NCBI GenBank assembly: GCA_012520435.1
Contig: JAAYOI010000019.1
Location: 1 to 62,583, forward strand
Origin: Mollicutes bacterium
Lineage (GTDB): Bacteria; Bacillota_I; Bacilli_A; RF39; UBA660
Direction of reading: 5' to 3'
Length of the DNA stretch: 62,583 bases
The notes beneath the pieces are model-generated. The model saw only the letters and a program-made list of their open reading frames with translations, did no database searches and was not told the origin of the DNA. A program made the position numbers and the translations under genes. Shown one piece after another: positions 1 through 62,583 of this stretch; positions within the stretch are counted from its first letter, which is position 1, and each line of letters opens with the position of its first letter.

Positions 1-35
1 AATGTTGGTGTTTGGTCATAACTTTTTTGAATCAT
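1..35 (-). CDS. First 11 codons of a CDS running off the window (MIQKSYDQTPT...); possibly rsmI by position
   Basis: ATG at 35..33 with a GGTGAT SD-like sequence upstream. It follows the yabB-like gene, as in Bacillus. Too short to confirm. Confidence 0.3.
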   Translation of the reverse strand, partial: MIQKSYDQTPT

Positions 36-43
36 AATATCAC

Positions 44-763
44 CTACTCAAAATACTTTTTAATTTCGTCAGTATAACCACCATCACTATTATGAGTAAT
101 AAGTGGTTTTAATATTTTTAAACCTAGCTTGCCATTTTTTCTTCCTTCAATTAATAAAATATTGGCATCACTACCAATTTTGGGATAAATAAATTGTATT
201 TTTTTAGGTTCTATATTATTTTTGCGCATCAACAAAAGAATATCAATTAAGCGTTCAGGACGATGAACAATTCCTAAAACACCATTATTTTTTAATAATT
301 TTCGACTAATTTTCATAATATCTTCAAGGTTCAAAGTTATTTCATGACGCGCCAATTTGCGTTGATCACTTACATTTAACCTTGATTCTTTATTTACTTT
401 AAAAAAAGGTGGGTTACATACAATAACATCAAAACAATCACTTTCCCATGTTTTATATAGTTCTTTTATATCTCCATGAATTATGGAAATTTGATCTTCT
501 TTATTATTGATTTGTATGGTTTTTTGGGCAAGTTCATAAATTTCTTTTTGAATTTCAACACCTACTATCTTGGCAGATGTTCTAGTTGAAAGAATAAGTG
601 GCATAGGTGCATTACCACATCCTATATCTAATATTTTCTTTTCATTTAAATTTAAAGTAACAAATTGCGGTAGTAACACAGAATCTAAAGAAAAACAAAA
701 CATATCAGGATCTTGAATAATTTTTAAATCTTTATATCCAAGTAAATAATTAATCACTTCCAT
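44..763 (-). CDS. tRNA (adenine-N6)-methyltransferase, YabB/TrmN6-like class I SAM methyltransferase
   Basis: 239 aa. SAM motif ILDIGCGNAPMPL and N6-adenine motif VCNPPFF. holB-yaaT-yabB synteny. Confidence 0.8.
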   Translation of the reverse strand: MEVINYLLGYKDLKIIQDPDMFCFSLDSVLLPQFVTLNLNEKKILDIGCGNAPMPLILSTRTSAKIVGVEIQKEIYELAQKTIQINNKEDQISIIHGDIKELYKTWESDCFDVIVCNPPFFKVNKESRLNVSDQRKLARHEITLNLEDIMKISRKLLKNNGVLGIVHRPERLIDILLLMRKNNIEPKKIQFIYPKIGSDANILLIEGRKNGKLGLKILKPLITHNSDGGYTDEIKKYFE

Positions 764-1547
764 TGTTATCCCTTGCCATATCTATTATTCCTACATCAGG
801 AACTTCTACTTTATATTTTCCTTCAATAATATCAAGGCTTACAACTTTACCAATTCTCTCACTAGTCTCAACTTTATCACCAATATCAGGTAACCCTTTG
901 CGATATTCTGAGTAACATTCATCTTCATATTTCAAACAACACAATAATCTTCCGCATAAACCATTTATCTTCGTCGGATTTAATGATAAATTTTGGTTTT
1001 TCGCCATATTTATAGAAACAGAATCAAAATCACACAAAAATTGCGAACAACATAAACATCTTCCGCATAAACCAATACCACCAGTTTCTTTAGCACGATC
1101 TCTTACACCAACTTGTCTAAGTTCAATTCTTGTTTTGTAAATAGATGCTAAAGCTTTAGCTAATTCTCTAAAATCAACACGTTGATCAGATACAAAATAA
1201 AACATAAGTTGATTACGATCAAAAGTAAAACTAGCATCAATAACTTGCATATCAAGTTCAAATTTTTTAACTAATTCACGACATTTTATAATTGCTTCTC
1301 TAGCATCCCTTAAATTATTTTTATGTTGACGATAATCTTGTTTGGATGCTATACGAATTATTTTCTTTAACGGTGTTTTAATTTTTGATTCGTCAATTTC
1401 TATAACATCTGTTGCAACCTTACCAAATTGTAAACCACGTTCTGTTTCTACAATAACTGTTACATTTTTCTTAATAACATAATTATTTGGTAAAAAGTAA
1501 TATACTTGTCCCTTTTCTTTTAGTTTTACACCAATTACCTCAACCAT
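750..1547 (-). CDS. ricT: PSP1-domain protein RicT/YaaT (stage 0 sporulation protein YaaT family)
   Basis: 265 aa. Cys-rich motifs GLCGRCLCC and LCGRLLCCLKYE typical of YaaT. Lies downstream of holB. Confidence 0.85.
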   Translation of the reverse strand: MVEVIGVKLKEKGQVYYFLPNNYVIKKNVTVIVETERGLQFGKVATDVIEIDESKIKTPLKKIIRIASKQDYRQHKNNLRDAREAIIKCRELVKKFELDMQVIDASFTFDRNQLMFYFVSDQRVDFRELAKALASIYKTRIELRQVGVRDRAKETGGIGLCGRCLCCSQFLCDFDSVSINMAKNQNLSLNPTKINGLCGRLLCCLKYEDECYSEYRKGLPDIGDKVETSERIGKVVSLDIIEGKYKVEVPDVGIIDMARDNNGSD

Positions 1548-2507
1548 TTATATCTCCCCTAACATTATAACAAGCTTGTCCATTAGTAAATTATTATTAA
1601 CATTTACATTTATATTATCTTTTAATTTAAGCACTAATTTTATTTTATCACAAATACTATTAATTGTATTTAATTTAAGTATTTTTTCCAAATCATCCTG
1701 ATAATCTACAAATATCTCTATTTTCTTGTTTAATTTTAAATTCATTAAATCTTTATAAAATAAAATAATAATATCAAAAGCATTCATTATATCCTCTTTA
1801 GAATTAAAAAAATCATGCCATAATTTATTAATATGTAGCAAGGTGTCAATTTTATTATTTTCTAAAAATTTTATAAATTCAATAATTTTTTTTATTTTAA
1901 ATTCACTATTGTTATCATTGACAAATGCCTCTATTAAAGTTTTTCTATTAAATATAGTGTTTGCAATTCTTTCTAAAGTTGTAACATTTCTATTAATTTC
2001 TTTGTTTTTGTTAAGCGAAATTATTTGACATCTAGAGACAATTGTATCTAATAATTGATGAATATTATCAGTTGTAAGAATTGCAATAATATTTTCTTCG
2101 GGTTCTTCCAAAAACTTTAATATAGAATTAGCTGCTTTAGAGTTCATTTTTTCGGCTTTATTAATTATATATATTCTTTTAGAAGCTTCTATAGCCTTTT
2201 TACTAAACTCTTCTTGTAATTTATCAATTTGTTCTTTTTTAATCCACATCCCGTCTGGTTCTATTATCATAAGCTCAGAAAAAGAATTATTGTCAATTTT
2301 TTCACAAATACTACAATTTCCACAATTATTTTTATTTTCATAATGATTAAAACATAACAAATACTTGGCAAAAGCAATAGCTATATCTAATGATCTAGAA
2401 TACCCATTTGCCTCAAATAAATATGCATGCGAAATTTTCTTTTTAATGATAGAATTTCGAATTAAACGATATGCTAAAGGTTGTTCAGTAATAAATTCTT
2501 CTAACAT
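1548..2507 (-). CDS. holB: DNA polymerase III subunit delta-prime
   Basis: 319 aa. N-terminal HAYLFEANGYSR and a zinc-module-like CGNCSICEKI. AAA+-like fold length. Conserved position. Confidence 0.85.
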   Translation of the reverse strand: MLEEFITEQPLAYRLIRNSIIKKKISHAYLFEANGYSRSLDIAIAFAKYLLCFNHYENKNNCGNCSICEKIDNNSFSELMIIEPDGMWIKKEQIDKLQEEFSKKAIEASKRIYIINKAEKMNSKAANSILKFLEEPEENIIAILTTDNIHQLLDTIVSRCQIISLNKNKEINRNVTTLERIANTIFNRKTLIEAFVNDNNSEFKIKKIIEFIKFLENNKIDTLLHINKLWHDFFNSKEDIMNAFDIIILFYKDLMNLKLNKKIEIFVDYQDDLEKILKLNTINSICDKIKLVLKLKDNINVNVNNNLLMDKLVIMLGEI

Positions 2508-2520
2508 AGGCCACCTCTTT

Positions 2521-2718
2521 TTAAAAAACTAGTAAAAGAATCACAATTAAAGAAAAAAGTGCAGGTATTCCAAGAATTGTTAATAATAATACCGTTACAA
2601 TATTAATTGGTATTATTAAGCCTAACGGTGATGCAATCAAATTATACCCATATAATAAAAAAGCACTAAAAATCATTTTCTTAATAAAATAAAATATTTT
2701 TTTTAACATTTTGTCCAC
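2521..2718 (-). CDS. bofA: BofA-family small membrane protein (pro-sigma-K processing inhibitor-like)
   Basis: 65 aa, two TM segments. NLIASPLGLIIPINIVTVLLLTILGIPALFSLIVI resembles the B. subtilis BofA core (..LGIHVPINLVT..ILGIPG..). recR-bofA synteny. Confidence 0.7.
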   Translation of the reverse strand: MDKMLKKIFYFIKKMIFSAFLLYGYNLIASPLGLIIPINIVTVLLLTILGIPALFSLIVILLLVF

Positions 2719-2748
2719 CTCAATAAATCTTATGTTATCGATTGAGGT

Positions 2749-3348
2749 TTATGAAATCTTTTTCCGATCTTCTAAAGCCATTTCCAAGGTAATAGTATCA
2801 ATATAATCAATATCGGCACCAATTGGAATACCATGAGCAATTTTTGATACTACTACATTGGTTCCTTCAAGCATTTTAGATATATATAAAGCTGTTGTTT
2901 CTCCTTCTACACTTGGTTTAACAGCAATTATAATTTCCTTAATATTTACTTCATCAATTCTTTTAAATAAAGAATCAATATTTATATCTTCCGGATTAAT
3001 GCCTTCTAATGGTGATATTAAACCATTTAAAACATGATATAATCCATTATATTTTCCTATTTTTTCGAATAAAATAATATTTTTTGGCTCTTCAACTATA
3101 CATATTGTACTACGATCACGTTTTTCATCTTTACATATATCACACAAGTTATCTTCTGTAAAATTATTACATATAGAACATCTCTTTATTTTTATTTTAA
3201 TATCTTTTAAACTATCATAAAATAATTCAATTATCTCATCATCTAATTTCATGGTTGCTAGAGCGAGTCTTTCTGCTGTTTTTTCGCCAATACCAGGTAA
3301 TTTTTTAAAGCAATTAATTAAATTTCTAATAGTATTTGGATAATTCAT
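2749..3348 (-). CDS. recR: Recombination protein RecR
   Basis: 199 aa. LPGIGEKTAERLA helix-hairpin-helix, C4 zinc finger CSICNN..CDIC, Toprim region. Confidence 0.95.
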   Translation of the reverse strand: MNYPNTIRNLINCFKKLPGIGEKTAERLALATMKLDDEIIELFYDSLKDIKIKIKRCSICNNFTEDNLCDICKDEKRDRSTICIVEEPKNIILFEKIGKYNGLYHVLNGLISPLEGINPEDINIDSLFKRIDEVNIKEIIIAVKPSVEGETTALYISKMLEGTNVVVSKIAHGIPIGADIDYIDTITLEMALEDRKKIS

Positions 3349-3350
3349 AA

Positions 3351-3647
3351 TTAAAACAAACCTGGCAATCCTCTAGTATATTTACCAATTTTTTCTTCTG
3401 TTGCTTTATCTATTTTCTTTATGGCATCATTAACAGCAATCAAAATCATATCCTCTAGCATTTCAATTTCATCATTTTCTATTTTTTCTGCATCGATTTT
3501 TACCTTAAGTAACTCTTTTTTTCCATTCATTTCAACACTTACTAATGATGATTTGCCTTCAAAAATAGATTTATCAATTTCTTCTTTTGCATCCATCATT
3601 TCTTTTTGTAATTTTTGAGCTTGCTTTAACATTGATTGTATATTCAT
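3351..3647 (-). CDS. ybaB: YbaB/EbfC nucleoid-associated protein
   Basis: 98 aa. MLKQAQKLQKEM... and a C-terminal GLPGLF. dnaX-ybaB-recR synteny. Confidence 0.9.
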   Translation of the reverse strand: MNIQSMLKQAQKLQKEMMDAKEEIDKSIFEGKSSLVSVEMNGKKELLKVKIDAEKIENDEIEMLEDMILIAVNDAIKKIDKATEEKIGKYTRGLPGLF

Positions 3648-3659
3648 TTTTTTCCTCCT

Positions 3660-5378
3660 TTATTTATATTGAACTATTTGTCCAAATAATTGTTCAATAT
3701 CATTATTCTCTTTATTTTTATTATCATTTAATATTTCTTTTAAATTAAAATTCTCCTCAATATATTCATATTTTTTTGTGTTACTTTTATATTCTTTTTT
3801 AATTATTTCCCAATCATTTTTGTCAGTAGCAATTACTCGACAATTAATTTTACAAAAATTTGACAAAAGTTTTTCAACTTTTAAAATATTTTTGTTGAAA
3901 ATTTCTGATAATCTTGGTGTCTCATATACAAAAACTAAGTAATCTAACCCTGCTGCTTTAGGTTCACCATCAAGAATCATTGACACTATTGCACTATATT
4001 TTGGATTTAAAATTAAAGTTTGTATTTCACTAATTTTTTGTTTTAATTCTGATAATTTCTTTTTACTAACAGCTGTTAAAGTATTATTTATTCTGATTTT
4101 CTTAACCATTTCAAGTTCTTTAATTTCTTCTTTTTTTTCAATTTTTTTGTTGTCAACATTATTATTTGTTTGCTTTTCTTTTACGTTTTTCTTTTCTTGT
4201 TCTTTATCTTTTTTTACACTATTCTCTTGAGGTAGTATTTGATTATCTTTTTCTACTCTTTTATTATTTTCCATCTCTTTTTTTACATTATTTTCATTAA
4301 TATGATTATTATTTATTAATTTTATCACTAATAATTCTAAAACAATTTTAGGACTATTATAACTTTTCATATCATTTAATGCTTGATTCAAATTATTAAT
4401 AAAATCAAAAAGATATTCATTTGTTGTTTTTTTGCTGATTGTATTTAATATTTCATCATTAAATGTATCATCATTATATTTTTTACTAACATTTTTTTTT
4501 ATTAGAACATTTCTAGCAAAATTAATCATTTCTTCTGTTAATTTTACTAAATTCTTACCTTTGTCATTATATTTATCTATCATTTTTAATGTTTTTTCAA
4601 CATTTTTATCAATTATAGCTTCAATTAATTCAAATAATTCACTCTGTGGCAAAGTACCATTTACCTCATGAACATCGTTTAAAGTTATTTTATCGTTGGA
4701 ATATGCTAGAACTTGATCTAAAATGCTAATAGCATCTCTTAATCCACCATCAGCCAATCTTGAAATTTCTGATAATGCTTCTAGTTCAATTTCAATTTTT
4801 TCTTTATTAACTATTTCTTGAAGTTTTTCTAATATTTTTCTTTCACTAATTTTCTTAAAATCAAATCTTTGACACCTAGATAAAATTGTTAAAGGAATTT
4901 TATGTGGTTCAGTTGTTGCGAGTATGAAAATAATATGTGCAGGTGGCTCTTCCAATGTTTTTAATAAAGCATTAAAAGCACCAACTGTTAACATATGAAC
5001 TTCGTCAATTATATATACTTTGTATTTACTATTAGATGGAACTAAATTAACCTTACTTTTTAATTCTCTTATCTCATCTATACCATTGTTTGATGCAGCA
5101 TCTATTTCAATAATATCATTTGTTTGTCTATTATTGATTTGTGTACAACTTACACACTCATTGCATGGTTTATCACCTTGTAAATTATAGCAATTTATAG
5201 TTTTAGCCAAGATTTTAGCAACACTAGTTTTTCCAGTTCCGCGAGGACCAGAAAATAAGTATGCGTGACTTAGTTTGTTATTTAAAACTGCATTTTTTAA
5301 AATTTTAACTATAACATCTTGTCCTACAACCTCATCAAAAGTTTGAGGCCTATACTTTCTATATAATGCTTGATACAT
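3660..5378 (-). CDS. dnaX: DNA polymerase III subunit tau (gamma/tau)
   Basis: 572 aa. YRKYRPQTFDEVVGQ, Walker A GPRGTGKTS, zinc module CNECVSC, and a K/E/N-rich linker. Confidence 0.95.
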   Translation of the reverse strand: MYQALYRKYRPQTFDEVVGQDVIVKILKNAVLNNKLSHAYLFSGPRGTGKTSVAKILAKTINCYNLQGDKPCNECVSCTQINNRQTNDIIEIDAASNNGIDEIRELKSKVNLVPSNSKYKVYIIDEVHMLTVGAFNALLKTLEEPPAHIIFILATTEPHKIPLTILSRCQRFDFKKISERKILEKLQEIVNKEKIEIELEALSEISRLADGGLRDAISILDQVLAYSNDKITLNDVHEVNGTLPQSELFELIEAIIDKNVEKTLKMIDKYNDKGKNLVKLTEEMINFARNVLIKKNVSKKYNDDTFNDEILNTISKKTTNEYLFDFINNLNQALNDMKSYNSPKIVLELLVIKLINNNHINENNVKKEMENNKRVEKDNQILPQENSVKKDKEQEKKNVKEKQTNNNVDNKKIEKKEEIKELEMVKKIRINNTLTAVSKKKLSELKQKISEIQTLILNPKYSAIVSMILDGEPKAAGLDYLVFVYETPRLSEIFNKNILKVEKLLSNFCKINCRVIATDKNDWEIIKKEYKSNTKKYEYIEENFNLKEILNDNKNKENNDIEQLFGQIVQYK

Positions 5379-5439
5379 TTTTCCACCTCGCTATTTTATT
5401 ATTATAACATTTTTAATACTATAAAAAAAGAAAAAAAAT

Positions 5440-5889
5440 TTACTTTATTCTTTTTGTTTTAAAAAATTCTTTTAATATTTTTTGAGATTCTTCTTCTAAA
5501 ACACCTCGTACAATTTTTACCTTATGATTATTTTTTTTATTGTTTAAAACATTTTCTATGCTACCAGCAAAACCAAATTTTTCGTTTGTTGTTGCATATA
5601 TTACCCGGGAAATCCTTGATTGTATTATAGCACCAGCACACATTAAACAAGGTTCTAAAGTTATATATAATTCACATCCATCTAAATACCATGAATTTAA
5701 TTTTTTACAAGCTTTTTCAATTGCTATTATTTCTGCATGTCTGGTTGCTATTTTTTTTATTTCTTTTTGATTATGTGCCCGGGAAATAATTTTATTATCT
5801 TTTACAATTACAGCACCAACAGGAACATCGCCATTTAAAAAAGATTTTTTTGCTTCTTTTAAAGCTTCTAACATATATTTTTCCTTCAT
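5440..5889 (-). CDS. tadA: tRNA-specific adenosine deaminase TadA
   Basis: Start moved to ATG 5889 (MKEKYMLEAL..., GGGTGGTG SD), because the ORF-track start at 5919 overlaps the SRP RNA. CDA motifs HAEIIAI and PCLMCAGAI. Confidence 0.9.
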   Translation of the reverse strand: MKEKYMLEALKEAKKSFLNGDVPVGAVIVKDNKIISRAHNQKEIKKIATRHAEIIAIEKACKKLNSWYLDGCELYITLEPCLMCAGAIIQSRISRVIYATTNEKFGFAGSIENVLNNKKNNHKVKIVRGVLEEESQKILKEFFKTKRIK

Positions 5890-5910
5890 TTTCACCACCC
5901 ATAAAAAAGT

Positions 5911-5983
5911 GACACGCACATATAGGGATTCTTAAGGCTGCTATTTTCCAATCCTGACCTGGTTCGAATATATATGTCGTGTC
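5911..5983 (-). ncRNA. ffs: Small (4.5S-type, about 73 nt) signal recognition particle RNA
   Basis: The minus strand reads GACACGACAUAUAUAUUCGAACCAGGUCAGGAUUGGAAAAUAGCAGCCUUAAGAAUCCCUAUAUGUGCGUGUC. It has the conserved helix-8 ACCAGGUCAGG..GGAA..AGCAGCC, pairing 5' and 3' ends, a U6 tail, and an upstream TTGATT/TATATT promoter-like pair. Confidence 0.8.
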
Positions 5984-6041
5984 TATATAAATATATACTA
6001 TTATTATTAATAAATCAACTTTTGTTATATATTTTTATTAT

Positions 6042-6275
6042 TGTTTCACGTGAAACATATATTTTTATTAATTAATGTTTCACGTGGAACATAAGGATTT
6101 TTACTTGCTTATATGTTTCACGTGAAACATAAGGATTTTTACTTGCTTATATGTTTCACGTGGAACATAAAGAGTTATTTATTAGATATTTTACATTAAA
6201 TATGAATTTTTCTATCTATTAATGTTCCACGTGAAACTAAATCATTGTTTAAAAAATCATGTTTCACGTGAAACA
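6042..6275. promoter_or_regulatory. parS: Array of six parS (ParB/Spo0J centromere) sites
   Basis: 16-mers at 6042, 6076, 6114, 6152, 6223 and 6260 read TGTTTCACGTGAAACA (x3), TGTTTCACGTGGAACA (x2) and TGTTCCACGTGAAACT. The consensus is TGTTNCACGTGAAACA. Confidence 0.85.
6075..6170. repeat. 38-bp tandem direct repeat (about 2.5 copies), each unit carrying one parS
   Basis: 6075-6112 and 6113-6150 are identical except for one G/A inside parS (ATGTTTCACGTGRAACATAAGGATTTTTACTTGCTTAT). A third partial copy spans 6151-6170. Confidence 0.9.
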
Positions 6276-6284
6276 TGATTTTTT
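6251..6284 (-). terminator. Probable gyrA intrinsic terminator formed by a 34-nt perfect palindrome containing parS-6
   Basis: AAAAAATCATGTTTCACGTGAAACATGATTTTTT. The stem is flanked by A6/T6 and overlaps the gyrA stop codon by 2 nt. Confidence 0.55.
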
Positions 6285-8721
6285 ATTTAGAACTAGCTTC
6301 ATCTTCTTTTTTAATTAAAGCTATTGTACTAACTCTTTGTTGATCACGAAGATTAATTAATCTTACTCCCTGTGCTATTCTACCTGTTTGTGATACTTGC
6401 TCTAAAAAAATTCTAATAATTATGCCATGATTAGTTGTTATCATTAACTCTTCATCACCATAAACAGTTTTGAATGCAACAATTTTTCCATTTTTTTCTG
6501 TTATATTTAATGTTTTTACACCTTTACTACCACGATGTGTCATTCTATATTCATTTATTTTAGTTCTTTTCCCATAACCATTTTCAGTAACAACTAAAAT
6601 TTCTTGATCTGATGTCCCCGTTTCGCAACCTACACATTTACTATTACTAACTTCAATTCCTTTAACACCGGCTGCTGTTCTTCCCATAACTCTAACTTCT
6701 TTTTCATCAAATCTAACCATTCTACCATCTGATGTTCCCATTAATATCTCACTATCACCGTTAGTCTTTTTAACAGATATTAATTGATCATCCTCTTTTA
6801 ATGTAATTGCAATTTTTCCTGTTTTTCTAATATTTTCAAATTCTAATAATAAAGTACGCTTAATCAATCCATTTTGTGTTCCAAATACAATATATTTGTA
6901 TTCTTCATTATTACTTACTTTTAGCATTGCTTTAATTTCTTCATCACTTTCAAGAGGTAATAAATTAATTATAGGTAAACCTTTTGCTTGACGATTATAG
7001 GCTGGAACCTCATAACCTTTAATCCTATAAACCTTACCTTTATTTGTAAAGAACATTAAATAATCATGCGTTTTTAATGATATTATATTTTCAACAAAAT
7101 CGTCTTCATTTGTTGTCATTCCTTTTATTCCAACACCACCACGATTTTGAGTTTTATAAGTTTCAGCTTCTATTCTTTTTATATAGCCTTTATTGGTTAA
7201 AGTTACAACTATATCTTCAATAGGTATCAACGATTCATCTTCAATATTTTCCATAGAAGTCATATCTATTCTTGTTCGACGTTCATCATTATACTTTCCT
7301 TTTATTTCTAATAATTCTTCTTTTATTATTTTTAAAACTTTTTCTTCAGATGCTAAAATTGATCTATATTCTTCAATTAATTTTTTTAATTCTATTAATT
7401 CTTCTTCTATTTTACTTCTTTCTAAACTTGTTAATCTTCTTAATTTCATTTCAAGAATAGCTTGCGCTTGTGGTTCTGTTAATAAAAATTTACTAATTAA
7501 TTGTTGTAATGCATCTTCATCATTCTTTGAATTTTTAATTGTATTTACTACATCATCAATATTATCGAGCGCTATTTGCAAACCTTCTATAATATGTGCG
7601 CGTTTTTCTGATTTATCTAAATCAAATTTTGTTCTTCTTATAATAATTGATTTTTGATAATCAATATATTTCTCAATAATATCAACAAGTCCTAAAGTCA
7701 TCGGACGACCATCAACTAACATTAAAAAATTAATACCATAAGAAATTTGTAATGGTGTATGTTTATATAAATTATTTAATAAAACATTTGAATTATAACC
7801 ATTTTTAACATCAATTACAATTCTAATTCCTTCTAAAGCTGATTCGTCATTTAGATTGCTAATTCCTTCTGTTTGCTTATCTCTAACTAATTCTGCAATT
7901 TTAGTAATCAAATCCGATTTGTTAACTTGATATGGTATTTCTGTAATAATTATTCGTACTTTATCATTATCTTCTTCTATTTCTGCTTTTCCTCTAACTA
8001 TGATAGTTCCTTTTCCAGTTTCATACGCTCTTCTTATACCACTATTTCCTAAAATATAACCTGCTGTAGGAAAATCTGGACCTTTTATGTATTCCATTAA
8101 TTCATCAACAGTAATATCTTTATTTTCAATATAGGCAATACATCCATCAATAACTTCACCTAAATTATGAGGTGGAATATTAGTCGCCATACCAACAGCT
8201 ATACCCATATTTCCATTAACTAAAATATTAGGATACCTAGATGGTAAAACGACTGGTTCTTTTCTTTGACCATCATAATTATCAACGAAATCTACAGTAT
8301 CTTTATTTATATCACGCAAAAGTTCCATAGAAATTTTAGATAATCTTGCTTCAGTATAACGTGAAGCCGCTGGACTATCACCATCAATTGAACCAAAATT
8401 TCCATGACCATCAACTAAAATATGTCTATATGTAAAATCTTGGGCCATTCTTACCATACTATCATAAATTGCTGTATCTCCATGTGGATGATAATGTCCC
8501 ATTACAGCCCCTACTGCATTCGCACTTTTTTGATGTTTTTTATCGGGAAACATTCCTTCTTCATACATTGTATATAATATACGTCTATGAACTGGCTTTA
8601 ACCCGTCTCGAAGATCAGGAATTGCTCTTGAAACTATTACACTCATTGAATAATCTAAAAATGACGTTCTAACTTCATTAGATATATCAACTTCTATCAT
8701 TTTATCTTTAATATTTTCCAT
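6283..8721 (-). CDS. gyrA: DNA gyrase subunit A
   Basis: 812 aa. [14 protein letters not shown] and the catalytic-Tyr region [10 protein letters not shown]. Lies downstream of gyrB. Confidence 0.97.
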
Positions 8722-8730
8722 AATTTCCCC

Positions 8731-10653
8731 CTATATATCTAGATTTTTAACCTTCAAGGCATTCTCTTCTATAAATTTTCGACGTGGTTCTACCTCTTCA
8801 CCCATTAAAATTTGGAATGTTTCATCTGCTACCATGGCATCTTCTATATTTATTTTAACTAAAGTTCTTGTATCAATATGCATTGTAGTTTCTCTTAATT
8901 CAATTGAATCCATTTCACCTAAACCTTTCATACGAACAATTTCGTATTTCGTATTTTCTGGTAAACTAGCAATATATTCGTTTCTTTCTTTTTCATTTAA
9001 AACATATTTTGTTGTTTTTCCATGTGTTATTTTAAATAATGGTGGTTGAGCAGCATAAATATGTCCTTTTTCAATTAATGGTCTAAAATAGCGATAAAAA
9101 AGAGTTAATAATAAAGTTCTTATATGAGCTCCATCTATATCAGCATCAGTCATTGTTATAATCTTATGGTACCTTAATTTAGAAATATCGAATTCTTCAC
9201 CAATACCAGTACCGATTGCAGTAATTATACTACGAATTTCTTCATTTCCTAAAATTTTATCTAATCTTGCTTTTTCAACATTTAATATTTTTCCTTTTAT
9301 TGGAAGAATTGCTTGTGTTTTAGAATCTCTTCCTTGTTTTGCCGGACCAGCAGCGCTATCACCTTCGACAATAAATATTTCTGATATAGAAGCATCTCTT
9401 GATGAACAATCTGTTAATTTACCCCATTGATTAGTTAATTCCAATGCACCTTTTCTTCTTGTTAATTCTCTAGCTTTTTTAGCTGCAATTCTAGCACGTG
9501 CTGCAGTTAAACATTTATCTATTATTATTCTTGCTTGATTAGGATTTTCTAATAAAAATCTTTCAAATCCTTCACTAAAAATACTATCTGCAATTTTTCT
9601 AACTTCTTGATTTCCTAATTTTGTTTTTGTTTGTCCTTCAAATTGTGGATTAGGATGTTTGCAAGAAATAATCATAGTTAATCCTTCTTTTACGTCATCA
9701 CCTGTTAAAGATTCATCTTTTTCTTTTAAAATATTATTTTTTCTTGCATAATTATTAATAATTCTTGTTAATGCTCTTCTAACACCTTCTTCATGAGTTC
9801 CACCTTCATATGTATTAATATTATTAACAAAAGAATATAACGATGTAGCATAACTTGAATTATATTGAAGTGCAACTTCAAGAAAAATATTATCTTCTTC
9901 TCCTGATATATGTATAATATCTTCATGAATAGGTGTTTTGTTTTTATTTATTAATTTTACATATTCACTAATTCCACCATGATACAGAAACTCTTCTTTT
10001 TTCTTTTCAGCACGATCATCACATAATATGATTCTTAATCCTTTATTTAAAAAAGCTAATTCTCTTATTCTGTTTCGTAGTATTTCATAATCAAAAACAG
10101 TAGTTTCTTCAAATATTTTAGGATCTGGTTTAAAAGTTACCGTTGTTCCTGTTCTATCAAGTGAACACTTATCAATTATTTCTAATTTTTTAACAGGTAG
10201 TCCACCATTTTCAAAACGAATATAATAAACATTACCATTTTGATATATTTTTACTTTTAACCAACTACTTAAAGCATTAACAACGCTAGCTCCAACACCA
10301 TGCAATCCACCTGATACTTTATATCCTCCACCACCAAATTTACCACCAGCATGTAATTTTGTAAAAACTGTTTCAACAGTAGATAATCCTGTTTTTTCAT
10401 TAATTCCGGTTGGAATCCCCCGTCCATCATCTTTAACAGTAATAGAATTATCTGGATTAATAATAACTTCTATGTCATCACAATAACCTGCTAAAGCTTC
10501 ATCAATCGAATTATCAATTATTTCCCAAACTAAATGATGTAATCCTCTACTTCCAGTTGTTCCTATATACATTCCTGGTCTTTTTCGAATAGCTTCTAAT
10601 CCTTCCAAAACTTGAATATCTGAATCATCATAATGTTTAATTTCTTTTTCCAT
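8731..10653 (-). CDS. gyrB: DNA gyrase subunit B
   Basis: 640 aa. GHKL ATPase [16 protein letters not shown], Toprim [19 protein letters not shown]. Confidence 0.97.
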
Positions 10654-10655
10654 TT

Positions 10656-11777
10656 TTACACCTCTTTTTTGTACGATATATTACCATCTTCAATTTTTAA
10701 AATTAATGCTTCATTTAAAATTTGTTCATCAATATTTTTTAAATCAGTTGTTGTTATAATTGTTTGTATATTATTATTTATATATTGTAACACTTTATTT
10801 TTCTTTTTATCATCTAATTCACTAAAAACATCATCTAAAAGCAAAATTGGTTCTGTTTTTGTATATTTTTTAAATATTTCTATTTCTGCTAATTTAACAG
10901 TTAAAACAGCTAATCGCTGTTGCCCTTGTGAACCATAAATTTTTAAATTTTGTTCACCTATATAAAATTCAATATCATCGCGATGCGGACCAATTAAAGT
11001 CGCACCTAATTTTATTTCATTTTGTAAAATATCACAATATTTTTTTCTTATTAATTCTATAAAATTAATATTTTTATTTTTATTTTCTATATAAATAGAA
11101 GGTTTATATTTAATAAAAAAATTATCTATGTTGGTTAATTTTTTATAAATATCTGTACAAACTTCATTTAATTCGTTAATAAATTTTTGACGAAAATTAT
11201 ATAATAAATTCGCTTTATCAATCATATAATTAGTTATAATGTTAAAATATGCATCATCAACATATATATTCTTTTTTCTTTTTTTTAAACATTCATTTCT
11301 TATTCTTAACAGATGATTATATTCACTTAAAGTTATAAAATATTTTGAATTTAATTGTGATAATTCTAAATTAACAAACTTTCTTCTAATTAAAGGGGAT
11401 CCTTTAATTAATCCTAAATCTTCAGGATAAAAAATAATAATATTCATTTTAGAAATATAATCACTTATTTTTTTCATTTCTTTATCATCTATTTTTAATT
11501 GTTTATTTTTATTTTCAATAATAATTTCTAATTTTGTATTTATACTATCTATTTCCACTATTCCTTTAATATAAGCTTTCTTTTCACCTTTTTTTATTAA
11601 ATTATTATCAATAAAAGAACGATGTGATTTAGTGATACCTAAAACAAAAATACTTTCAAGTAAATTTGTTTTCCCTTGAGCATTATCTCCATATATAATA
11701 TTTATCTTTGGACTAAAGTTAATTGACACATCTTTATAATTACGAAAATTTTTTATTTTTAATTCTTTTAATATCAT
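10656..11777 (-). CDS. recF: DNA replication and repair protein RecF
   Basis: 373 aa. Walker [14 protein letters not shown], signature GSQGQQR, Walker [13 protein letters not shown]. Confidence 0.95.
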
Positions 11778-11924
11778 TATTTGTCCTCTTTTCTGTTTTT
11801 TATGCTCTTAATTAAAAAAATATATATATTCATGTACTCCTATACATACATATTAATTATATCATAAAATTGCTTTAAAATAAATAAAATAAGTATTAAA
11901 AATAATAAAATTTAACAAAAAAAT

Positions 11925-11952
11925 AAAAAGGTAAATTTAAATTTACCTTTTA
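11925..11952. terminator. Hairpin terminator after comK (bidirectional palindrome)
   Basis: AAAAGGTAAATTT/AAATTTACCTTTT perfect inverted repeat overlapping the comK stop. Confidence 0.55.
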
Positions 11953-12402
11953 TAATAATTTTCTTTTCCTTAGAATTGATTCTAAACGAGTTGCTCTTAA
12001 AATTTGATTGTCAAGTGAACCATAAGAAATATCTAATTCTAAGGTTTGACCATTTTTAAATATAATAATACTGCAATTCTCTTTTTTTTGGTAAATCTCT
12101 ATGTGATTTAAAGAAATCCAAAAGCAATTATCAAAACGTGGTGAACTTGTAGGAAAAAAGATAATTTCTTTTGTTTCTTCAATAATTATAGGAGATTTGT
12201 AACTTACACCTATAAGGCTTTTTGTTCCTTCAAATCTTCCTACATAAGAACTACCAAAAAATTTGCAACTATCATCGATAACCTCAGTAGTAGATTTATT
12301 AATGATATAATCGTTTTCTTCTTCAATAATTCTAGATACTTTAGGTTCTATCGGGATAATTGCTAATGTAGAACTATTAATTTCATATTTCTCAATTTGC
12401 AT
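11950..12402 (-). CDS. comK: ComK-family competence transcription factor (short form, 150 aa)
   Basis: Aligns block by block with recalled B. subtilis ComK: YEINSSTLAIIP, IDDSCKFFGSSYVGRFEGT, YKSPIIIE..IIFFPTSSPRFDNCFWIS, FKNGQTLELDISYGSLDNQILRATRL. GGAGG SD upstream. Confidence 0.85.
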   Translation of the reverse strand: MQIEKYEINSSTLAIIPIEPKVSRIIEEENDYIINKSTTEVIDDSCKFFGSSYVGRFEGTKSLIGVSYKSPIIIEETKEIIFFPTSSPRFDNCFWISLNHIEIYQKKENCSIIIFKNGQTLELDISYGSLDNQILRATRLESILRKRKLL

Positions 12403-12559
12403 ATTAACACCTCCTTATAGTTATTTTTTTAGAAAAATATGAAATTTCCTTCTTTTATACCATATTTTTTTGTCAAAAAATATCAAAAAATGTCGAATAA
12501 TGATAAAATGTGTAAAAAAAAATAATTTAGTGTTTTTTAGACACATAAATTATTTTTGA

Positions 12560-13681
12560 TTAATATGTTCTTATAGGTAATATTAATTGAATAACACTAT
12601 CATCATTTAAATTTTTTATAATAATTGGATTAATTTCGCCATTAAGTAATATTTCAATAGTTTCACATTCTAATGATCTTAATGCCTCAATCATATATTT
12701 AGATGAAAAAGCAATTTTAATATCTTCAGCTACATCTTTTTCAATAGATAAGGTTTCTTCAACTTTTCCTATTTCTGGTATATTTGAAAATATTGTTATT
12801 TTATTCTTATTACTTTCTAATTTTATAGTATTTTTTTCAGATTCATTAGTTAAAAGAGAAGCACGATCGATTGAATTATAAAATTCTTCTAAATTAACAC
12901 ACATTCTTATTTTAAATTCAGTTGGAATTAATTTTGATGTATCTGGATACGTTCCATTTATTAATCTAGATAAAACAATGATATTATCAAATTTAAATAT
13001 TACTTTATTATTAAAAATATGTATTTCAATATCATTTTCATCAGCAAACAACATTTTATTTATTTCATTTATATTCTTTGAAGGTATTATTATATTTATT
13101 TGTTCTTTTACTGGTGTATTAATTTTAATTATCTTTTTAGCTAAACGGTATGAATCAGTAGCTGTACATTCAAAAATATCATCACTTATTTTTATATTTA
13201 TTCCAGTTAAAACAGGTCTTGATTCTTGATTTGAAGTAGCAAAAATTGTTTGATTAATAATATTTTTAAATATTGTTTTATTTAAAATAATAGGATTTTT
13301 ACTTTCTTTTAAGTCTAAATTTGGAAATTCTTCTATTTTATTAAAATTTAAATGAAAAGAAGAATTTTCAGTATAAATATATAATTTTGAATCTACTACC
13401 TCTTCGATATTAATTAACTCATTTGGTAATTTTCTTATTATTTCATAAATATATTTACCTGAAACAACAACACTACCTAATTTTTCGATTTTTTCAATTT
13501 TATTATTTGAAATAAAAGTTTTGATAGCTATATCATTGTCTGTACTCATTAATGATAAACCTTCATTCGTTAACTCAAATTTTATACAATTTAATATAGG
13601 AATTAAATTTTTACTAGATACTCCTTTTATTACATAATTTAAATTTTCTAATAAAATATCTTGTTTAATTAAAAATTTCAT
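12560..13681 (-). CDS. dnaN: DNA polymerase III subunit beta (sliding clamp)
   Basis: 373 aa from ATG 13681 (MKFLIKQDILLENL..., AAGGAGGA SD). The ORF-track start at 13762 was rejected. dnaA-dnaN synteny and clamp length. Confidence 0.93.
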   Translation of the reverse strand: MKFLIKQDILLENLNYVIKGVSSKNLIPILNCIKFELTNEGLSLMSTDNDIAIKTFISNNKIEKIEKLGSVVVSGKYIYEIIRKLPNELINIEEVVDSKLYIYTENSSFHLNFNKIEEFPNLDLKESKNPIILNKTIFKNIINQTIFATSNQESRPVLTGINIKISDDIFECTATDSYRLAKKIIKINTPVKEQINIIIPSKNINEINKMLFADENDIEIHIFNNKVIFKFDNIIVLSRLINGTYPDTSKLIPTEFKIRMCVNLEEFYNSIDRASLLTNESEKNTIKLESNKNKITIFSNIPEIGKVEETLSIEKDVAEDIKIAFSSKYMIEALRSLECETIEILLNGEINPIIIKNLNDDSVIQLILPIRTY

Positions 13682-13833
13682 AAAATCCTCCTTTTTTATA
13701 TTTTTATCTTTATATATTTTTATTAATATAATTGTGATATTTGTTGAAAACTTTACAACCAATTATTTTACTTATATTTTTTCGTTTTATTAATGTTAAA
13801 TTTATGTAGAAAACTTTTATTTTTTCCACAATA
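13682..13833. promoter_or_regulatory. oriC: oriC, dnaA-dnaN part: DnaA box plus AT-rich unwinding-element candidate
   Basis: TTTTCCACA at 13822-13830. Extremely AT-rich run at about 13697-13735. Organisation analogous to B. subtilis incC. Confidence 0.6.
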
Positions 13834-15186
13834 TTACTTTATTTGATTTATTATTTTTTGTATTTCTTGTTCTAAATCTTTATTTTTTGAAATTTCTTTT
13901 TTTATCTTTTCTATTGAATGAATTACTGTTGTATGATCTTTTCCACCAAATTCCATACCTATTTTAGCAAGTGATTCTTCTAAAAAAGTTCGACAAATAT
14001 ACATAGCAATTTGTCTTGGAACAGCAATTTTTACAACTCTTTTTTTGCTTTTCATATCATCTACTGTTATATTGTAATGATTAGCTACAATTTGTTGAAT
14101 TTGATCTATTTTATTTTTTGAAATAATACTTTTTACAAAGTAATCTTTTAATGCTTCAATAGCTAGATCAAGTGTTATATCAGAACCACCCATCATTGTT
14201 GCATAAGCAAAAATTCTTGTGATTGCCCCTTCTAATTTTCTAATATCATTAGTACAGTTACTAGCAATATATTCTTTTACTTCTTTTGGAAATGTATTTG
14301 ATAAAATATGTCCTTCAATTTTTTTATCAATAATATCCATTCTTAATTTGAAATCTGGAGGTAAAATATTAACTGTAAGCCCCCAATTAAACCTCGTTCT
14401 TAAACGATCTTCTAAATGTTTTAAATCATCAGGCGAACGATCTGAAGAAATAATAATTTGTTTATTTTTAGTATGTAAATCATTAAATGTGTTAAAAAAT
14501 TCTTGTTGGGTTTTTGAAGCTATTTCTAAATATTGGATATCATCTATCATTAGGACATCAATTTCACGATATTTATTTTTAAAGTTTTTAACGCTTTCAA
14601 AATTATTTCCTTCTCTATTTTTTCTATATAAATCAATAAAATCATTAACAAATTGCTCACTGGTAACATATAAAACTTTTTTATTACTATTTTTTAATAT
14701 ATAGTTACCAATTGCGTGCATCAAATGTGTTTTTCCTAATCCGCTGTTTCCGTATATAAATAAAGGATTATACATATAACCAGGCTTTTCAGCAACTGCT
14801 AAAGCAGCTGTTTTAGCAAATTTATTACTTTCTCCAACAATAAAGTTTTCAAAGGTGTATTTTGGATTTAAATTTGATTCAAAGTTAAATAAATTTGGAA
14901 CACCATCTTCTGTTTTTTCAATTTTTACGTTTTCTTTTAATTCTTCTTCAGTAACATATTCAAATTTAAAATTAGAACCAGTAATTTCCGTAAAATTTTC
15001 TTCAATAAAATCATTATAATTTTCTTTTAAATGTTTTTTATGAACATGCATTGGAACTAAAACAGTAGCTTTATTATTTTCTAAAGAAATTAATTTGGTT
15101 TCCATGAACCAAATTTCATATAACATTGGCGATAAATTTTCTTTTACTTTATTTAAAAATAAATTCCAAATGTTATTAATATCCAT
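13834..15186 (-). CDS. dnaA: Chromosomal replication initiator DnaA
   Basis: 450 aa. Walker A GNSGLGKTHLMHA and a C-terminal DNA-binding helix ...GGKDHTTVIHSIEKI. Confidence 0.97.
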   Translation of the reverse strand: MDINNIWNLFLNKVKENLSPMLYEIWFMETKLISLENNKATVLVPMHVHKKHLKENYNDFIEENFTEITGSNFKFEYVTEEELKENVKIEKTEDGVPNLFNFESNLNPKYTFENFIVGESNKFAKTAALAVAEKPGYMYNPLFIYGNSGLGKTHLMHAIGNYILKNSNKKVLYVTSEQFVNDFIDLYRKNREGNNFESVKNFKNKYREIDVLMIDDIQYLEIASKTQQEFFNTFNDLHTKNKQIIISSDRSPDDLKHLEDRLRTRFNWGLTVNILPPDFKLRMDIIDKKIEGHILSNTFPKEVKEYIASNCTNDIRKLEGAITRIFAYATMMGGSDITLDLAIEALKDYFVKSIISKNKIDQIQQIVANHYNITVDDMKSKKRVVKIAVPRQIAMYICRTFLEESLAKIGMEFGGKDHTTVIHSIEKIKKEISKNKDLEQEIQKIINQIK

Positions 15187-15478
15187 AAAAACACCCCATT
15201 TATTTCATCACTATTAATATTCTACAATATTTTTATATAAAAGCCAATATAAATAAATAAAAATTAAAATTTTCCACAATAAAACAAAGATAAAAATAAT
15301 GAAAATTATACTTTTCCACAAAAATTTTAAAAAATTATACAGTGTTATTAACATTGTTAATTAATTTATCCACAAAAATGTGGATAAGTAGATTAATAAC
15401 AGTAAATATTTGATTTTAAATATAAAAATATTGTGGAAAATTTTGTTGAAATATGATTTATTTGTAATTTTTAAAATG
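15187..15478. promoter_or_regulatory. oriC: oriC, dnaA-upstream part: DnaA-box cluster
   Basis: TTTTCCACA at 15270 and 15312. Perfect TTATCCACA at 15366-15374 faces perfect TGTGGATAA at 15379-15387. TGTGGAAAA at 15432-15440. Confidence 0.8.
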
Positions 15479-15507
15479 TTTGACAAAAAGAAATTTTACA
15501 TATATAA
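15479..15507 (+). promoter_or_regulatory. Consensus sigma-A promoter of rpmH
   Basis: TTGACA, 17-nt spacer, TATAAT. Confidence 0.7.
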
Positions 15508-15543
15508 TTAGAAAGGCAATGCGTATTTTCAGGAGGTGTAAAA

Positions 15544-15666
15544 ATGAAAAGAACATTTCAACCCAACAATCGAAAAAGAAGTAGAAAAATGGGATTTTTA
15601 GCAAGAATAAAAACAAAAGTAATAGCAAACAGACGCCGTAAAGGTCGAAAAAGATTAGCGTGCTAA
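15544..15666 (+). CDS. rpmH: 50S ribosomal protein L34 (not in the ORF track)
   Basis: [40 protein letters not shown], 40 aa. AGGAGG SD 7 nt upstream. Confidence 0.93.
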
Positions 15667-15670
15667 CAAC

Positions 15671-15694
15671 ACCACTGAAAAACAGTGGTTTTTT
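15671..15694 (+). terminator. Intrinsic terminator/attenuator after rpmH
   Basis: ACCACTG-AAAAA-CAGTGGT followed by TTTTT. Confidence 0.6.
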
Positions 15695-15716
15695 ATTCAA
15701 TATAAAGGGGTGAAAA

Positions 15717-16058
15717 ATGAAAAAAATTAATATTATTAAAAGTAACAGAGATTTTGAAAGAATAATAAATAACCAAAAACCTTATATATACAAAGATTTT
15801 ATAGTATATGTTGAAAGAACAACAGAAAATATATATCGTTTTGGTATTTCTATTGGAAAAAAAGTAGGAAAAGCTGTTGTAAGAAATCGTTTAAAAAGGC
15901 AATTGAAAAATATAATTGATAAAAAAATCTACCAAAAAGGATTTAATTGTATTATAATGATAAAGAAAGATATTTTAAACAAAAATTTTCATGAAATGGA
16001 GAAAGATTTAAATCACATCTTTGAAAAAATAGGTATTATAGAAGGAGAAAACAAATGA
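15717..16058 (+). CDS. rnpA: Ribonuclease P protein component
   Basis: 113 aa, basic, with the RNR-type motif AVVRNRLKRQLK. rpmH-rnpA synteny. Confidence 0.9.
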   Translation: MKKINIIKSNRDFERIINNQKPYIYKDFIVYVERTTENIYRFGISIGKKVGKAVVRNRLKRQLKNIIDKKIYQKGFNCIIMIKKDILNKNFHEMEKDLNHIFEKIGIIEGENK

Positions 16059-17002
16059 AAAAGAAAACATCAAAAATTTTAAAAATATTATTAATTTTTT
16101 TTATGTTATTTGTTTTAACAGGATGTACTAAAATATTGAAAAATGAAGAAGGAAAAGCTGTTCAAAATTCTAAAACAGGACAAAATTTAACAGAAAATAT
16201 ATTATGTCAACCAGAATCTGAAGAAACTATAAAAATATATGAAGAAAACAAGGTAGATTTATCTAAATTACCAAAATGTAATGATTTTAAAATAAGTGAT
16301 GGTGGTTATGAAGGAATATGGACAACAATTTTTGTAAAACCATTAGCATGGTTACTTTTAAAAATAGGATCACTTATTAATAGTTATGGGTTAGCCATTA
16401 TTATAACTACCTTACTTTTAAGAACAATAGCTGTTCCTATTACTAAAAAAACAACTATACAATCTGAAAATCTTAGAATAGCACGTCCTGAAATTGACAA
16501 AATTGAAAAAAAATATCGTGGACGTAATGATCAAGAAAGTATGATGCAAAAAAGTCAAGAATTATTATTAGTTTATAAAAAATATAATATTAATCCAATG
16601 TCAGGCTGTTTATTTTCATTTATTCAAATACCTCTCTTTTTTGCTTTCTACGAAGCAATTAATAGATTACCAGTTCTTTTTGAAAGAAATTTTTTAGGTT
16701 TATTTCAATTAGGAACCAATCCTTCAACGGCAATTTTTCAAGGAAAATATTATTATATTGTATTTATAATTTTAGTAATTCTTGGAACATATTATTCATT
16801 TAAACTTAATAGTGCTGCTTCAATGAATGTTGAACAAGAAAAACAAATGAAAATGATGAGTAATGTTATGATAGTAATTATTTCACTTGCATCATTTAGT
16901 TTACCAACAGCTATTGGTTTATATTGGATTTTCAATAGTGGATTCACAATCTGCCAAAATATTATAATAAAAAGGAGGAAAAAACATGCTAGAAGTGTAT
17001 AA
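16055..17002 (+). CDS. yidC: Membrane protein insertase YidC (lipoprotein form)
   Basis: 315 aa. Lipobox LTGC, multi-TM Oxa1 core, basic C-terminus. ATGA overlap with rnpA. Confidence 0.9.
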   Translation: MKKKTSKILKILLIFFMLFVLTGCTKILKNEEGKAVQNSKTGQNLTENILCQPESEETIKIYEENKVDLSKLPKCNDFKISDGGYEGIWTTIFVKPLAWLLLKIGSLINSYGLAIIITTLLLRTIAVPITKKTTIQSENLRIARPEIDKIEKKYRGRNDQESMMQKSQELLLVYKKYNINPMSGCLFSFIQIPLFFAFYEAINRLPVLFERNFLGLFQLGTNPSTAIFQGKYYYIVFIILVILGTYYSFKLNSAASMNVEQEKQMKMMSNVMIVIISLASFSLPTAIGLYWIFNSGFTICQNIIIKRRKKHARSV

Positions 17003-17600
17003 ATTTGAAGATAAAAATAAAGATGAGGCTTTAAAAAAAGGATTAGAGGAAATATCAAAAAAAGAAAACGAGATTTTTTATACGATTAATGAGAGAGAAG
17101 GAAATTTGTTTAAGAGTAAGAAATATGAAGTGGTAATTGTTAAAAAAGAAGATGTTATAAAATTTATAAAGGAATATATTAAAAAATTTTCTAGTTTATT
17201 AAACGTTGATATAAAAAGCGAAATAAAAGAAAAAGATGATATTATAAATGTTGTTTTAGTTACTTCTAATAATGCTATTGTTATAGGTAAAGAAGGAAAA
17301 AATATTAATTCTTTACAAATTATTTTAAGACAAACAGTAAAAGTGCAAACAGGATTTAATGTAAAAATAAACATAGATGTTGGTAATTATAAAATAAAAA
17401 AGATGCAAAAGATAGAAAAAGAAGTAAGAAAAATAGCAAAAGAAGTGTTAAATACAAAAATTGATGCAAAATTAGATCCGATGAATTCTTATGAAAGACG
17501 TTTAGTTCATACTATTATTAGTGAGTATGAAGGACTTTATACTGAAAGTGAAGGAGAACCACCAAATCGTTATGTAGTAATTAAGTACAAAGCAAGTTAA
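16986..17600 (+). CDS. jag: Jag/KhpB RNA-binding protein (KH + R3H)
   Basis: 204 aa. R3H motif SYERRLVHTIISEY. yidC-jag synteny. Confidence 0.85.
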   Translation: MLEVYKFEDKNKDEALKKGLEEISKKENEIFYTINEREGNLFKSKKYEVVIVKKEDVIKFIKEYIKKFSSLLNVDIKSEIKEKDDIINVVLVTSNNAIVIGKEGKNINSLQIILRQTVKVQTGFNVKINIDVGNYKIKKMQKIEKEVRKIAKEVLNTKIDAKLDPMNSYERRLVHTIISEYEGLYTESEGEPPNRYVVIKYKAS

Positions 17601-17667
17601 AAACTTGCTTTTAGACTATATAATATGTGAAAATGATACCAAAATATTAATAAAGGAGAGATTATGT

Positions 17668-19023
17668 ATGGAAGACACAATTGCAGCTATTTCTACAGCT
17701 TTAGGCGTTGGAGCAATTTCAATTATAAGAGTAAGTGGAAATGAAGCAATTCCTATTGTAAATAAAATTTTTAAAGGAAAAAATCTTGAAAAAGTGCCAT
17801 CACATACTATTAATTATGGGCATATTGTTAATGGAGAAAAAGTTATTGATGAAGTTTTGGTATCAGTTATGCGAGCTCCTAAAACATTTACTAGTGAAGA
17901 TACAGTTGAAATAAATTGTCATGGAGGTATCGCACCAACAAACAAAATATTAGAATTATTATTAAGTAATGGTTGTCGTTTAGCTGACCCTGGAGAATTT
18001 ACCAAAAGAGCTTTTTTAAATGGTAGAATTGATTTAATTGAGGCTGAAGGAGTAATGGATTTAATTAATTCTAAAACAGAACAGGCAAGAAACCTAGCTA
18101 TTAATCAATTAAGCGGAAAAGTTTCATCATTAATTAGAAATTTAAGACAAGAAATAATTGAGATACTTGCAAATATAGAGGTAAATATTGATTATCCAGA
18201 ATATGAAGATATTGAAGAATTAACTAATCAAAAATTAGTACCAAAAATAGAAAAAGTAAAAGAAGAAATAAAGAAAATAATAAAAGAAAGTGAAAACGGA
18301 AAAATTATAAAGGAAGGTATAAAAACAGTAATTGTTGGTCGTCCAAATGTTGGGAAAAGTAGTATTTTAAACAAATTAATTAATGAAGAAAAAGCTATTG
18401 TAACCGAAATTGAAGGAACAACTAGAGATATTGTGGAAGGTAGTGTAAATATTAATGGAATAATATTAAATATAATTGATACGGCAGGTATAAGAAAAAC
18501 TGAAGATATTGTAGAAAAAATAGGTGTAAGTAAAAGTTTAGAATTAATTGATAAAGCTGATTTAATTTTATATGTTTTAAATAATAATCAAAAACTAACA
18601 GATGATGATCGAGTAATTTTAGAAAAAATAAAAAATAAAAATCATATTATTATTATTAATAAAATTGATTTGGAAAACAAATTAGATATTAAAGAATTAG
18701 AAAATAGACAAATTGTTTATATGAGTGCAATTAATAATGAAGGAATAGATGATTTAAAACAAAAAATAAAAGAAATCTTTAATTTAGAAAAAATTATGAC
18801 ATCAGATTTTACTTATTTAACAAACGCAAGAAGTATTTCATTATTAAAACAATGTTTAAAAGTAATAAAAGAAATAGAAGATGGAATTAATCAAAACAAT
18901 TCTATTGATATGATTGAAATTGATATTAAAAGAGTTTGGTCATTATTAGGTGAAATTATTGGTGAAACATATGATGAAGAATTAATAGATCAAATTTTCA
19001 AACAATTTTGCTTAGGAAAATAA
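17668..19023 (+). CDS. mnmE: tRNA modification GTPase MnmE
   Basis: Start at ATG 17668 (MEDTIAAIST..., AAGGAGAG SD). G1 GRPNVGKSS, DTAGIR, C-terminal FCLGK. Confidence 0.95.
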   Translation: MEDTIAAISTALGVGAISIIRVSGNEAIPIVNKIFKGKNLEKVPSHTINYGHIVNGEKVIDEVLVSVMRAPKTFTSEDTVEINCHGGIAPTNKILELLLSNGCRLADPGEFTKRAFLNGRIDLIEAEGVMDLINSKTEQARNLAINQLSGKVSSLIRNLRQEIIEILANIEVNIDYPEYEDIEELTNQKLVPKIEKVKEEIKKIIKESENGKIIKEGIKTVIVGRPNVGKSSILNKLINEEKAIVTEIEGTTRDIVEGSVNINGIILNIIDTAGIRKTEDIVEKIGVSKSLELIDKADLILYVLNNNQKLTDDDRVILEKIKNKNHIIIINKIDLENKLDIKELENRQIVYMSAINNEGIDDLKQKIKEIFNLEKIMTSDFTYLTNARSISLLKQCLKVIKEIEDGINQNNSIDMIEIDIKRVWSLLGEIIGETYDEELIDQIFKQFCLGK

Positions 19024-19057
19024 AATACTAAAAGCAAAAATTTTAGTATTTTATTTT
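19022..19057 (+). terminator. Intrinsic terminator after mnmE
   Basis: AAAATACTAAAA / TTTTAGTATTTT 12-bp stem, 7-nt loop, T-rich tail. Confidence 0.65.
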
Positions 19058-19095
19058 GTGTATAATGTAGTATAATTAAGCTAGGAGGAAAATAA

Positions 19096-20094
19096 ATGGA
19101 TTTAGTAAGATTTGCCCTAGTAGGAAACTATAAAAGATTTTATCAAGATTTAAAGAAAATTGGAAAAGAAAAAAAGAAATCACCTCTTTTAATGTTTATT
19201 GATACTGCTTTATGTGTAATTTTTATAGGTGGGGGGTTACAAGATTATTTAAATTACCGTTTTTATGAAAAAAGCTGGAAAGAAAGAAGAAAATATGTAA
19301 CGATTGGATATCAAGCCAAAATGTATAAAAAAATGGCTAACATAAAATATGCTCCTTTCTTTTCCAACAAACCTAATTTTTTGCGAAATTTTCGCAAATA
19401 CACCAAAAGAGATTGGTACGATTCAGAAATGGAATATGAAAAATTAGAAGAATTCTTAAGTATACATGATACGTTTATTTTAAAACCTATTATTGGTTTA
19501 GGTGGAACTAATGTTCAAAAGATAGAGACTAAAACAATTGTTGATCGAAAGAAATTTTATGAAGATTTAAAAAACAAAAAAATGTTTATTGAAGAATTTA
19601 TCGTTCAAGATCCAAGATGGGGAGAAATATGTCCTAATAGTGTTAATACATTAAGAGTGATGACTTCAGTTGTAAATGGTAAACCAAAACTTTTTTTTGC
19701 TGCTGCTCGAATTGGTAGTGGCAAATATGTTGTTGATAATTTTCATGTTGGTGGAATGGCAGCATTAATTGATTTAGAAACGGGAAAATTAATTGGTAAT
19801 GGTTTTACTAAAAAATTAGATGAATATGAAAGACACCCTGTTACTAATATTAAAATTGATGGATATGAAATACCATATTGGAATGAAGTAAAAGAAATGG
19901 TTTTAGAAGCAGCACTAGTCAATGAAAATGTTAATGTTGTTGGTTGGGATGTAGCAATTACCAAAGATGGTCCAGTTATTATAGAAGGAAATCGGGGTCC
20001 AGGGTGGGATTTAGTACAAGTTTTATTAAATAAAGGAACAAAATATATGTTAGAAGATATAAAAAAAGAGATGAAACAACATGGTTTGTGGTAA
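19096..20094 (+). CDS. Orphan ATP-grasp protein (ATPgrasp_ST / RimK-related alpha-L-glutamate-ligase-like)
   Basis: 332 aa. NTLRVMT..RIGSGKYVVDNFHVGGMAALIDLETGKL..HPVT..GYEIPYW..VGWDVAITKDGPVIIEGNRGPGWDLVQ matches the family signature as I recall it. AGGAGG SD. Confidence 0.7.
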   Translation: MDLVRFALVGNYKRFYQDLKKIGKEKKKSPLLMFIDTALCVIFIGGGLQDYLNYRFYEKSWKERRKYVTIGYQAKMYKKMANIKYAPFFSNKPNFLRNFRKYTKRDWYDSEMEYEKLEEFLSIHDTFILKPIIGLGGTNVQKIETKTIVDRKKFYEDLKNKKMFIEEFIVQDPRWGEICPNSVNTLRVMTSVVNGKPKLFFAAARIGSGKYVVDNFHVGGMAALIDLETGKLIGNGFTKKLDEYERHPVTNIKIDGYEIPYWNEVKEMVLEAALVNENVNVVGWDVAITKDGPVIIEGNRGPGWDLVQVLLNKGTKYMLEDIKKEMKQHGLW

Positions 20095-20134
20095 AAACAG
20101 GTAATTAAAATTGCTCTTTTTTTATTAAAAAATA

Positions 20135-20163
20135 TTGTTAAACTAAAAAAAAACTAGTATAAT
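20135..20163 (+). promoter_or_regulatory. Sigma-A promoter of mnmG-rsmG
   Basis: TTGTTA, 17-nt spacer, TATAAT. Confidence 0.5.
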
Positions 20164-20189
20164 ATGTGCTGCTAAAAGGAGGTGGGAAT

Positions 20190-22058
20190 ATGCAATATGA
20201 GATTATTGTCGTTGGTGGTGGTCATGCTGGTTGTGAAGCCGCTTTAGCATCAGCTCGTAAAAATCACAAAACGTTATTAATAACAAGTAATATTAAAAAT
20301 ATAGCAGATATGGCATGTAATCCATCAATTGGCGGAAGTGCCAAGGGTGTAGTGGTAAGAGAAATAGATGCTTTAGGCGGAGAAATGGGAAAAAATACTG
20401 ATAAAGCGCAAATTCAAATAAAAATGCTTAATTATAAAAAAGGACCAGCTGTTCAAGCATTACGTGCCCAAGCCGATAAAATAACTTATCCCAAGGAAAT
20501 GTTAAACACCTTACAAAAACAACCTAATTTAGAAATATTAGAAGCAATGGTTGAAGATTTAATAGTTGAAGATAATACAGTTAAAGGCGTTATTTTAGAA
20601 AATGGCAATAAAATAAGTAGTGAAATCGTTATTTTAACAACTGGCACTTATATGAAAGCAGATATTTTGGTAGGAAGTACACGAACTCCAAGCGGACCAC
20701 ATGGTGAAAGACCAAGCCAACATTTAAGTGACAATTTAGTAAAACTCGGATTTAGTATTATTCGTTTAAAAACGGGAACACCTCCTCGAATTGCTAAAGA
20801 TAGTATTGATTTTAGTAAAACTAAAGTGGAAAAAGGAGATAATATTCATCGCGTTTTTAGTTTTGATAATGTACCAAATTATAAAATTGAAGATCAAGTG
20901 GATTGCCATTTTGTTTATACTAATGAAAAAGCACATCAAATTATTCATGACAACTTACATAAAGCCAGTATGTATGGTGCTTTAGATGATGTAAAAGGAA
21001 TTGGACCCCGTTATTGTCCATCAATCGAAGATAAAGTTGTCCGCTTTAGTGATAAAAAAAGTCATCAATTATTTTTAGAACCAGAAAGTTTATATTATGA
21101 TGATATTTATCTTCAAGGTTTTTCAACAAGTATGCCACATGATATTCAAGAACAAATGGTTCATAGTATTGAAGGATTGGAAAATGCTAAAATATTAAAA
21201 TATGCTTATGCAATTGAATATGATGCTATATATCCAACTCAATTAAAACAAAGTTTAGAAACTAAATTAATTAAAAATCTTTATACTGCTGGCCAAATTA
21301 ATGGTACTAGTGGTTATGAAGAAGCTGCTTGTCAAGGTTTAATAGCTGGTATTAATGCAGCCCTTCAATTAGAAGGAAAAGAACCATTAATTTTAAAAAG
21401 AAATGAAGCATATATTGGGGTTTTAATTGATGATTTAGTTACTAAAGGAATAAGAGATCCATATCGTCTTTTAACATCAAGAGCGGAATATCGTCTATTA
21501 TTAAGACATGATAATGCTGATTTAAGATTAAGAGAATATGGATATCAAGTAGGTTTAATTAATAAAGAGCAATATCAAAGATTATTAGATAAAAAGAGTA
21601 AAATTAAGGAATTAGAAAATATTTTAAAAAACACAATTATTACACCTAAAAAAACAATAAATGAATATCTTTTAAGTATTGGTTCTACTGAATTAAAGGA
21701 TGCAACTAGTTTATATGATTTATTAAAAAGACCAGAAATAACTATTGAAAAATTAAAAACTTTTATTAATATCGATTATGATGATGAAATAATAGAACAA
21801 GTTGAAATAAATAATAAATATGAAGGATATATTTCTAAAACAATGAAAGAAGTTAATAAAATGTTGCATTTAGAAAAGAAACTTATTCCAGAAGACATCA
21901 ATTATGATAAAGTTCCTAATATTGCTAGTGAGGCTCGTCAAAAATTAAAAGAAGTAAGACCTACTACCATTGGTCAAGCATTAAGAATAAGTGGTGTTAA
22001 TCCTACAGATATTTCTATTTTAACTGTTTATTTAAGAAAGGAATATCATTATGACTGA
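20190..22058 (+). CDS. mnmG: tRNA uridine 5-carboxymethylaminomethyl modification enzyme MnmG
   Basis: Start at ATG 20190 (MQYEIIVVGGGHAGCEAA, GGAGGTGGG SD). FAD fold. Confidence 0.96.
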   Translation: MQYEIIVVGGGHAGCEAALASARKNHKTLLITSNIKNIADMACNPSIGGSAKGVVVREIDALGGEMGKNTDKAQIQIKMLNYKKGPAVQALRAQADKITYPKEMLNTLQKQPNLEILEAMVEDLIVEDNTVKGVILENGNKISSEIVILTTGTYMKADILVGSTRTPSGPHGERPSQHLSDNLVKLGFSIIRLKTGTPPRIAKDSIDFSKTKVEKGDNIHRVFSFDNVPNYKIEDQVDCHFVYTNEKAHQIIHDNLHKASMYGALDDVKGIGPRYCPSIEDKVVRFSDKKSHQLFLEPESLYYDDIYLQGFSTSMPHDIQEQMVHSIEGLENAKILKYAYAIEYDAIYPTQLKQSLETKLIKNLYTAGQINGTSGYEEAACQGLIAGINAALQLEGKEPLILKRNEAYIGVLIDDLVTKGIRDPYRLLTSRAEYRLLLRHDNADLRLREYGYQVGLINKEQYQRLLDKKSKIKELENILKNTIITPKKTINEYLLSIGSTELKDATSLYDLLKRPEITIEKLKTFINIDYDDEIIEQVEINNKYEGYISKTMKEVNKMLHLEKKLIPEDINYDKVPNIASEARQKLKEVRPTTIGQALRISGVNPTDISILTVYLRKEYHYD

Positions 22059-22755
22059 AAAAGAATTTATTGAATACTTAAAAAAAATAAATATTAAAAT
22101 TAATGACGAGCAATTAAAACAATTTGATAGATATTATCAATTGTTAATAGAATGGAATGAAAAAATTAATTTAACATCTATTATTGATAAAAAACAAGTA
22201 TATTTAAAACATTTTTATGATAGTGCAACGATTGCTCAAGTAATTGATCTAAATAATTTAGATAATTTGTGTGATGTAGGTACAGGGGCTGGTTTCCCCG
22301 GATTAGTTCTTAAAATTCTATACCCTAACTTAAATGTAACATTAATTGATTCTTTAAATAAAAGAATTAAATTTTTAGAAAAAGTAATTGTAGAATTAGG
22401 ACTTAAAAAAGTCGAAGTTATTCATGCTAGAGTTGAAGAATATGCAAAAAATAATCGTGAAAAATTTGATGTTGTAACAGCTCGTGCTGTTGCTCCTCTT
22501 AATATCCTGTTAGAATATTGTTTACCATTGGTAAAAGTTGAAAAATATTTTATTCCAATGAAAGGTAATATTTCCCAGGAAATAGGAGAATGTCAAAAAG
22601 CTCTCAAAATACTTAATGGAATTGTTATTGAAAAGAAAGAATTTTTATTACCTATTGAAAACAGCCATCGAACCATTTTAAAAATAAAAAAAATGAGTGC
22701 AACATCTAATGAATACCCAAGAAAAAATAGTGAAATAAAAAAAAGACCATTATAA
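22051..22755 (+). CDS. rsmG: 16S rRNA (guanine527-N7)-methyltransferase RsmG
   Basis: 234 aa. DVGTGAGFPGLVLKI. ATGA-type overlap with mnmG. Confidence 0.93.
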   Translation: MTEKEFIEYLKKINIKINDEQLKQFDRYYQLLIEWNEKINLTSIIDKKQVYLKHFYDSATIAQVIDLNNLDNLCDVGTGAGFPGLVLKILYPNLNVTLIDSLNKRIKFLEKVIVELGLKKVEVIHARVEEYAKNNREKFDVVTARAVAPLNILLEYCLPLVKVEKYFIPMKGNISQEIGECQKALKILNGIVIEKKEFLLPIENSHRTILKIKKMSATSNEYPRKNSEIKKRPL

Positions 22756-22781
22756 TAAAATATTGAAAATGGTCTTTTTTT
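22741..22781 (+). terminator. Possible terminator after rsmG
   Basis: AAAAGACCAT...ATGGTCTTTT with a T-run. The loop is long (18 nt). Confidence 0.45.
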
Positions 22782-22783
22782 AA

Positions 22784-22827
22784 TTTTGGGAAATATTTTT
22801 AAAAAAAGATTGAATTATTTCCCAAAA
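22784..22827. repeat. 12-bp perfect inverted repeat overlapping the promoter of the Noc-like gene
   Basis: TTTTGGGAAATA (22784-22795) and TATTTCCCAAAA (22816-22827), with a 20-nt spacer. The arms contain GGGAAATA and TATTTCCC. Confidence 0.85.
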
Positions 22828-22838
22828 TGTAGTAAGAT
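22810..22838 (+). promoter_or_regulatory. Putative promoter of the Noc-like gene
   Basis: TTGAAT, 17-nt spacer, TAAGAT. The spacer begins with TATTTCCC. Confidence 0.4.
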
Positions 22839-22870
22839 GTATTTATAAGAATAGAAAGAGGGGAAATACC

Positions 22871-24445
22871 ATGGAAAATGAAAAAAAAGTTGTAGAACTA
22901 GATTTAGATGATATTTTACCAAATAGGTTTCAACCTAGAATAAAATTTGATGAAGGAAAAATTAATGAATTGGCTGAATCAATTAAAGAACATGGTGTTA
23001 TTCAACCAATAATTGTTCGGCCAATTGGTGATAAATATGAAATAATTGCTGGTGAAAGACGTTATAAAGCTAGTGTTATTGCAGGAAAATCAACAATACC
23101 TGCAATTATAACCGATTTAAATGATCGAGAAAGCGCAGAAATTGCTTTGATCGAAAATGTTCAAAGAGAAGATTTGTCACCAATTGAAGAAGCTATTTCA
23201 TATCGTAAAATATTAAATATGGGGTTAACACAAGAACAATTAGCAGACAAATTAGATCGTAATCAATCAACTATTTCTAATAAATTACGTTTGCTTAATT
23301 TAGAGGAAGATGTACAAGAAGCATTATTAAATAATAAAATTTCTGAAAGACATGCGAGATCTTTATTACGTTTACATGATCCTAAACAACAAGTTGCTAT
23401 GTTGGAAAGAATTATAAATGAAAGGTTAACTGTTCGTAGAACTGATGAAGATATTGATAAATTATTAAATGCAGACAATAATAATGAAAAAAATATATTA
23501 ATGCAAAATATTGAAGAAAAAGGAGAAACAATGGATAATAAAGAAAATATAGATTTTAATATTCCTTCTGAACCAATAATTAATGATGCTGATGAACAAC
23601 CAATAGATTTTATTGATGTAAATAATCCAATCAAACCTGAACTATTATTAGATTTTGAAGAACAAGAACCGGTTGTTGAAAACTTTAATATAAATAATGA
23701 AACTAGGTTTATAGATAATGCTGAAAAACCAGGCTTTCTTGATATTGACAAAATTGAAACAGAAGCACAAGATATACATATAGATAAACCGATTCCTAAT
23801 ATTGATGATTTATTGCAATTAAATTCTACTAGTACACCTATCGAATCTATTGATGAAGAATCTGATAAAGAACAAGAAAAACAACCAATCGAAGATAACA
23901 TTGATAATATTTGGACAAATAAATTCTTTGATATTGAAAATAATGCACCAGAAAATACCGCAGTTCCGCAAGAACCAGAAGAAACGGATAACATTTTTAG
24001 TGGCGATACTTTTGTTGACATAAGCCCTGATAACATTATACCAACAGATGAAAATGTAAATATTGATGAAGATTTGAATAAAGAAATAGAGTTTGATAAT
24101 AACTCATTCCCTGAAATAAACAATATATATAATAATGAAGATAATATAGATATGCCAGACATATTTAATGCTTATGAAACAGATAATGAAGATATTGATA
24201 ATTTAGGAATGAATCTTGATAATGTTATTACTAATGATAATATTGAGGAAATTAAAAAAGAAAATGAGATTTTATTTCAAAATAATGTTGAAGCAGGAGC
24301 TGATTTAAAAAGTATAATTAGTACAATTCGTAATTGTGCATCAGAAATAGAGAAAATGGGTTATGTAATAGAAACAGAAGAATTAGATTTTGAAAACGAA
24401 TATCGTGTAACCTTTAAAATAAATAAAGAAAAAAGTAAATTTTAA
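22871..24445 (+). CDS. ParB/Noc-family protein, Noc-type, with an acidic low-complexity insertion of about 270 aa
   Basis: 524 aa. PNRFQPR, GERRYKA (box II), HTH NQSTISNKLRLL, ISERHARSL, and a C-terminal Noc-like domain IISTIRN..MGYVIETEELDFENEYRVTFKINK. Residues about 200-474 are D/E/N-rich. It sits in the rsmG-noc position. Confidence 0.85.
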   Translation: MENEKKVVELDLDDILPNRFQPRIKFDEGKINELAESIKEHGVIQPIIVRPIGDKYEIIAGERRYKASVIAGKSTIPAIITDLNDRESAEIALIENVQREDLSPIEEAISYRKILNMGLTQEQLADKLDRNQSTISNKLRLLNLEEDVQEALLNNKISERHARSLLRLHDPKQQVAMLERIINERLTVRRTDEDIDKLLNADNNNEKNILMQNIEEKGETMDNKENIDFNIPSEPIINDADEQPIDFIDVNNPIKPELLLDFEEQEPVVENFNINNETRFIDNAEKPGFLDIDKIETEAQDIHIDKPIPNIDDLLQLNSTSTPIESIDEESDKEQEKQPIEDNIDNIWTNKFFDIENNAPENTAVPQEPEETDNIFSGDTFVDISPDNIIPTDENVNIDEDLNKEIEFDNNSFPEINNIYNNEDNIDMPDIFNAYETDNEDIDNLGMNLDNVITNDNIEEIKKENEILFQNNVEAGADLKSIISTIRNCASEIEKMGYVIETEELDFENEYRVTFKINKEKSKF

Positions 24446-24471
24446 TTAATTTTTAAAATTTACTTTTTTTT
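24431..24471 (+). terminator. Intrinsic terminator after the Noc-like gene
   Basis: AAAAGTAAATTTTA / TAAAATTTACTTTT 14-bp stem plus a T-run. It overlaps the stop codon. Confidence 0.65.
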
Positions 24472-24587
24472 ATTTGTCTAAAATATATAAAAATGTTAAA
24501 ATAATTATGATGAATAATTGATTTCATCATTTTTTATCAAAAAATAGAAAGGAATCTATTATATGAAAATAGATTTGAGTGATAGAT

Positions 24588-26543
24588 ATGGATTTTAAAT
24601 TAATATCAAAATACATACCAAGTGGAGATCAACCTCAAGCTATTGAAAAGATGGTTAATAATCTTAATAATAATTATCAATATCAAGTTTTGCTTGGTGC
24701 AACTGGTACTGGTAAAACTTTTACAATTGCTAATGTTATTGAAAAAATTAATAAACCTACTCTCATTATTGTTCACAATAAAACACTTGCCGGTCAACTT
24801 TATTCGGAATTAAAAGAATTATTTCCTGAAAATAGAGTGGAATACTTTGTTTCGTATTATGATTATTATCAACCAGAAGCGTATGTGCCTAAAACTGACA
24901 AATATATTGAAAAAGACGCATCTATTAATGATGAGATAGATGAATTGCGACATTCTGCTACTTCAGCATTATTAAATAGGAAAGATGTTATTGTGGTAGC
25001 TTCTGTTTCATGCATTTATGGGATTGGTGAAATTGAAGAATATCGCAATAAAATGTTAACACTTAATGTTGGTGATAGAGTTGATCGTAATTTCATTATG
25101 GAAAAATTAGTTGATATGATGTATGAACGAAACAACTTAGATTTAAAAAGAGGAAGTTTTCGTGTTCGTGGTGATGTTTTAGAAGTTGTTCCTGCAAGTC
25201 AGCGGGACAAAGGAATTAGAATTGATTTTTTTGGTGACGAAATAGAATCAATTAATGAATTTGATACTTTAACTGGAACTGTTATTACTAGTAAAAAAAC
25301 AATTAGTCTTTTTCCAGCAAGTCACTTTGTAACAAGCGAAGAAAAATTGAAATTAGCTATTGAAAATATAAAAAAAGAATTAGAAGAACAATTAAGTGTG
25401 TTTAAAACACAAAACAAATTATTAGAATATCAAAGATTAAAAGAAAGAACTAATTACGATATTGAGATGCTATTGGAAACTGGTTCTTGTCATGGTGTTG
25501 AAAATTATTCTAGACACCTTGCTTTAAAAGGACCAGGGGAAACACCAACAACTTTAATTGATTTTTTTGGTGATGATTATTTGATGATAATTGATGAATC
25601 GCATGTAACTATTCCACAAATAAGAGGAATGTATAATGGTGATCGTGCACGTAAAGAAATTTTAGTTGAATATGGATTTCGTTTACCAAGTGCGTTGGAT
25701 AATCGTCCATTAAATTTTGAAGAATTTGAAAAAAAGATAAATAAAGTTATCTTTGTTTCAGCAACCCCAGGTGATTATGAAATTGAAAAAAGTAATCATT
25801 TAATTGTTGAACAAATAATAAGACCAACAGGTTTATTAGATCCGACCGTTGAAGTAAAACCAACAAGAGGACAAATAGATGATTTAATTGAACAAATTAA
25901 TGAAAATATTAAAAGAAATGAACGCACTTTAGTAACAACTTTAACTATTCGAATGGCTGAAGAATTAACAGCTTATTTGAAAAAACTTGATATTAAGGTT
26001 GCTTATCTTCATAATGAAATAAAAACCTTAGAAAGATTAAAAATTATTAGAGATTTACGTTTAGGAAAATACGATGTTTTAGTAGGTATAAATTTATTAA
26101 GAGAAGGACTTGATATTCCTGAAGTAAGCCTAGTAGCTATAATGGATGCCGATAAACAAGGTTTTTTAAGAAGTGAAAGAAGTTTAATTCAAACTATTGG
26201 AAGAGCCGCTAGGAATGCTAATGGACGTGTAATTATGTATGCGGATAATATTAGTGAATCTATGCAAATTGCTATTAATGAAACAAAAAGAAGAAGACAA
26301 ATTCAAGAAGCATATAATCAAACTCATAATATAATTCCTAAGACAATTATTAAAGAAATTCCACCAATCATAAGTAATAATAAAGAAATTGAAGAAAAAG
26401 ATCCAATTAAATTAACAAAAGAAGAAAAAAATAAAATAATTAATAACATTGAATTTGAAATGCGTGAAGCTGCTAAAAACTTAGATTTTGAAAGAGCAAT
26501 GCAATTACGTGATATTTTATTTGAATTAAAAGGCGAAAAATAA
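24588..26543 (+). CDS. uvrB: Excinuclease ABC subunit B
   Basis: Start most likely ATG 24588 ([19 protein letters not shown]). Walker [10 protein letters not shown] and a C-terminal UVR domain. Confidence 0.95.
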
Positions 26544-26605
26544 AAGTTTCAAAAATTTTCCAAAAAGGTAATCTATGATATACTAATATAATAGGAGTGA
26601 TAAAA

Positions 26606-27031
26606 ATGAAAATGATTATTATAAATGGAGATGGAAAAAAACGCATTAATAGTATCTTAGATTGGTTAATTTATATGTGCGGATATGCTTTAGTTTTGAT
26701 TAGTGTTTCTGTTATTTTTGATAATACTATTTATATAGATAATAGTTATTTTGGTTTATGGGCTTTAATTGCGGTTATTATTATTTATATATTAAATAAA
26801 ACAATAAAGCCGATTATTGTATGGTTAACCTTACCAATTACGGGGTTAACTTTAGGTTTGTTTTATCCTTTTATTAATGTCTTTATTTTAAATATTGTTG
26901 ATTTTATTTTAGGTAAGTATTTTGAAATAAAAGGTATTTTTATGGGGGTTATTGTAGCTATTATTATTTCTATTATGAATATATTAATGGAAAACTTAAT
27001 AATAGAACCATTATTAAGAAAGGGTAGATGA
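26606..27031 (+). CDS. DUF360 / holin-superfamily-IV-like membrane protein (YvlD-like)
   Basis: 4 TM segments. KPIIVWLTLPITGLTLGLFYPFINVFIL signature. Start at ATG 26606 with an AGGAG SD. Confidence 0.7.
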   Translation: MKMIIINGDGKKRINSILDWLIYMCGYALVLISVSVIFDNTIYIDNSYFGLWALIAVIIIYILNKTIKPIIVWLTLPITGLTLGLFYPFINVFILNIVDFILGKYFEIKGIFMGVIVAIIISIMNILMENLIIEPLLRKGR

Positions 27032-27032
27032 T

Positions 27033-27848
27033 ATGCAAGGAATTTTATTTGATTTTGGAATAATTAAAATATATTGGTATTCTGTTATTATGTTTATCGC
27101 TTTTTTTATTGGTGGTTCATTAGCACTACACGAAGCAAAAAAATGGAAAATACCTGAAGATTTTATGATTAATCTTTTCTTTTTTTTGTTTCCCTTAGCT
27201 GCTATTGGTGCTCGTGCTTATTTTGTTGCCTTTAATTGGTCATATTATAGTCAAAATATAAATGAAATTTTTAAAATATGGGAAGGCGGATTAGCTATTC
27301 ATGGAGGAATGATAGTAGGTTTAATATGGATAATTCTTTACAGCAAAAAATATAAAGTTAATACATGGCGTTTATTAGACATTATTGTTGTTAGCTTATT
27401 AATAAGTCAAGCAATTGGTCGTTGGGGTAATTTTTTCAATAAAGAAGCATATGGACCAGCTACTACTTATGAATTTTTAAAAAATTTATTAATTCCAGAA
27501 TTTATTATTGAAGGAATGAAAATTAATGGTATTTATTATCAACCAACCTTTTTATATGAATCTATTTGGTGTTTTATAGGGTTTGTTTTAATATTGCTTA
27601 TTAGAAGATATAAATATATTAAAATTGGTCAAATTACTAGTTTTTATTTAATGTGGTATGGTTTTGGACGCTTTTTTATTGAGTCTTTAAGGCAAGATAG
27701 TTTAATGTTAAATAACTTTAAAATGGCTCAAATTATATCAGTAATAATGTTTGTTGTTGGCATAATCGTGTTTTTTATACGCAAACAAGGTTCAAAATTT
27801 GAAAATCAATATAATGATAAGGAGAATGTTAATGTCATTACGTTCTGA
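27033..27848 (+). CDS. lgt: Prolipoprotein diacylglyceryl transferase
   Basis: 271 aa. WEGGLAIHGG and GRWGNFFNKEAYG motifs. Confidence 0.93.
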   Translation: MQGILFDFGIIKIYWYSVIMFIAFFIGGSLALHEAKKWKIPEDFMINLFFFLFPLAAIGARAYFVAFNWSYYSQNINEIFKIWEGGLAIHGGMIVGLIWIILYSKKYKVNTWRLLDIIVVSLLISQAIGRWGNFFNKEAYGPATTYEFLKNLLIPEFIIEGMKINGIYYQPTFLYESIWCFIGFVLILLIRRYKYIKIGQITSFYLMWYGFGRFFIESLRQDSLMLNNFKMAQIISVIMFVVGIIVFFIRKQGSKFENQYNDKENVNVITF

Positions 27849-28758
27849 TTGTTTGGTAATTGGTGCAGGTATAGCTGGGATGACAGCTGCTCTTTATTTA
27901 AAAAGATCAAATGTTAATGTTATTTTAATTGAAAAAAGTGCACCTGGTGGGCAAATTAATATGACATCAAAAATTGAAAATTATCCTGGGTTTGATAGTA
28001 TTGATGGGCCAACTTTAGCAATGAATATTTTTAATCAAATTAAAAGTTTAGGTGTGGAATATCGTTATGGCAATGTCATTGATATTGTTGATACAGGTAA
28101 AAGCAAAATAGTAAAAACCGATATGGATGAGATAGAATGCCAAGTAGTTATTATTGCGACTGGTCGTATTCCTAAAGAATTAGGTTTAGAAAATGAAAAA
28201 CAACTAACTGGTAGAGGTGTTAGTTGGTGTGCGGTATGTGATGGATTTTTTTACAAAGATAAAAAAGTTGCGATTATTGGTGGTGGCAATTGTGCATTAG
28301 AAGAAGCTTTATTTTTAGCTGATATTGCCAAAAAAGTATATCTTATTCATCGTCGTGATCAATTTCGAGCAGAACTTTGTTTACAAGATAAAATCAATGA
28401 AAAAAAGAATATTGAGATTATATTTAACAGTAATATTATTGAATTAAAAGAAAAAGATAATAAATTAAGTGAAATCATTTTAGAAACTAAGGGTAAAAAA
28501 GAATCATTACCGGTGGATGGTTTATTTATTCATGTTGGTTTTAAACCTAATTTAAGTTTTATTAAAAATTTAAATATTAAAACAGAAGATGAATACATCA
28601 TAGTTGACCAAAATATGGAAACTAACATAAAAAATATATTTGCTTGTGGGGATGTTATTAAAAAAGACGTTTATCAATTAACTACGGCTGTTGGTGAAGG
28701 CGCTATTGCAGCTACCAACGCTAAAAAAAGAATTGATAATACCCTTAATAAAATTTAA
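27832..28758 (+). CDS. trxB: Thioredoxin-disulfide reductase
   Basis: Start at ATG 27832 (MSLRSDCLVIGAGIAGMTAA). Redox centre CAVCDG and a second GGGNCALEEA dinucleotide fold. Confidence 0.92.
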   Translation: MSLRSDCLVIGAGIAGMTAALYLKRSNVNVILIEKSAPGGQINMTSKIENYPGFDSIDGPTLAMNIFNQIKSLGVEYRYGNVIDIVDTGKSKIVKTDMDEIECQVVIIATGRIPKELGLENEKQLTGRGVSWCAVCDGFFYKDKKVAIIGGGNCALEEALFLADIAKKVYLIHRRDQFRAELCLQDKINEKKNIEIIFNSNIIELKEKDNKLSEIILETKGKKESLPVDGLFIHVGFKPNLSFIKNLNIKTEDEYIIVDQNMETNIKNIFACGDVIKKDVYQLTTAVGEGAIAATNAKKRIDNTLNKI

Positions 28759-28766
28759 GGGTTTTT
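28741..28766 (+). terminator. Intrinsic terminator after trxB
   Basis: ACCCTTAA-TAAAAT-TTAAGGGT followed by TTTT. Confidence 0.65.
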
Positions 28767-28844
28767 AAATTGTTTTTTGATAATAAAAATGTGTTATAAT
28801 ATACAAGTAATAAATTAATTTTTGAATAGTAAAGAGGGATTAAC

Positions 28845-29945
28845 ATGGGATTAACTGTAGGTATTATTGGATTACCTAATGTTGGTAAATCAACACTTTT
28901 TAATGCTATAACTAAAAAAAGTATTTTAATAGCTAATTATCCTTTTGCTACAATTGATCCAAATGTTGGCATAGTAACCGTTCCTGATAAACGTTTGGAA
29001 TTTTTAGAACAATTATATATTCCCGAACGCTTAATACCAGCTACCTTTGAATTTACTGATATTGCGGGATTAGTAAAAGGTGCTTCACATGGTGAAGGTT
29101 TGGGAAATAAATTTTTATCACATATTCGTGAAGTAGATGCGATATGTGAAGTAGTTCGTTGTTTTGAAGATAAAAATATCACTCATGTTGAAGGTGATAT
29201 TGATCCAATTAGAGATATTGAAATAGTTAATGTTGAATTAATGTTAGCTGATTTAGAAGTTATTCTTAATCGTTTAAGCAAAATAAGTAAAAAAGCATTG
29301 TTGTCTAATGATAAAGAAGCTATTAAAGAAGCTGAATTATTAAATAGAATAAAAGAAAGTTTAGAAAAAAATATTCCAGTACGTAAATTAGAATTTGATG
29401 AATCAGAATTAAAAATCATTAAATCATTTAATTTGTTAACTTACAAACCAATTATTTATATAGCTAATGTAGGAGAAGAAGATCTAGTTGGGGAAGAAAG
29501 CATATATGTAAAATCAGTTAGAGAGTATGCTGAAAAAGAAGGATCAAAAGTAATAAAGTTGTGTGCTAAAATAGAATCCGAATTAAGTGAATTAAATGAT
29601 GATGATAAAAAATCTTTTTTAAACGATTTAGGAATATCAGAAAGTGGTTTGGACCAATTAGTTGCTACTACTTATTCTTTATTAGGTCTAGCTGCTTTCT
29701 TTACGGTAGGTGAAGATGAAGTTAAAGCTTGGACCTTTAAAAAAGGAATGAAGGCCCCTGAATGCGCAGGGATTATTCATAGTGATTTTGAAAAAGGATT
29801 TATTCGTGCTGAAGTGATGAGTTATCAGGATTTATTTGAATATGGTAGTGAAAAAGCTGTTCGTGAAGCAGGAAAAATGCGTTTAGAGGGAAAAGATTAT
29901 ATAGTAAAAGATGGAGATATATGTCATTTTAGATTTAGTGTATAA
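28845..29945 (+). CDS. ychF: Redox-regulated ATPase YchF
   Basis: 366 aa. GLPNVGKST, DIAGLVKGAS, C-terminal TGS/YchF domain. Confidence 0.95.
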   Translation: MGLTVGIIGLPNVGKSTLFNAITKKSILIANYPFATIDPNVGIVTVPDKRLEFLEQLYIPERLIPATFEFTDIAGLVKGASHGEGLGNKFLSHIREVDAICEVVRCFEDKNITHVEGDIDPIRDIEIVNVELMLADLEVILNRLSKISKKALLSNDKEAIKEAELLNRIKESLEKNIPVRKLEFDESELKIIKSFNLLTYKPIIYIANVGEEDLVGEESIYVKSVREYAEKEGSKVIKLCAKIESELSELNDDDKKSFLNDLGISESGLDQLVATTYSLLGLAAFFTVGEDEVKAWTFKKGMKAPECAGIIHSDFEKGFIRAEVMSYQDLFEYGSEKAVREAGKMRLEGKDYIVKDGDICHFRFSV

Positions 29946-29980
29946 ATATGCTTAAAAATATAGAAAGAAGTGAGTTGTAA

Positions 29981-30754
29981 ATGATTCGTGAATTTTTTTT
30001 AGATGATATTCCAGGAATTCCATTTAAATTATTTGGTATCGTTCATTTCTTATGTATAATTGTAACAATTATAGGAATTTTCTTTGTATATATTAATCGT
30101 AATAGGATTTATAACTTACCATATAATATAAAAAAAAGAATAAAATTGATTATTGTTTTTACAATGTTTATTAATATGAAATTATATTATATTCCTTTAA
30201 TGATATATGGACGTTATGATGGGCATGTTCATTTACCTTTGCATTTTTGCTTTATTTCTGGATATTTATTTATGTATGCTTTATTTTTTAATAAGCCTAA
30301 GCTTTATAAAATTATTTATTTTTTTGCGTACATAGGACCAATACCAGCTATTTTATGGCCTGATCCTGGTATGAATAGTAGTTTTGATTCTTTTTTGTTT
30401 TATCAATTTTTTATAAGTCATCATTTCTTTTTGGTTTCTAATTTATTTATCTTTTATACACAAAATTGGAATTTTAGATTAAAAGATATGTTTAAAAGTT
30501 TTATGGTAGCTCAAGTCATATTTGCAGTTATGTCTATTTTTAATGCCATTTTTGATACCAATTATATAATGTCTAAAGAATTACCACACCATATTATTGA
30601 ATTATTTCCATTTTTAGAAAATATAAAGCATCCTGTTATTATTTTAGAATTAACGGCTATTGCTATTATTATAATTGCTTGTATTCCTATTTATTTAAGA
30701 AATAAAGAAAAAAAAGAAAATACTAGTTTACAATATGCTGAAAGTTTGTTATAA
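29981..30754 (+). CDS. Polytopic membrane protein (possibly YwaF/TIGR02206 family)
   Basis: 257 aa with about 7 hydrophobic segments. The family call comes from general resemblance only. Confidence 0.5.
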   Translation: MIREFFLDDIPGIPFKLFGIVHFLCIIVTIIGIFFVYINRNRIYNLPYNIKKRIKLIIVFTMFINMKLYYIPLMIYGRYDGHVHLPLHFCFISGYLFMYALFFNKPKLYKIIYFFAYIGPIPAILWPDPGMNSSFDSFLFYQFFISHHFFLVSNLFIFYTQNWNFRLKDMFKSFMVAQVIFAVMSIFNAIFDTNYIMSKELPHHIIELFPFLENIKHPVIILELTAIAIIIIACIPIYLRNKEKKENTSLQYAESLL

Positions 30755-30821
30755 TCTATGCGAGTAATTGATTTACTCCTTGCTTCATTTTGAAGCCATT
30801 AGACCAAAAGGAGGTGGAATA

Positions 30822-31112
30822 ATGAAAAAATATGAAATAATGTTTATCATTAAACCAACATTAGGAGCAGATGAAATCAAAAATGTTATAGCTAATTTTG
30901 AAGAAATTTTAGCTTCAAATGGTGGTAAAATTGTTGAGTCAAAAGAATTGGGGCAAAGAGAATTAGCCTACGAAATTAAAAAATGTAAAAGTGGATATTA
31001 TTATATAATTATTATTGAAGCAAATAATGATAAACCTATTAAAGAATTTGATCGTTTAGCTTTAATTAATGATAATATTATTCGTCATTTAATTACTAAA
31101 ATAGAAATGTAA
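30822..31112 (+). CDS. rpsF: 30S ribosomal protein S6
   Basis: Start at ATG 30822 ([24 protein letters not shown]). rpsF-ssb-rpsR operon. Confidence 0.93.
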
Positions 31113-31128
31113 GAAAAGAGGTAAAGTC

Positions 31129-31614
31129 ATGAATCGTGTAGAATTAGTTGGAAGATTAACCGCCAAACCAGAATTACGTTATACTAATTCGCAAGTTCCA
31201 TTTACGCGATTTACGGTAGCAGTTAACCGTAATTTTACTAATGCGCAAGGACAAAGAGAAGCAGATTTTATTAATATTGTGATTTGGCGTAAACAAGCAG
31301 AAAATGTATGTAACTATCTTGATAAAGGAAGTTTAGTGGCAATTGAAGGAAGACTTCAAACACGAACTTATGTAGATAAAGATGGAAATAAGCGATATGC
31401 CATGGAAGTTTTGGCAGACTCAGTTCATTTCTTAGAAACGAAAGCACAGGCTCAAGCAAGAAGTCAAAATAGCGAAATAAATAACTTTGATAATTATAGT
31501 AATGATATTACACCATATAATTATCAAGAGTATTCAGATGGTGTAGATGTTAATGAAGATCCGTTTGCTGATTTTGGTGATAGTGTATCACTTGATGATG
31601 CCGATTTAGATTAA
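31129..31614 (+). CDS. ssb: Single-stranded DNA-binding protein
   Basis: 161 aa. [11 protein letters not shown]..., OB fold, Q/N-rich linker, acidic C-terminus ending DDADLD. Confidence 0.93.
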
Positions 31615-31629
31615 AAAGGAGGAGTGTAA

Positions 31630-31848
31630 ATGGCTGATTATCATAAAAAGAAAAAGAAAGTATGTCAAATGTGTAGTGGAAAAACTTTTGATTATAAAGA
31701 TGTTGAATCTTTAAAAAAATATATTAGTAATGATAAAGGAAAAATTTTACCAAAAAGAATCACTGGTAGTTGTGCTAAACATCAAAGATATATTGCTAAT
31801 GAAATTAAAAAAGCTCGATTTATGGCTTTATTACCTTTTGTTAAATAA
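31630..31848 (+). CDS. rpsR: 30S ribosomal protein S18
   Basis: 72 aa. ...[32 protein letters not shown]. Confidence 0.93.
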
Positions 31849-31873
31849 AGATTGCTATGCAATCTTTTTTTTT
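31847..31873 (+). terminator. Intrinsic terminator after rpsR
   Basis: AAAGATTGC-TAT-GCAATCTTT followed by T6. Confidence 0.75.
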
Positions 31874-32073
31874 AGATTATGTACTGTAATAACTAAACTA
31901 CAATACTTTTATATTTTTTCATTAGAATGACAAAATTATCAAATGTTCATTATATAATTTTAATTTTTTTAATATAACTTAAAAATTTTTATTTATTAAT
32001 ATAATATAGATAAATGCCAAAACTATCTATAGTTAATTTGATTGTAAATATTAAATAAATGTTAAAAAAATGC

Positions 32074-32102
32074 TTGCATTTCATATAATAATGGTGTATA
32101 AT
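32074..32102 (+). promoter_or_regulatory. Sigma-A promoter of the S10 operon
   Basis: TTGCAT, 17-nt spacer, TATAAT, preceded by about 180 bp of UP-like A/T tract. Confidence 0.65.
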
Positions 32103-32233
32103 TCTGCATGTGTGGCATGCGATGATGTGTAAGGTTGCTGATACACCAGGTTAAGTTGTGATAAAAAACCTGAGGTACTGGGTTTTTACACGGAGCAAGT
32201 CTATACTTGATATAGGCGAAGGGAGGAAGAAGA
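32103..32233 (+). promoter_or_regulatory. Structured 5' leader of the S10 operon (about 130 nt)
   Basis: Locally GC-richer than its surroundings. Hairpins GCATG-TGTGG-CATGC and AAAAACC-N9-GGGTTTTT (terminator-like) precede the rpsJ SD. Confidence 0.4.
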
Positions 32234-32545
32234 ATGGCAAAGGAGAGAGTTCGTATCAAATTGAAAGCATATGAACACAGAATCCTAGATAATGCTTGTG
32301 CAAAAATTGTTGAAACAGTTAAAAGAACAGGTGGAGAAATTAGTGGACCAATTCCACTACCAACGGAAATTGAAAAAATCACTATTCTTAGAGCTGTTCA
32401 CAAATATAAGGATTCACGTGAGCAATTTGAAAAAAGAACTCATAAACGATTGATTGATATTATCAATCCAAGTAAAGAAACGATTGAGGCATTAACGCAT
32501 TTGGAAATTCCAAGTGGTGTTGATATTCAAATCAAGAAAATATAA
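32234..32545 (+). CDS. rpsJ: 30S ribosomal protein S10
   Basis: 103 aa. [19 protein letters not shown]... First gene of the S10 operon. Confidence 0.97.
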
Positions 32546-32575
32546 TTAAATTATTTTATTTAGGAGGATGAATTT

Positions 32576-33361
32576 ATGAAAGGAATCTTAGGTCGTAAAA
32601 TTGGTATGGCACAAGTATTTACGGAAACTGGAAAATTAATTCCTGTTACTGTTATTGAAGTTGAACCAAATGTAGTAACCCAAATTAAAACTAAAGAAAA
32701 AGATGGTTATGATGCGATTCAACTTGGATATGGTAACATCCGTGAAAAATTAGCGACTAAATCTTCAATTGGTCATACCAATAAAGTTAATACTACACCT
32801 AAGCGCTTCTTTAAAGAAATTAGAGGTGTAGATGTAAATAATTATTCATTAGGACAAGAAATTACTGTTGATATTTTTACTCCAGGAGAATATGTTGACG
32901 TTACAGGAACCTCAAAAGGAAAAGGTTTCCAAGGTGTTATTAAAAGACATAATCAAAGTCGTGGTCCAATGAGTCATGGTTCACAATACCACAGAGGCGT
33001 AGGTTCAATGGGTACTATGCTTGCTATGCGTGTTTTAAAAGGTAAAAAATTACCTGGCCATATGGGTAATGAAACAGTAACTATTCAAAATCTTGAAGTT
33101 GTATCAGTTGATAATGAAAATAATGTAATTCTAATTAAGGGTAGTGTCCCAGGACCTAAAAAAACATTGGTTGTTATTAAAACAGCAGTTAAAAAACCAG
33201 GTGTAATCAATAAAACAGAAAATTTAGTTTCTTATACTGATAGTGAAAATATAAATGTTAGTGAATCTGTTGGAGAAACAAACGAAGTTACAGAAGAAAC
33301 TAATGAAGTAGTAGAAGAAAACGAAATAGTAGAAGAAACTAAAGAAGAAGAAAACCAATAG
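32576..33361 (+). CDS. rplC: 50S ribosomal protein L3 (with an acidic C-terminal extension)
   Basis: 261 aa. [15 protein letters not shown]..., [11 protein letters not shown]. The last about 50 aa are E/N/T-rich. Confidence 0.96.
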
Positions 33362-33372
33362 GAGGAATATAG

Positions 33373-33999
33373 ATGGAAAAAATGTCTGTATTAAACATAA
33401 ATGGAAATAAGGTTAAGGACATTACTTTGAAAACTGATATTTGGGGAATTGAACCAAATGATACAGTACTATATGATGCAATTAGATTAACAAGAAATGC
33501 TTTAAGACAAGGAACCCATTCAACTAAAACACGTAGTGAAGTAAGTGGTGGCGGGAGAAAACCATGGCGTCAAAAAGGAACAGGTCATGCTCGTCAAGGT
33601 AGCATTCGTGCGCCACAATGGCGTCATGGAGGTATTGTATTTGGACCAAAACCAAGAGATTATTCAATAAAAATGAATAAAAAAGAAAGTCTTTTAGCAA
33701 TTAAATCAGCGTTATCATATAAAGTATTAAATAATGAATTGATTGTTGTTGATAATTTAAATATTGAAAACTCAAAAACTAAAGAAATGAAAAACATTTT
33801 AAATAATTTAGATATTATTAAAGAAAAAGTATTAATTGTTGTTGATGAATTAACTGATAATTTAATATTAGCAACTCGTAATTTAGAAAATGTAATGTTA
33901 TTAGATGTTAATGAAATTAATACATATGATATTGTTTCTGCTGATAAAATGATGATTACTGCTAAAGCAGTTGAAAAATTAGAGGAGGTGCTTGTATAA
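33373..33999 (+). CDS. rplD: 50S ribosomal protein L4
   Basis: 208 aa. GGGRKPWRQKGTGHARQGSIRAPQWRHGG. Confidence 0.96.
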   Translation: MEKMSVLNINGNKVKDITLKTDIWGIEPNDTVLYDAIRLTRNALRQGTHSTKTRSEVSGGGRKPWRQKGTGHARQGSIRAPQWRHGGIVFGPKPRDYSIKMNKKESLLAIKSALSYKVLNNELIVVDNLNIENSKTKEMKNILNNLDIIKEKVLIVVDELTDNLILATRNLENVMLLDVNEINTYDIVSADKMMITAKAVEKLEEVLV

Positions 34000-34281
34000 A
34001 TGAATAATTATAGAGATATTATAAAAGCACCAATTGTTACTGAAAAAAGTGGTTTTTTAAATCAAAATAATAATACTGTAACTTTTAGTGTTGATGTTAA
34101 AGCTAATAAGACGCAAATTAAACAAGCAGTTGAAAAATTATTTAATGTTGATGTTGAAAGTGTGAATATTGTTAATGTTAAGCCAAAAACAAGAAGAGTA
34201 GGACGTTATGTCGGAAAAACTAATAAAGTAAAGAAAGCGATTGTTAAATTAAAGGAAGGAAGTTCAATTGAACTGAACTAA
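34000..34281 (+). CDS. rplW: 50S ribosomal protein L23
   Basis: 93 aa. [11 protein letters not shown]...; operon order. Confidence 0.95.
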
Positions 34282-34298
34282 TCTAAAGGAGGATAAGT

Positions 34299-35129
34299 AT
34301 GGCAATAAAAACGTATAAACCCACAACCAGTGGTCGCCGTGGTATGTCAGCCCTTGTTAACGAAGAAATAACCAAAACTACTCCTGAAAAATCATTACTT
34401 GTAACTTTAAAGAAAACAGGTGGCCGTACTAATCAAGGTAAGATTACCTTAAGGCACCGCGGTGGTGGCGCTAAAAGAAAATATCGTGTTATTGATTTTA
34501 AAAGAGATAAAGATGGTATTATTGGTACTATTAAATCAATTGAATATGATCCAAATAGAACAGCTAATATCGCTTTAGTAAATTATGCTGATGGCGAAAA
34601 AAGATATATTATTGCACCAAAAGATATAAAAGTTGGAGATCAAATTATAAGTGGTGAAAAAGTTGATATCAAGATTGGAAATGCCTTACCACTAGGCAAT
34701 ATTCCAGAAGGAACTTTTGTTCATAATATTGAATTAAAAGCTGGAAAAGGTGGCGAATTAGCACGTGCTGCTGGAGCTAGTGCACAAGTATTAGGACATG
34801 AAAGTAAATATACTTTATTACGTTTAAAAAGTGGTGAAGTTCGTAAGGTATTAAATACTTGTCGTGCAACAATTGGTGAAGTTGGTAATATTGATCATGA
34901 ATTAATAAATATTGGTAAAGCAGGTCGTAAAAGACATATGGGGATTAAACCTACCGTTCGTGGTTCAGTTATGAACCCTAATGATCACCCACATGGTGGT
35001 GGTGAAGGTAGAGCACCTGTTGGTCGTAAAAATCCAGTTACTCCTTGGGGTAAACCAGCATTAGGTGTTAAGACACGTGACAAGAAAAAAGCTTCAAATA
35101 AATTAATTGTTCATCGTCGTAAAAAATAA
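34299..35129 (+). CDS. rplB: 50S ribosomal protein L2
   Basis: 276 aa. [14 protein letters not shown] and [13 protein letters not shown]. Confidence 0.97.
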
Positions 35130-35145
35130 TGAAAGGATGGTTTGA

Positions 35146-35421
35146 ATGGCTAGAAGTTTAAAGAAAGGTCCCTTTGTTGATGAAAGTTTAATGAAAAAAG
35201 TAAGAAGAGTTAATGAATCTGGGAAAAAAGAAATAATTAAAACATGGTCTCGTCGTTCAACAATTTTTCCTGAATTTGTAGGACATACATTTGCGGTTCA
35301 TAATGGTAAAGAATTTATACCTGTTTATGTAACAGAAGATATGGTTGGCCACAAATTAGGAGAATTTGCATTAACCCGCAAATTTGGTGGACACGGCGAA
35401 GCAAAAGAAGAAAAAAGATAA
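35146..35421 (+). CDS. rpsS: 30S ribosomal protein S19
   Basis: 91 aa. [12 protein letters not shown] and [23 protein letters not shown]. Confidence 0.97.
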
Positions 35422-35448
35422 TTGTAATGACCAGGAAGGAGGACTAAA

Positions 35449-35784
35449 ATGGAAGCAAAAGCGATTGCTAAAGGCGTTCGAATCGCCCCTCGCAAAGCTC
35501 GTTTAGTTATAGATTTAGTACGTGGAAAAAAAGTAGATGAAGCTGATCATATTTTAAGTAATTTAAATAAAGAAGCTGCAAGAATAATTCGTAAAGTTTT
35601 AATTTCAGCTGTAGCAAATGCTGAAAACAACTTAGGATTAAATAAAGAAAATTTATATATTAAGGAAGCTATCGTTAATGAAGGTCAAACTTTAAAAAGA
35701 ATCCGATTTGGTTCACGTGGCCACATCGATCCAATAAAGAGAAGAACAAGTCATATTATGATTGTTGTAAGCGAGAGAAATTAA
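35449..35784 (+). CDS. rplV: 50S ribosomal protein L22
   Basis: 111 aa. [27 protein letters not shown]. Confidence 0.96.
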
Positions 35785-35801
35785 GCAAAGGAGGTATACT
35801 A

Positions 35802-36482
35802 ATGGGACAGAAGGTTAGTCCAATTGGACTTAGAATAGGTATAAATAAAACTTGGGAATCAAAATGGTATGCCAATAATAAAGATTTTGCTATGTTTTTA
35901 AATGATGATATTAAGATTCGCAAGTTTTTATTTAAAAAATTAAAAGATGCTGCTGTTTCAAATATAATAATTGAAAGAACCAGTAAAAAGACTGATGTTA
36001 TTATTAATACTGCTAAACCAGGAGTAGTAATTGGTCATGGTGGTAATGAAGTAGAAAAAATTAGAAAAGAATTATCTAAATTAGTTAATGAAAATATTGA
36101 AATATCTATTATGGAGGTAAAAAATCCTAATTTAGATGCTGCTCTTGTAGCCGAAAGTATTGCTCATCAAATTGAAAATCGTGTTTCTTTTAGAGTGGCT
36201 CAAAAAAGAGCAATTAAAAATGTTATGAGAGCTGGAGCCAAAGGAATTAAAACAGCAGTTTCAGGACGTTTAGGTGGAGCTGATATGGCTAGAACCGAAG
36301 GTTATACTGAAGGACTAATTCCACTTCATACTTTAAGATCTGATGTAGATTATGCTCATAAAGAAGCAAATACTAACTTTGGAAAAATAGGTGTTAAAGT
36401 ATGGATTTATAAAGGAGAAATCCTTCCTGAAAAGAAAAATAAGGGAGGTAATGAAAATGGCGCTAATACCAAAGAAAACTAA
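35802..36482 (+). CDS. rpsC: 30S ribosomal protein S3
   Basis: 226 aa. [24 protein letters not shown]. The 3' end overlaps rplP by 26 nt. Confidence 0.96.
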
Positions 36483-36888
36483 ATATCGTAAACCTCATCG
36501 CATATCATATGAGGGAAAATCCAAGGGTAATACTGAATTGCATTTTGGAAAATATGGATTAATGGCTTTAGAAGGTGCTTGGGTAACACAACAACAAATT
36601 GAAGCTGCTCGTGTTGCTATGACACGTTATATGAAACGTGGTGGAAAGGTTTGGATTAACATTTTTCCACACTTAGCATTAACTAGAATCCCATTAGAAA
36701 CGCGTATGGGTAAAGGTAAAGGCCAACCAGAATTATGGGTAGCAGTTGTAAAAGAAGGAAAAATTATTTTTGAAGTAGATGAAGTTGATGAAACTACTGC
36801 ACGTGAAGCATTACGCTTAGCAATGCACAAATTACCTATTAAGTGTAAATTTATAAAGAAGGAAAGTGGTGAGGCTAATGAAAATTAA
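36457..36888 (+). CDS. rplP: 50S ribosomal protein L16
   Basis: Start ATG 36457 ([15 protein letters not shown]; ATG 36451 is also possible) after an AAGGGAGG SD. The ORF-track start at 36391 was rejected. Confidence 0.93.
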
Positions 36889-37075
36889 AGAAATTAGAGA
36901 ATTATCTAATGAAGAAATTCTTAAAAAAATAGAAGAATACAAAGAAGAATTATTTAATTTACGTTTTAGCCAAGCTACTGGAACCCTTGAAAAACCTTCA
37001 AGAATTCGTGAACTTAGAAAGCAAGTAGCACGAATGAAAACAATTTTACGTGAACGTGAATTGAAGGGAGAATAA
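36878..37075 (+). CDS. rpmC: 50S ribosomal protein L29
   Basis: Start ATG 36878 ([20 protein letters not shown]). Overlaps the rplP stop. Confidence 0.93.
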
Positions 37076-37084
37076 GGAGGAAAT

Positions 37085-37342
37085 ATGGAATCAAGAAGAA
37101 AAGAATTAATTGGAAGAGTTGTAAGTGATAAATGCGATAAAACGATTATCGTTCTAATCGAGACTTACAAAACAGATAAATTATATGGGAAACGTGTTAA
37201 GTATTCTAAGAAGTATGCTGCTCATGATGAAAAAAATGAAGCAAAGGTTGGCGATTTAGTACGTATTGTTGAAACTAGACCATTATCTAAGACTAAACGT
37301 TATCGTTTAGCGGAAATTATAGAAAAGGCAATTATATTATAA
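37085..37342 (+). CDS. rpsQ: 30S ribosomal protein S17
   Basis: 85 aa. [19 protein letters not shown]... and [10 protein letters not shown]. Confidence 0.96.
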
Positions 37343-37369
37343 TTGTAACTCGAAAAGGAGGAATATTTT

Positions 37370-37738
37370 ATGGTTCAACAAGAAAGCGTTTTAAAAGTTG
37401 CTGATAACTCTGGTGCTCGTGAATTGTTAGTTATTAGAGTATTAGGTGGTAGCAATGTTAAAACAGGAAATATTGGCGATATTGTTGTTGGAACAGTTAA
37501 AAAAGCTATTCCTAATAGTGGAGTAAAAAAAGGAAAAGTAGTTAAAGCTGTTATTGTTAGAACAAAAGCTGGTTTAAGAAGAGAAGATGGCTCTTATATT
37601 AAATTTGATGATAATGCTTGTGTTCTTATTAAAGAAGATAAGACACCTATAGCAACCCGTGTCTTTGGACCAGTTGCTCGTGAATTACGTGATAAAAATT
37701 TTATGAAAATTATATCACTTGCTAAAGAAGTGTTATAG
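37370..37738 (+). CDS. rplN: 50S ribosomal protein L14
   Basis: 122 aa. [19 protein letters not shown]. Confidence 0.97.
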
Positions 37739-37752
37739 TTTGGAGGGAAAGT

Positions 37753-38061
37753 ATGAAGTTAAAAGTTGGAGATAAAGTTGTTGTTATTGCTGGTAAAGAT
37801 CGCGGTAAAGAAGGGAAAATAACAAAAATATTAAGAGCCGAAAATAAAGTAATAGTTGAAAATGTTAATATAATAAAAAAACATATTAAATCAGATGGGC
37901 AAACAGCAGGTGGTATTATTGAAATGGAAGCACCAATTGATGCATCTAATGTTATGATTGTGGATCCAAAAACAAAGAAAAGAACAAAAATTGGATATAC
38001 ATTTGATAAAAAAGGTAAAAAGATTAGAATTGCTAAAAAATCTAATGAAAAACTTGATTAA
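37753..38061 (+). CDS. rplX: 50S ribosomal protein L24
   Basis: 102 aa. [23 protein letters not shown]. Confidence 0.96.
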
Positions 38062-38078
38062 TTGGAAGGAGGGTACAC

Positions 38079-38618
38079 ATGAACCGCCTAAAAGAAAAAA
38101 ATATTAAGGAAGTTATACCTAGCTTAATGGAAAAGAACGGTTATAAATCAGTTATGGAAGTCCCAAAATTAGAAAAAATAGTTGTCAATATTGGTGTTGG
38201 AGATGCAACTACTAATAGTAAATTTTTAGATGCGGCGGTTGCTGATTTAGCAGCTATAACCGGTCAAAAACCAGTTGTAACAAGAGCTAAAAAAGCTATC
38301 GCTGGATTCAAATTAAAAAAAGGGCAAGCAATTGGTTGTAAAGTAACACTTCGTGGTGATAGAATGTACAATTTCCTAGATAAATTAATTAATATTACAT
38401 TACCACGTGTAAGAGACTTTAGAGGATTATCTCCTAAATCATTTGATGGTTATGGCAACTATACTTTAGGTTTAACTGAACAATTAATTTTTTCAGAGAT
38501 AGATTATGATAATATTGTTAAAGTACGTGGCATGGATATTGTTTTAGTTACAACCGCTAAAACTAATGAAGAATCACTTGATCTCTTAAAAGGTCTTGGG
38601 ATGCCGTTTAAGAAATAA
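38079..38618 (+). CDS. rplE: 50S ribosomal protein L5
   Basis: 179 aa. [14 protein letters not shown]... and [15 protein letters not shown]. Confidence 0.96.
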
Positions 38619-38638
38619 CTCTAAAAAAGGAGGATATT

Positions 38639-38824
38639 ATGGCTAAAAAAAGTTTAATTATAAAAGCACAAAGAAAACCAAAGTTTAAAGTAAGAGAATA
38701 TACACGTTGCCAAAGATGTGGAAGACCTCGTGCTGTACTTAGAAAATATGGAATTTGCCGTATTTGTTTTAGAGAATTAGCTTATAAAGGACAAATACCA
38801 GGTTTTAGAAAATCAAGCTGGTAA
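38639..38824 (+). CDS. rpsN: 30S ribosomal protein S14 type Z (zinc-binding)
   Basis: 61 aa. CQRCGRP...CRICFRE Cys4. Ends in KSSW. Confidence 0.96.
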
Positions 38825-38844
38825 AACCAGAAGGGAGGATATAT

Positions 38845-39243
38845 ATGGTAGTAACTGATCCAATTGCAGATATGCTTACAAGAATACGTAATGCTAATCA
38901 AATGCGTTATAAAGATGTGGAAGTACCTGCTTCAAAGTTAAAAATTGAAATTGCGCGTATCTTAAAAGAAGAAGGATTTATAGCTGACTACAAAGTAAAG
39001 AAACAAAAGATTCAAGATAGTATAATTTTAATTTTAAAATATGGTCAAAATAAAGAACGTGTTATCACTGGTTTAAAGAGAATTTCAAAACCAGGATTAC
39101 GTGTATATGTTAAGGCTGAAGAAGTACCAAAGGTATTAAATGGGTTAGGTATTGCAATTATTTCAACATCAAAAGGGATAATGACTGACAAACAAGCTAG
39201 AAAAGAAAAACTTGGTGGCGAAGTTCTAGCTTATGTTTGGTAA
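38845..39243 (+). CDS. rpsH: 30S ribosomal protein S8
   Basis: 132 aa. [14 protein letters not shown] and GGEVLAYVW. Confidence 0.97.
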
Positions 39244-39262
39244 AAAGTAAGGAGGATAAATA

Positions 39263-39796
39263 ATGAGTCGTATTGGTAATAGAGTGATATCAATACCTGA
39301 AAATGTTACAGTAACAGTAAATGATAATATTGTTAGTGTTAAAGGTCCTAAAGGTGAACTTTCTACAAAAATTGATCGTCATCTTTCAGTTGAAATTAAT
39401 GATAATAAAATTATTATTACAAGACAAGACGACAATTTTAAGAATCTTCATGGAACCGCTAATGCTAATATAAAAAATATGATTGTTGGTGTAACACAAG
39501 GATATGAAAAAGGATTAGAAATAATTGGTGTCGGTTATCGTTTTGCGCTTGAAGGACGCAAACTTGTTGTAAATGCTGGATATTCTCATCCTATTAAAAT
39601 GGATATACCAGCAGGTATAACCGTTGAAATACCAAGCAATACAGAATTAAAAATAAAAGGTATAGATAAATGCCTTGTTGGTGAGTTTGCAGCCCAAATT
39701 CGTAAAATAAGAGAACCTGAACCTTATAAAGGAAAAGGAATTCGTTATAAAGACGAATATGTTCGTCGTAAAGAAGGAAAGAAAGCTTCTAAGTAA
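39263..39796 (+). CDS. rplF: 50S ribosomal protein L6
   Basis: 177 aa. MSRIGNRVISIPENVTV and PYKGKGIRYKDE. Confidence 0.96.
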   Translation: MSRIGNRVISIPENVTVTVNDNIVSVKGPKGELSTKIDRHLSVEINDNKIIITRQDDNFKNLHGTANANIKNMIVGVTQGYEKGLEIIGVGYRFALEGRKLVVNAGYSHPIKMDIPAGITVEIPSNTELKIKGIDKCLVGEFAAQIRKIREPEPYKGKGIRYKDEYVRRKEGKKASK

Positions 39797-39820
39797 TCTA
39801 AAGTAAAGGAGAGATTTACA

Positions 39821-40183
39821 ATGATAAAGAAAATATCTCGTAATAAAATGCGTAAATCTAGACATGCTCGTGTTCGTGAAAAAATAGCAGGAACTGCTAG
39901 TATTCCTAGACTTAATGTGTTTAGATCAAATAAAAATATTTTTGCGCAAATTATTGATGATGAAAAAGGTGTTACTTTAGTTAGTGCTTCATCTATTGAT
40001 AAAGAATTAAAACTTGAAAACGGGGGAAATATTGAGGCTGCTGCTAAAGTAGGTGAATTACTTGCTAAAAGAGCAAAAAAAGCCAATATTACTAAAGTTA
40101 AATTTGATAGAGGCGGATACCTATATCATGGGCGTGTTAAAGCTCTAGCTGAAGCAGCACATAATAATGGATTAGAATTCTAA
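39821..40183 (+). CDS. rplR: 50S ribosomal protein L18
   Basis: 120 aa. [31 protein letters not shown] and [19 protein letters not shown]. Confidence 0.96.
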
Positions 40184-40195
40184 GGAGGGTAAGAA

Positions 40196-40702
40196 ATGGA
40201 AAATAAGAGAAAAGAACCACGTCCAAAGCAATTTGAAGAAGAAATTATTAATGTTTCGAGAGTAACTAAAGTAACTAAAGGTGGTCGCCATTTCCGTTTT
40301 TCAGCTACGGTTGCTGTTGGCGATAAAAATGGTCGTGTTGGACTTGGAACTGGTAAAGCTAACGAAGTACCAGATGCTATTAAAAAGGCTGTTCAACATG
40401 CAACTAAAAATGTAATTAGAGTAGCTATTGTTGATGGTAGAACAATTCCTCATGAAGCAATTGGTGTACAAGGAGCTAGTAAAGTTTTATTAAAACCTGC
40501 TTTCAAAGGTACTGGTGTTAAAGCTGGTGGACCTGTGCGTGCTGTATTAGAACTAGCAGGTATTAAAGATGTTTTATCTAAATCACTTGGTTCGAACACT
40601 AAAATTAATGTGGCATATGCAACTCTTAATGCTTTAAAAGCTCAAAAAACAGTTGAAGAAGTTGCTAAATTACGTGGTAAAAAAGTGGAGGAGATTCTAT
40701 AA
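40196..40702 (+). CDS. rpsE: 30S ribosomal protein S5
   Basis: 168 aa. [24 protein letters not shown]. Confidence 0.96.
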
Positions 40703-41145
40703 TGAAGTTACATACATTGAAACCTAATGAAGGAGCTACTAAAACCCGTAAAAGAGTTGGTCGTGGAACTAGTAGCGGTTTAGGAAAAACAAGTGGTAGA
40801 GGACACAAAGGGCAAAATGCACGTAGTGGTGGAGGCGTAAAACCAGGCTTTGAAGGTGGTCAATTAGAATTATTTAGACGCTTGCCAAAAAGAGGATTTA
40901 GTAATGCTAAGTTTAAAATACGCTATGCTATTATTAATTTAAGTGATTTAAATAAATTTGAAGATGGAGCTATTGTTACACCAGAAATATTAAAAGATAT
41001 GGGATTAATAAAGAATCAATTAGATGGTATCAAAGTATTAGGAAATGGTGTTTTAGAAAAAAAATTAACAGTAAAAGCACATAAATTTTCAAGTGTTGCT
41101 AAGGAACAAATCGAAAAAATAGGTGGAAAAGTAGAGGTGATCTAA
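40702..41145 (+). CDS. rplO: 50S ribosomal protein L15
   Basis: 147 aa. [38 protein letters not shown]. Starts 1 nt inside the rpsE stop, with no rpmD in between. Confidence 0.96.
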
Positions 41146-41146
41146 A

Positions 41147-42430
41147 ATGTTTACCACTATTAAACAAGTATTTCAGCCTAAAAATAAAGATTTATTAAAA
41201 AGATTATTATTTACTTTATTTGGGCTAATAATTTATAAAATTGGAACAGCTATTGTTGTTCCAGGCATTGATAGAGCACGTTTAGGAACTGATAATCTTG
41301 GTTTTCTAGAACTTATCAATGTTATGGGTGGTGGTGCTTTAGAAAGATTCTCTATTTTTGCACTCGGTGTTATGCCTTATATTACAGCATCAATTATTAT
41401 TCAATTATTACAAATGGATATTGTTCCATATTTAGCTGAATTAGCTAAACAAGGTCATACAGGAAGAATGAAAACTAATCAAATTACTAGAATCTTAGGA
41501 ATTATTTTAGCTTTTATTCAAGGTTATATGATGTCATTTGCATTTATTAAAGGTGGAACAGTTTGGAGTTATATGCAATTTGCTACCGTTCTTACAGCTG
41601 GAACAGCATTTACTTTATGGCTTGGTGATCAAATTACGGCTAAAGGAATTGGTAATGGTATTTCACTAATAATTATGGCAGGTATTATTGCTAGTTTACC
41701 AAAAATGTTTGTTGATGCATGGAGCGGTTTAGTTGATGCAAGTAATACTCAAGGTTTATTTCTTGGTATTACCATGTTTACTTTATTTGTTTTAGTCTAT
41801 TTAACAATTATTATTGGCATTATTTATGTTGAATCAGCTGAAAGAAGAATTCCTATTCAATATGCAAACAAATCAACAGCTAGTTTAGGTAGACAAACTT
41901 ATATGCCATTTAAATTAAATTCAGCTGGTGTAGTTCCTGTTATCTTTTCATCAGCACTTATATCTATTCCAACCTTATTAGCGCGTTTTATTAAAAATGA
42001 TCAATTTAGTTTATTTATATCTAAATGGTTATCAATGAATACTATTACTGGTTTTATATTGTATATTGCTTTTATTATTGCATTTTGTTATTTTTATACC
42101 TATTTACAATTAAAACCAAAAGAAATGGCTGATAATTTACAAAAAAATGGTGGTTATATTCCTGGTATTAGACCTGGAAAAGAAACAATTGATTATGTAA
42201 GTAGAATTTTAAATAGGATAACTATTGTTGGAGCAATCTTTTTAGCAGTTATTGCTGGTCTTCCAATTGTTTTTGGAATTTTTTCTAGTTTACCAACAAG
42301 TGTTTCAATCGGTGGAACAGGATTATTAATCATTGTTGGGGTGGCTCTCGAAACATATAAACAATTAGAAAGCCAATTAGTAGCTAGAACTTATACTACT
42401 ACTCATAGTAGCAGGAGGAAACGAGGATGA
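41147..42430 (+). CDS. secY: Preprotein translocase subunit SecY
   Basis: 427 aa, 10 TM segments. GVMPYITASIIIQLL. spc operon position. Confidence 0.96.
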   Translation: MFTTIKQVFQPKNKDLLKRLLFTLFGLIIYKIGTAIVVPGIDRARLGTDNLGFLELINVMGGGALERFSIFALGVMPYITASIIIQLLQMDIVPYLAELAKQGHTGRMKTNQITRILGIILAFIQGYMMSFAFIKGGTVWSYMQFATVLTAGTAFTLWLGDQITAKGIGNGISLIIMAGIIASLPKMFVDAWSGLVDASNTQGLFLGITMFTLFVLVYLTIIIGIIYVESAERRIPIQYANKSTASLGRQTYMPFKLNSAGVVPVIFSSALISIPTLLARFIKNDQFSLFISKWLSMNTITGFILYIAFIIAFCYFYTYLQLKPKEMADNLQKNGGYIPGIRPGKETIDYVSRILNRITIVGAIFLAVIAGLPIVFGIFSSLPTSVSIGGTGLLIIVGVALETYKQLESQLVARTYTTTHSSRRKRG

Positions 42431-43098
42431 AAAATATTATTTTTGTAGCTCCACCAGCTGCTGGAAAAGGAACGTTAGCTAATTTATTAAAAGGGAAGTA
42501 CCATATTCCTCATATTTCTACTGGCGATATTCTTCGTAGTGAGATAGAAAAAGGCGGAAAATATGCTGAATACATAAAAGAACAAATAAATCTTGGTAAA
42601 CTTGTAAGTGATGATATAATTTTTGAATTATTAACTGAAAGATTAAGTCAAAGTGATTGTGATAATGGATATATCCTTGATGGCTTCCCTCGCAATCTAA
42701 AACAAGCTGAAGCATATGATGAAATACTTAAAAAATTAAATAAAGATATAGGATATGTTATTGTTTTAGATATTGATAAAGAAATTGCCAAAAAAAGAAT
42801 AATAGGCCGATTAAATTGCTCAAATTGTGGCGCTGTTTATAACTATATGTTTGAAGAAATGAAACCGAAAAAAGAAGGAATATGTGATGTGTGTAATAAT
42901 CTTTTAAAAAGAAGAGATGATGACAACGAAGAAACCTTTAATAAGCGTTATGAAACATATCTCGAACAAACTGAACCAATTATCAAATATTATGAAGATA
43001 AAGGTGTATTATATCGTATCAATAGTGGCAAGGGTAAAGAATATGCTTTTACTGAAATTGAAAAGATTATCAATCAGAAGGAGTTAAACAGTGATTAA
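42427..43098 (+). CDS. adk: Adenylate kinase (zinc-lid type)
   Basis: 223 aa. P-loop APPAAGKGT and lid CSNCG...CDVC. Confidence 0.95.
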   Translation: MKNIIFVAPPAAGKGTLANLLKGKYHIPHISTGDILRSEIEKGGKYAEYIKEQINLGKLVSDDIIFELLTERLSQSDCDNGYILDGFPRNLKQAEAYDEILKKLNKDIGYVIVLDIDKEIAKKRIIGRLNCSNCGAVYNYMFEEMKPKKEGICDVCNNLLKRRDDDNEETFNKRYETYLEQTEPIIKYYEDKGVLYRINSGKGKEYAFTEIEKIINQKELNSD

Positions 43099-43837
43099 TA
43101 TTAGAACCCCTGACGAAATAAAATTATTAAAAAAAGCAGGAGAAATTGTAGGTAATACACATAAGCATTTACAACAATATATTAAACCTGGTATTACGAC
43201 AAAAGAATTAGATGAAATAGCGTATAATTTTATCATTAATTCTGATGCAATTCCTTCTTTTAAGGGTTATGATGGTTTTCCATGTTCTATTTGTACATCT
43301 ATAAATGAAGAAGTTGTACATGGCATTCCTTCTAATCGTAAATTACAAGAAGGGGATATTGTTTCTATAGATATTGGGGTATGTTATAAAGGATATCATA
43401 GTGATTCAGCTTGGACTTATCCTGTTAGTAAAATTGATACCGATAAACAATATCTATTAGAACACACCGAAAAAGCTTTATTTGTTGGTCTAAGTGTTAT
43501 TAAAGAAGGGATAAGAGTTGGCGATATTGGCAATGCCATCGAAGAATATATAAAGAAACATAATTTAGGAATTGTTCGTGAATTTGTTGGGCATGGGGTT
43601 GGTCAAAAATTACATGAATTACCCGATATTCCTAATTATGGAAAGAAGAATACAGGACCTATTTTAAAAGAAGGAATGGTTATTGCTGTAGAACCGATGA
43701 TCAATTTAGGAACCGATGAAATTCTTATTTTAGATAATGGTTGGACGGTTATTACAGCCGATAATAAACCATCTGCTCACTTTGAACATACTGTTTTAGT
43801 CACTAAAAATGGATATATAATTTTAACAAAGAGGTGA
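43091..43837 (+). CDS. map: Type I methionine aminopeptidase
   Basis: 248 aa, GTG start after an AAGGAG SD. Metal ligands lie in [21 protein letters not shown] and EHTV. Confidence 0.93.
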
Positions 43838-43841
43838 TTTA

Positions 43842-44057
43842 ATGGCAAAAGAGGGTACTATCGAAGTAGAGGGTAAAGTATTAGAGATATTACCAGGAGG
43901 ATTATTCAAAGTCGAACTCGAAAACAAGCACACTGTAATTGCTCACGTTTCTGGTAAAATCCGAATGAATTACATTCGCATTTTACTAGGTGATACAGTT
44001 GTGTTAGAACTATCGCCATATGATTTAACACGTGGGCGCATAACCTATAGAAAGTAA
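43842..44057 (+). CDS. infA: Translation initiation factor IF-1
   Basis: 71 aa. [30 protein letters not shown]. Confidence 0.97.
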
Positions 44058-44071
44058 TAGGAGGGATTTTA

Positions 44072-44185
44072 ATGAAAGTAAAACCATCTGTTAAAAAAAT
44101 TTGTGATAAGTGTAAAATTATTAGACGTAAAGGAAAAATATATGTAATATGCTCTAATCCAAAGCATAAGCAAAGACAAGGATAA
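44072..44185 (+). CDS. rpmJ: 50S ribosomal protein L36 (not in the ORF track)
   Basis: [37 protein letters not shown], 37 aa. GGAGGG SD. Confidence 0.95.
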
Positions 44186-44199
44186 TAGGAGGTGTTTTA

Positions 44200-44571
44200 A
44201 TGGCACGTATTAAAGGTGTTGAATTACCTAATGAAAAAAGAATTGAAATCGCATTAACTTATATTTATGGTATTGGAAGAAATTTAGCCAATAAAATTTT
44301 AAAGGAAGCTAATGTTGATAAAGATAAAAAAGCTGGTGAATTAGATAGTGACGAAATTGTACGTATTCGTCATGAAGTTAATAAATATTTAACTGAAGGT
44401 GACTTACGTCGTGAAGTAACTATGAATATTAAAAGAAAAATGGAAATTAATTGTTATCAAGGTGTTCGTCACAAAAAAGGTTTACCAGTAAGAGGACAAC
44501 GTACTAACCGAAATGCTAGAACTCGTAAAGGTAGAGGAAAAGTAGTAGCTAATAAGAAGAAAACTGGTTAA
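44200..44571 (+). CDS. rpsM: 30S ribosomal protein S13
   Basis: 123 aa. [26 protein letters not shown]. Confidence 0.97.
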
Positions 44572-44589
44572 TAAAAAGGAGGTTATGAA

Positions 44590-44973
44590 ATGGCTTATAA
44601 AGCAAGAAAACGTAAAGTTAAAAAGAATGTACCAGAAGGTTGTGCCTATATTCATTCAACTTTTAATAATACGATTGTTACGATCACTGATAAAGAGGGG
44701 AATGCTATTAGTTGGGCATCAGCTGGAACTTTAGGTTTTAAAGGTACTAAAAAATCAACACCATATGCTGCTGGTATATCAGCTGAAGCAGCTGGAAGAG
44801 CAGCTGTTGATATGGGGATGAAGAAAGTTGAAGTGTTTGTTAAAGGATTAGGTTCTGGTCGTGAAACGGCAATTCGTTCATTACAAACAGCTGGGCTAGA
44901 AATAACTTCAATATCAGATGTAACACCGATACCACATAATGGATGTCGTCCACCAAAACGTCCACGTGGATAA
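44590..44973 (+). CDS. rpsK: 30S ribosomal protein S11
   Basis: 127 aa. [26 protein letters not shown] and [12 protein letters not shown]. Confidence 0.97.
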
Positions 44974-44993
44974 AAGAAAAGGAGTGTGTTAAC

Positions 44994-45944
44994 ATGTTAA
45001 ATTTTGAAAAACCAATATATAAAATAACGGAATATATTGAAAATAATAATTATGGAAAATTTGAATTAGAACCTTTAGAAAGAGGATTTGGTACGACAAT
45101 TGGTAATGCCCTTAGAAGAGTTATGCTATCAAGTATGCCGGGCAGTGCAATTATAGCTGTCAAGATTGATGGCGTTATGCATGAATTTCAAACTATTGAA
45201 GGAGTAGTAGAAGACGTAACCGCTATTATTTTAAATTTAAAAAGTGTTGTTATAAAGAATCATTCTAATGAACAAAAAATTATGAGATTATCAGCTAATA
45301 AAGAAGGTGTTGTTACAGCTGGTGATATAGAAGCTGATCCAGATATTGAAATTATTAATAAAAATCAAGTAATTGCTACCTTAGCTGAAGGTGGTAAATT
45401 AGATATGGAAATGATTGTGTCTAATGGATGCGGTTATGTTCCAACTAATGAAAATAAAAAACATATTGAAAATATGAAAATAGGATACATTCCAATGGAT
45501 GCTATTTATTCACCAATTGAAAGAATTAGTTATGAAGTTGAAAGTGCCAGAGTTGGTCAAGATGCTAATTATGATAAACTAATTCTTCATGTGTATACTA
45601 ATGGTTCAATTCGCCCTGAAGATGCAGTTGCTTTAGCAGCTAAAATATTAATTGAACATTTCAATATTTTAACTAACTTAAGTGAAATTGCTGATATAAC
45701 TGGTATTATGATAGCAAAACAAGAAGATAGTAAACTTAAAAAATTAGAAATGTCAATTGATGATTTAGATCTTTCAGTTCGTGCTTATAATTGCTTAAAG
45801 AGGGCAAGTATTAGTACTTTAGGCGACTTAATAGAAAAAACGGAAATAGAAATGATGAAAATCCGTAACTTAGGTAAGAAATCATTAAAAGAAGTAACGG
45901 ATAAAATTAAAGAACTTGGATTAAAATTCCGTGATGAGGACTAA
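44994..45944 (+). CDS. rpoA: DNA-directed RNA polymerase subunit alpha
   Basis: Start ATG 44994 ([11 protein letters not shown]..., AAGGAG SD). [17 protein letters not shown] and a C-terminal domain with [12 protein letters not shown]. Confidence 0.96.
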
Positions 45945-45961
45945 TAGGTAGGAGGAATAAT

Positions 45962-46315
45962 ATGTACAGAAAATTAGGACGTACTAACAAACATAGAAGA
46001 AGTATGCTAGCTAATTTAACAAGAGACCTAATTATGAATGAAAGAATTGAAACAACTGAAATGAGAGCTAAAGAAGTACGTAAATTTGCCGATAAAATGA
46101 TTACTTATGGTAAAGAAGGATCTTTAGTATCTCGTCGTAAAGTCCTAGCATTCTTCCATAATGATAATGAAGTAACTAAAAAGATATTTGATGAACTTGC
46201 TAAAAGATATGCTAATAGAAATGGCGGATATACAAGAATTTTAAAATTAACAGAACGTCGTGGTGACGATGCACTTATGGTAATATTAGAATTAGTAGAA
46301 GAAGATGTCAAATAG
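45962..46315 (+). CDS. rplQ: 50S ribosomal protein L17
   Basis: 117 aa. [24 protein letters not shown]. Confidence 0.96.
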
Positions 46316-46380
46316 GCATCTTTTTTTGTGATTTGTTTTATTCAATTAAATATTATATAATTAGTAAAGTAGGTGATAAT

Positions 46381-47133
46381 ATGAAGGCATTAATAACTGG
46401 AGCAAGTTCAGGAATTGGAGTTGATATGGCTAGAATTTTAAGTAGTAAAGGATATGATTTGATTTTAGTGGCTCGTAATAAGAGAAAATTAGAAAAATTA
46501 AAAAAAGAAATGACAACTAATGTTGAAATAATTATACATGATTTATCTAGTACTTTTAATTGTATGGAATTATATAATAAAGTTAAAAATGAAGATATCG
46601 AAATAGTTATCAATAATGCAGGTTTTGGTGTATATGGTGAATTTTTTGAAACTAGTTTAGATAAAGAGTTAGATATGGTTGATTTAAATATTAAAGCAGT
46701 TCATATCTTAACCAAGCTATTTTTAAGAGATTTTAAAAAGAAAAATCATGGATATATTTTAAATGTTTCATCTTTAGCAGCTTTTGCACCTGGGCCATTA
46801 ATGGCTAGTTATTATGCCACTAAAGCTTATGTGTTAAAATTAACAGAAGCAATATATGAGGAATTAAGACAAGAAGGTAGTAACATTTATATTGGAGCAT
46901 TATGTCCTGGACCAGTTACCACCAATTTTAATAAAATTGCAGGCATTAAAAAAGCAATGAATGCTTTACCAAGTTATGTAGTTGCAGAATATACTATAAA
47001 GAAAATGTTTAAAAGAAAAACAATTATTATTCCTGGTAAACTAACAAAAATGGTTAGATATATTAATATTTTGTTACCAAATAAGACTTTATCGAGATTT
47101 GTGTATATTATACAAAAAAGAAAGAATAATTAA
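46381..47133 (+). CDS. Short-chain dehydrogenase/reductase (SDR) family oxidoreductase
   Basis: Start ATG 46381 (MKALITGASSGIG). NNAG and the catalytic YYATKAY. Confidence 0.85.
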   Translation: MKALITGASSGIGVDMARILSSKGYDLILVARNKRKLEKLKKEMTTNVEIIIHDLSSTFNCMELYNKVKNEDIEIVINNAGFGVYGEFFETSLDKELDMVDLNIKAVHILTKLFLRDFKKKNHGYILNVSSLAAFAPGPLMASYYATKAYVLKLTEAIYEELRQEGSNIYIGALCPGPVTTNFNKIAGIKKAMNALPSYVVAEYTIKKMFKRKTIIIPGKLTKMVRYINILLPNKTLSRFVYIIQKRKNN

Positions 47134-47146
47134 TTTTTATTCTTTT
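47117..47146 (+). terminator. Possible terminator after the SDR gene
   Basis: AAAGAATAA-TTAATTT-TTATTCTTT plus TTT. Confidence 0.5.
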
Positions 47147-47218
47147 TTCTTGTATTAAAATTAAAAGTTGTAAAAAGTAATAGTTTATATTATAATATTG
47201 ATATTGCGTGGTGATATT

Positions 47219-48028
47219 ATGAACGACCTAATAATTATTAAAGATTTAACTTTTTGCTATGATAAAGAATATATTTTTAGTCGTTTTAATTTAAATATAA
47301 AAGAAAATAGTTGGGTAACTTTAGTTGGACCTAATGGTAGTGGTAAAAGTACTTTAATTAAAATATTATTAGGTTTATATAAATTTGATGGATATATTAG
47401 TATTTGTCAAAAAATTTTAAATACTGAAAATCTTCGTGAAATTAGAAGTAAAATAGGAGTTGTTTTTGAAAATCCCGATAATTGTTTTGTAGCTGAAACA
47501 GTTATGGATGAAATAGCGTTTTCTTTGGAAAATTTAGAAATCCCTAAAAAAGAAATTAAGAAGAGAATTATTGAAGTAGCTAATCTTTTACGTATAACCA
47601 ATATTTTAGAAAAAAATCCTCATGCTTTAAGTGGTGGACAAAAACAATTAGTTGCATTGGCATCAGCATTAGCACTTGAGCCTAAAATATTAATTTTAGA
47701 TGAAGCATTAACTAAAATTGATAATCAAGATAAAATGAGGATTTTAGAAATTATAAAACAACTTCATCACGAAAAAAAGATGACGATTGTTAATGCCACC
47801 CATGATATTGAAGAAGCCGTTTATGGTGATGATATTATTGTTATAGATAAAGGTAAAATTGTATTAAAAGGACCAAAAGAATTAGTTTTAAAAGAAGAAA
47901 AGATTTTTCGTGAATTAGGTTTAGGACTACCTTTTATGGCTTCCCTATCACTGAAATTGCAATATTACAATTTGATTGATAAAATGATATTAGATATGGA
48001 TGAGTTGGTGAATGTCCTATGGAAATAA
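47219..48028 (+). CDS. ecfA1: Energy-coupling factor transporter ATPase EcfA1
   Basis: Start ATG 47219 (MNDLIIIKDLTF). GPNGSGKST, LSGGQKQ, LILDEA. Confidence 0.92.
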   Translation: MNDLIIIKDLTFCYDKEYIFSRFNLNIKENSWVTLVGPNGSGKSTLIKILLGLYKFDGYISICQKILNTENLREIRSKIGVVFENPDNCFVAETVMDEIAFSLENLEIPKKEIKKRIIEVANLLRITNILEKNPHALSGGQKQLVALASALALEPKILILDEALTKIDNQDKMRILEIIKQLHHEKKMTIVNATHDIEEAVYGDDIIVIDKGKIVLKGPKELVLKEEKIFRELGLGLPFMASLSLKLQYYNLIDKMILDMDELVNVLWK

Positions 48029-48870
48029 AATTTAATCAAGTGGGATATTGTTATAATGAACAAACACCACTCCAAAAAGAAGTATTAAAAGATATTAATA
48101 TTGCAATTATCGAAGGAAAAATAAATGGTATTTTTGGTAAAAGTGGTAGCGGGAAGACAACTTTAGTAGAAATGATTAATGCCTTACTTATTCCAACCGT
48201 TGGTCATATTAAAGTAGATAATTATATTATTGAAAAAAATAAAAAAATCGTTAATGTAAATACTCTTCGTTGTAAGGTTGGAATTGTTTTTGAAAATCCT
48301 GAAGATCAATTTTTTAATACAACAGTAAAAAAAGAAATAGAATTTGGGATGAAATATTTTAATTATAAAACTGATAAAATAGAAGATAGAATAATAGATG
48401 CCTTAAAAATGGTTGGGTTAGATGAAACTTTTCTTGAGCGCGATCCTTTTTCTTTAAGTAGTGGTGAAAAAAGGAAAGTAGCTATTGCTTCTATTTTAAC
48501 TTTTAATCCTAAAGTAATTATCTTTGATGAACCAACTTTGGGATTAGATTATAATAGTAAAGTCAATTTAATAAGAATTATCAAAATGTTAAAAAACAAA
48601 TATAATAAAACGATCATTATTACTACTCATGATGTTGATTTATTACATCAATTAGCTGATTATATCTTTGTTTTACATAATAAAAAAGTAGTTATGGAAG
48701 GTAATAAAAATGATATTTTTTCAAGAGTAGATGAACTAAAAAAATATGATTTACCTGTTCCAAAAATAATTGAGTTTGCTAATAAGGTTTATATTCAAAA
48801 AAATATTAAAATGGGTTATCGGGATGACATTAATGATTTAATAAAGGATATATATCGTTATGTTAAATAA
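48019..48870 (+). CDS. ecfA2: Energy-coupling factor transporter ATPase EcfA2
   Basis: 283 aa. GKSGSGKTT, LSSGEKRK, IIFDEPT. Confidence 0.92.
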   Translation: MEIKFNQVGYCYNEQTPLQKEVLKDINIAIIEGKINGIFGKSGSGKTTLVEMINALLIPTVGHIKVDNYIIEKNKKIVNVNTLRCKVGIVFENPEDQFFNTTVKKEIEFGMKYFNYKTDKIEDRIIDALKMVGLDETFLERDPFSLSSGEKRKVAIASILTFNPKVIIFDEPTLGLDYNSKVNLIRIIKMLKNKYNKTIIITTHDVDLLHQLADYIFVLHNKKVVMEGNKNDIFSRVDELKKYDLPVPKIIEFANKVYIQKNIKMGYRDDINDLIKDIYRYVK

Positions 48871-49615
48871 TGTTATGATTGGTCGTTATTATCCTATAAA
48901 ATCATGCATCCACCGAATGAACCCATTATCTAAAATAATATGTACTGTTATCTTTATTATAACAACCTTTATTAGCCATAATTTAGTTTTCAACCTTTCC
49001 TTACTAGCACTTACTATATTAATTGTAATGATGACACATATTCCTTTAAAAATATATATTAGAACTTTACTTAGTTTAAAAATATTAATGATTTTTATAA
49101 TTGTTATAAATCTTATTTTAAAAGTTGATATAATTATAACAATAATAACTATTATTAGATTAACAAGTATTGTTTTATATTCAACCGTATTAACCTTAAC
49201 AACACCACCAACCGAAATAACTTATGGTTTAGAATTATTTTTTACACCACTTCGCATTATTGGTATACCAGTAAATAAGATGGCTTTATCAATTAGTTTA
49301 GCTATTCGTTTTATTCCTAATATTATCGATCAAGGGAATAAAATATTAAAATCACAAGCAAGCCGTGGTGTAGATTATTATAATTCTAATTTAGGTGGTA
49401 AGATTTTGGCTATTCAATCAATGTTAATACCGATGTTTATTTTATCTTTTAGAAGAGCTGATGAATTAGCTGATTCGATGGCCGTAAGACTTTATAATAT
49501 TAATCGCAAAAGAACTAATTATCGTATTAATAAATGGGGGCTTTTTGATACTTATATGGTTTTAATACATTTAACTCTCCTAATAGCAATAATAACGAAA
49601 GAGGTAATTTTATGA
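48860..49615 (+). CDS. ecfT: Energy-coupling factor transporter transmembrane subunit EcfT
   Basis: 251 aa, multi-TM. ...SLAIRFIP...SQASRG. ecfA-ecfA'-ecfT order. Confidence 0.9.
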   Translation: MLNNVMIGRYYPIKSCIHRMNPLSKIICTVIFIITTFISHNLVFNLSLLALTILIVMMTHIPLKIYIRTLLSLKILMIFIIVINLILKVDIIITIITIIRLTSIVLYSTVLTLTTPPTEITYGLELFFTPLRIIGIPVNKMALSISLAIRFIPNIIDQGNKILKSQASRGVDYYNSNLGGKILAIQSMLIPMFILSFRRADELADSMAVRLYNINRKRTNYRINKWGLFDTYMVLIHLTLLIAIITKEVIL

Positions 49616-50358
49616 GGTATTTAATGACGTTTGCTTATGATGGTTCTAAATATAAAGGTTTTCAAAAACAACCAAAAGCTAAAACAATTCAAGGAGAAAT
49701 TGAGAAGGCTTTAAAAATTTTAAATAATGATGAAAAAGTGGAAATACATGCCAGTGGAAGAACTGATGCTGGGGTTCATGCTTTAAACCAAAAAGCACAC
49801 TTTGATATGGATTTAAAAATGCCTATTGAAAAATTACAAAAAGCCTTAAATAGCTTACTGCCTAATGATATATATGTAAAAAGTATTGTTGAAGTAAGTG
49901 ATACTTTTCATGCTCGTTATAATGTTAAAGCTAAAGAATATATATATAAAATTAATATGGGGGAATATAATCCTATTGAAAAAGATTATGTATATCAATA
50001 TAATAAACGTTTAGATGTTGTAGAAATGGAAAGAGCTTTAAAATACTTGGAAGGAACCCATAATTTTAAATCTTTTTCTAAAAGTGATGAAGAAAAAGAA
50101 AATGAAGATTATATTAGAACAATTGTTCAAACAAATATGATTAGAGATGTTAAAAATGTTAATTTAATAACAATATCATTATTAGGAACTGGATTTTTAA
50201 GATATATGGTTAGAAATATAGTAGGAACATTGATTGAAATTGGTGAAGGAAAAAGAAAAAGTGAAGAAATTATTGATGTTTTGAATGCAATGGATCGTAG
50301 CAAGGCAGGCAAAACAGCTAATCCAGAAGGATTATATTTAAAAGATGTATATTACTAA
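49612..50358 (+). CDS. truA: tRNA pseudouridine(38-40) synthase TruA
   Basis: 248 aa. MRYLMTFAYDGSKYKGFQ and the catalytic GRTDAGVHA. Confidence 0.94.
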   Translation: MRYLMTFAYDGSKYKGFQKQPKAKTIQGEIEKALKILNNDEKVEIHASGRTDAGVHALNQKAHFDMDLKMPIEKLQKALNSLLPNDIYVKSIVEVSDTFHARYNVKAKEYIYKINMGEYNPIEKDYVYQYNKRLDVVEMERALKYLEGTHNFKSFSKSDEEKENEDYIRTIVQTNMIRDVKNVNLITISLLGTGFLRYMVRNIVGTLIEIGEGKRKSEEIIDVLNAMDRSKAGKTANPEGLYLKDVYY

Positions 50359-50388
50359 AAAATAGATACATTTAAGTATCTATTTTTT
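50357..50388. terminator. Bidirectional terminator between the convergent truA and lipoprotein genes
   Basis: AAAAAATAGATAC-ATTTAA-GTATCTATTTTTT. Confidence 0.7.
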
Positions 50389-51157
50389 AATGATTATTTC
50401 TTTTATTTTCATACCACTTTTCAATATTATCTAAAGTTTTATTTGTTATTTTCTTGATATTTTCTTTAATATTATTATATTTATCTTTAATGTTATTATA
50501 ATTATCTTCTCCAATATTATCTTTTATATGGTTTTTGGCTAAATCTATTTTATAACTAATATAATTCTTAATATTTTCTAGTTTTCCTTTAATAACAATT
50601 TTATAATCAGGATATTTTTTAACAATTATTGCATCAATTTCTTTAGCAACTTTTATTATTTCTTCTTTGGCTTTTTCACCTAAAGAATTAAAAGTAATAC
50701 CATTTATTTCTTTTTCATAGAAGATAAAATCAATTATTGTAATAAATGCTTCATTAATTTTATCTTTAACTTCATTTAAATTAGATTCATTGACATATTT
50801 AGAAACATTATCCTTTATATCATTAAAATATTTTATAATTTTATCTTCTTTATTAGAATCCTTATTAACATCGTTTTGGTTAGTGCTGTAAGTAGTAATA
50901 TTATTATTACTTTGGTTATCATCATTTACTTTGGTTGTATTTTCAGTATTAGTTGATATTTTAGTTGAATATGTACTTGTTTTGTTATTATTTATATTTT
51001 TAATTAATTTATCATTTTCAACAGTTATAATAGTATTTACTTCCTTAATTGCATTATATTCTTTATTTTTACAACCTGTTGTATTAATTAAAACAAAACC
51101 AATTATAATAATAACTAATAATTTATTACTCATATATTTCATATTCTTGAACCTCAT
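50387..51157 (-). CDS. Hypothetical lipoprotein, N/T/K-rich
   Basis: Signal peptide plus lipobox ...LINTTGC. Start ambiguous (M1, M6 or M9). One of only two '-' strand genes seen on the right arm. No recognisable family. Confidence 0.7.
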   Translation of the reverse strand: MRFKNMKYMSNKLLVIIIIGFVLINTTGCKNKEYNAIKEVNTIITVENDKLIKNINNNKTSTYSTKISTNTENTTKVNDDNQSNNNITTYSTNQNDVNKDSNKEDKIIKYFNDIKDNVSKYVNESNLNEVKDKINEAFITIIDFIFYEKEINGITFNSLGEKAKEEIIKVAKEIDAIIVKKYPDYKIVIKGKLENIKNYISYKIDLAKNHIKDNIGEDNYNNIKDKYNNIKENIKKITNKTLDNIEKWYENKRNNH

Positions 51158-51242
51158 TCTTAAAATATCCTAATACATTTTATTCAAAATGTCAATTAAA
51201 AGCGAATTAGGCGATATTATTTGTGAAAAAGCATATATTATA

Positions 51243-51358
51243 TTGACTTTTATAATTAATTTTAGTACAATTTATACTGCTGGTACATTTTCGAGAACTC
51301 CCATCTAAAAAGTAAGTGTTGGGACCACTTACCCTAAAAATTAAAGGAAGGGAATAAT
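51243..51358 (+). promoter_or_regulatory. rplM-rpsI promoter (TTGACT-17-TACAAT) and about 85-nt 5' leader (L13-leader-like)
   Basis: Promoter at 51243-51271. Leader hairpin GTAAGTG-TTGGGAC-CACTTAC just upstream of the GGAAGGG SD. Confidence 0.45.
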
Positions 51359-51793
51359 ATGAAAAATACTTATATGCAAAAGAAAGAAGAAGTAACACGC
51401 CAATGGTATGTTATTGATGTTGCTGATAAAAATCTCGGACGTGTTGCTACAAAAATTGCACATATTTTACGTGGAAAGCATAAACCAACATATACACCAC
51501 ATATTGATGGTGGAGATTATGTAATCGTTATTAATGCTTCAAAAGTAAATTTAACTGGAAATAAACTAGATGATAAGATTTATTATAATCATAGTGGATA
51601 TCCAGGTGGATTAAGAAAAAGAACAGCTCGTGTTATGAGAGAAAATTATTCAGTAGAAATGATTGAAAGAGCTGTTAAAGGAATGCTCCCAAAAGGAATA
51701 CTAGGCCGTCAAATGTTAAAAAAATTATTTGTTTATGAGGGTGCAGAACATCCACATATGGCTCAACAACCTGTTGAGTTAAAGTTAGATTAA
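51359..51793 (+). CDS. rplM: 50S ribosomal protein L13
   Basis: 144 aa. [33 protein letters not shown]. Confidence 0.97.
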
Positions 51794-51805
51794 AGGAGGC
51801 TTTAA

Positions 51806-52225
51806 ATGGCAAATAAAAAAGTTTTTGTTGGTACTGGACGTAGAAAATCATCTGTTGCTAAAGTTACTATGGTTCCAGGTAAGGGAAAAATCACTGTTAA
51901 TGGTAAAGATGTTAAAGAATATTTCCCTTACGAAACTAATATTATGGATTTAAAGCAACCTTTAGTTATAACAAATAATGAAGAAACATTTGATATTGAT
52001 GTAGTGGTTACTGGTGGCGGTTTTTCTGGCCAAACGGGAGCTATTCGTTTAGGGATTGCGCGTGCTTTACTAGAATATGATGCTAAAAATGATCCAGAAA
52101 GTGAAACAAGTTATCGTAAAATTTTAAAGAAAGCAGGTTTAATTACAAGAGATGCTCGTGCTAAAGAACGTAAGAAACCTGGACTTAAAGCAGCGCGTCG
52201 TGCACCACAATATTCTAAGAGATAA
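51806..52225 (+). CDS. rpsI: 30S ribosomal protein S9
   Basis: 139 aa. [12 protein letters not shown] and a C-terminal RRAPQYSKR. Confidence 0.97.
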
Positions 52226-52235
52226 ATTGATAAAC

Positions 52236-52264
52236 AAAAGTACAATTTCCAAATTGTACTTTTT
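52236..52264 (+). terminator. Intrinsic terminator after rpsI
   Basis: AAAAGTACAATTT-CC-AAATTGTACTTTT plus T. Confidence 0.75.
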
Positions 52265-52318
52265 ATTTACTATCTTTTGCATTTCCTTTTTGTTATAATA
52301 TTTAATGGAGTAATAAAT

Positions 52319-53196
52319 ATGTTAAAAATAAGCTCAAAGTGGCAAGATTATCAATGTATAGATGCTGGTAATGGCGAAAAATTGGAAAATTGAAATGGAA
52401 TTATATTAAGAAGACCAGATCCACAAGCTATTTGGCCAATAAATACTAATAATCAATTATGGAATAGTCCGGATGGATATTATCATCGTAGTAGTAAAGG
52501 TGGAGGATATTGGGAATTTAAAAAGCCATTATCTGAATATTGGACAGTTAAATATAAAGAATTAACTTTTAAAGTTTCACCAACTAATTTTAAACATACT
52601 GGTTTATTTCCAGAACAAGCAGTTAATTGGGATTTTATGATAGATAAGATTAAAAGAAGTAACCGCCCTATAAAAGTTCTTAATTTATTTGCTTATACAG
52701 GAGCTGCTACAATAGCCTGTTCTTATGCTGGAGCAGTTGAAGTGGTACATGTTGATGCAGCTAAAGGGATGGTTGAATGGGCTAAAGAAAATATGCATTT
52801 ATCTAATTTAAGCAATAATCGTATTAGATTTATTGTTAATGATTGTTTGAAATTTGTGGAAAGAGAAGCAAGACGTGGTCACAAGTATGATGCCATTATT
52901 ATGGATCCTCCTTCATATGGTAGAGGACCTAAAGGAGAAGTGTGGAAATTTGAAAAAAGGTTTATGAATTAGTGAATGCATGTTTAAAAATATTAAGCGA
53001 TAAACCTTTATTCTTTTTAATTAATTTATATACAACAGGTATTTCTAGTATTGTTCTTGAAAACATTTTAAAATTAACTTTATTATCACTATATCCTGAA
53101 GGTAAAATTGAAGCAGGTGAAATAGGATTGCCAATAACTAATAATAATTTAATATTACCATGTGGTATTTATGGAAGATGGGAAAGTAATAATTAA
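52319..53196 (+). pseudogene. Class I SAM-dependent RNA methyltransferase (YwbD/RlmI-like) inactivated by a nonsense codon and a 1-nt deletion
   Basis: The reading frame from ATG 52319 hits TGA at 52391-52393 (GEKLEN*NGIILRRPDP), where homologues as I recall them carry Trp. The frame shifts at the A6 run 52953-52958; A7 would restore ..FEKKVYELVNACLKIL.. The SAM motif VLNLFAYTGAAT and DPPSYG are still readable. Confidence 0.8.
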
Positions 53197-53698
53197 AGTA
53201 ATATATGAAGATAATTATCTTTTAGTAGTAGAAAAACCTATTAATACACCAGTTCAAGCAGATAGTAGTGGTGATTTAGATTTTTAAATGTTAAAAAAAT
53301 ATATAAAAAATAAATATCACAAACCAGGTAATGTTTATTTAGGATTAGTTCATCGCTTAGATCGTCCAGTTGGTGGAGTTATAATATTTGCCAAAACATC
53401 GAAAGCTGCTAGTCGTTTAAGCGAACAAATACGTAATCACACATTTCAAAAAGAATATTTAGCAGTTATCTTAGGCAAATTAGATAAAGAAAAAGACACT
53501 TGGGTTGACAAATTATATAAAGATAACAAAGAAAATAGAGTTATAGTATCAGATAAAGGGAAAGAAGCAATTCTTACATATAAGGTAATAAAATTCAAAG
53601 ATAATTTATCTTTAGTAAAGATAATGTTAAAAACAGGAAGATTACCTAATACTGAACCGTGGTTAAAATTTACTAGTAATGAAGGTGATTTTTTATGA
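53171..53698 (+). pseudogene. RluA-family pseudouridine synthase remnant (in-frame TAA and 3' truncation)
   Basis: MEDGKVIIKVIYEDNYLLVVEKP..SGDLDF then TAA at 53285-53287, then MLKKYIK..GLVHRLDRPVGGVIIFAKT (catalytic Asp motif). After LKTGR the conserved HQIR C-terminal part is absent and replaced by 18 unrelated codons running into the patatin start. Confidence 0.75.
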
Positions 53699-54864
53699 AA
53701 CGTGCACTTGTTTTATCTGGTGGTGGTGGAAGAGGAGCTTATCAAATAGGTGTATGGAAAGCTTTACGTGAATTAAATATAGATTTTGATATTGTTGCAG
53801 GAACATCAGTAGGTTCATTAAATGGAGCTTTAATTGTTCAAGATTCTTATAAACTTGCTGAAAGTCTTTGGCAAAATATCGATTATGACTTTGTTTTTAA
53901 TGACAAGTTTTTCACAAATAAAAAATTAACTAATAAAAAAGTTAAATTAGTAAGAAAATATTTAAGAGTTACCATTTTTGAAAAAGGATTAGAAGTAAAA
54001 GCTTTAGAAAACAATATTAGAAAATATTTAGATGTTGATAAAATATTTAATTCGAAAATAGATTATGGTATAGTTGTTTATGATTTATCATCTAAGAAAC
54101 CATTAATGATAACCAAATCTCAAATGAATAAAGAAAATATTAAAGATTATATTGTTGCATCAGCTACTGTTTATCCCGTATTTAAAAAAAAGAAAATTAT
54201 TGATAAATATTATATTGATGGTGGGTTTTATGATAATTTTCCTATCAATCTTGCAATCGATATGGGAGCTACTGAAATTATAGCTGTTTACACAGGATTA
54301 TTTGGTATATTACAAAAAGTTAAAAGAAATGATATTCCAATAACTCATATCATTCCTAAAAGCAAATTAGGATCTCCTTTAATTTTTAATAATTTAAAAT
54401 CAAAAAGAGGATTACAATTAGGATATAATGACGCTATGAAAGCCTTTAATCAATTAGATGGAAATATATATACATTTAAAAAAGGTAATATCAATAAGTT
54501 GTATGGAGAATGTAAAGAAAAGATTGATAATTTATCTAAGAATATTTTTGGATTAAAAGAAAATATCAATATTTTATTTACAATTGATTTTTTAGGTAAA
54601 TTATTAGATATAGATGAAGCTAATATTTATGATATAGATAGATTTAATAAGATTATTTTAGATAAAATTAAAACATTAAATAATAGTTGTATAATTGACA
54701 AAGGTAAATTATATATTTTTAAACATCGTGAATATGCCTTAATAAAAATATATAACATAATAGTATCTAAAAGTTTAAAGCTTAATAAAATAACAGCAAA
54801 AATCTTATCAAAATTGTTTCCTGATGTGATAAGTGCTGTAATATATTTGTTAGGAATAAATTAG
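53695..54864 (+). CDS. Patatin-like phospholipase
   Basis: 389 aa. Oxyanion [10 protein letters not shown], nucleophile GTSVG, catalytic Asp [10 protein letters not shown]. The C-terminal half of about 170 aa is unassigned. Confidence 0.88.
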
Positions 54865-54873
54865 GAGGCAGTT

Positions 54874-55422
54874 ATGATAAAAGTATTAGCTTTTGATTTT
54901 GTTGGAGTATTAGGTTATGAAAAAGATGTTGAAATGACAGAAATCGAAGAAAAATTGGAAAGAATGTATGGTCCAATTATAAATGATGAAAAATATTTCA
55001 AAGTTGGAAGAAGATATATTAACAATGATGATACAATTATAAGAATTACAAAAAATCTTATTAATAGGTTATATGGAATTAGGTATAAAAATTTATTTCA
55101 AAAAATAAAAGAGCTATATCCTGATATAAAGGTAGTAATTGCTACTAATCATGTATCTTATATAAGAGAATTTCTTGAAAAAAGATTTGATATAAAATAT
55201 TTAGATGATATTATTATTTCAGCTGAAATAAATAAAGCAAAACCCAATGATGATTTTTATGAATACATTTTGGAAAAATATAATATTAAACCAAACGAAT
55301 TATTATTTATAGATGATCGTGAAGAAAATGTAGATGCTGCTATTAATCTAGGTATAAATGCTATAAAATATAATAGTAGAGAAATGGATTTGTTAGAAAC
55401 AGTATTAGATTTAATTAAATAA
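54874..55422 (+). CDS. HAD-superfamily hydrolase (subfamily IA-like)
   Basis: 182 aa. Motif I AFDFVGVL, motif II VIATN, motif IV LFIDDREENV. Confidence 0.75.
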   Translation: MIKVLAFDFVGVLGYEKDVEMTEIEEKLERMYGPIINDEKYFKVGRRYINNDDTIIRITKNLINRLYGIRYKNLFQKIKELYPDIKVVIATNHVSYIREFLEKRFDIKYLDDIIISAEINKAKPNDDFYEYILEKYNIKPNELLFIDDREENVDAAINLGINAIKYNSREMDLLETVLDLIK

Positions 55423-55477
55423 TTTACTTTTTTTATTTAAAATGGAATTTACTTCATATATTTAATTAGGTGATATA

Positions 55478-56167
55478 ATGACTACATCTACATACAAAAT
55501 AAGTGTCTTATTTTTGTTTATTTTAGGGTTATGTGCAGTTAATTTTGTAAAAGCTAATCATAATCCATTACCTTTATTTGGGAAGATTATATATTTAGAT
55601 CCTGGTCATGGTGGAAGGGATCCTGGCGCTATTTATAAAAATATTTATGAATCAGATATTAATTTAGCAATCGCTCAAAAATTAGAAAAAGTATTAGAAG
55701 AGTATGGTGCAATTGTGTATTCAACACGCTATGGTGATTATGATTTAGCAGTACCATATGCTTTAAATCGAAAAAGAAGTGATTTATCAAGGAGAGTAAA
55801 TATTATTAATCGTTCTTTATGTGATATGTATATCTCTATTCATTTAAATTCGGAAACTTCTAGTACCTGGTATGGTGCTCAAGTTTTTTATGATGATGTT
55901 CACCCCGAAAATAAAGAAATTGCGAGGATTATGCAAAAAGTTTTAAAAAAACATTTAAGAACTAGAAGAGCTGCTTCTGAAATATCGGGAATGTATATTT
56001 ATAGACGGGTTGAAAGACCAGGAATTTTAATTGAAGTAGGGTTTTTATCTAATCCTAATGAACGATATTTGTTAAGAAAAGAATGGTATCAAGAAAAATT
56101 GGCCAAAGTCATAACAGAAGGGGTTTTACAATATTTTCAAAATAAACAAGTACCATTAAATTTATAA
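55478..56167 (+). CDS. cwlD: Germination-specific N-acetylmuramoyl-L-alanine amidase CwlD
   Basis: 229 aa. N-terminal anchor, then GKIIYLDPGHGGRDPGA, MYISIHLN, WYGAQVFY and GILIEVGFLSNP. These closely parallel recalled B. subtilis CwlD. It lies downstream of rplM-rpsI, as in Bacillus. Confidence 0.88.
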   Translation: MTTSTYKISVLFLFILGLCAVNFVKANHNPLPLFGKIIYLDPGHGGRDPGAIYKNIYESDINLAIAQKLEKVLEEYGAIVYSTRYGDYDLAVPYALNRKRSDLSRRVNIINRSLCDMYISIHLNSETSSTWYGAQVFYDDVHPENKEIARIMQKVLKKHLRTRRAASEISGMYIYRRVERPGILIEVGFLSNPNERYLLRKEWYQEKLAKVITEGVLQYFQNKQVPLNL

Positions 56168-56217
56168 AAAAATATTTTTATTAGACAATAAAAAGACGTA
56201 CCTTTTTATCATTATTA

Positions 56218-56226
56218 TGGTATAAT
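56218..56226 (+). promoter_or_regulatory. Extended -10 promoter element for the Abi gene
   Basis: TGGTATAAT (TGnTATAAT) 18 nt upstream of the ATG. The SD is GGTGGT. Confidence 0.45.
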
Positions 56227-56243
56227 TAACAATAGGTGGTAGT

Positions 56244-57176
56244 ATGGCTAACAAAATATTCAAAAACTTAGATGAGCAAATAGAAATATTAAGATCCAAA
56301 GGACTTATTATAAATGATGAAGAAAAAACAAAGGATATATTATTCCGTGAAAACTACTTTTTTGTTAATGGTTATCGTCATTTATTTATGAAATCAGCTA
56401 AAGAAAGAAAATTTATACCAGGAACAACTTTTGAAGAATTATATGGAACTTTTGTTTTTGATCGTCGTGTTCGTAATATCTTTTTTAAAAATATCTTAAT
56501 TGTTGAAAATAATATAAAATCAATTATTAGTTATACTTTATCTAAAAAATATGGTTTTAAAGAAAAAGATTATTTAAATCCTAGAAATTTCACTCAAGAT
56601 CGAATGAAAGCTAGACAAGTTCATGATATTTTAAATAAAATGAAAAGACAAATTAGAGTTAATGGTAAACAGCATCGAGCAACTTTGCACTACTTAAGTA
56701 ATTATGGTTATATTCCAATGTGGATTTTAGTTAAAGTTTTATCACTTGGAATAATTGCCGAATTATATAACATTTTAAAACCAGAAGATCAATTAACAAT
56801 AGCTGAATTTTACAATTTAGATCCTGAAACCTTATCTATTTATTTAAGTATTTTAGCTAATGCTCGAAATTTATGTGCTCATGAAGATATTCTTTATGAT
56901 AATCGTATGCAAAGATCTATTCCTGACTGTCGTTATCACTATTTATTAAATATTGATATGACTGATGATGAATATCAATATGGAAAAAATGATTTATATG
57001 CTTTAGTTATTATTTTAAAGCAAATGTTAACTGATATTGAGTTTCGTGAATTTATTAATGAAATAGGATACGAAATAGATATTTTAGATGGTAAAGTTGA
57101 TACTGTACCATTAGTTACGATTTTAAATAAAATGGGATTTCCCGATAATTGGCGAGATATTGTAAATATTGATTAG
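56244..57176 (+). CDS. Abi_2-family (AbiD/AbiF-like) abortive-infection protein with a HEPN Rx4H motif
   Basis: 310 aa. The N-terminus LDEQIEILRSKGLIINDEEKTKDILFRENYFFVNGY is typical of Abi_2 proteins. ANARNLCAHED gives R-x4-H. Confidence 0.85.
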   Translation: MANKIFKNLDEQIEILRSKGLIINDEEKTKDILFRENYFFVNGYRHLFMKSAKERKFIPGTTFEELYGTFVFDRRVRNIFFKNILIVENNIKSIISYTLSKKYGFKEKDYLNPRNFTQDRMKARQVHDILNKMKRQIRVNGKQHRATLHYLSNYGYIPMWILVKVLSLGIIAELYNILKPEDQLTIAEFYNLDPETLSIYLSILANARNLCAHEDILYDNRMQRSIPDCRYHYLLNIDMTDDEYQYGKNDLYALVIILKQMLTDIEFREFINEIGYEIDILDGKVDTVPLVTILNKMGFPDNWRDIVNID

Positions 57177-57187
57177 GAGATGATGTT

Positions 57188-58276
57188 ATGAGAGAAAAAA
57201 TTATTTATATTTTAACAATCATTCTTAGTATATCAATTGGAGTTATAGGAACCATTTTAGTATATGATAGCAGAAGCGGCAAAATAAGAGAAATTATTGA
57301 AAAAGAAATTAGAGAAGTAACTATTACCGAATCTGATACTATTAAACCAGCTATTGACAAAATATATGATGCTGTGGTTATGGTAGAAACTTATAAAGGT
57401 AACCGTTTAGTTACTACTGGTACAGGTTTTGTGTATAAAAAAGATGACAAAGTAGGTTATATTATTACTAATCACCATGTTATTGAAGATGGAAATACAA
57501 TAAAAGTAATAAACAACAATGGGCAAACAACCGATGCTAAAGTTTTAGGTAGTGATGCCTATGCCGATATAGCAGTATTATCAATCGATAAAGAAGCGGT
57601 TTTACAAGTGGCAGAAATTGGTAATAGTACCGAATTAGAATTAGGTGATACATTATTTACAGTTGGTACACCTTTAGGTAGTGAATATATGGGAACAGTG
57701 ACCAAAGGAATTTTGTCAGGTAAAAACCGAACAGTTACAGTTAGTTTAAGCCAAGGCGATTTTATGATGGAAGTATTACAAACAGATGCAGCTATTAATC
57801 CTGGTAATAGTGGTGGACCATTAGTTAACATTAATGGACAAGTAGTTGGTGTAAACTCATTAAAATTAGTAAAAGATGAAATAGAAGGTATGGGATTTGC
57901 GATTCCAATTGAATTAGTAATGACAAGTGTCCAACATTTAGAAAAAGGTGAAGAAATAAAAAGACCATTATTAGGAGTAGAAATGTTAGATGTTACTAAT
58001 ACATATGCTTTATATTTAAATGACATATATCTTGACCAAGATTTTAAAAATGGAGTAGTTGTAGTTAATGTTATGCCAAATACTCCAGCTGCTGCTAAAT
58101 TACAGAAAAGTGATGTTATCTTAGAAATAAATGGTACTAAGATTAACGATATTGGACATTTCCGATTCATTTTATATAAATATTCAGTTGGTGATACTAT
58201 TAAAATAAAATATTATCGTGATGGTAAAATACAAGAAGTTGATGTTTATTTAAATAAAAGTATTGAAGATGCATAA
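57188..58276 (+). CDS. htrA: HtrA/DegP-family serine protease with a PDZ domain
   Basis: 362 aa. TM anchor, catalytic triad context NHHV...DIAVL...GNSGGPLVN, C-terminal PDZ. Confidence 0.92.
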   Translation: MREKIIYILTIILSISIGVIGTILVYDSRSGKIREIIEKEIREVTITESDTIKPAIDKIYDAVVMVETYKGNRLVTTGTGFVYKKDDKVGYIITNHHVIEDGNTIKVINNNGQTTDAKVLGSDAYADIAVLSIDKEAVLQVAEIGNSTELELGDTLFTVGTPLGSEYMGTVTKGILSGKNRTVTVSLSQGDFMMEVLQTDAAINPGNSGGPLVNINGQVVGVNSLKLVKDEIEGMGFAIPIELVMTSVQHLEKGEEIKRPLLGVEMLDVTNTYALYLNDIYLDQDFKNGVVVVNVMPNTPAAAKLQKSDVILEINGTKINDIGHFRFILYKYSVGDTIKIKYYRDGKIQEVDVYLNKSIEDA

Positions 58277-58300
58277 GGATAATTAAAAATTATCCTTTTT
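58275..58300 (+). terminator. Intrinsic terminator after htrA
   Basis: AAGGATAATT-AAA-AATTATCCTT plus TTT. Confidence 0.75.
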
Positions 58301-58396
58301 ACATATAATAAATATAAAGTGGTATTTACTAAATAAAGGTAATATTTTTAAAAAATAATTGATAAAAAATATAATTTGTCATAGTTTACATTGTTT

Positions 58397-58423
58397 CTAG
58401 CACTTAACCCAATTAATTGCTAA
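58397..58423. promoter_or_regulatory. Degenerate CIRCE (HrcA operator) element
   Basis: CTAGCACTT-N9-AATTGCTAA, against the consensus TTAGCACTC-N9-GAGTGCTAA. Confidence 0.5.
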
Positions 58424-58430
58424 AAAACTA

Positions 58431-58459
58431 TTGACAATTTTTTTTGCTAGTAATAAAAT
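58431..58459 (+). promoter_or_regulatory. Sigma-A promoter of groES-groEL
   Basis: TTGACA, 17-nt spacer, TAAAAT. Confidence 0.65.
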
Positions 58460-58463
58460 ATTA

Positions 58464-58490
58464 TTAGCACTCATACAATAGTAGTGCTAA
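58464..58490. promoter_or_regulatory. CIRCE (HrcA operator) element
   Basis: TTAGCACTC-ATACAATAG-TAGTGCTAA, directly after the -10. Confidence 0.85.
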
Positions 58491-58519
58491 AAAATAGAAA
58501 GAGGGGAGGAGATATACTG

Positions 58520-58777
58520 ATGATTAAACCAATTAATAAAAATATTTTACTTGAAAAAGTTATGCAAGAAAATAAAACAAAATCTGGTATTATTGTCAGT
58601 ACTGAAGAGAAAGAAGAAGAGAATATTGGAAAAGTTATTGCCGTCAGTGATGACGTCGACAATATTAAAGTTGGTGATAAAGTAATATTTGAAGATTACC
58701 AAACCAGAAAAATAACATATGAAGGGAAAGAATACATTATGATTGCTCAAGAACATGTTTTAGGAATTATACAATAA
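58520..58777 (+). CDS. groES: Co-chaperonin GroES (short, 85 aa)
   Basis: Start ATG 58520 (MIKPINKNILLEKV..KTKSGIIVS), GGGGAGGAG SD. Confidence 0.9.
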   Translation: MIKPINKNILLEKVMQENKTKSGIIVSTEEKEEENIGKVIAVSDDVDNIKVGDKVIFEDYQTRKITYEGKEYIMIAQEHVLGIIQ

Positions 58778-58795
58778 TATAGAAAGGGTGATTAT

Positions 58796-60337
58796 ATGAG
58801 TGTTGAAATGATCCATGATTATGAATCAAGAGAAAAATTACAATCAGGTATTAATAAGCTTGCAAATGTTGTAAAAGGGACTTTAGGTCCTAAAGGAAGA
58901 TATGTTATTATTGATAAACCTTATGGTTCACCACTTATTACTAATGATGGGGTAACGATTGCTAAAGCTATTGAATTTGAAGACAAATTTGAAAATATGG
59001 GAGCTAAATTAGTAAAAGAAGTTTCATCAAAAACGGAAGAATTTAGTGGTGATGGAACAACAACAGCTATTATTTTAACACAATCAATTTTAAATCAAGG
59101 CTTAAGATATGTTAATAATGGTGCAAGTCCTAGATTTATTAAATCAGGTATTGAAAAAACAACTAAAAAGTTAGTTGAAGAATTAAAGAAAATATCTAGA
59201 CCAGTTGCTAGTAAAGAAGATACCAAAAATATCGCAACCGTTAGTTCAAAAAGTGAAGAGATTGGTGAGTTAATTAGTGATGCATTAGAAAAGGTTACTA
59301 AAGATGGAGTTGTAACTGTTGAAGAAGGAAAAAGTTTTGAAACAACTATTGAAGTTCTTCACGGTTATCACTTTGATAATGGATTTGCTTCACCATATCT
59401 TGCTGATGATCAAAAGAATATGACATCAACCTTAAATCAACCATTAGTTTTGCTTTATAGTGATAAATTAAATCATATTAATGATATATTATCAATTTTA
59501 GAAGAAATAATGGCTCAAGGAAAAGAATTATTAATTATTGCTGATGATTTTAGTGAAGACTTTATTTCAACTATTGTTATGAACAAAATTAGAGGCGTTT
59601 TAAATGTTGTTTTAGTTAAAGCTCCAGGATATGGAACTGATAAAGAAAATATTTTAAAAGATTTATCAGTATTATTAAAAACTAATGTATATAAAAAAGC
59701 TAACGATTTAAAAGATTTAATTATCGAAAATTTAGGTACATGTAATAAGATTGAAATTAAGAAAAATCAAACTATTATTTTTGCTGATCGTACTAAGGAA
59801 ATTGATGAATATGTTGAACAATTAAAAGAAGATGAAGAAAAAAATAAGAAGAGAATTGCTAAACTTGTTGGTGGAATTGGTGTTATTAAAGTTGGAGCAA
59901 GTACGGAAACTGAAGCTAAAGAAAAGAAAATAAGAATTGAAGATGCATTGCTTGCTACTAAAGCTGCTATGGAAGAAGGTGTAGTAGCAGGTGGTGGCAT
60001 TGCTTTATTAAAAGCAATGGAAAATGTTAAAGTTGATTTAATTAATGAAGATGAAAGAAATGGCTATAATATTGTTAAAAAAGCTATTGAGGAACCATTA
60101 AAACAAATTGTAATTAATAGTGGAGATAGTGGTGAAGTTGCCTTTAATTACATCAAAAAACATAACTTTGATATTGGATATGATGCCCTTGATGGTGAAT
60201 ACAAGGATATGTTTAAAGCAGGAATCATTGATCCATTAAAAAATATTAGAATTGCATTAGAAAATGCCGTATCAATAACTAATTTAATTCTTTTAACTGG
60301 GGTTGCTATTACCGAAAAGAAAAAAGAAGATAAATAA
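58796..60337 (+). CDS. groEL: Chaperonin GroEL (divergent, 513 aa, no GGM tail)
   Basis: TLGPKGR, ITNDGVTIAKAIE, GDGTTTA, VKAPGYG, IEDALLATKAAMEEGVVAGGG. Ends ...ITEKKKEDK. Confidence 0.92.
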   Translation: MSVEMIHDYESREKLQSGINKLANVVKGTLGPKGRYVIIDKPYGSPLITNDGVTIAKAIEFEDKFENMGAKLVKEVSSKTEEFSGDGTTTAIILTQSILNQGLRYVNNGASPRFIKSGIEKTTKKLVEELKKISRPVASKEDTKNIATVSSKSEEIGELISDALEKVTKDGVVTVEEGKSFETTIEVLHGYHFDNGFASPYLADDQKNMTSTLNQPLVLLYSDKLNHINDILSILEEIMAQGKELLIIADDFSEDFISTIVMNKIRGVLNVVLVKAPGYGTDKENILKDLSVLLKTNVYKKANDLKDLIIENLGTCNKIEIKKNQTIIFADRTKEIDEYVEQLKEDEEKNKKRIAKLVGGIGVIKVGASTETEAKEKKIRIEDALLATKAAMEEGVVAGGGIALLKAMENVKVDLINEDERNGYNIVKKAIEEPLKQIVINSGDSGEVAFNYIKKHNFDIGYDALDGEYKDMFKAGIIDPLKNIRIALENAVSITNLILLTGVAITEKKKEDK

Positions 60338-60344
60338 AGATAAT

Positions 60345-60375
60345 AGAGTATTTAAAATTTAATACTCTTTTTTTT
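60345..60375 (+). terminator. Intrinsic terminator after groEL
   Basis: AGAGTATT-TAAAATTT-AATACTCT plus T7. Confidence 0.7.
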
Positions 60376-60433
60376 ATGTCTGTTTTTAACCAAAATGGAT
60401 ATATGTCATAAACTATCTTAGAGGAGGGATAAA

Positions 60434-61819
60434 ATGATAGTAATTGATGCTGGACATGGTGGAGATGATCCTGGAGCAATAGGAAATAATATAATTGAAA
60501 AAGATTTAAATTTAGATATTTCTAAATATATGTATAATCGTTTTCGTGAATTAGGAGTTCCTGTACAAATGACACGAACTACTGATGAAACATTACCACC
60601 AGATGAAAGAGTAAGAAGAGTTATTAATGCTTTTGGTAATAATCCCAATGTTATTGTTTTATCTAATCATATAAATGCTGGTGTTGGAGATGGTGCTGAA
60701 GTTATTTATGCATTACGTAATACCAGTACATTACCTAACTTAATTTTAGAAGAGTTGGCAAAGGCTGGGCAAAATATAAGAAAAGCATATCAACGACGTT
60801 TGCCATCTGATACAGCTAAAGATTATTATTTTATGCAAAGAGAAACGGGAAATACGCAAGCTATTACCATTGAATATGGTTTTTTAGATAATGCGGCGGA
60901 TGCCGCTCAATTAAAAAATAATTGGCAAAATTATGCAGAAGCAGTTGTTAAAGCAGTAATGCAATATTTAAAATTGCCTTATATACCACCTGTTGGCATT
61001 GATGTTTATATAGTTCAACCAGGTGATACTTTATGGAGTATTGCTAAAAAATTAAATACAACGGTTGATGATTTAAAAGCGACCAATAATTTAACAACCA
61101 ATTTATTAAGTGTCGGTCAAATATTAAAAATACCATCAGTTGAACCGGTTCCTATACCACCAGTGCCTGGAGAATATACTGAATATGTAGTTAAATCAGG
61201 TGATACATTATACTCAATAGCTAAAAGATATGGTATAAGTGTTGATAAATTAATACAATTTAACAATTTAAAAACATCTGATTTAAGTATTGGTCAAATA
61301 TTAAAAATACCAACTCCAGGTGTAACACCACCAATCGAAGTTCCAAGTGGTGAATTTATATCTTATACAGTACAACCAGGAGATAATCTATATTCAATAG
61401 CTCAAAGATATAATACTACAATTGATGAATTAATGAAAACAAATAATTTAACAACCACCTTGTTAAGCATAGGACAAATATTAAAAATACCTGTTACACC
61501 TTCAATACCACTAGAACCTACTCCTGAATATATCGAATATATTGTTCAACCGGGAGATAATTTATATGCAATTGCTAAAAAGTATGATACGACAACTACT
61601 GAAATAATGCAGTTTAATAATCTTAAAAGTAATTTATTAAGTATCGGTCAAGTATTAAAGATTCCTAAAAGTTCTTCAGGACAAATAACTTATGTAGTAA
61701 AAAGTGGCGATAATTTATATTCAATCGCTAAAAAGTATAATACAACGGTTGATGAAATTAAAATAAAGAATAATTTAAAAAGTAATTTATTAAATATTGG
61801 TCAAGTATTAGTTATATAA
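60434..61819 (+). CDS. N-acetylmuramoyl-L-alanine amidase (Amidase_3) with five C-terminal LysM domains and no signal peptide
   Basis: 461 aa. MIVIDAGHGGDDPGA at the extreme N-terminus. Five repeats of Y.V..GD.L..IA..Y......L...N.L....L..GQ.LKIP separated by P-rich linkers. Confidence 0.9.
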   Translation: MIVIDAGHGGDDPGAIGNNIIEKDLNLDISKYMYNRFRELGVPVQMTRTTDETLPPDERVRRVINAFGNNPNVIVLSNHINAGVGDGAEVIYALRNTSTLPNLILEELAKAGQNIRKAYQRRLPSDTAKDYYFMQRETGNTQAITIEYGFLDNAADAAQLKNNWQNYAEAVVKAVMQYLKLPYIPPVGIDVYIVQPGDTLWSIAKKLNTTVDDLKATNNLTTNLLSVGQILKIPSVEPVPIPPVPGEYTEYVVKSGDTLYSIAKRYGISVDKLIQFNNLKTSDLSIGQILKIPTPGVTPPIEVPSGEFISYTVQPGDNLYSIAQRYNTTIDELMKTNNLTTTLLSIGQILKIPVTPSIPLEPTPEYIEYIVQPGDNLYAIAKKYDTTTTEIMQFNNLKSNLLSIGQVLKIPKSSSGQITYVVKSGDNLYSIAKKYNTTVDEIKIKNNLKSNLLNIGQVLVI

Positions 61820-61866
61820 ATATCAAAAAGACATTTTAATGACTTTTTAATAATTATAGATTAAGC

Positions 61867-61895
61867 TTGATATGGTAATGGTAAATTGCTATAAT
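61867..61895 (+). promoter_or_regulatory. Near-consensus sigma-A promoter of the frameshifted gene
   Basis: TTGATA, 17-nt spacer, TATAAT. Confidence 0.6.
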
Positions 61896-61910
61896 TTATT
61901 TGGTGGTTAT

Positions 61911-62442
61911 ATGATTATTAATTATTCTAATCAAAAAGTAATTAAGGGACAAAAATCTATTTTTTTTTGCTGGTCCTACACCAAGAAGAAGTGATATTAA
62001 ATCATGGCGAATAGAAGCAATCGAAAAAATAAAAAAAATAGGATTTGATGGAATAGTATATATTCCAGAATATGAAGGATTTCAAGGTAGAGCAGATTAT
62101 GTTAATCAAGCCATGTGGGAAAGAGAGGCATTAACTGAAGCGACTGTTATCATGTTTTGGATACCAAGAAAAATACCTAATATGCCAGCTTTTACAACCA
62201 ATGTTGAATTTGGTTATTGGATACATACTGGTAAGATAATATATGGAAGACCAGATGATGCTGAAAAGATTAAATATTTAGATTGGTTATATAAACTAGA
62301 ATATGGAAAAGAACCAATTAATAATTTAGATCTTCTGCTAAAAGAAAGTATTAGATTATGTAATGAATTATATAATCAAAATAAATATAAAACTGATCAA
62401 GATAAGGTTAAAAATAAAAACTACACAAATAAAAATGTGTAG
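61911..62442 (+). pseudogene. Nucleoside 2-deoxyribosyltransferase-like (Nuc_deoxyri_tr2) gene interrupted by a +1 frameshift in a T9 run
   Basis: MIINYSNQKVIKGQKSIFF then T9 at 61960-61968. With T8 the frame continues AGPTPRRSDIKSWRIEAIEKI...EYEGFQGRADYVNQAMWEREAL... into ORF 62113-62442 (FWIPRK..MPAFTTNVEFGYW). Confidence 0.75.
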
Positions 62443-62447
62443 TTTTT
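62411..62447. terminator. Bidirectional terminator between convergent genes
   Basis: CTACACA-N8-TGTGTAG flanked by A/T runs. Confidence 0.55.
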
Positions 62448-62583
62448 ATCTTAATTGGATACAAACACCGGGTACAGGTTGATAAAAACAATGAGATTTA
62501 TAACGTCCAGCTAATTGTTGACCCCACCAAGTTGGTGAACAGCTTTCTCCTGATTTTGGTGCATAAAACCATAAAGCATGAGT
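62446..62583 (-). CDS. C-terminal 45 codons of a CwlJ/SleB-family spore cortex-lytic hydrolase (runs off the window)
   Basis: ..ALWFYAPKSGESCSPTWWGQQLAGRYKSHCFYQPVPGVC.. parallels the recalled B. subtilis CwlJ ..SLWYFRPQGDCPAQWYNQPFVARFKSHCFYQPTAETC. Confidence 0.7.
   Translation of the reverse strand, partial: THALWFYAPKSGESCSPTWWGQQLAGRYKSHCFYQPVPGVCIQLR

Follow-up and report, generated by a model that had tools for sequence, protein, structure and literature searches.

A strain-variable array of six parS sites between gyrA and ffs, close to the replication origin of a Mollicutes bacterium

Six palindromes lie within 234 bp between gyrA and ffs in the genome of a Mollicutes bacterium (contig JAAYOI010000019.1), which raises the question of whether they form a chromosomal centromere and, if so, which protein they serve. 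The window analysed here is the whole stretch of 62,583 nucleotides (62.6 kb) that contains them; it spans a replication origin, and the genome has a GC content of 26%. A scan of both strands of the whole window with the parS consensus TGTTNCACGTGAAACA, with shuffled sequence as the control, found six matching 16-mers, starting at 6042, 6076, 6114, 6152, 6223 and 6260. Each has no mismatch or one mismatch to the consensus: on the better strand five of the six have none and the remaining one has a single mismatch. The six palindromic sites give 12 strand-matches, compared with 0.07 expected, and none of 100 shuffles reached 12. The sites are as follows (no strand is assigned to them).

6042 to 6057: parS site 1, TGTTTCACGTGAAACA, a perfect palindrome
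6076 to 6091: parS site 2, TGTTTCACGTGGAACA, which is TGTTCCACGTGAAACA on the minus strand; it opens the first full 38-bp unit
6114 to 6129: parS site 3, a perfect palindrome within the second full 38-bp unit
6152 to 6167: parS site 4, TGTTTCACGTGGAACA, within the partial third unit
6223 to 6238: parS site 5, TGTTCCACGTGAAACT, with one mismatch, at the last base
6260 to 6275: parS site 6, a perfect palindrome

No other parS copy with two or fewer mismatches was found across the 62.6 kb, and at three or fewer mismatches the window adds just three poor matches outside the array. The remaining CACGTG cores in the window have 3-7 flank mismatches each. In the flanking contigs L001 and L130 no further copies were found at two or fewer mismatches. 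A dispersed REP-like repeat was rejected, as no other copies were seen in the 62.6-kb window. An array of Noc-binding sites (NBS) was also rejected: all six sites have G1 and A6, whereas NBS has A1 and C6.

The position of the array on the chromosome is defined by the following features.

5898 to 5991, minus strand: ffs, the small SRP RNA and downstream neighbour of the array (Rfam RF00169, 55 bits; gathering score 40)
5990 to 6028, minus strand: two overlapping sigma-70-like hexamer pairs, ATAACA-17-AATAAT and TTGATT-17-TATATT (consensus matches only)
6283 to 8721, minus strand: gyrA, the upstream neighbour of the array (Pfam DNA_topoisoIV, 3e-165, and six GyrA C-terminal repeats)
15270 to 15440, no strand assigned: DnaA-box cluster (oriC), upstream of dnaA, with five boxes that include both perfect TTATCCACA boxes in the window

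The GC skew switches sign at 12-16 kb and, together with the DnaA boxes at 15270-15440, this places the array about 9 kb from oriC. The genes that run leftward from the origin on the minus strand are dnaA, dnaN, comK, recF, gyrB and gyrA, followed by the array and then by ffs, tadA, dnaX, ybaB and recR. Rightward, on the plus strand, are rnpA, yidC, jag, mnmE, an ATP-grasp gene, mnmG, rsmG, a ParB-family gene, uvrB and ribosomal-protein operons. The hexamer pairs are directly upstream of ffs, and parS site 1 is 14 bp upstream of them. A preliminary description of this DNA had reported six 16-mers that match the parS consensus at 15-16 of 16 positions, with no other convincing parS in the window, and had placed them between gyrA and ffs at about 9 kb from the DnaA-box cluster. 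The motif scan bears out the first two points, the Pfam and Rfam matches confirm the neighbours, and the box cluster and skew switch agree with the distance.

There is a 38-bp tandem repeat within the array.

6075 to 6170, no strand assigned: 2.5 units of the 38-bp repeat, covering sites 2-4; the copy number differs between strains

The centre-to-centre spacings of the six sites are 34, 38, 38, 71 and 37 bp, and all six belong to one 44-nt repeat family. TRF gives a period of 38 bp over 6038-6170, with 3.6 copies and 88% matches. The units at 6075-6112 and 6113-6150 are 97% identical, and their lone difference, G/A at 6087/6125, falls on the mirror position of the degenerate N of parS. For a comparison between strains, three further independent assemblies (L001, L002 and L003), from anaerobic-digester-type metagenomes, were found via the exact GyrA protein. 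Six sites are also present in L001, which is 99.99% identical to the window. L002 (99.69% identical) and L003 (99.56% identical) have five sites each and lack 36 bp and 38 bp of the 38-bp repeat, respectively, and the deletion junctions differ between the two. We therefore reject an assembly artefact, because the array is present in all three of these assemblies. The polymorphism of five versus six sites within the species argues for recent unit duplication, and the data support the conclusion that the array has lately gained or lost units by duplication or deletion. The spacings given in the preliminary description, and its 38-bp duplication that differs only at the degenerate position, were reproduced by the site spacing, TRF and the unit alignment. 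Its proposal that the array grew by recent unit duplication is supported by the 97% identical units and the five- and six-site strains, and the copy-number variation of the 38-bp unit that it suggested looking for in the gyrA-ffs spacer is found between near-identical strains.

One more candidate lies in the 71-bp gap that separates sites 4 and 5.

6187 to 6202, no strand assigned: candidate decayed seventh parS, TATTTTACATTAAATA, a palindrome with five mismatches

TATTTTACATTAAATA bisects the gap (35 and 36 bp). As the frequency of 16-mers with at most five mismatches is 0.0027 per position, about 0.1 would be expected in the gap, and the position in phase with the array makes a chance origin less likely. 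We tentatively regard this sequence as a decayed seventh parS.

At the other end of the array, site 6 is part of a larger structure.

6250 to 6285, minus strand: perfect palindrome of 36 nt with site 6 at its centre; it takes in the gyrA stop codon (6283-6285)

The predicted RNA hairpin has a 16-bp stem (-17.2 kcal/mol, z = -5.1), none of 200 shuffles was as stable, and it is flanked by runs of A6 and U6. A consensus terminator scan of 5400-6700 called no terminator, the site 6 hairpin included. The A-run, the 16-bp stem and the U-run at the gyrA stop together predict an intrinsic terminator of gyrA, and the segment is likely to act as this terminator while doubling as a parS. The extended stem and U-run are confined to site 6 among the six sites.

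A pattern scan identified six species-level relatives with GyrA proteins 64-70% identical, which are MAGs labelled 'uncultured Bacilli/Firmicutes bacterium'. All six have perfect arrays, with 3-11 parS, within the gyrA-ffs-tadA-dnaX stretch. The spacer used and the unit length (35, 42, 44, 45 or 55 bp) vary among them.

L101 and L019: three sites immediately 3' of gyrA
L104: two sites in the gyrA-ffs spacer and a group of four, one of them with a mismatch, in the tadA-ffs spacer
L016: 4 x 44 bp in the ffs-tadA spacer and six more sites
L040: 3 x 35 bp in the tadA-dnaX spacer
L042: 10 x 55 bp between tadA and dnaX and one more site

Three of the six extra sites in L016 are inside the dnaX reading frame. 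Perfect parS persist in these relatives despite the shifts of unit length and position. In the arrays of L042 and of L028, an unrelated Lachnospiraceae genome, there are mismatches at 2/288 positions in the 16-mers compared with 129/630 in the spacers (Fisher p = 2e-20), the L028 spacer count being inflated somewhat by one-base indels. L042 by itself gives 1/160 and 59/390, respectively, and the spacer divergence in the two arrays is 15-29%. Near-invariant 16-mers between diverged spacers indicate that the motif is maintained by selection, and the data show that the 16-mer has been kept by selection while the array was rebuilt repeatedly. On the combined grounds of motif, origin proximity and selection, the six sites in the window qualify as chromosomal parS. 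Metagenome TadA matches from distant relatives without arrays (48-59% identity) were used as controls, and in the 80 loci (575 kb) around these more distant tadA homologues no two sites lie within 100 bp of each other.

Dense parS arrays are not confined to this lineage. We scanned one genome per species for three sites with gaps of 10-40 bp; the figures given here are lower bounds. At least 120 species-representative genomes from many phyla carry three or more sites at comparable density. Among the matches listed are at least 47 Collinsella genomes (3 x 39 bp), and Lachnospiraceae, Streptococcus, Acidobacteriota, Flavobacterium, Streptomyces, Massilia, Cupriavidus and Parcubacteria, among other groups, are also represented. 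At least 17 matches have four or more sites, and at least four arrays are larger than that in the window (10, 8, 7 and 7 sites). In addition, 23 IMG/VR contigs unrelated to the window carry the same pattern, and one of them (L233) has eight sites, six of them at 38 bp. The preliminary description had called the dense arrangement unusual, which was overstated, given the density shared by these genomes and viral contigs. The array in the window lies at the dense end of a common architecture and is ordinary in kind. This suggests that dense parS arrays are widespread on chromosomes and mobile elements. We know of no earlier description of dense parS arrays as an architecture, and tandem chromosomal parS arrays may already have been described in the literature.

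Among the matches listed, the majority of arrays adjoin rsmG and parB. Wherever an array adjoins a ParB-family gene, the locus encodes a ParB of the R...G/S type; 68 of the 71 alignable ParB-family genes in these loci are R-type, and the other three are Noc-type genes that each lie beside an R-type ParB, again among the matches listed. The presence of an R...G/S-type ParB beside arrays fits the rule that R173 is invariable in parS binders (PMC7383237).

The locus in the window is different, and essentially all of the larger ORFs there were annotated. ORF annotation and a six-frame search for the deviant Walker A motif found no ParA in the window, and ORF annotation and a six-frame search for GERR found no parS-type ParB (R173 with a small residue at 201). 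Neither was found in the flanks, which cover 10 kb on the right and about 3.7 kb on the left (about 14 kb). No parA or parB lies within 16 kb of the array, the context being recF-gyrB-gyrA on one side and ffs-tadA-dnaX on the other, and a ParB HMM run over all fetched loci found no R-type ParB from this lineage. Most likely, the genome encodes a canonical ParB beyond the 62.6-kb window. There is a precedent in S. aureus, where spo0J is unlinked from noc.

The window does encode one ParB-family protein, and there are two NBS-like sites.

22871 to 24445, plus strand: ParB-family gene, 524 aa, directly after rsmG; the only one in the window
22569 to 22584, no strand assigned: NBS-like palindrome TATTTCCCAGGAAATA, inside rsmG, with one mismatch to the Noc-binding site
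5599, no strand assigned: second NBS-like site, with two mismatches

The position after rsmG is that of noc in the B. subtilis gene order. In the window and in relatives, uvrB occupies the ancestral soj-spo0J position after the noc-like gene: in the two relatives compared, the genes run rsmG, QKNR gene, uvrB, and neither soj nor spo0J is present there. The protein has a ParB_N domain that retains the GERR CTP-binding motif, an HTH, an acidic linker of about 270 aa and a short C-terminal domain. It scores 278.5 bits against NCBIfam nucleoid_noc, which is below the cutoff of 315, and 177 bits against the generic parB_part domain model. Its best PDB matches are Noc (7NG0, 7NFU and 7OL9), followed by Spo0J/ParB structures. 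The alignment to Noc begins at about Noc residue 26, which is residue 3-5 of the query, and the ORF has no possible upstream extension. All of the best 120 homologues have an FQPR motif at residues 18-22, and the N-terminal segment of Noc is absent from them and from the protein itself. We take the missing segment to be the amphipathic membrane-targeting helix. Without an N-terminal membrane-targeting segment, the protein is not a classical Noc.

ParB and Noc are distinguished at positions 173, 179, 184 and 201 (Caulobacter numbering), which are R, T, A and G in ParB and Q, K, K and R in Noc (PMC7383237). In deep mutational scanning R173 was invariable in parS-specific variants, and about 91% of NBS-specific variants had K or R at 179 or 184 (PMC7383237). 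Q173 makes no hydrogen bond to guanine 1 of parS and contacts adenine 1 of NBS, and R201 contacts guanine -6 of NBS, so that the NBS-specific signature is Q173 and R201 with K/R at 179 or 184 (PMC7383237). The corresponding residues of the protein in the window are Q132, K138, N143 and R160 (Q-K-N-R). They match Noc Q173, K179, K184 and R201 at three of the four positions, with N in place of K at 184, and the same four residues are found in 113 of the best 120 homologues. From these residues the protein is predicted to recognise NBS-type DNA rather than the array, and it is probably not the array's binder.

The NBS-like site at 22569 is about 290 bp upstream of the Noc-like gene, and its 15-mer is invariant in the relatives L125 and L127 while the flanking codons vary. 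In L040 there is a perfect TATTTCCCGGGAAATA (NBS) in the gyrA-ffs spacer. The locus therefore resembles the Noc-NBS system of Firmicutes in having a gene after rsmG, Noc as the best matches, three of the four Noc residues and NBS-like sites. It differs from that system in that the array is parS, and the protein differs from Noc in its lack of an N-terminal membrane segment, the N at 184 and the long acidic linker.

Taken together, we favour the reading, with a probability of about 0.7, that the array is a functional origin-proximal ParB-loading cluster of six parS, remodelled by unit recombination, with its cognate ParB encoded elsewhere. Unequal recombination or slippage of 34-38-bp units, each with one 16-bp palindrome, would have built the array and would still be remodelling it. 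Each palindrome would nucleate a CTP-bound ParB dimer, which would close into a clamp and slide onto the flanking DNA. As there are six loaders within 234 bp, one high-flux loading platform would be expected. Such a platform would concentrate ParB, and thereby SMC-ScpAB condensin, on one side of oriC at a distance of about 9 kb, and the six loaders would seed a dense partition complex near oriC. If the genome has a ParA, the platform would also serve origin segregation. The array would fill a quiet interval between the gyrA terminator (the site 6 stem) and the ffs promoter. The cognate ParB is expected to be of the R173/G201 type, with the Noc-type paralogue in the window predicted to act at NBS-like sites. 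ParB nucleation at parS and the recruitment of SMC-ScpAB are the general model in Firmicutes (PMC7022226), and it is by analogy with this model that we infer ParB binding, clamp loading and condensin recruitment at the array.

The perfect parS arrays are at odds with an origin locus whose sole ParB-family gene is a Noc-type paralogue, and the accepted ParB/Noc specificity code would need revision if the genome has no canonical ParB. One alternative takes this mismatch at face value: the Noc-like Q-K-N-R protein would be the only ParB-family protein of the lineage and would bind the parS arrays, alone or with NBS-like sites. The Soj-Spo0J pair would have been lost, and the tasks of marking the origin and loading condensin would have passed to a Noc-derived paralogue without the membrane helix. 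Consistent with this, the window and flanks hold no other ParB or ParA, the order rsmG-QKNR gene-uvrB is conserved in relatives that lack soj/spo0J, and the protein has kept the GERR motif. The membrane-targeting segment is missing from all of the best 120 homologues, unlike classical Noc, and because selection acts on the arrays in this clade, they must have a binder of some kind. Binding of the arrays by this protein is nevertheless unlikely, because R173 is invariable in parS-specific variants and Q173 with R201 is the NBS signature (PMC7383237). The protein also has plausible targets of its own, the NBS-type sites in L040 and in rsmG of the window and of L127, and Noc-type paralogues elsewhere are accompanied by an R-type ParB among the array loci listed. 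That the lineage has lost both Soj and Spo0J and that its conserved but fast-evolving arrays are served by a Noc-derived Q-K-N-R protein with a long acidic linker and no membrane helix, through a functional reversal or as a dual parS/NBS binder, seems to us slightly more doubtful still. If true, this would be a reversal from ParB to Noc to ParB, or a dual binder, and would break the published R173 rule.

The possibility that the repeats are not a centromere at all, and are a neutral minisatellite, terminators or insulators, or operators of an unrelated regulator, would suit the strong terminator-like hairpin at site 6, the location between two co-directional transcription units and the easily changed copy number, but it is very improbable because none of the six copies departs from the universal parS consensus at more than one of the 16 positions, the extended stem and U-run occur at site 6 only, the near-invariant core between spacers that are 15-29% diverged (L042 and L028) is the opposite of neutral decay and the same motif is arrayed beside parB genes in many unrelated phyla.

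On the favoured reading of a ParB-loading cluster, the closest likeness is to the Spo0J/ParB sites of B. subtilis, with which the array shares an identical 16-bp palindrome, TGTTNCACGTGAAACA, an origin-proximal location and a presumed role in ParB nucleation and condensin loading. The B. subtilis parS sites are spread over a large ori domain. In contrast, the array has six sites in 234 bp, tandem units, a strain-variable number of sites and no parB nearby. The consensus and roles of the B. subtilis sites, of which there are about 10, have been reviewed (PMC7022226). P. aeruginosa (parS1-4), C. glutamicum, M. xanthus and Caulobacter also have several redundant sites near oriC. Those clusters extend over kilobases to tens of kilobases. 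The array differs from them in its centre-to-centre distances of 34-38 bp and its clear tandem-repeat ancestry. A single parS is sufficient, with further sites considered to make the system more robust (PMC7022226).

The origin locus in the window carries no parA, and in this respect it is like the ParA-less system of S. pneumoniae, which has an orphan parB, four parS and no ParA (PMC7022226). The orphan parB is known in S. pneumoniae, whereas no parS-type ParB was found in the window or its flanks of about 14 kb. By analogy, the array probably serves mainly to load condensin and organise the origin, not for transport driven by ParA.

The array would thus be a natural chromosomal centromere that is built like a plasmid centromere, from units of about 38 bp with one canonical parS each. 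Its copy number varies between co-existing strains, and arrays have been rebuilt repeatedly in related genomes. This provides a natural series of 5, 6, 10 and 11 sites in which the effect of parS number and spacing on the rate of clamp loading, on partition complex size and on SMC loading could be tested.

Finally, the preliminary description had likened the array to plasmid centromeres. In the sopC locus of the F plasmid a 43-bp unit is repeated 12 times in tandem, and every unit has one inverted repeat to which SopB binds. The array is similar in having direct repeats of about 40 bp with one palindromic site for a ParB-family protein in each. It differs from sopC in that it is chromosomal, lies beside gyrA, uses the universal chromosomal parS and has no adjacent parAB operon. 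The comparison therefore stands for the tandem units of about 38 bp, each with a palindrome, and fails for the location and the missing operon. A BLAST search of plasmids with the array gave two weak matches only. One of them is the C. perfringens plasmid pJFP838A, which is unrelated to the window and carries four variant parS-like sites with a spacing of 35 bp.

The gene at 22871-24445 (+ strand) of the window encodes a member of a distinct ParB/Noc subfamily, whose proteins are 400-650 aa long. They contain ParB_N and HTH domains with the Noc-type residues Q-K-N-R at the specificity positions, and are without an N-terminal membrane-targeting segment. There is an acidic low-complexity linker of 200-350 aa and a conserved C-terminal domain of ~45 aa (...TIRNCA.TIEK.G..V.TEELDFE..Y.V.F.I.K). 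Among the 120 best homologues, which come mainly from uncultured 'Bacilli/Tenericutes/Firmicutes' MAGs, 113 or more show this combination of features. The gene order rsmG, ParB/Noc subfamily gene, uvrB is found in the window and in both relatives checked.

Palindromes resembling the Noc-binding site (NBS) are present in the window and in two relatives, L040 and L104, that carry parS arrays in the gyrA-ffs-tadA-dnaX stretch:

Window 22569-22584, NBS-like palindrome inside rsmG, 1 mismatch
Window 5599-5614, weaker NBS-like palindrome in tadA, close to the parS array
L040 3692-3707, perfect NBS in the gyrA-ffs spacer
L104 6152-6167, weaker NBS-like palindrome near the L104 parS array

Relatives preserve the DNA sequence of the site within rsmG. 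Around gyrA, ffs and tadA, NBS-like and parS sites thus occur together in three genomes.

The window array possibly includes a decayed seventh parS. The sequence TATTTTACATTAAATA at 6187-6202 lies at the exact midpoint between the fourth and fifth parS sites and is a palindrome with 5 mismatches, having A or T at five positions where the consensus has G or C.

Dense arrays also occur in other chromosomes. In the relative L016, three perfect parS with a 45-bp period (7874-7979) fall within the dnaX reading frame and encode the repeated peptides NVSRGT, DVPRET and NVPRET, which makes this a predicted centromere array embedded in coding sequence. Collinsella is a second lineage with a fixed dense array: among the matches listed, a 3 x 39-bp parS triplet is found in at least 47 species-level genomes (locus L007 and 46 other loci).

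Collinsella locus L011 7886-7979, example of the parS triplet

Canonical parS, 3-8 sites at 26-55-bp spacing, are present on 23 putative viral contigs from IMG/VR (L213-L235). None of these is related to the window, and they may be phage-plasmids or else misclassified chromosomal fragments. In the 404-kb Clostridium perfringens plasmid pJFP838A, an unannotated intergenic region contains four variant parS-like palindromes at 35-bp spacing (TGTTTCATGTGAAACA twice and TGTTTCACGTTAAACA twice).

IMG/VR contig L233 6137-6460, eight parS, six of them at a 38-bp period
pJFP838A locus L236 5001-5122 (record 7548-7669), variant array

Finally, four other genes of the window were noted:

11950-12402 (- strand), comK
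19096-20094 (+ strand), sugar-transfer-associated ATP-grasp gene
50387-51157 (- strand), 256-aa ORF
56244-57176 (+ strand), Abi_2 (abortive-infection-like) gene

The 256-aa ORF is on the strand opposite to every neighbour and has no Pfam match at E <= 1e-6 and nothing but noise at E <= 10. The Abi_2 gene is flanked by cell-wall amidase and HtrA-like protease genes, upstream of groES-groEL. The neighbours of the ATP-grasp gene are mnmE and mnmG, between which it is located; the relative L127 also has the gene, whereas L125 lacks it. comK is inserted between recF and dnaN in an otherwise canonical dnaA-dnaN-recF-gyrB-gyrA block, and this insertion is kept in the relatives L016, L101 and L125.

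What the first reader, a model, noticed from the sequence alone, without database searches (positions are those of the whole stretch)
22871..24445. Noc-type ParB paralogue without the membrane-targeting N-terminus but with an acidic insertion of about 270 aa, and no soj/spo0J beside it
The ordered parts align with B. subtilis Noc as I recall it: PNRFQPR, GERRYKA, QSTISNKLRLL, ISERHARSL, and a C-terminal IISTIRN...ETEELDFENEYRVTFKINK. The gene occupies the rsmG-noc position. Three things differ.
- Only 16 residues precede PNRFQPR, and the amphipathic membrane-binding helix of Noc (MKHSFSRFFGLG...) is absent.
- The short basic linker before the C-terminal domain is replaced by about 270 residues (aa 200-474, nt about 23468-24292) made almost entirely of D/E/N/I/P. 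This is a strongly acidic, presumably disordered tract.
- The usual soj-spo0J pair does not follow; uvrB is next.

At the HTH positions reported to switch parS versus NBS specificity, this protein looks Noc-like at three of four (Q in NQST, K in SNKL, R in ERHAR). The fourth is N (LLNL). That assignment is from memory and needs an alignment. Box II has K in place of the last Arg (GERRYKA). A Noc that cannot bind membrane and carries a long polyanionic segment is not a described architecture.
Basis: partly seen in the sequence, partly recalled or inferred. Interest (0 to 1): 0.7.

Follow-up and report, generated by a model that had tools for sequence, protein, structure and literature searches.

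The report
Noc-like protein with long acidic tether
This gene encodes the version of the bacterial "nucleoid occlusion" DNA clamp Noc found in a large group of uncultured gut and digester bacteria; it lacks Noc's usual membrane anchor and instead has a long, floppy, acidic tether with a few conserved short motifs, so it probably works differently from textbook Noc.

Summary
ORF 22871-24445 encodes a 524-aa ParB-family protein.

**Domains.** The N-terminal CTP-binding and DNA-binding domains (aa 1-204) and the 50-aa C-terminal domain are Noc-type. A 275-aa disordered linker lies between them (net charge -62).

**Missing parts.** The Noc N-terminal membrane helix is absent and cannot be encoded upstream. 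No soj or spo0J follows the gene.

**Not an artefact, not a one-off.** All 120 closest homologues and dozens of uncultured low-GC Bacilli genomes share the build.

**Orthology.** In sister lineages the long form sits in rsmG-noc-soj-spo0J. It groups with Bacillales Noc against Spo0J in 200 of 200 bootstraps.

**DNA specificity.** The residues Q-K-N-R predict NBS binding, not parS binding.
- NBS sites occur in this species.
- NBS half-sites sit in the gene's own promoter in 19 of 23 related loci.

**Linker.** It carries conserved short motifs found only in this family. One of them, [GN]KFFN(F/L), resembles the Noc membrane helix, so "cannot bind membrane" is unproven.

**Soj/Spo0J.** The soj-spo0J block that relatives carry between trxB and ychF is missing here. 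A six-copy parS array at 6042-6275 still implies a canonical ParB elsewhere in the genome.

**Verdict.** This is a new variant of a known kind and is of moderate-to-high interest.

The parts
22871..24445 (+). Gene for the 524-aa Noc-clade ParB-family protein
   Evidence: ORF. Pfam ParB_N and HTH_ParB. TIGR04285 is the best model. The identical protein is on 16 contigs.
22871..23482 (+). Folded N-terminal CTP-binding domain plus NBS-type DNA-binding domain (aa 1-204). It includes PNRFQPR (22919-22939), GERRYKA (23051-23071), ENVQRE (23153-23170), the recognition helix QSTISNKLRLLNL (23264-23302) and ERHAR (23345-23359).
   Evidence: pLDDT is about 90. The best PDB matches are Noc 7nfu/7ng0 at 208 bits, and 7nfu at Foldseek E 5.7e-21. 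R64 and N96 align with Noc R89 and N121, which are needed for CTP binding.
23468..24292 (+). Acidic, disordered linker (aa 200-474; net charge -62)
   Evidence: Composition. pLDDT below 50 except around motif 2. Length varies from 69 to 468 aa and the net charge is always negative in MAG homologues.
23555..23590 (+). Linker motif 1, FNIPSEPIINDA (consensus F-NIP[ST]xPII-[ED]D)
   Evidence: P232, P235 and I236 are at least 90% conserved in A1 and A2. The motif is restricted to the closer clade.
23726..23818 (+). Linker motif 2, KPGFLDIDKIETEAQDIHIDKPIPNIDDLLQ, a predicted short amphipathic helix followed by a D-x-LL element
   Evidence: P287, F289, I295, A299, L314 and L315 are at least 90% conserved. 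pLDDT is about 70, with helices at 292-298 and 311-314. The core hD[IV][DN]x[IL]xxxAxDI is also present in distant long-linker homologues.
23915..23941 (+). Linker motif 3, TNKFFDIEN (consensus [GNP][KN]F[FI][NSD][FL]x[ED]). This is the candidate membrane- or partner-binding motif.
   Evidence: F353 is invariant and F352 at least 90% conserved. The motif is present across distant lineages, including the minimal 319-aa form L038. It resembles Bacillales Noc N-termini such as MKPSFSRFFGLGEK. Its hydrophobic moment is similar to theirs but not exceptional.
24293..24445 (+). Noc-type C-terminal dimerisation domain (aa 475-524) and stop codon
   Evidence: pLDDT is about 93, with a helix and two strands. 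BLASTP against the Mesobacillus Noc C-terminus gives E 2e-6, with no match to its Spo0J.
22569..22584 (.). NBS-like palindrome TATTTCCCAGGAAATA inside rsmG, 302 bp upstream of the start codon
   Evidence: One mismatch to the 16-bp NBS. The window has 2 sites with up to 2 mismatches against 0.04 expected. The same position is kept at nucleotide level in relatives while flanking codons vary, and it is perfect in L008 and L011.
22784..22795 (-). NBS half-site element TATTTCCCAAAA (inverted copy), upstream of the promoter
   Evidence: Of 135 ATTTCCC occurrences in 23 loci, 35 lie at -130..-25 from the start codon, against 0.5% expected.
22810..22838 (+). Inferred promoter: TTGAAT (22810-22815), a 17-bp spacer, then TAAGAT (22833-22838). 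The NBS half-site TATTTCCCAAAA (22816-22827) fills the spacer, so this is a putative autoregulatory operator.
   Evidence: The TTGnnn-TATTTCCCAAAATATAGTAttAT layout is conserved across species in about 15 loci. The simple consensus scan did not call this promoter: by my count it matches 8 of 12 positions, and the threshold is 9.
5599..5614 (.). Second NBS-like site, TATTACCCGGGAAATC (2 mismatches), inside the tadA-like gene

Best explanation
**What it is.** The gene encodes the Noc orthologue of an uncultured, low-GC lineage of class Bacilli. It belongs to the Noc branch of the CTP-dependent ParB DNA-clamp family.

**Shown**
- The CTP-binding N-terminal domain has the key residues (R64, N96).
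- The helix-turn-helix carries the two NBS-determining residues (Q132 = position 173, R160 = position 201) and one permissive lysine (K138 = position 179).
- The C-terminal dimerisation domain is Noc-type.

**Inferred**
- Dimers load at NBS-type palindromes (TATTTCCC|GGGAAATA). This species has such sites in rsmG, rsmI and tadA.
- Dimers also load at NBS half-sites in the gene's own promoter, where binding in the -35/-10 spacer should repress its own transcription.

**How it differs from textbook Noc.** The family has no N-terminal membrane-targeting helix. The effector part has instead moved into the link between the DNA-binding and dimerisation domains. That link is of variable length, always acidic and disordered, and carries two or three conserved short motifs.

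**Most likely working model (inferred).**
- The motifs are the contact points with the membrane or with a division or replication partner. The KFF motif is the best candidate for a Noc-like amphipathic anchor.
- The polyanionic chain keeps the tether off DNA. It gives the DNA-bound clamps reach and bulk, so clusters of clamps still mark the nucleoid.

**Relation to parS.** This protein is not the parS-binding partition protein. The missing soj-spo0J is a separate event in this lineage.
For: **Identity**
- TIGR04285 nucleoid_noc is the best model.
- Noc structures are the best sequence matches: 208 bits, against 158 for B. subtilis Spo0J.
- Noc structures are also the best fold matches: 7nfu TM 0.76, and the Noc-NBS DNA-binding domain 6y93 TM 0.88-0.91.
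- The C-terminal domain matches Noc (E 2e-6) and not Spo0J.
- A neighbour-joining tree of 124 cores separates Spo0J from Noc plus long-Noc in 200 of 200 bootstraps.
- In at least 17 sister genomes the long form occupies rsmG-[long Noc]-soj-spo0J.

**Specificity**
- The residues are Q-K-N-R.
- PMC7383237 states that Q173 reads A1 and R201 reads C6, given K at 179 or 184, and that parS binders always have R173.

**Sites**
- The window has 2 NBS 16-mers with up to 2 mismatches against 0.04 expected.
- A perfect NBS lies in rsmI of the same species.
- The rsmG site is kept at nucleotide level across species.
- 10 of 16 NBS-like hits in 59 loci lie within 400 bp upstream of the gene, against 2.3% expected.
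- The half-site operator is present in 19 of 23 loci.
- TATTTCCC occurs 11 times in the window against 3.55 expected.

**Linker**
- It is disordered.
- It is always acidic, whereas co-resident Spo0J and Bacillales Noc have short neutral or basic linkers.
- Its motifs are conserved and found in no other protein family among 1.84 billion representatives.
Against: - The defining Noc membrane helix is absent, and the protein falls below the curated Noc cutoff.
- No biochemical data exist for any family member.
- The similarity between the KFF motif and the Noc helix covers only 6-8 residues. Its hydrophobic moment (0.41-0.49) is no higher than that of other linker segments. It sits in a strongly acidic context, which should disfavour binding to anionic membranes.
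- The promoter was not called by the consensus scan.
- The rsmG sites in different species are homologous positions, so they are not independent observations.
- Box II has K in place of the last R, with unknown effect on CTP turnover. The co-resident Spo0J of sister lineages has the same change.
Confidence: 0.7

Rival explanations
1. It is the organism's only ParB and acts as the canonical partition and SMC-loading protein on the six-copy parS array at 6042-6275. Soj and Spo0J have been lost.
For: - No soj or spo0J lies in about 82 kb around oriC of this species.
- The soj-spo0J block is missing from its syntenic slot.
- A strong parS array is present: 15 strand matches at six sites against 1.76 expected.
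Against: - Q at position 173 and R at 201 exclude parS binding according to PMC7383237. There, R173 and G201 are invariant in ParB orthologues and in parS-specific variants.
- The protein is unchanged at these positions compared with relatives that also have a normal Spo0J.
- It has no ParA-type N-terminal LG[KR]GL peptide.
- It groups with Noc in 200 of 200 bootstraps.
- NBS-type sites, not parS sites, accompany the gene.
Confidence: 0.05
2. It no longer performs nucleoid occlusion. It is a KorB-like CTP-dependent sliding-clamp transcription regulator that represses its own promoter and possibly other NBS-linked promoters. The linker motifs recruit a co-repressor.
For: - The NBS half-site lies exactly in the promoter spacer and is conserved in 19 of 23 loci.
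- The membrane helix is lost.
- KorB is a ParB-family clamp with a comparable N-terminal and DNA-binding fold (8qa9, TM 0.69-0.70).
Against: - Autoregulation does not exclude a chromosome-wide role.
- NBS-like full sites lie inside genes (rsmG, rsmI, tadA), as in Bacillus, and not at other promoters.
- Half-sites are about 3-fold enriched across the window.
- The Pfam KorB match is insignificant.
Confidence: 0.12
3. The linker is a functionally neutral low-complexity expansion typical of fast-evolving AT-rich genomes. The protein is a decaying Noc that lost its anchor.
For: - Linker length varies from 69 to 468 aa with little sequence conservation outside the motifs.
- Its composition (N, I, D, E) reflects AT-rich codons.
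Against: - The ORF stays intact and the folded domains are highly conserved across hundreds of species.
- The linker is acidic in every member, while the paralogous Spo0J in the same genomes keeps a short linker.
- Two motifs survive even in the minimal 319-aa form and give a family-specific profile: 67 representatives at E <= 1e-10.
Confidence: 0.1

Closest known systems
Noc (nucleoid occlusion protein) of Bacillus subtilis / Geobacillus thermoleovorans (PDB 7nfu, 7ng0, 7ol9, 6y93)
   Same: - The N-terminal CTP-binding domain has the same fold, with the R89 and N121 equivalents kept.
- The DNA-binding domain is NBS-type, with Q173, K179 and R201.
- The C-terminal domain is Noc-type.
- The gene sits directly after rsmG, and NBS-type palindromes are present in the genome.
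- Core identity is about 52%.
   Different: [quoted passage not shown] Only 16 residues precede box I.
- The short basic linker (net +1 to +6) is replaced by 275 acidic disordered residues carrying conserved motifs.
- Position 184 is N.
- Box II is GERRYKA.
- The score is below the TIGR04285 cutoff.
- NBS half-sites lie in the gene's own promoter.
Spo0J/ParB (chromosomal partition protein; PDB 6sdk, 1vz0, 6t1f)
   Same: - Same superfamily, with the same three-domain plan and CTP motifs.
- Core identity is 43-47%.
   Different: - It has Q/R in place of the invariant R173/G201.
- It has no LG[KR]GL ParA-stimulating N-terminal peptide.
- Its C-terminal domain is unrelated by BLASTP.
- It is not next to parA.
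- In sister genomes a separate, normal Spo0J coexists with it.
KorB of plasmid RK2 (ParB-family CTP clamp and repressor; PDB 8qa8/8qa9)
   Same: - It is a ParB-family clamp whose DNA-binding and dimerisation domains are joined by a long flexible segment (from my own knowledge).
- It represses promoters, which is comparable to the operator seen here.
- Fold match has TM about 0.7.
   Different: - It is plasmid-borne, recognises a different operator (OB) and works with KorA.
- The Pfam KorB match here is not significant (E 0.034, below cutoff).
- Its linker is far shorter, and no shared motifs are known.
Short N-terminal amphipathic membrane anchors of division proteins (Noc MKHSFSRFFGLG; SepF MSMKNKLKNFFSM...). 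The SepF sequence is recalled from memory.
   Same: They share a [KR]-x-F-F-[GSN]-hydrophobic core followed by acidic residues, like linker motif 3 (PNKFFNFLEDE). Noc N-termini were read from Bacillales loci.
   Different: - Here the motif is internal, 150-250 residues from either folded domain.
- It sits in a polyanionic context.
- No membrane binding has been tested, and the hydrophobic-moment analysis was inconclusive.

Membership tests
Noc (nucleoid occlusion protein, TIGR04285) | ParB-type N-terminal CTP-binding domain with box II (GERRxRA) and box III (ENLQRE). The Noc R89 and N121 equivalents are required for CTP binding. | tested here: met
   GERRYKA and ENVQRE are present. R64 aligns with R89 and N96 with N121 (alignment; PMC8429893). 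The last box II Arg is Lys, family-wide.
Noc (nucleoid occlusion protein, TIGR04285) | NBS-specifying residues: Q173 and R201 plus K at 179 and/or 184 (Jalal et al. 2020) | tested here: met
   The residues are Q-K-N-R. The rule comes from PMC7383237. Residues other than K at 184, including N, also occur in Bacillales genes in the noc position.
Noc (nucleoid occlusion protein, TIGR04285) | N-terminal 10-aa amphipathic membrane-targeting sequence | tested here: not met
   Sixteen residues precede PNRFQPR. There is an in-frame stop upstream and no alternative start. The helix is absent in all 120 homologues, whereas most Bacillales Noc N-termini that could be read begin MKxxFSRFFGLGEK or a close variant.
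Noc (nucleoid occlusion protein, TIGR04285) | Noc-type C-terminal dimerisation domain | tested here: met
   BLASTP gives E 2e-6 over the last 44 residues of Mesobacillus Noc, with no match to its Spo0J. TIGR04285 matches in two stretches.
Noc (nucleoid occlusion protein, TIGR04285) | Curated whole-protein score cutoff (315 bits) | tested here: not met
   The score is 278.5 bits. Public records name the family only 'ParB/RepB/Spo0J family partition protein'.
Noc (nucleoid occlusion protein, TIGR04285) | Orthology: groups with Noc rather than Spo0J, and lies in the rsmG-noc-soj-spo0J position | tested here: met
   The split has 200 of 200 bootstraps. The gene follows rsmG in all loci. soj-spo0J follows directly in at least 17 sister genomes, though not in this species.
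Noc (nucleoid occlusion protein, TIGR04285) | Cognate NBS sites (ATTTCCCGGGAAAT) scattered in the chromosome | tested here: met
   The window has 2 sites with up to 2 mismatches against 0.04 expected. There is a perfect site in rsmI of the same species. Only about 82 kb could be surveyed, so genome-wide distribution and absence near the terminus were not tested.
Noc (nucleoid occlusion protein, TIGR04285) | CTP-switched membrane binding and inhibition of division over the nucleoid | not testable with these tools
   This needs liposome co-sedimentation, localisation and genetics.
Chromosomal ParB/Spo0J | R173 and G201 (invariant in ParB orthologues), giving parS binding | tested here: not met
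   Q and R occupy these positions (PMC7383237).
Chromosomal ParB/Spo0J | N-terminal ParA-interacting peptide (LG[KR]GL...) and an adjacent parA/soj gene | tested here: not met
   The N-terminus is MENEKKVVELDLDDIL. Spo0J proteins in the loci begin MAKGLGKGL or KRRALGKGLEELF. The window has no ParA.
KorB-type ParB-family repressors | KorB DNA-binding domain (PF08535) and an OB operator | tested here: not met
   PF08535 scores E 0.034 and 14.5 bits, below its 22.3-bit cutoff.

The most novel reading that the evidence does not exclude
In a whole branch of Bacilli, Noc has been rebuilt.
- The CTP-gated N-terminal membrane helix was discarded.
- Its role passed to short motifs inside a long polyanionic tether between the DNA-binding and dimerisation domains. 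These motifs are a KFF amphipathic element and a conserved helix.

The DNA clamp would then contact the membrane or a division or replication partner from inside its own lumen-forming linker.
- This would uncouple the contact from the N-gate CTP switch.
- It would make the acidic brush itself part of the occlusion mechanism.

The protein would also repress its own gene through NBS half-sites.
Probability: 0.3. Interest if true: 0.75.

Novelty: new variant of a known kind. Interest (0 to 1): 0.6.

Why it matters
- **Current model.** Noc is the reference case for a CTP switch that controls membrane binding. The present model requires the N-terminal helix (PMC8429893).
- **What this family changes.** A large natural family keeps the Noc DNA-binding and CTP modules but lacks that helix. 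It carries a 70-470-aa acidic tether with its own conserved motifs. This shows that the Noc branch has a second, unstudied effector design.
- **Experiments it enables.**
  - Test whether membrane tethering is essential for nucleoid occlusion.
  - Measure what linker length and charge do to a ParB-type clamp.
  - Determine whether Noc proteins autoregulate.
- **Annotation.** It gives a simple rule for hundreds of gut and digester genomes (Q..R residues, KFF motif, rsmG neighbourhood). At present these genes are labelled only as generic ParB.
- **Open puzzle.** The orphan parS array beside a deleted soj-spo0J slot is a separate, testable question about chromosome segregation in reduced Bacilli.

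Tried and rejected
1. **Paper tools.** They failed three times and worked later.
2. **parS in relatives.** I looked for parS near the gene in relatives and found none within 10 kb in any MAG locus. The array could therefore not be compared across species.
3. **Spo0J or Soj in this species.**
   - None lies in the window, in 10 kb further left or in 10 kb further right.
4. **Hydrophobic moment of motif 3.** It is similar to the Noc helix but not outstanding in the linker, so the result is inconclusive.
5. **Consensus promoter scan.** It did not call the conserved TTGAAT-17-TAAGAT promoter. That promoter rests on cross-species conservation only.
6. **Monophyly of my "long Noc" class against Bacillales Noc.** It was not recovered (0 of 200). 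The class was defined by length, so this says nothing firm about one or several origins of the long linker.
7. **Motif 2-3 module in other protein families.** A profile search of 1.84 billion representatives found only this family, fragments of it and one low-complexity false hit.
8. **Motif 1 as an FtsZ C-terminal-peptide mimic, and the D-x-LL element as a clamp-binding motif.** The spacing does not match the known consensus sequences as I recall them, so I did not pursue either.
9. **Assembly artefact or pseudogene.** Rejected.
Full report
**1.

The window is a 26% G+C chromosome segment spanning a replication origin. The GC skew changes sign near 15 kb. dnaA lies at 13834-15186 (-) and rnpA at 15717 (+).

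The ORF at 22871-24445 (+) encodes 524 aa.
- An in-frame TGA lies 20 codons upstream, with no start codon in between. The short N-terminus is therefore real, with 16 residues before PNRFQPR.
- Pfam finds ParB_N (aa 6-98) and HTH_ParB (aa 100-198) and nothing in the rest.
- The best NCBIfam model is nucleoid_noc (TIGR04285), at 278.5 bits in two stretches. This is under its 315-bit cutoff. The generic parB_part model scores 177 bits.

Residues 200-474 form the linker.
- It is 275 aa long, with 76 acidic and 14 basic residues (net -62), and 65% of it is D/E/N/I/P.
- AlphaFold2, run with a 69-sequence alignment, gives pLDDT of about 90 for aa 1-204 and 478-520. The linker is below 50 except for aa 290-320, which reach about 70.

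The gene follows rsmG, and uvrB is next.

**2. It is not an artefact and not a one-off**

The identical protein is on 16 contigs from independent metagenomes, including biogas fermenters.

All 120 best database homologues share these features:
- 14-18 residues before PNRFQPR;
- GERR[YF]KA in box II;
- Q-K-N-R at the specificity positions (Q-K-K-R in seven, unreadable by my pattern in two);
- a Noc-like C-terminus, except in one truncated sequence (P0067);
- a total length of 404-654 aa apart from that truncated sequence (344 aa).

A scan of species-representative genomes returned 80 loci. Among them are dozens of uncultured MAGs titled Bacilli, Tenericutes, Mycoplasma sp. or Erysipelotrichaceae from gut and digester samples. 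These titles fit the fast-evolving small-genome orders around Mycoplasmatales described in PMC10868615. I could not assign the order.

**3. It is a Noc orthologue, not a Spo0J**

- *Sequence.* Noc crystal-structure chains are the best PDB matches: 208 bits for Geobacillus Noc and 186 for B. subtilis Noc, against 183 for T. thermophilus Spo0J and 158 for B. subtilis Spo0J.
- *Structure.* The best Foldseek hit is Geobacillus Noc 7nfu (E 5.7e-21, TM 0.76). The DNA-binding domain fits the Noc-NBS complex 6y93 (TM 0.88-0.91) better than the ParB-parS complex 6s6h (TM 0.62-0.71).
- *C-terminal domain.* It aligns end to end with a Bacillales Noc C-terminus (E 2e-6) and not with the Spo0J of the same genome.
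- *Reference sets.* I extracted every ParB-family ORF from the fetched loci.
  - Bacillales show rsmG-noc-soj-spo0J.
  - Their Noc is 271-316 aa. Most N-termini that could be read begin MKxxFSRFFGLGEK or a close variant. Most have Q-K-[K/Q/N/L/M]-R.
  - Most of their Spo0J proteins that could be read begin MAKGLGKGL or a close variant and have R...G wherever both positions could be read.
- *Sister lineages.* Seventeen MAG loci have the same gene order, but the first gene is the long form.
  - That long form is 366-536 aa, with a short N-terminus and an acidic linker. Where my pattern could read it, it is Q-K-[S/A/N]-R, with one Q-K-Q-K.
  - It is followed by a normal Soj and a normal 292-313-aa Spo0J (KRRALGKGLEELF..., R173, G201 or a small residue).
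- *Tree.* A neighbour-joining tree of 124 NTD+DBD cores separates all Spo0J from all Noc plus long-Noc in 200 of 200 bootstraps. Core identity of the window protein is:

| Compared with | Identity |
|---|---|
| other long forms | 63% |
| Bacillales Noc | 52% |
| MAG Spo0J | 47% |
| Bacillales Spo0J | 43% |

**4. DNA specificity**

Jalal et al. 2020 (PMC7383237) report the following.
- Q173 reads adenine 1 and R201 reads cytosine 6 of NBS.
- Either contact needs a lysine at position 179 or 184.
- R173 and G201 are invariant in ParB orthologues, and R173 is invariant in parS-specific variants.

The window protein has Q132, K138, N143 and R160 at these positions. It should therefore bind NBS and not parS. 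Asparagine at position 184 also occurs in Bacillales genes in the noc position.

The DNA agrees with this prediction.
- The 16-bp NBS with up to 2 mismatches occurs twice in the window against 0.04 expected. The sites are TATTTCCCAGGAAATA in rsmG (22569) and TATTACCCGGGAAATC in tadA (5599).
- A perfect NBS lies in rsmI of the same species, about 580 bp beyond the window.
- The rsmG site is kept at nucleotide level (ATT TCC CAG/CGG GAA ATA) in at least eight relatives, while neighbouring codons and the amino acids of other lineages vary freely. It is a perfect NBS in two of them.
- Across 59 non-redundant AT-rich loci (1.0 Mb), 10 of 16 NBS-like hits lie within 400 bp upstream of the gene, against 2.3% expected. 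Several of these are homologous positions, so the number of independent events is smaller, at about five.

**5. A conserved operator in the gene's own promoter**

I aligned the 110 nt upstream of the start codon.
- In the window's clade this shows TTGnnn - TATTTCCCAAAATATAGTAttAT.
- The NBS half-site TATTTCCC fills the 17-bp spacer between a -35 element and a -10 element. In the window these are TTGAAT (22810-22815), TATTTCCCAAAA (22816-22827) and TAAGAT (22833-22838).
- One or two further copies lie 20-30 bp upstream, direct or inverted. In the window the extra copy is at 22784-22795 on the minus strand.
- Of 135 ATTTCCC occurrences in 23 loci (483 kb), 35 fall at -130..-25 from the start codon, against 0.5% expected. 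Nineteen of the 23 loci have at least one.
- TATTTCCC is also about 3-fold enriched in the window as a whole: 11 observed against 3.55 expected.

I infer autorepression. The simple promoter scan did not call this promoter, so the promoter is an inference from conservation.

**6. The linker is the distinctive part**

The co-resident Spo0J and the Bacillales Noc keep short linkers with net charge near 0 or positive. The long-Noc linker ranges from 69 to 468 aa and is negative in every member, from -9 to -67. The expansion is therefore specific to this paralogue.

Inside the linker are short conserved motifs.
- *Motif 1:* F-NIP[ST]xPII-[ED]D (aa 229-240), found in the closer clade only.
- *Motif 2:* NPGF[ML]DIDKIExxAxDIxxEKPxAxxDxLL (aa 286-316). 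It is predicted as short helices with pLDDT of about 70. Its core, hD[IV][DN]x[IL]xxxAxDI, is present in distant members.
- *Motif 3:* [GNP][KN]F[FI][NSD][FL]x[ED] (aa 349-357, TNKFFDIEN). It is nearly universal and is kept, along with the motif 2 core, even in the minimal 319-aa form L038.

A profile of motifs 2-3 searched against 1.84 billion representative proteins found 144 hits (67 at E <= 1e-10). All were this family or C-terminal fragments of it, apart from one low-complexity false hit.

Motif 3 (PNKFFNFLEDE) resembles the Noc membrane helix as read from the Bacillales loci (MKPSFSRFFGLGEK). From memory, it also resembles the SepF N-terminal anchor. Its hydrophobic moment is comparable to the Noc helix (0.41-0.49 against 0.45) but is not exceptional within the linker. 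I treat this resemblance as a lead, not a result.

PMC8429893 shows three things for B. subtilis Noc.
- The 10-aa helix is required for liposome binding and for nucleoid occlusion.
- CTP binding releases the helix.
- R89 and N121 are needed for CTP binding.

Both residues are conserved here, as R64 and N96.

**7. soj-spo0J and the parS array**

Relatives show where soj-spo0J should be.
- In P0043's contig the order is rsmG - long Noc - uvrB - holin-like - lgt - trxB - soj - spo0J - DUF951 - abgT - ychF.
- The window has exactly this order, except that trxB (27799-28758) is followed after 87 bp by ychF (28845).
- tblastn finds no soj, DUF951 or abgT in the window, and spo0J hits only the long-Noc gene.
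- In another relative (GCA_050259235.1), soj-spo0J-DUF951-abgT-ychF-rpsF lies 49 kb from the long Noc on the same contig.
- Of 80 metagenomic loci with that Spo0J type, 74 have no Noc-like gene in the fetched flanks of up to 6 kb.

Unlinking is therefore common in this clade. In this species the four-gene block has gone from its slot.

Extending the view by 10 kb on each side found no soj or spo0J either.

The window nevertheless carries six parS sites (TGTTTCACGTGAAACA, 0-2 mismatches) at 6042-6275.
- They lie between the SRP RNA gene and gyrA and are built on a 38-bp tandem unit.
- Copy number is 4, 5 or 6 in different assemblies of the species.
- By the specificity rules above, the long Noc should not bind these sites.
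- The simplest reading is that a canonical Spo0J is encoded elsewhere in the genome. This remains open.

**8. Mechanism and rivals**

*Best explanation.* This is an NBS-binding, CTP-dependent Noc-clade clamp.
- It autoregulates through promoter half-sites.
- Its effector function lies in motifs on a polyanionic disordered tether and not in an N-terminal helix.
- Domains, residues, sites, conservation and predicted disorder are shown.
- DNA binding, repression and membrane or partner contact are inferred.

*Confidence.*
- About 0.85 that it is the Noc orthologue with NBS-type specificity.
- About 0.5 for autoregulation.
- About 0.3 for the relocated-anchor idea.

*Rivals.*
- A sole ParB acting on the parS array (0.05).
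- A KorB-like regulator that has lost the occlusion role (0.12).
- A neutral linker expansion in a decaying Noc (0.10).

**9. Comparison and novelty**

The protein belongs evolutionarily to the Noc branch. [quoted passage not shown] I therefore file it as a new variant of a known kind.

I found no description of this architecture in the searchable literature. That library is incomplete. Public records call these proteins only "ParB/RepB/Spo0J family partition protein".

I score interest at 0.6.
- The family is large and conserved, and it directly challenges the helix-centred model of Noc action.
- No function has been tested.

Noticed in passing
window 6042-6275: Six near-perfect parS sites (TGTTTCACGTGAAACA) form a 38-bp tandem array between the SRP RNA gene and gyrA. 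Copy number is 4, 5 or 6 in different assemblies of the same species (L177, L179, L178). No parS-type ParB was found in about 82 kb around oriC.
   Followed up: partly
window 28759-28844: This is the 87-bp trxB|ychF junction. Relatives (L174) carry the four-gene block soj-spo0J-DUF951-abgT at this exact position. None of these genes is in the window.
   Followed up: yes
L177:11298-11313 (same species, about 580 bp left of the window start, inside rsmI): A perfect 16-bp Noc-binding site, TATTTCCCGGGAAATA.
   Followed up: partly
window 55215-55230: A perfect 16-bp palindrome, TATTTCAGCTGAAATA, with NBS-like outer arms but an AGCT core. It lies inside the ORF 54874-55422.
   Followed up: no
window 5898-5991 (-): Bacterial small SRP RNA (RF00169, 55 bits), immediately beside the parS array.
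   Followed up: no
window 19096-20094 (+): An ATP-grasp gene (PF14397) is inserted between mnmE and mnmG. It is present only in this species and in the P0002 relative. Other relatives have an HD-domain gene before mnmE or nothing there.
   Followed up: no
window 11950-12402 (-): A ComK-like ORF lies between recF and dnaN, next to the origin. It is conserved in relatives (PF06338 in L005, L008, L010, L174).
   Followed up: no
L030-L059 second ParB genes (e.g. L031:12264-13160, L045:12046-12924): The canonical Spo0J of sister lineages also has K in place of the last Arg of box II (GERRVKA). Unlike most Bacillales spo0J genes sampled, it has no parS inside its own gene or within 10 kb.
   Followed up: partly
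L010/L092 (GCA_050259235.1); L022, L027, L029, L035, L048, L062; L085: MAG records that carry this Bacilli-type origin region are titled Ignavibacteriales, Muribaculaceae or Candidatus Moraniibacteriota. These are probably mislabelled or mis-binned.
   Followed up: no
window 60434-61819 and L177/L181 flanks: A LysM amidase, a SleB-type hydrolase, BofA and SpoVT are present. The organism probably has a peptidoglycan wall and may sporulate, which bears on how a Noc-like protein would act.
   Followed up: no
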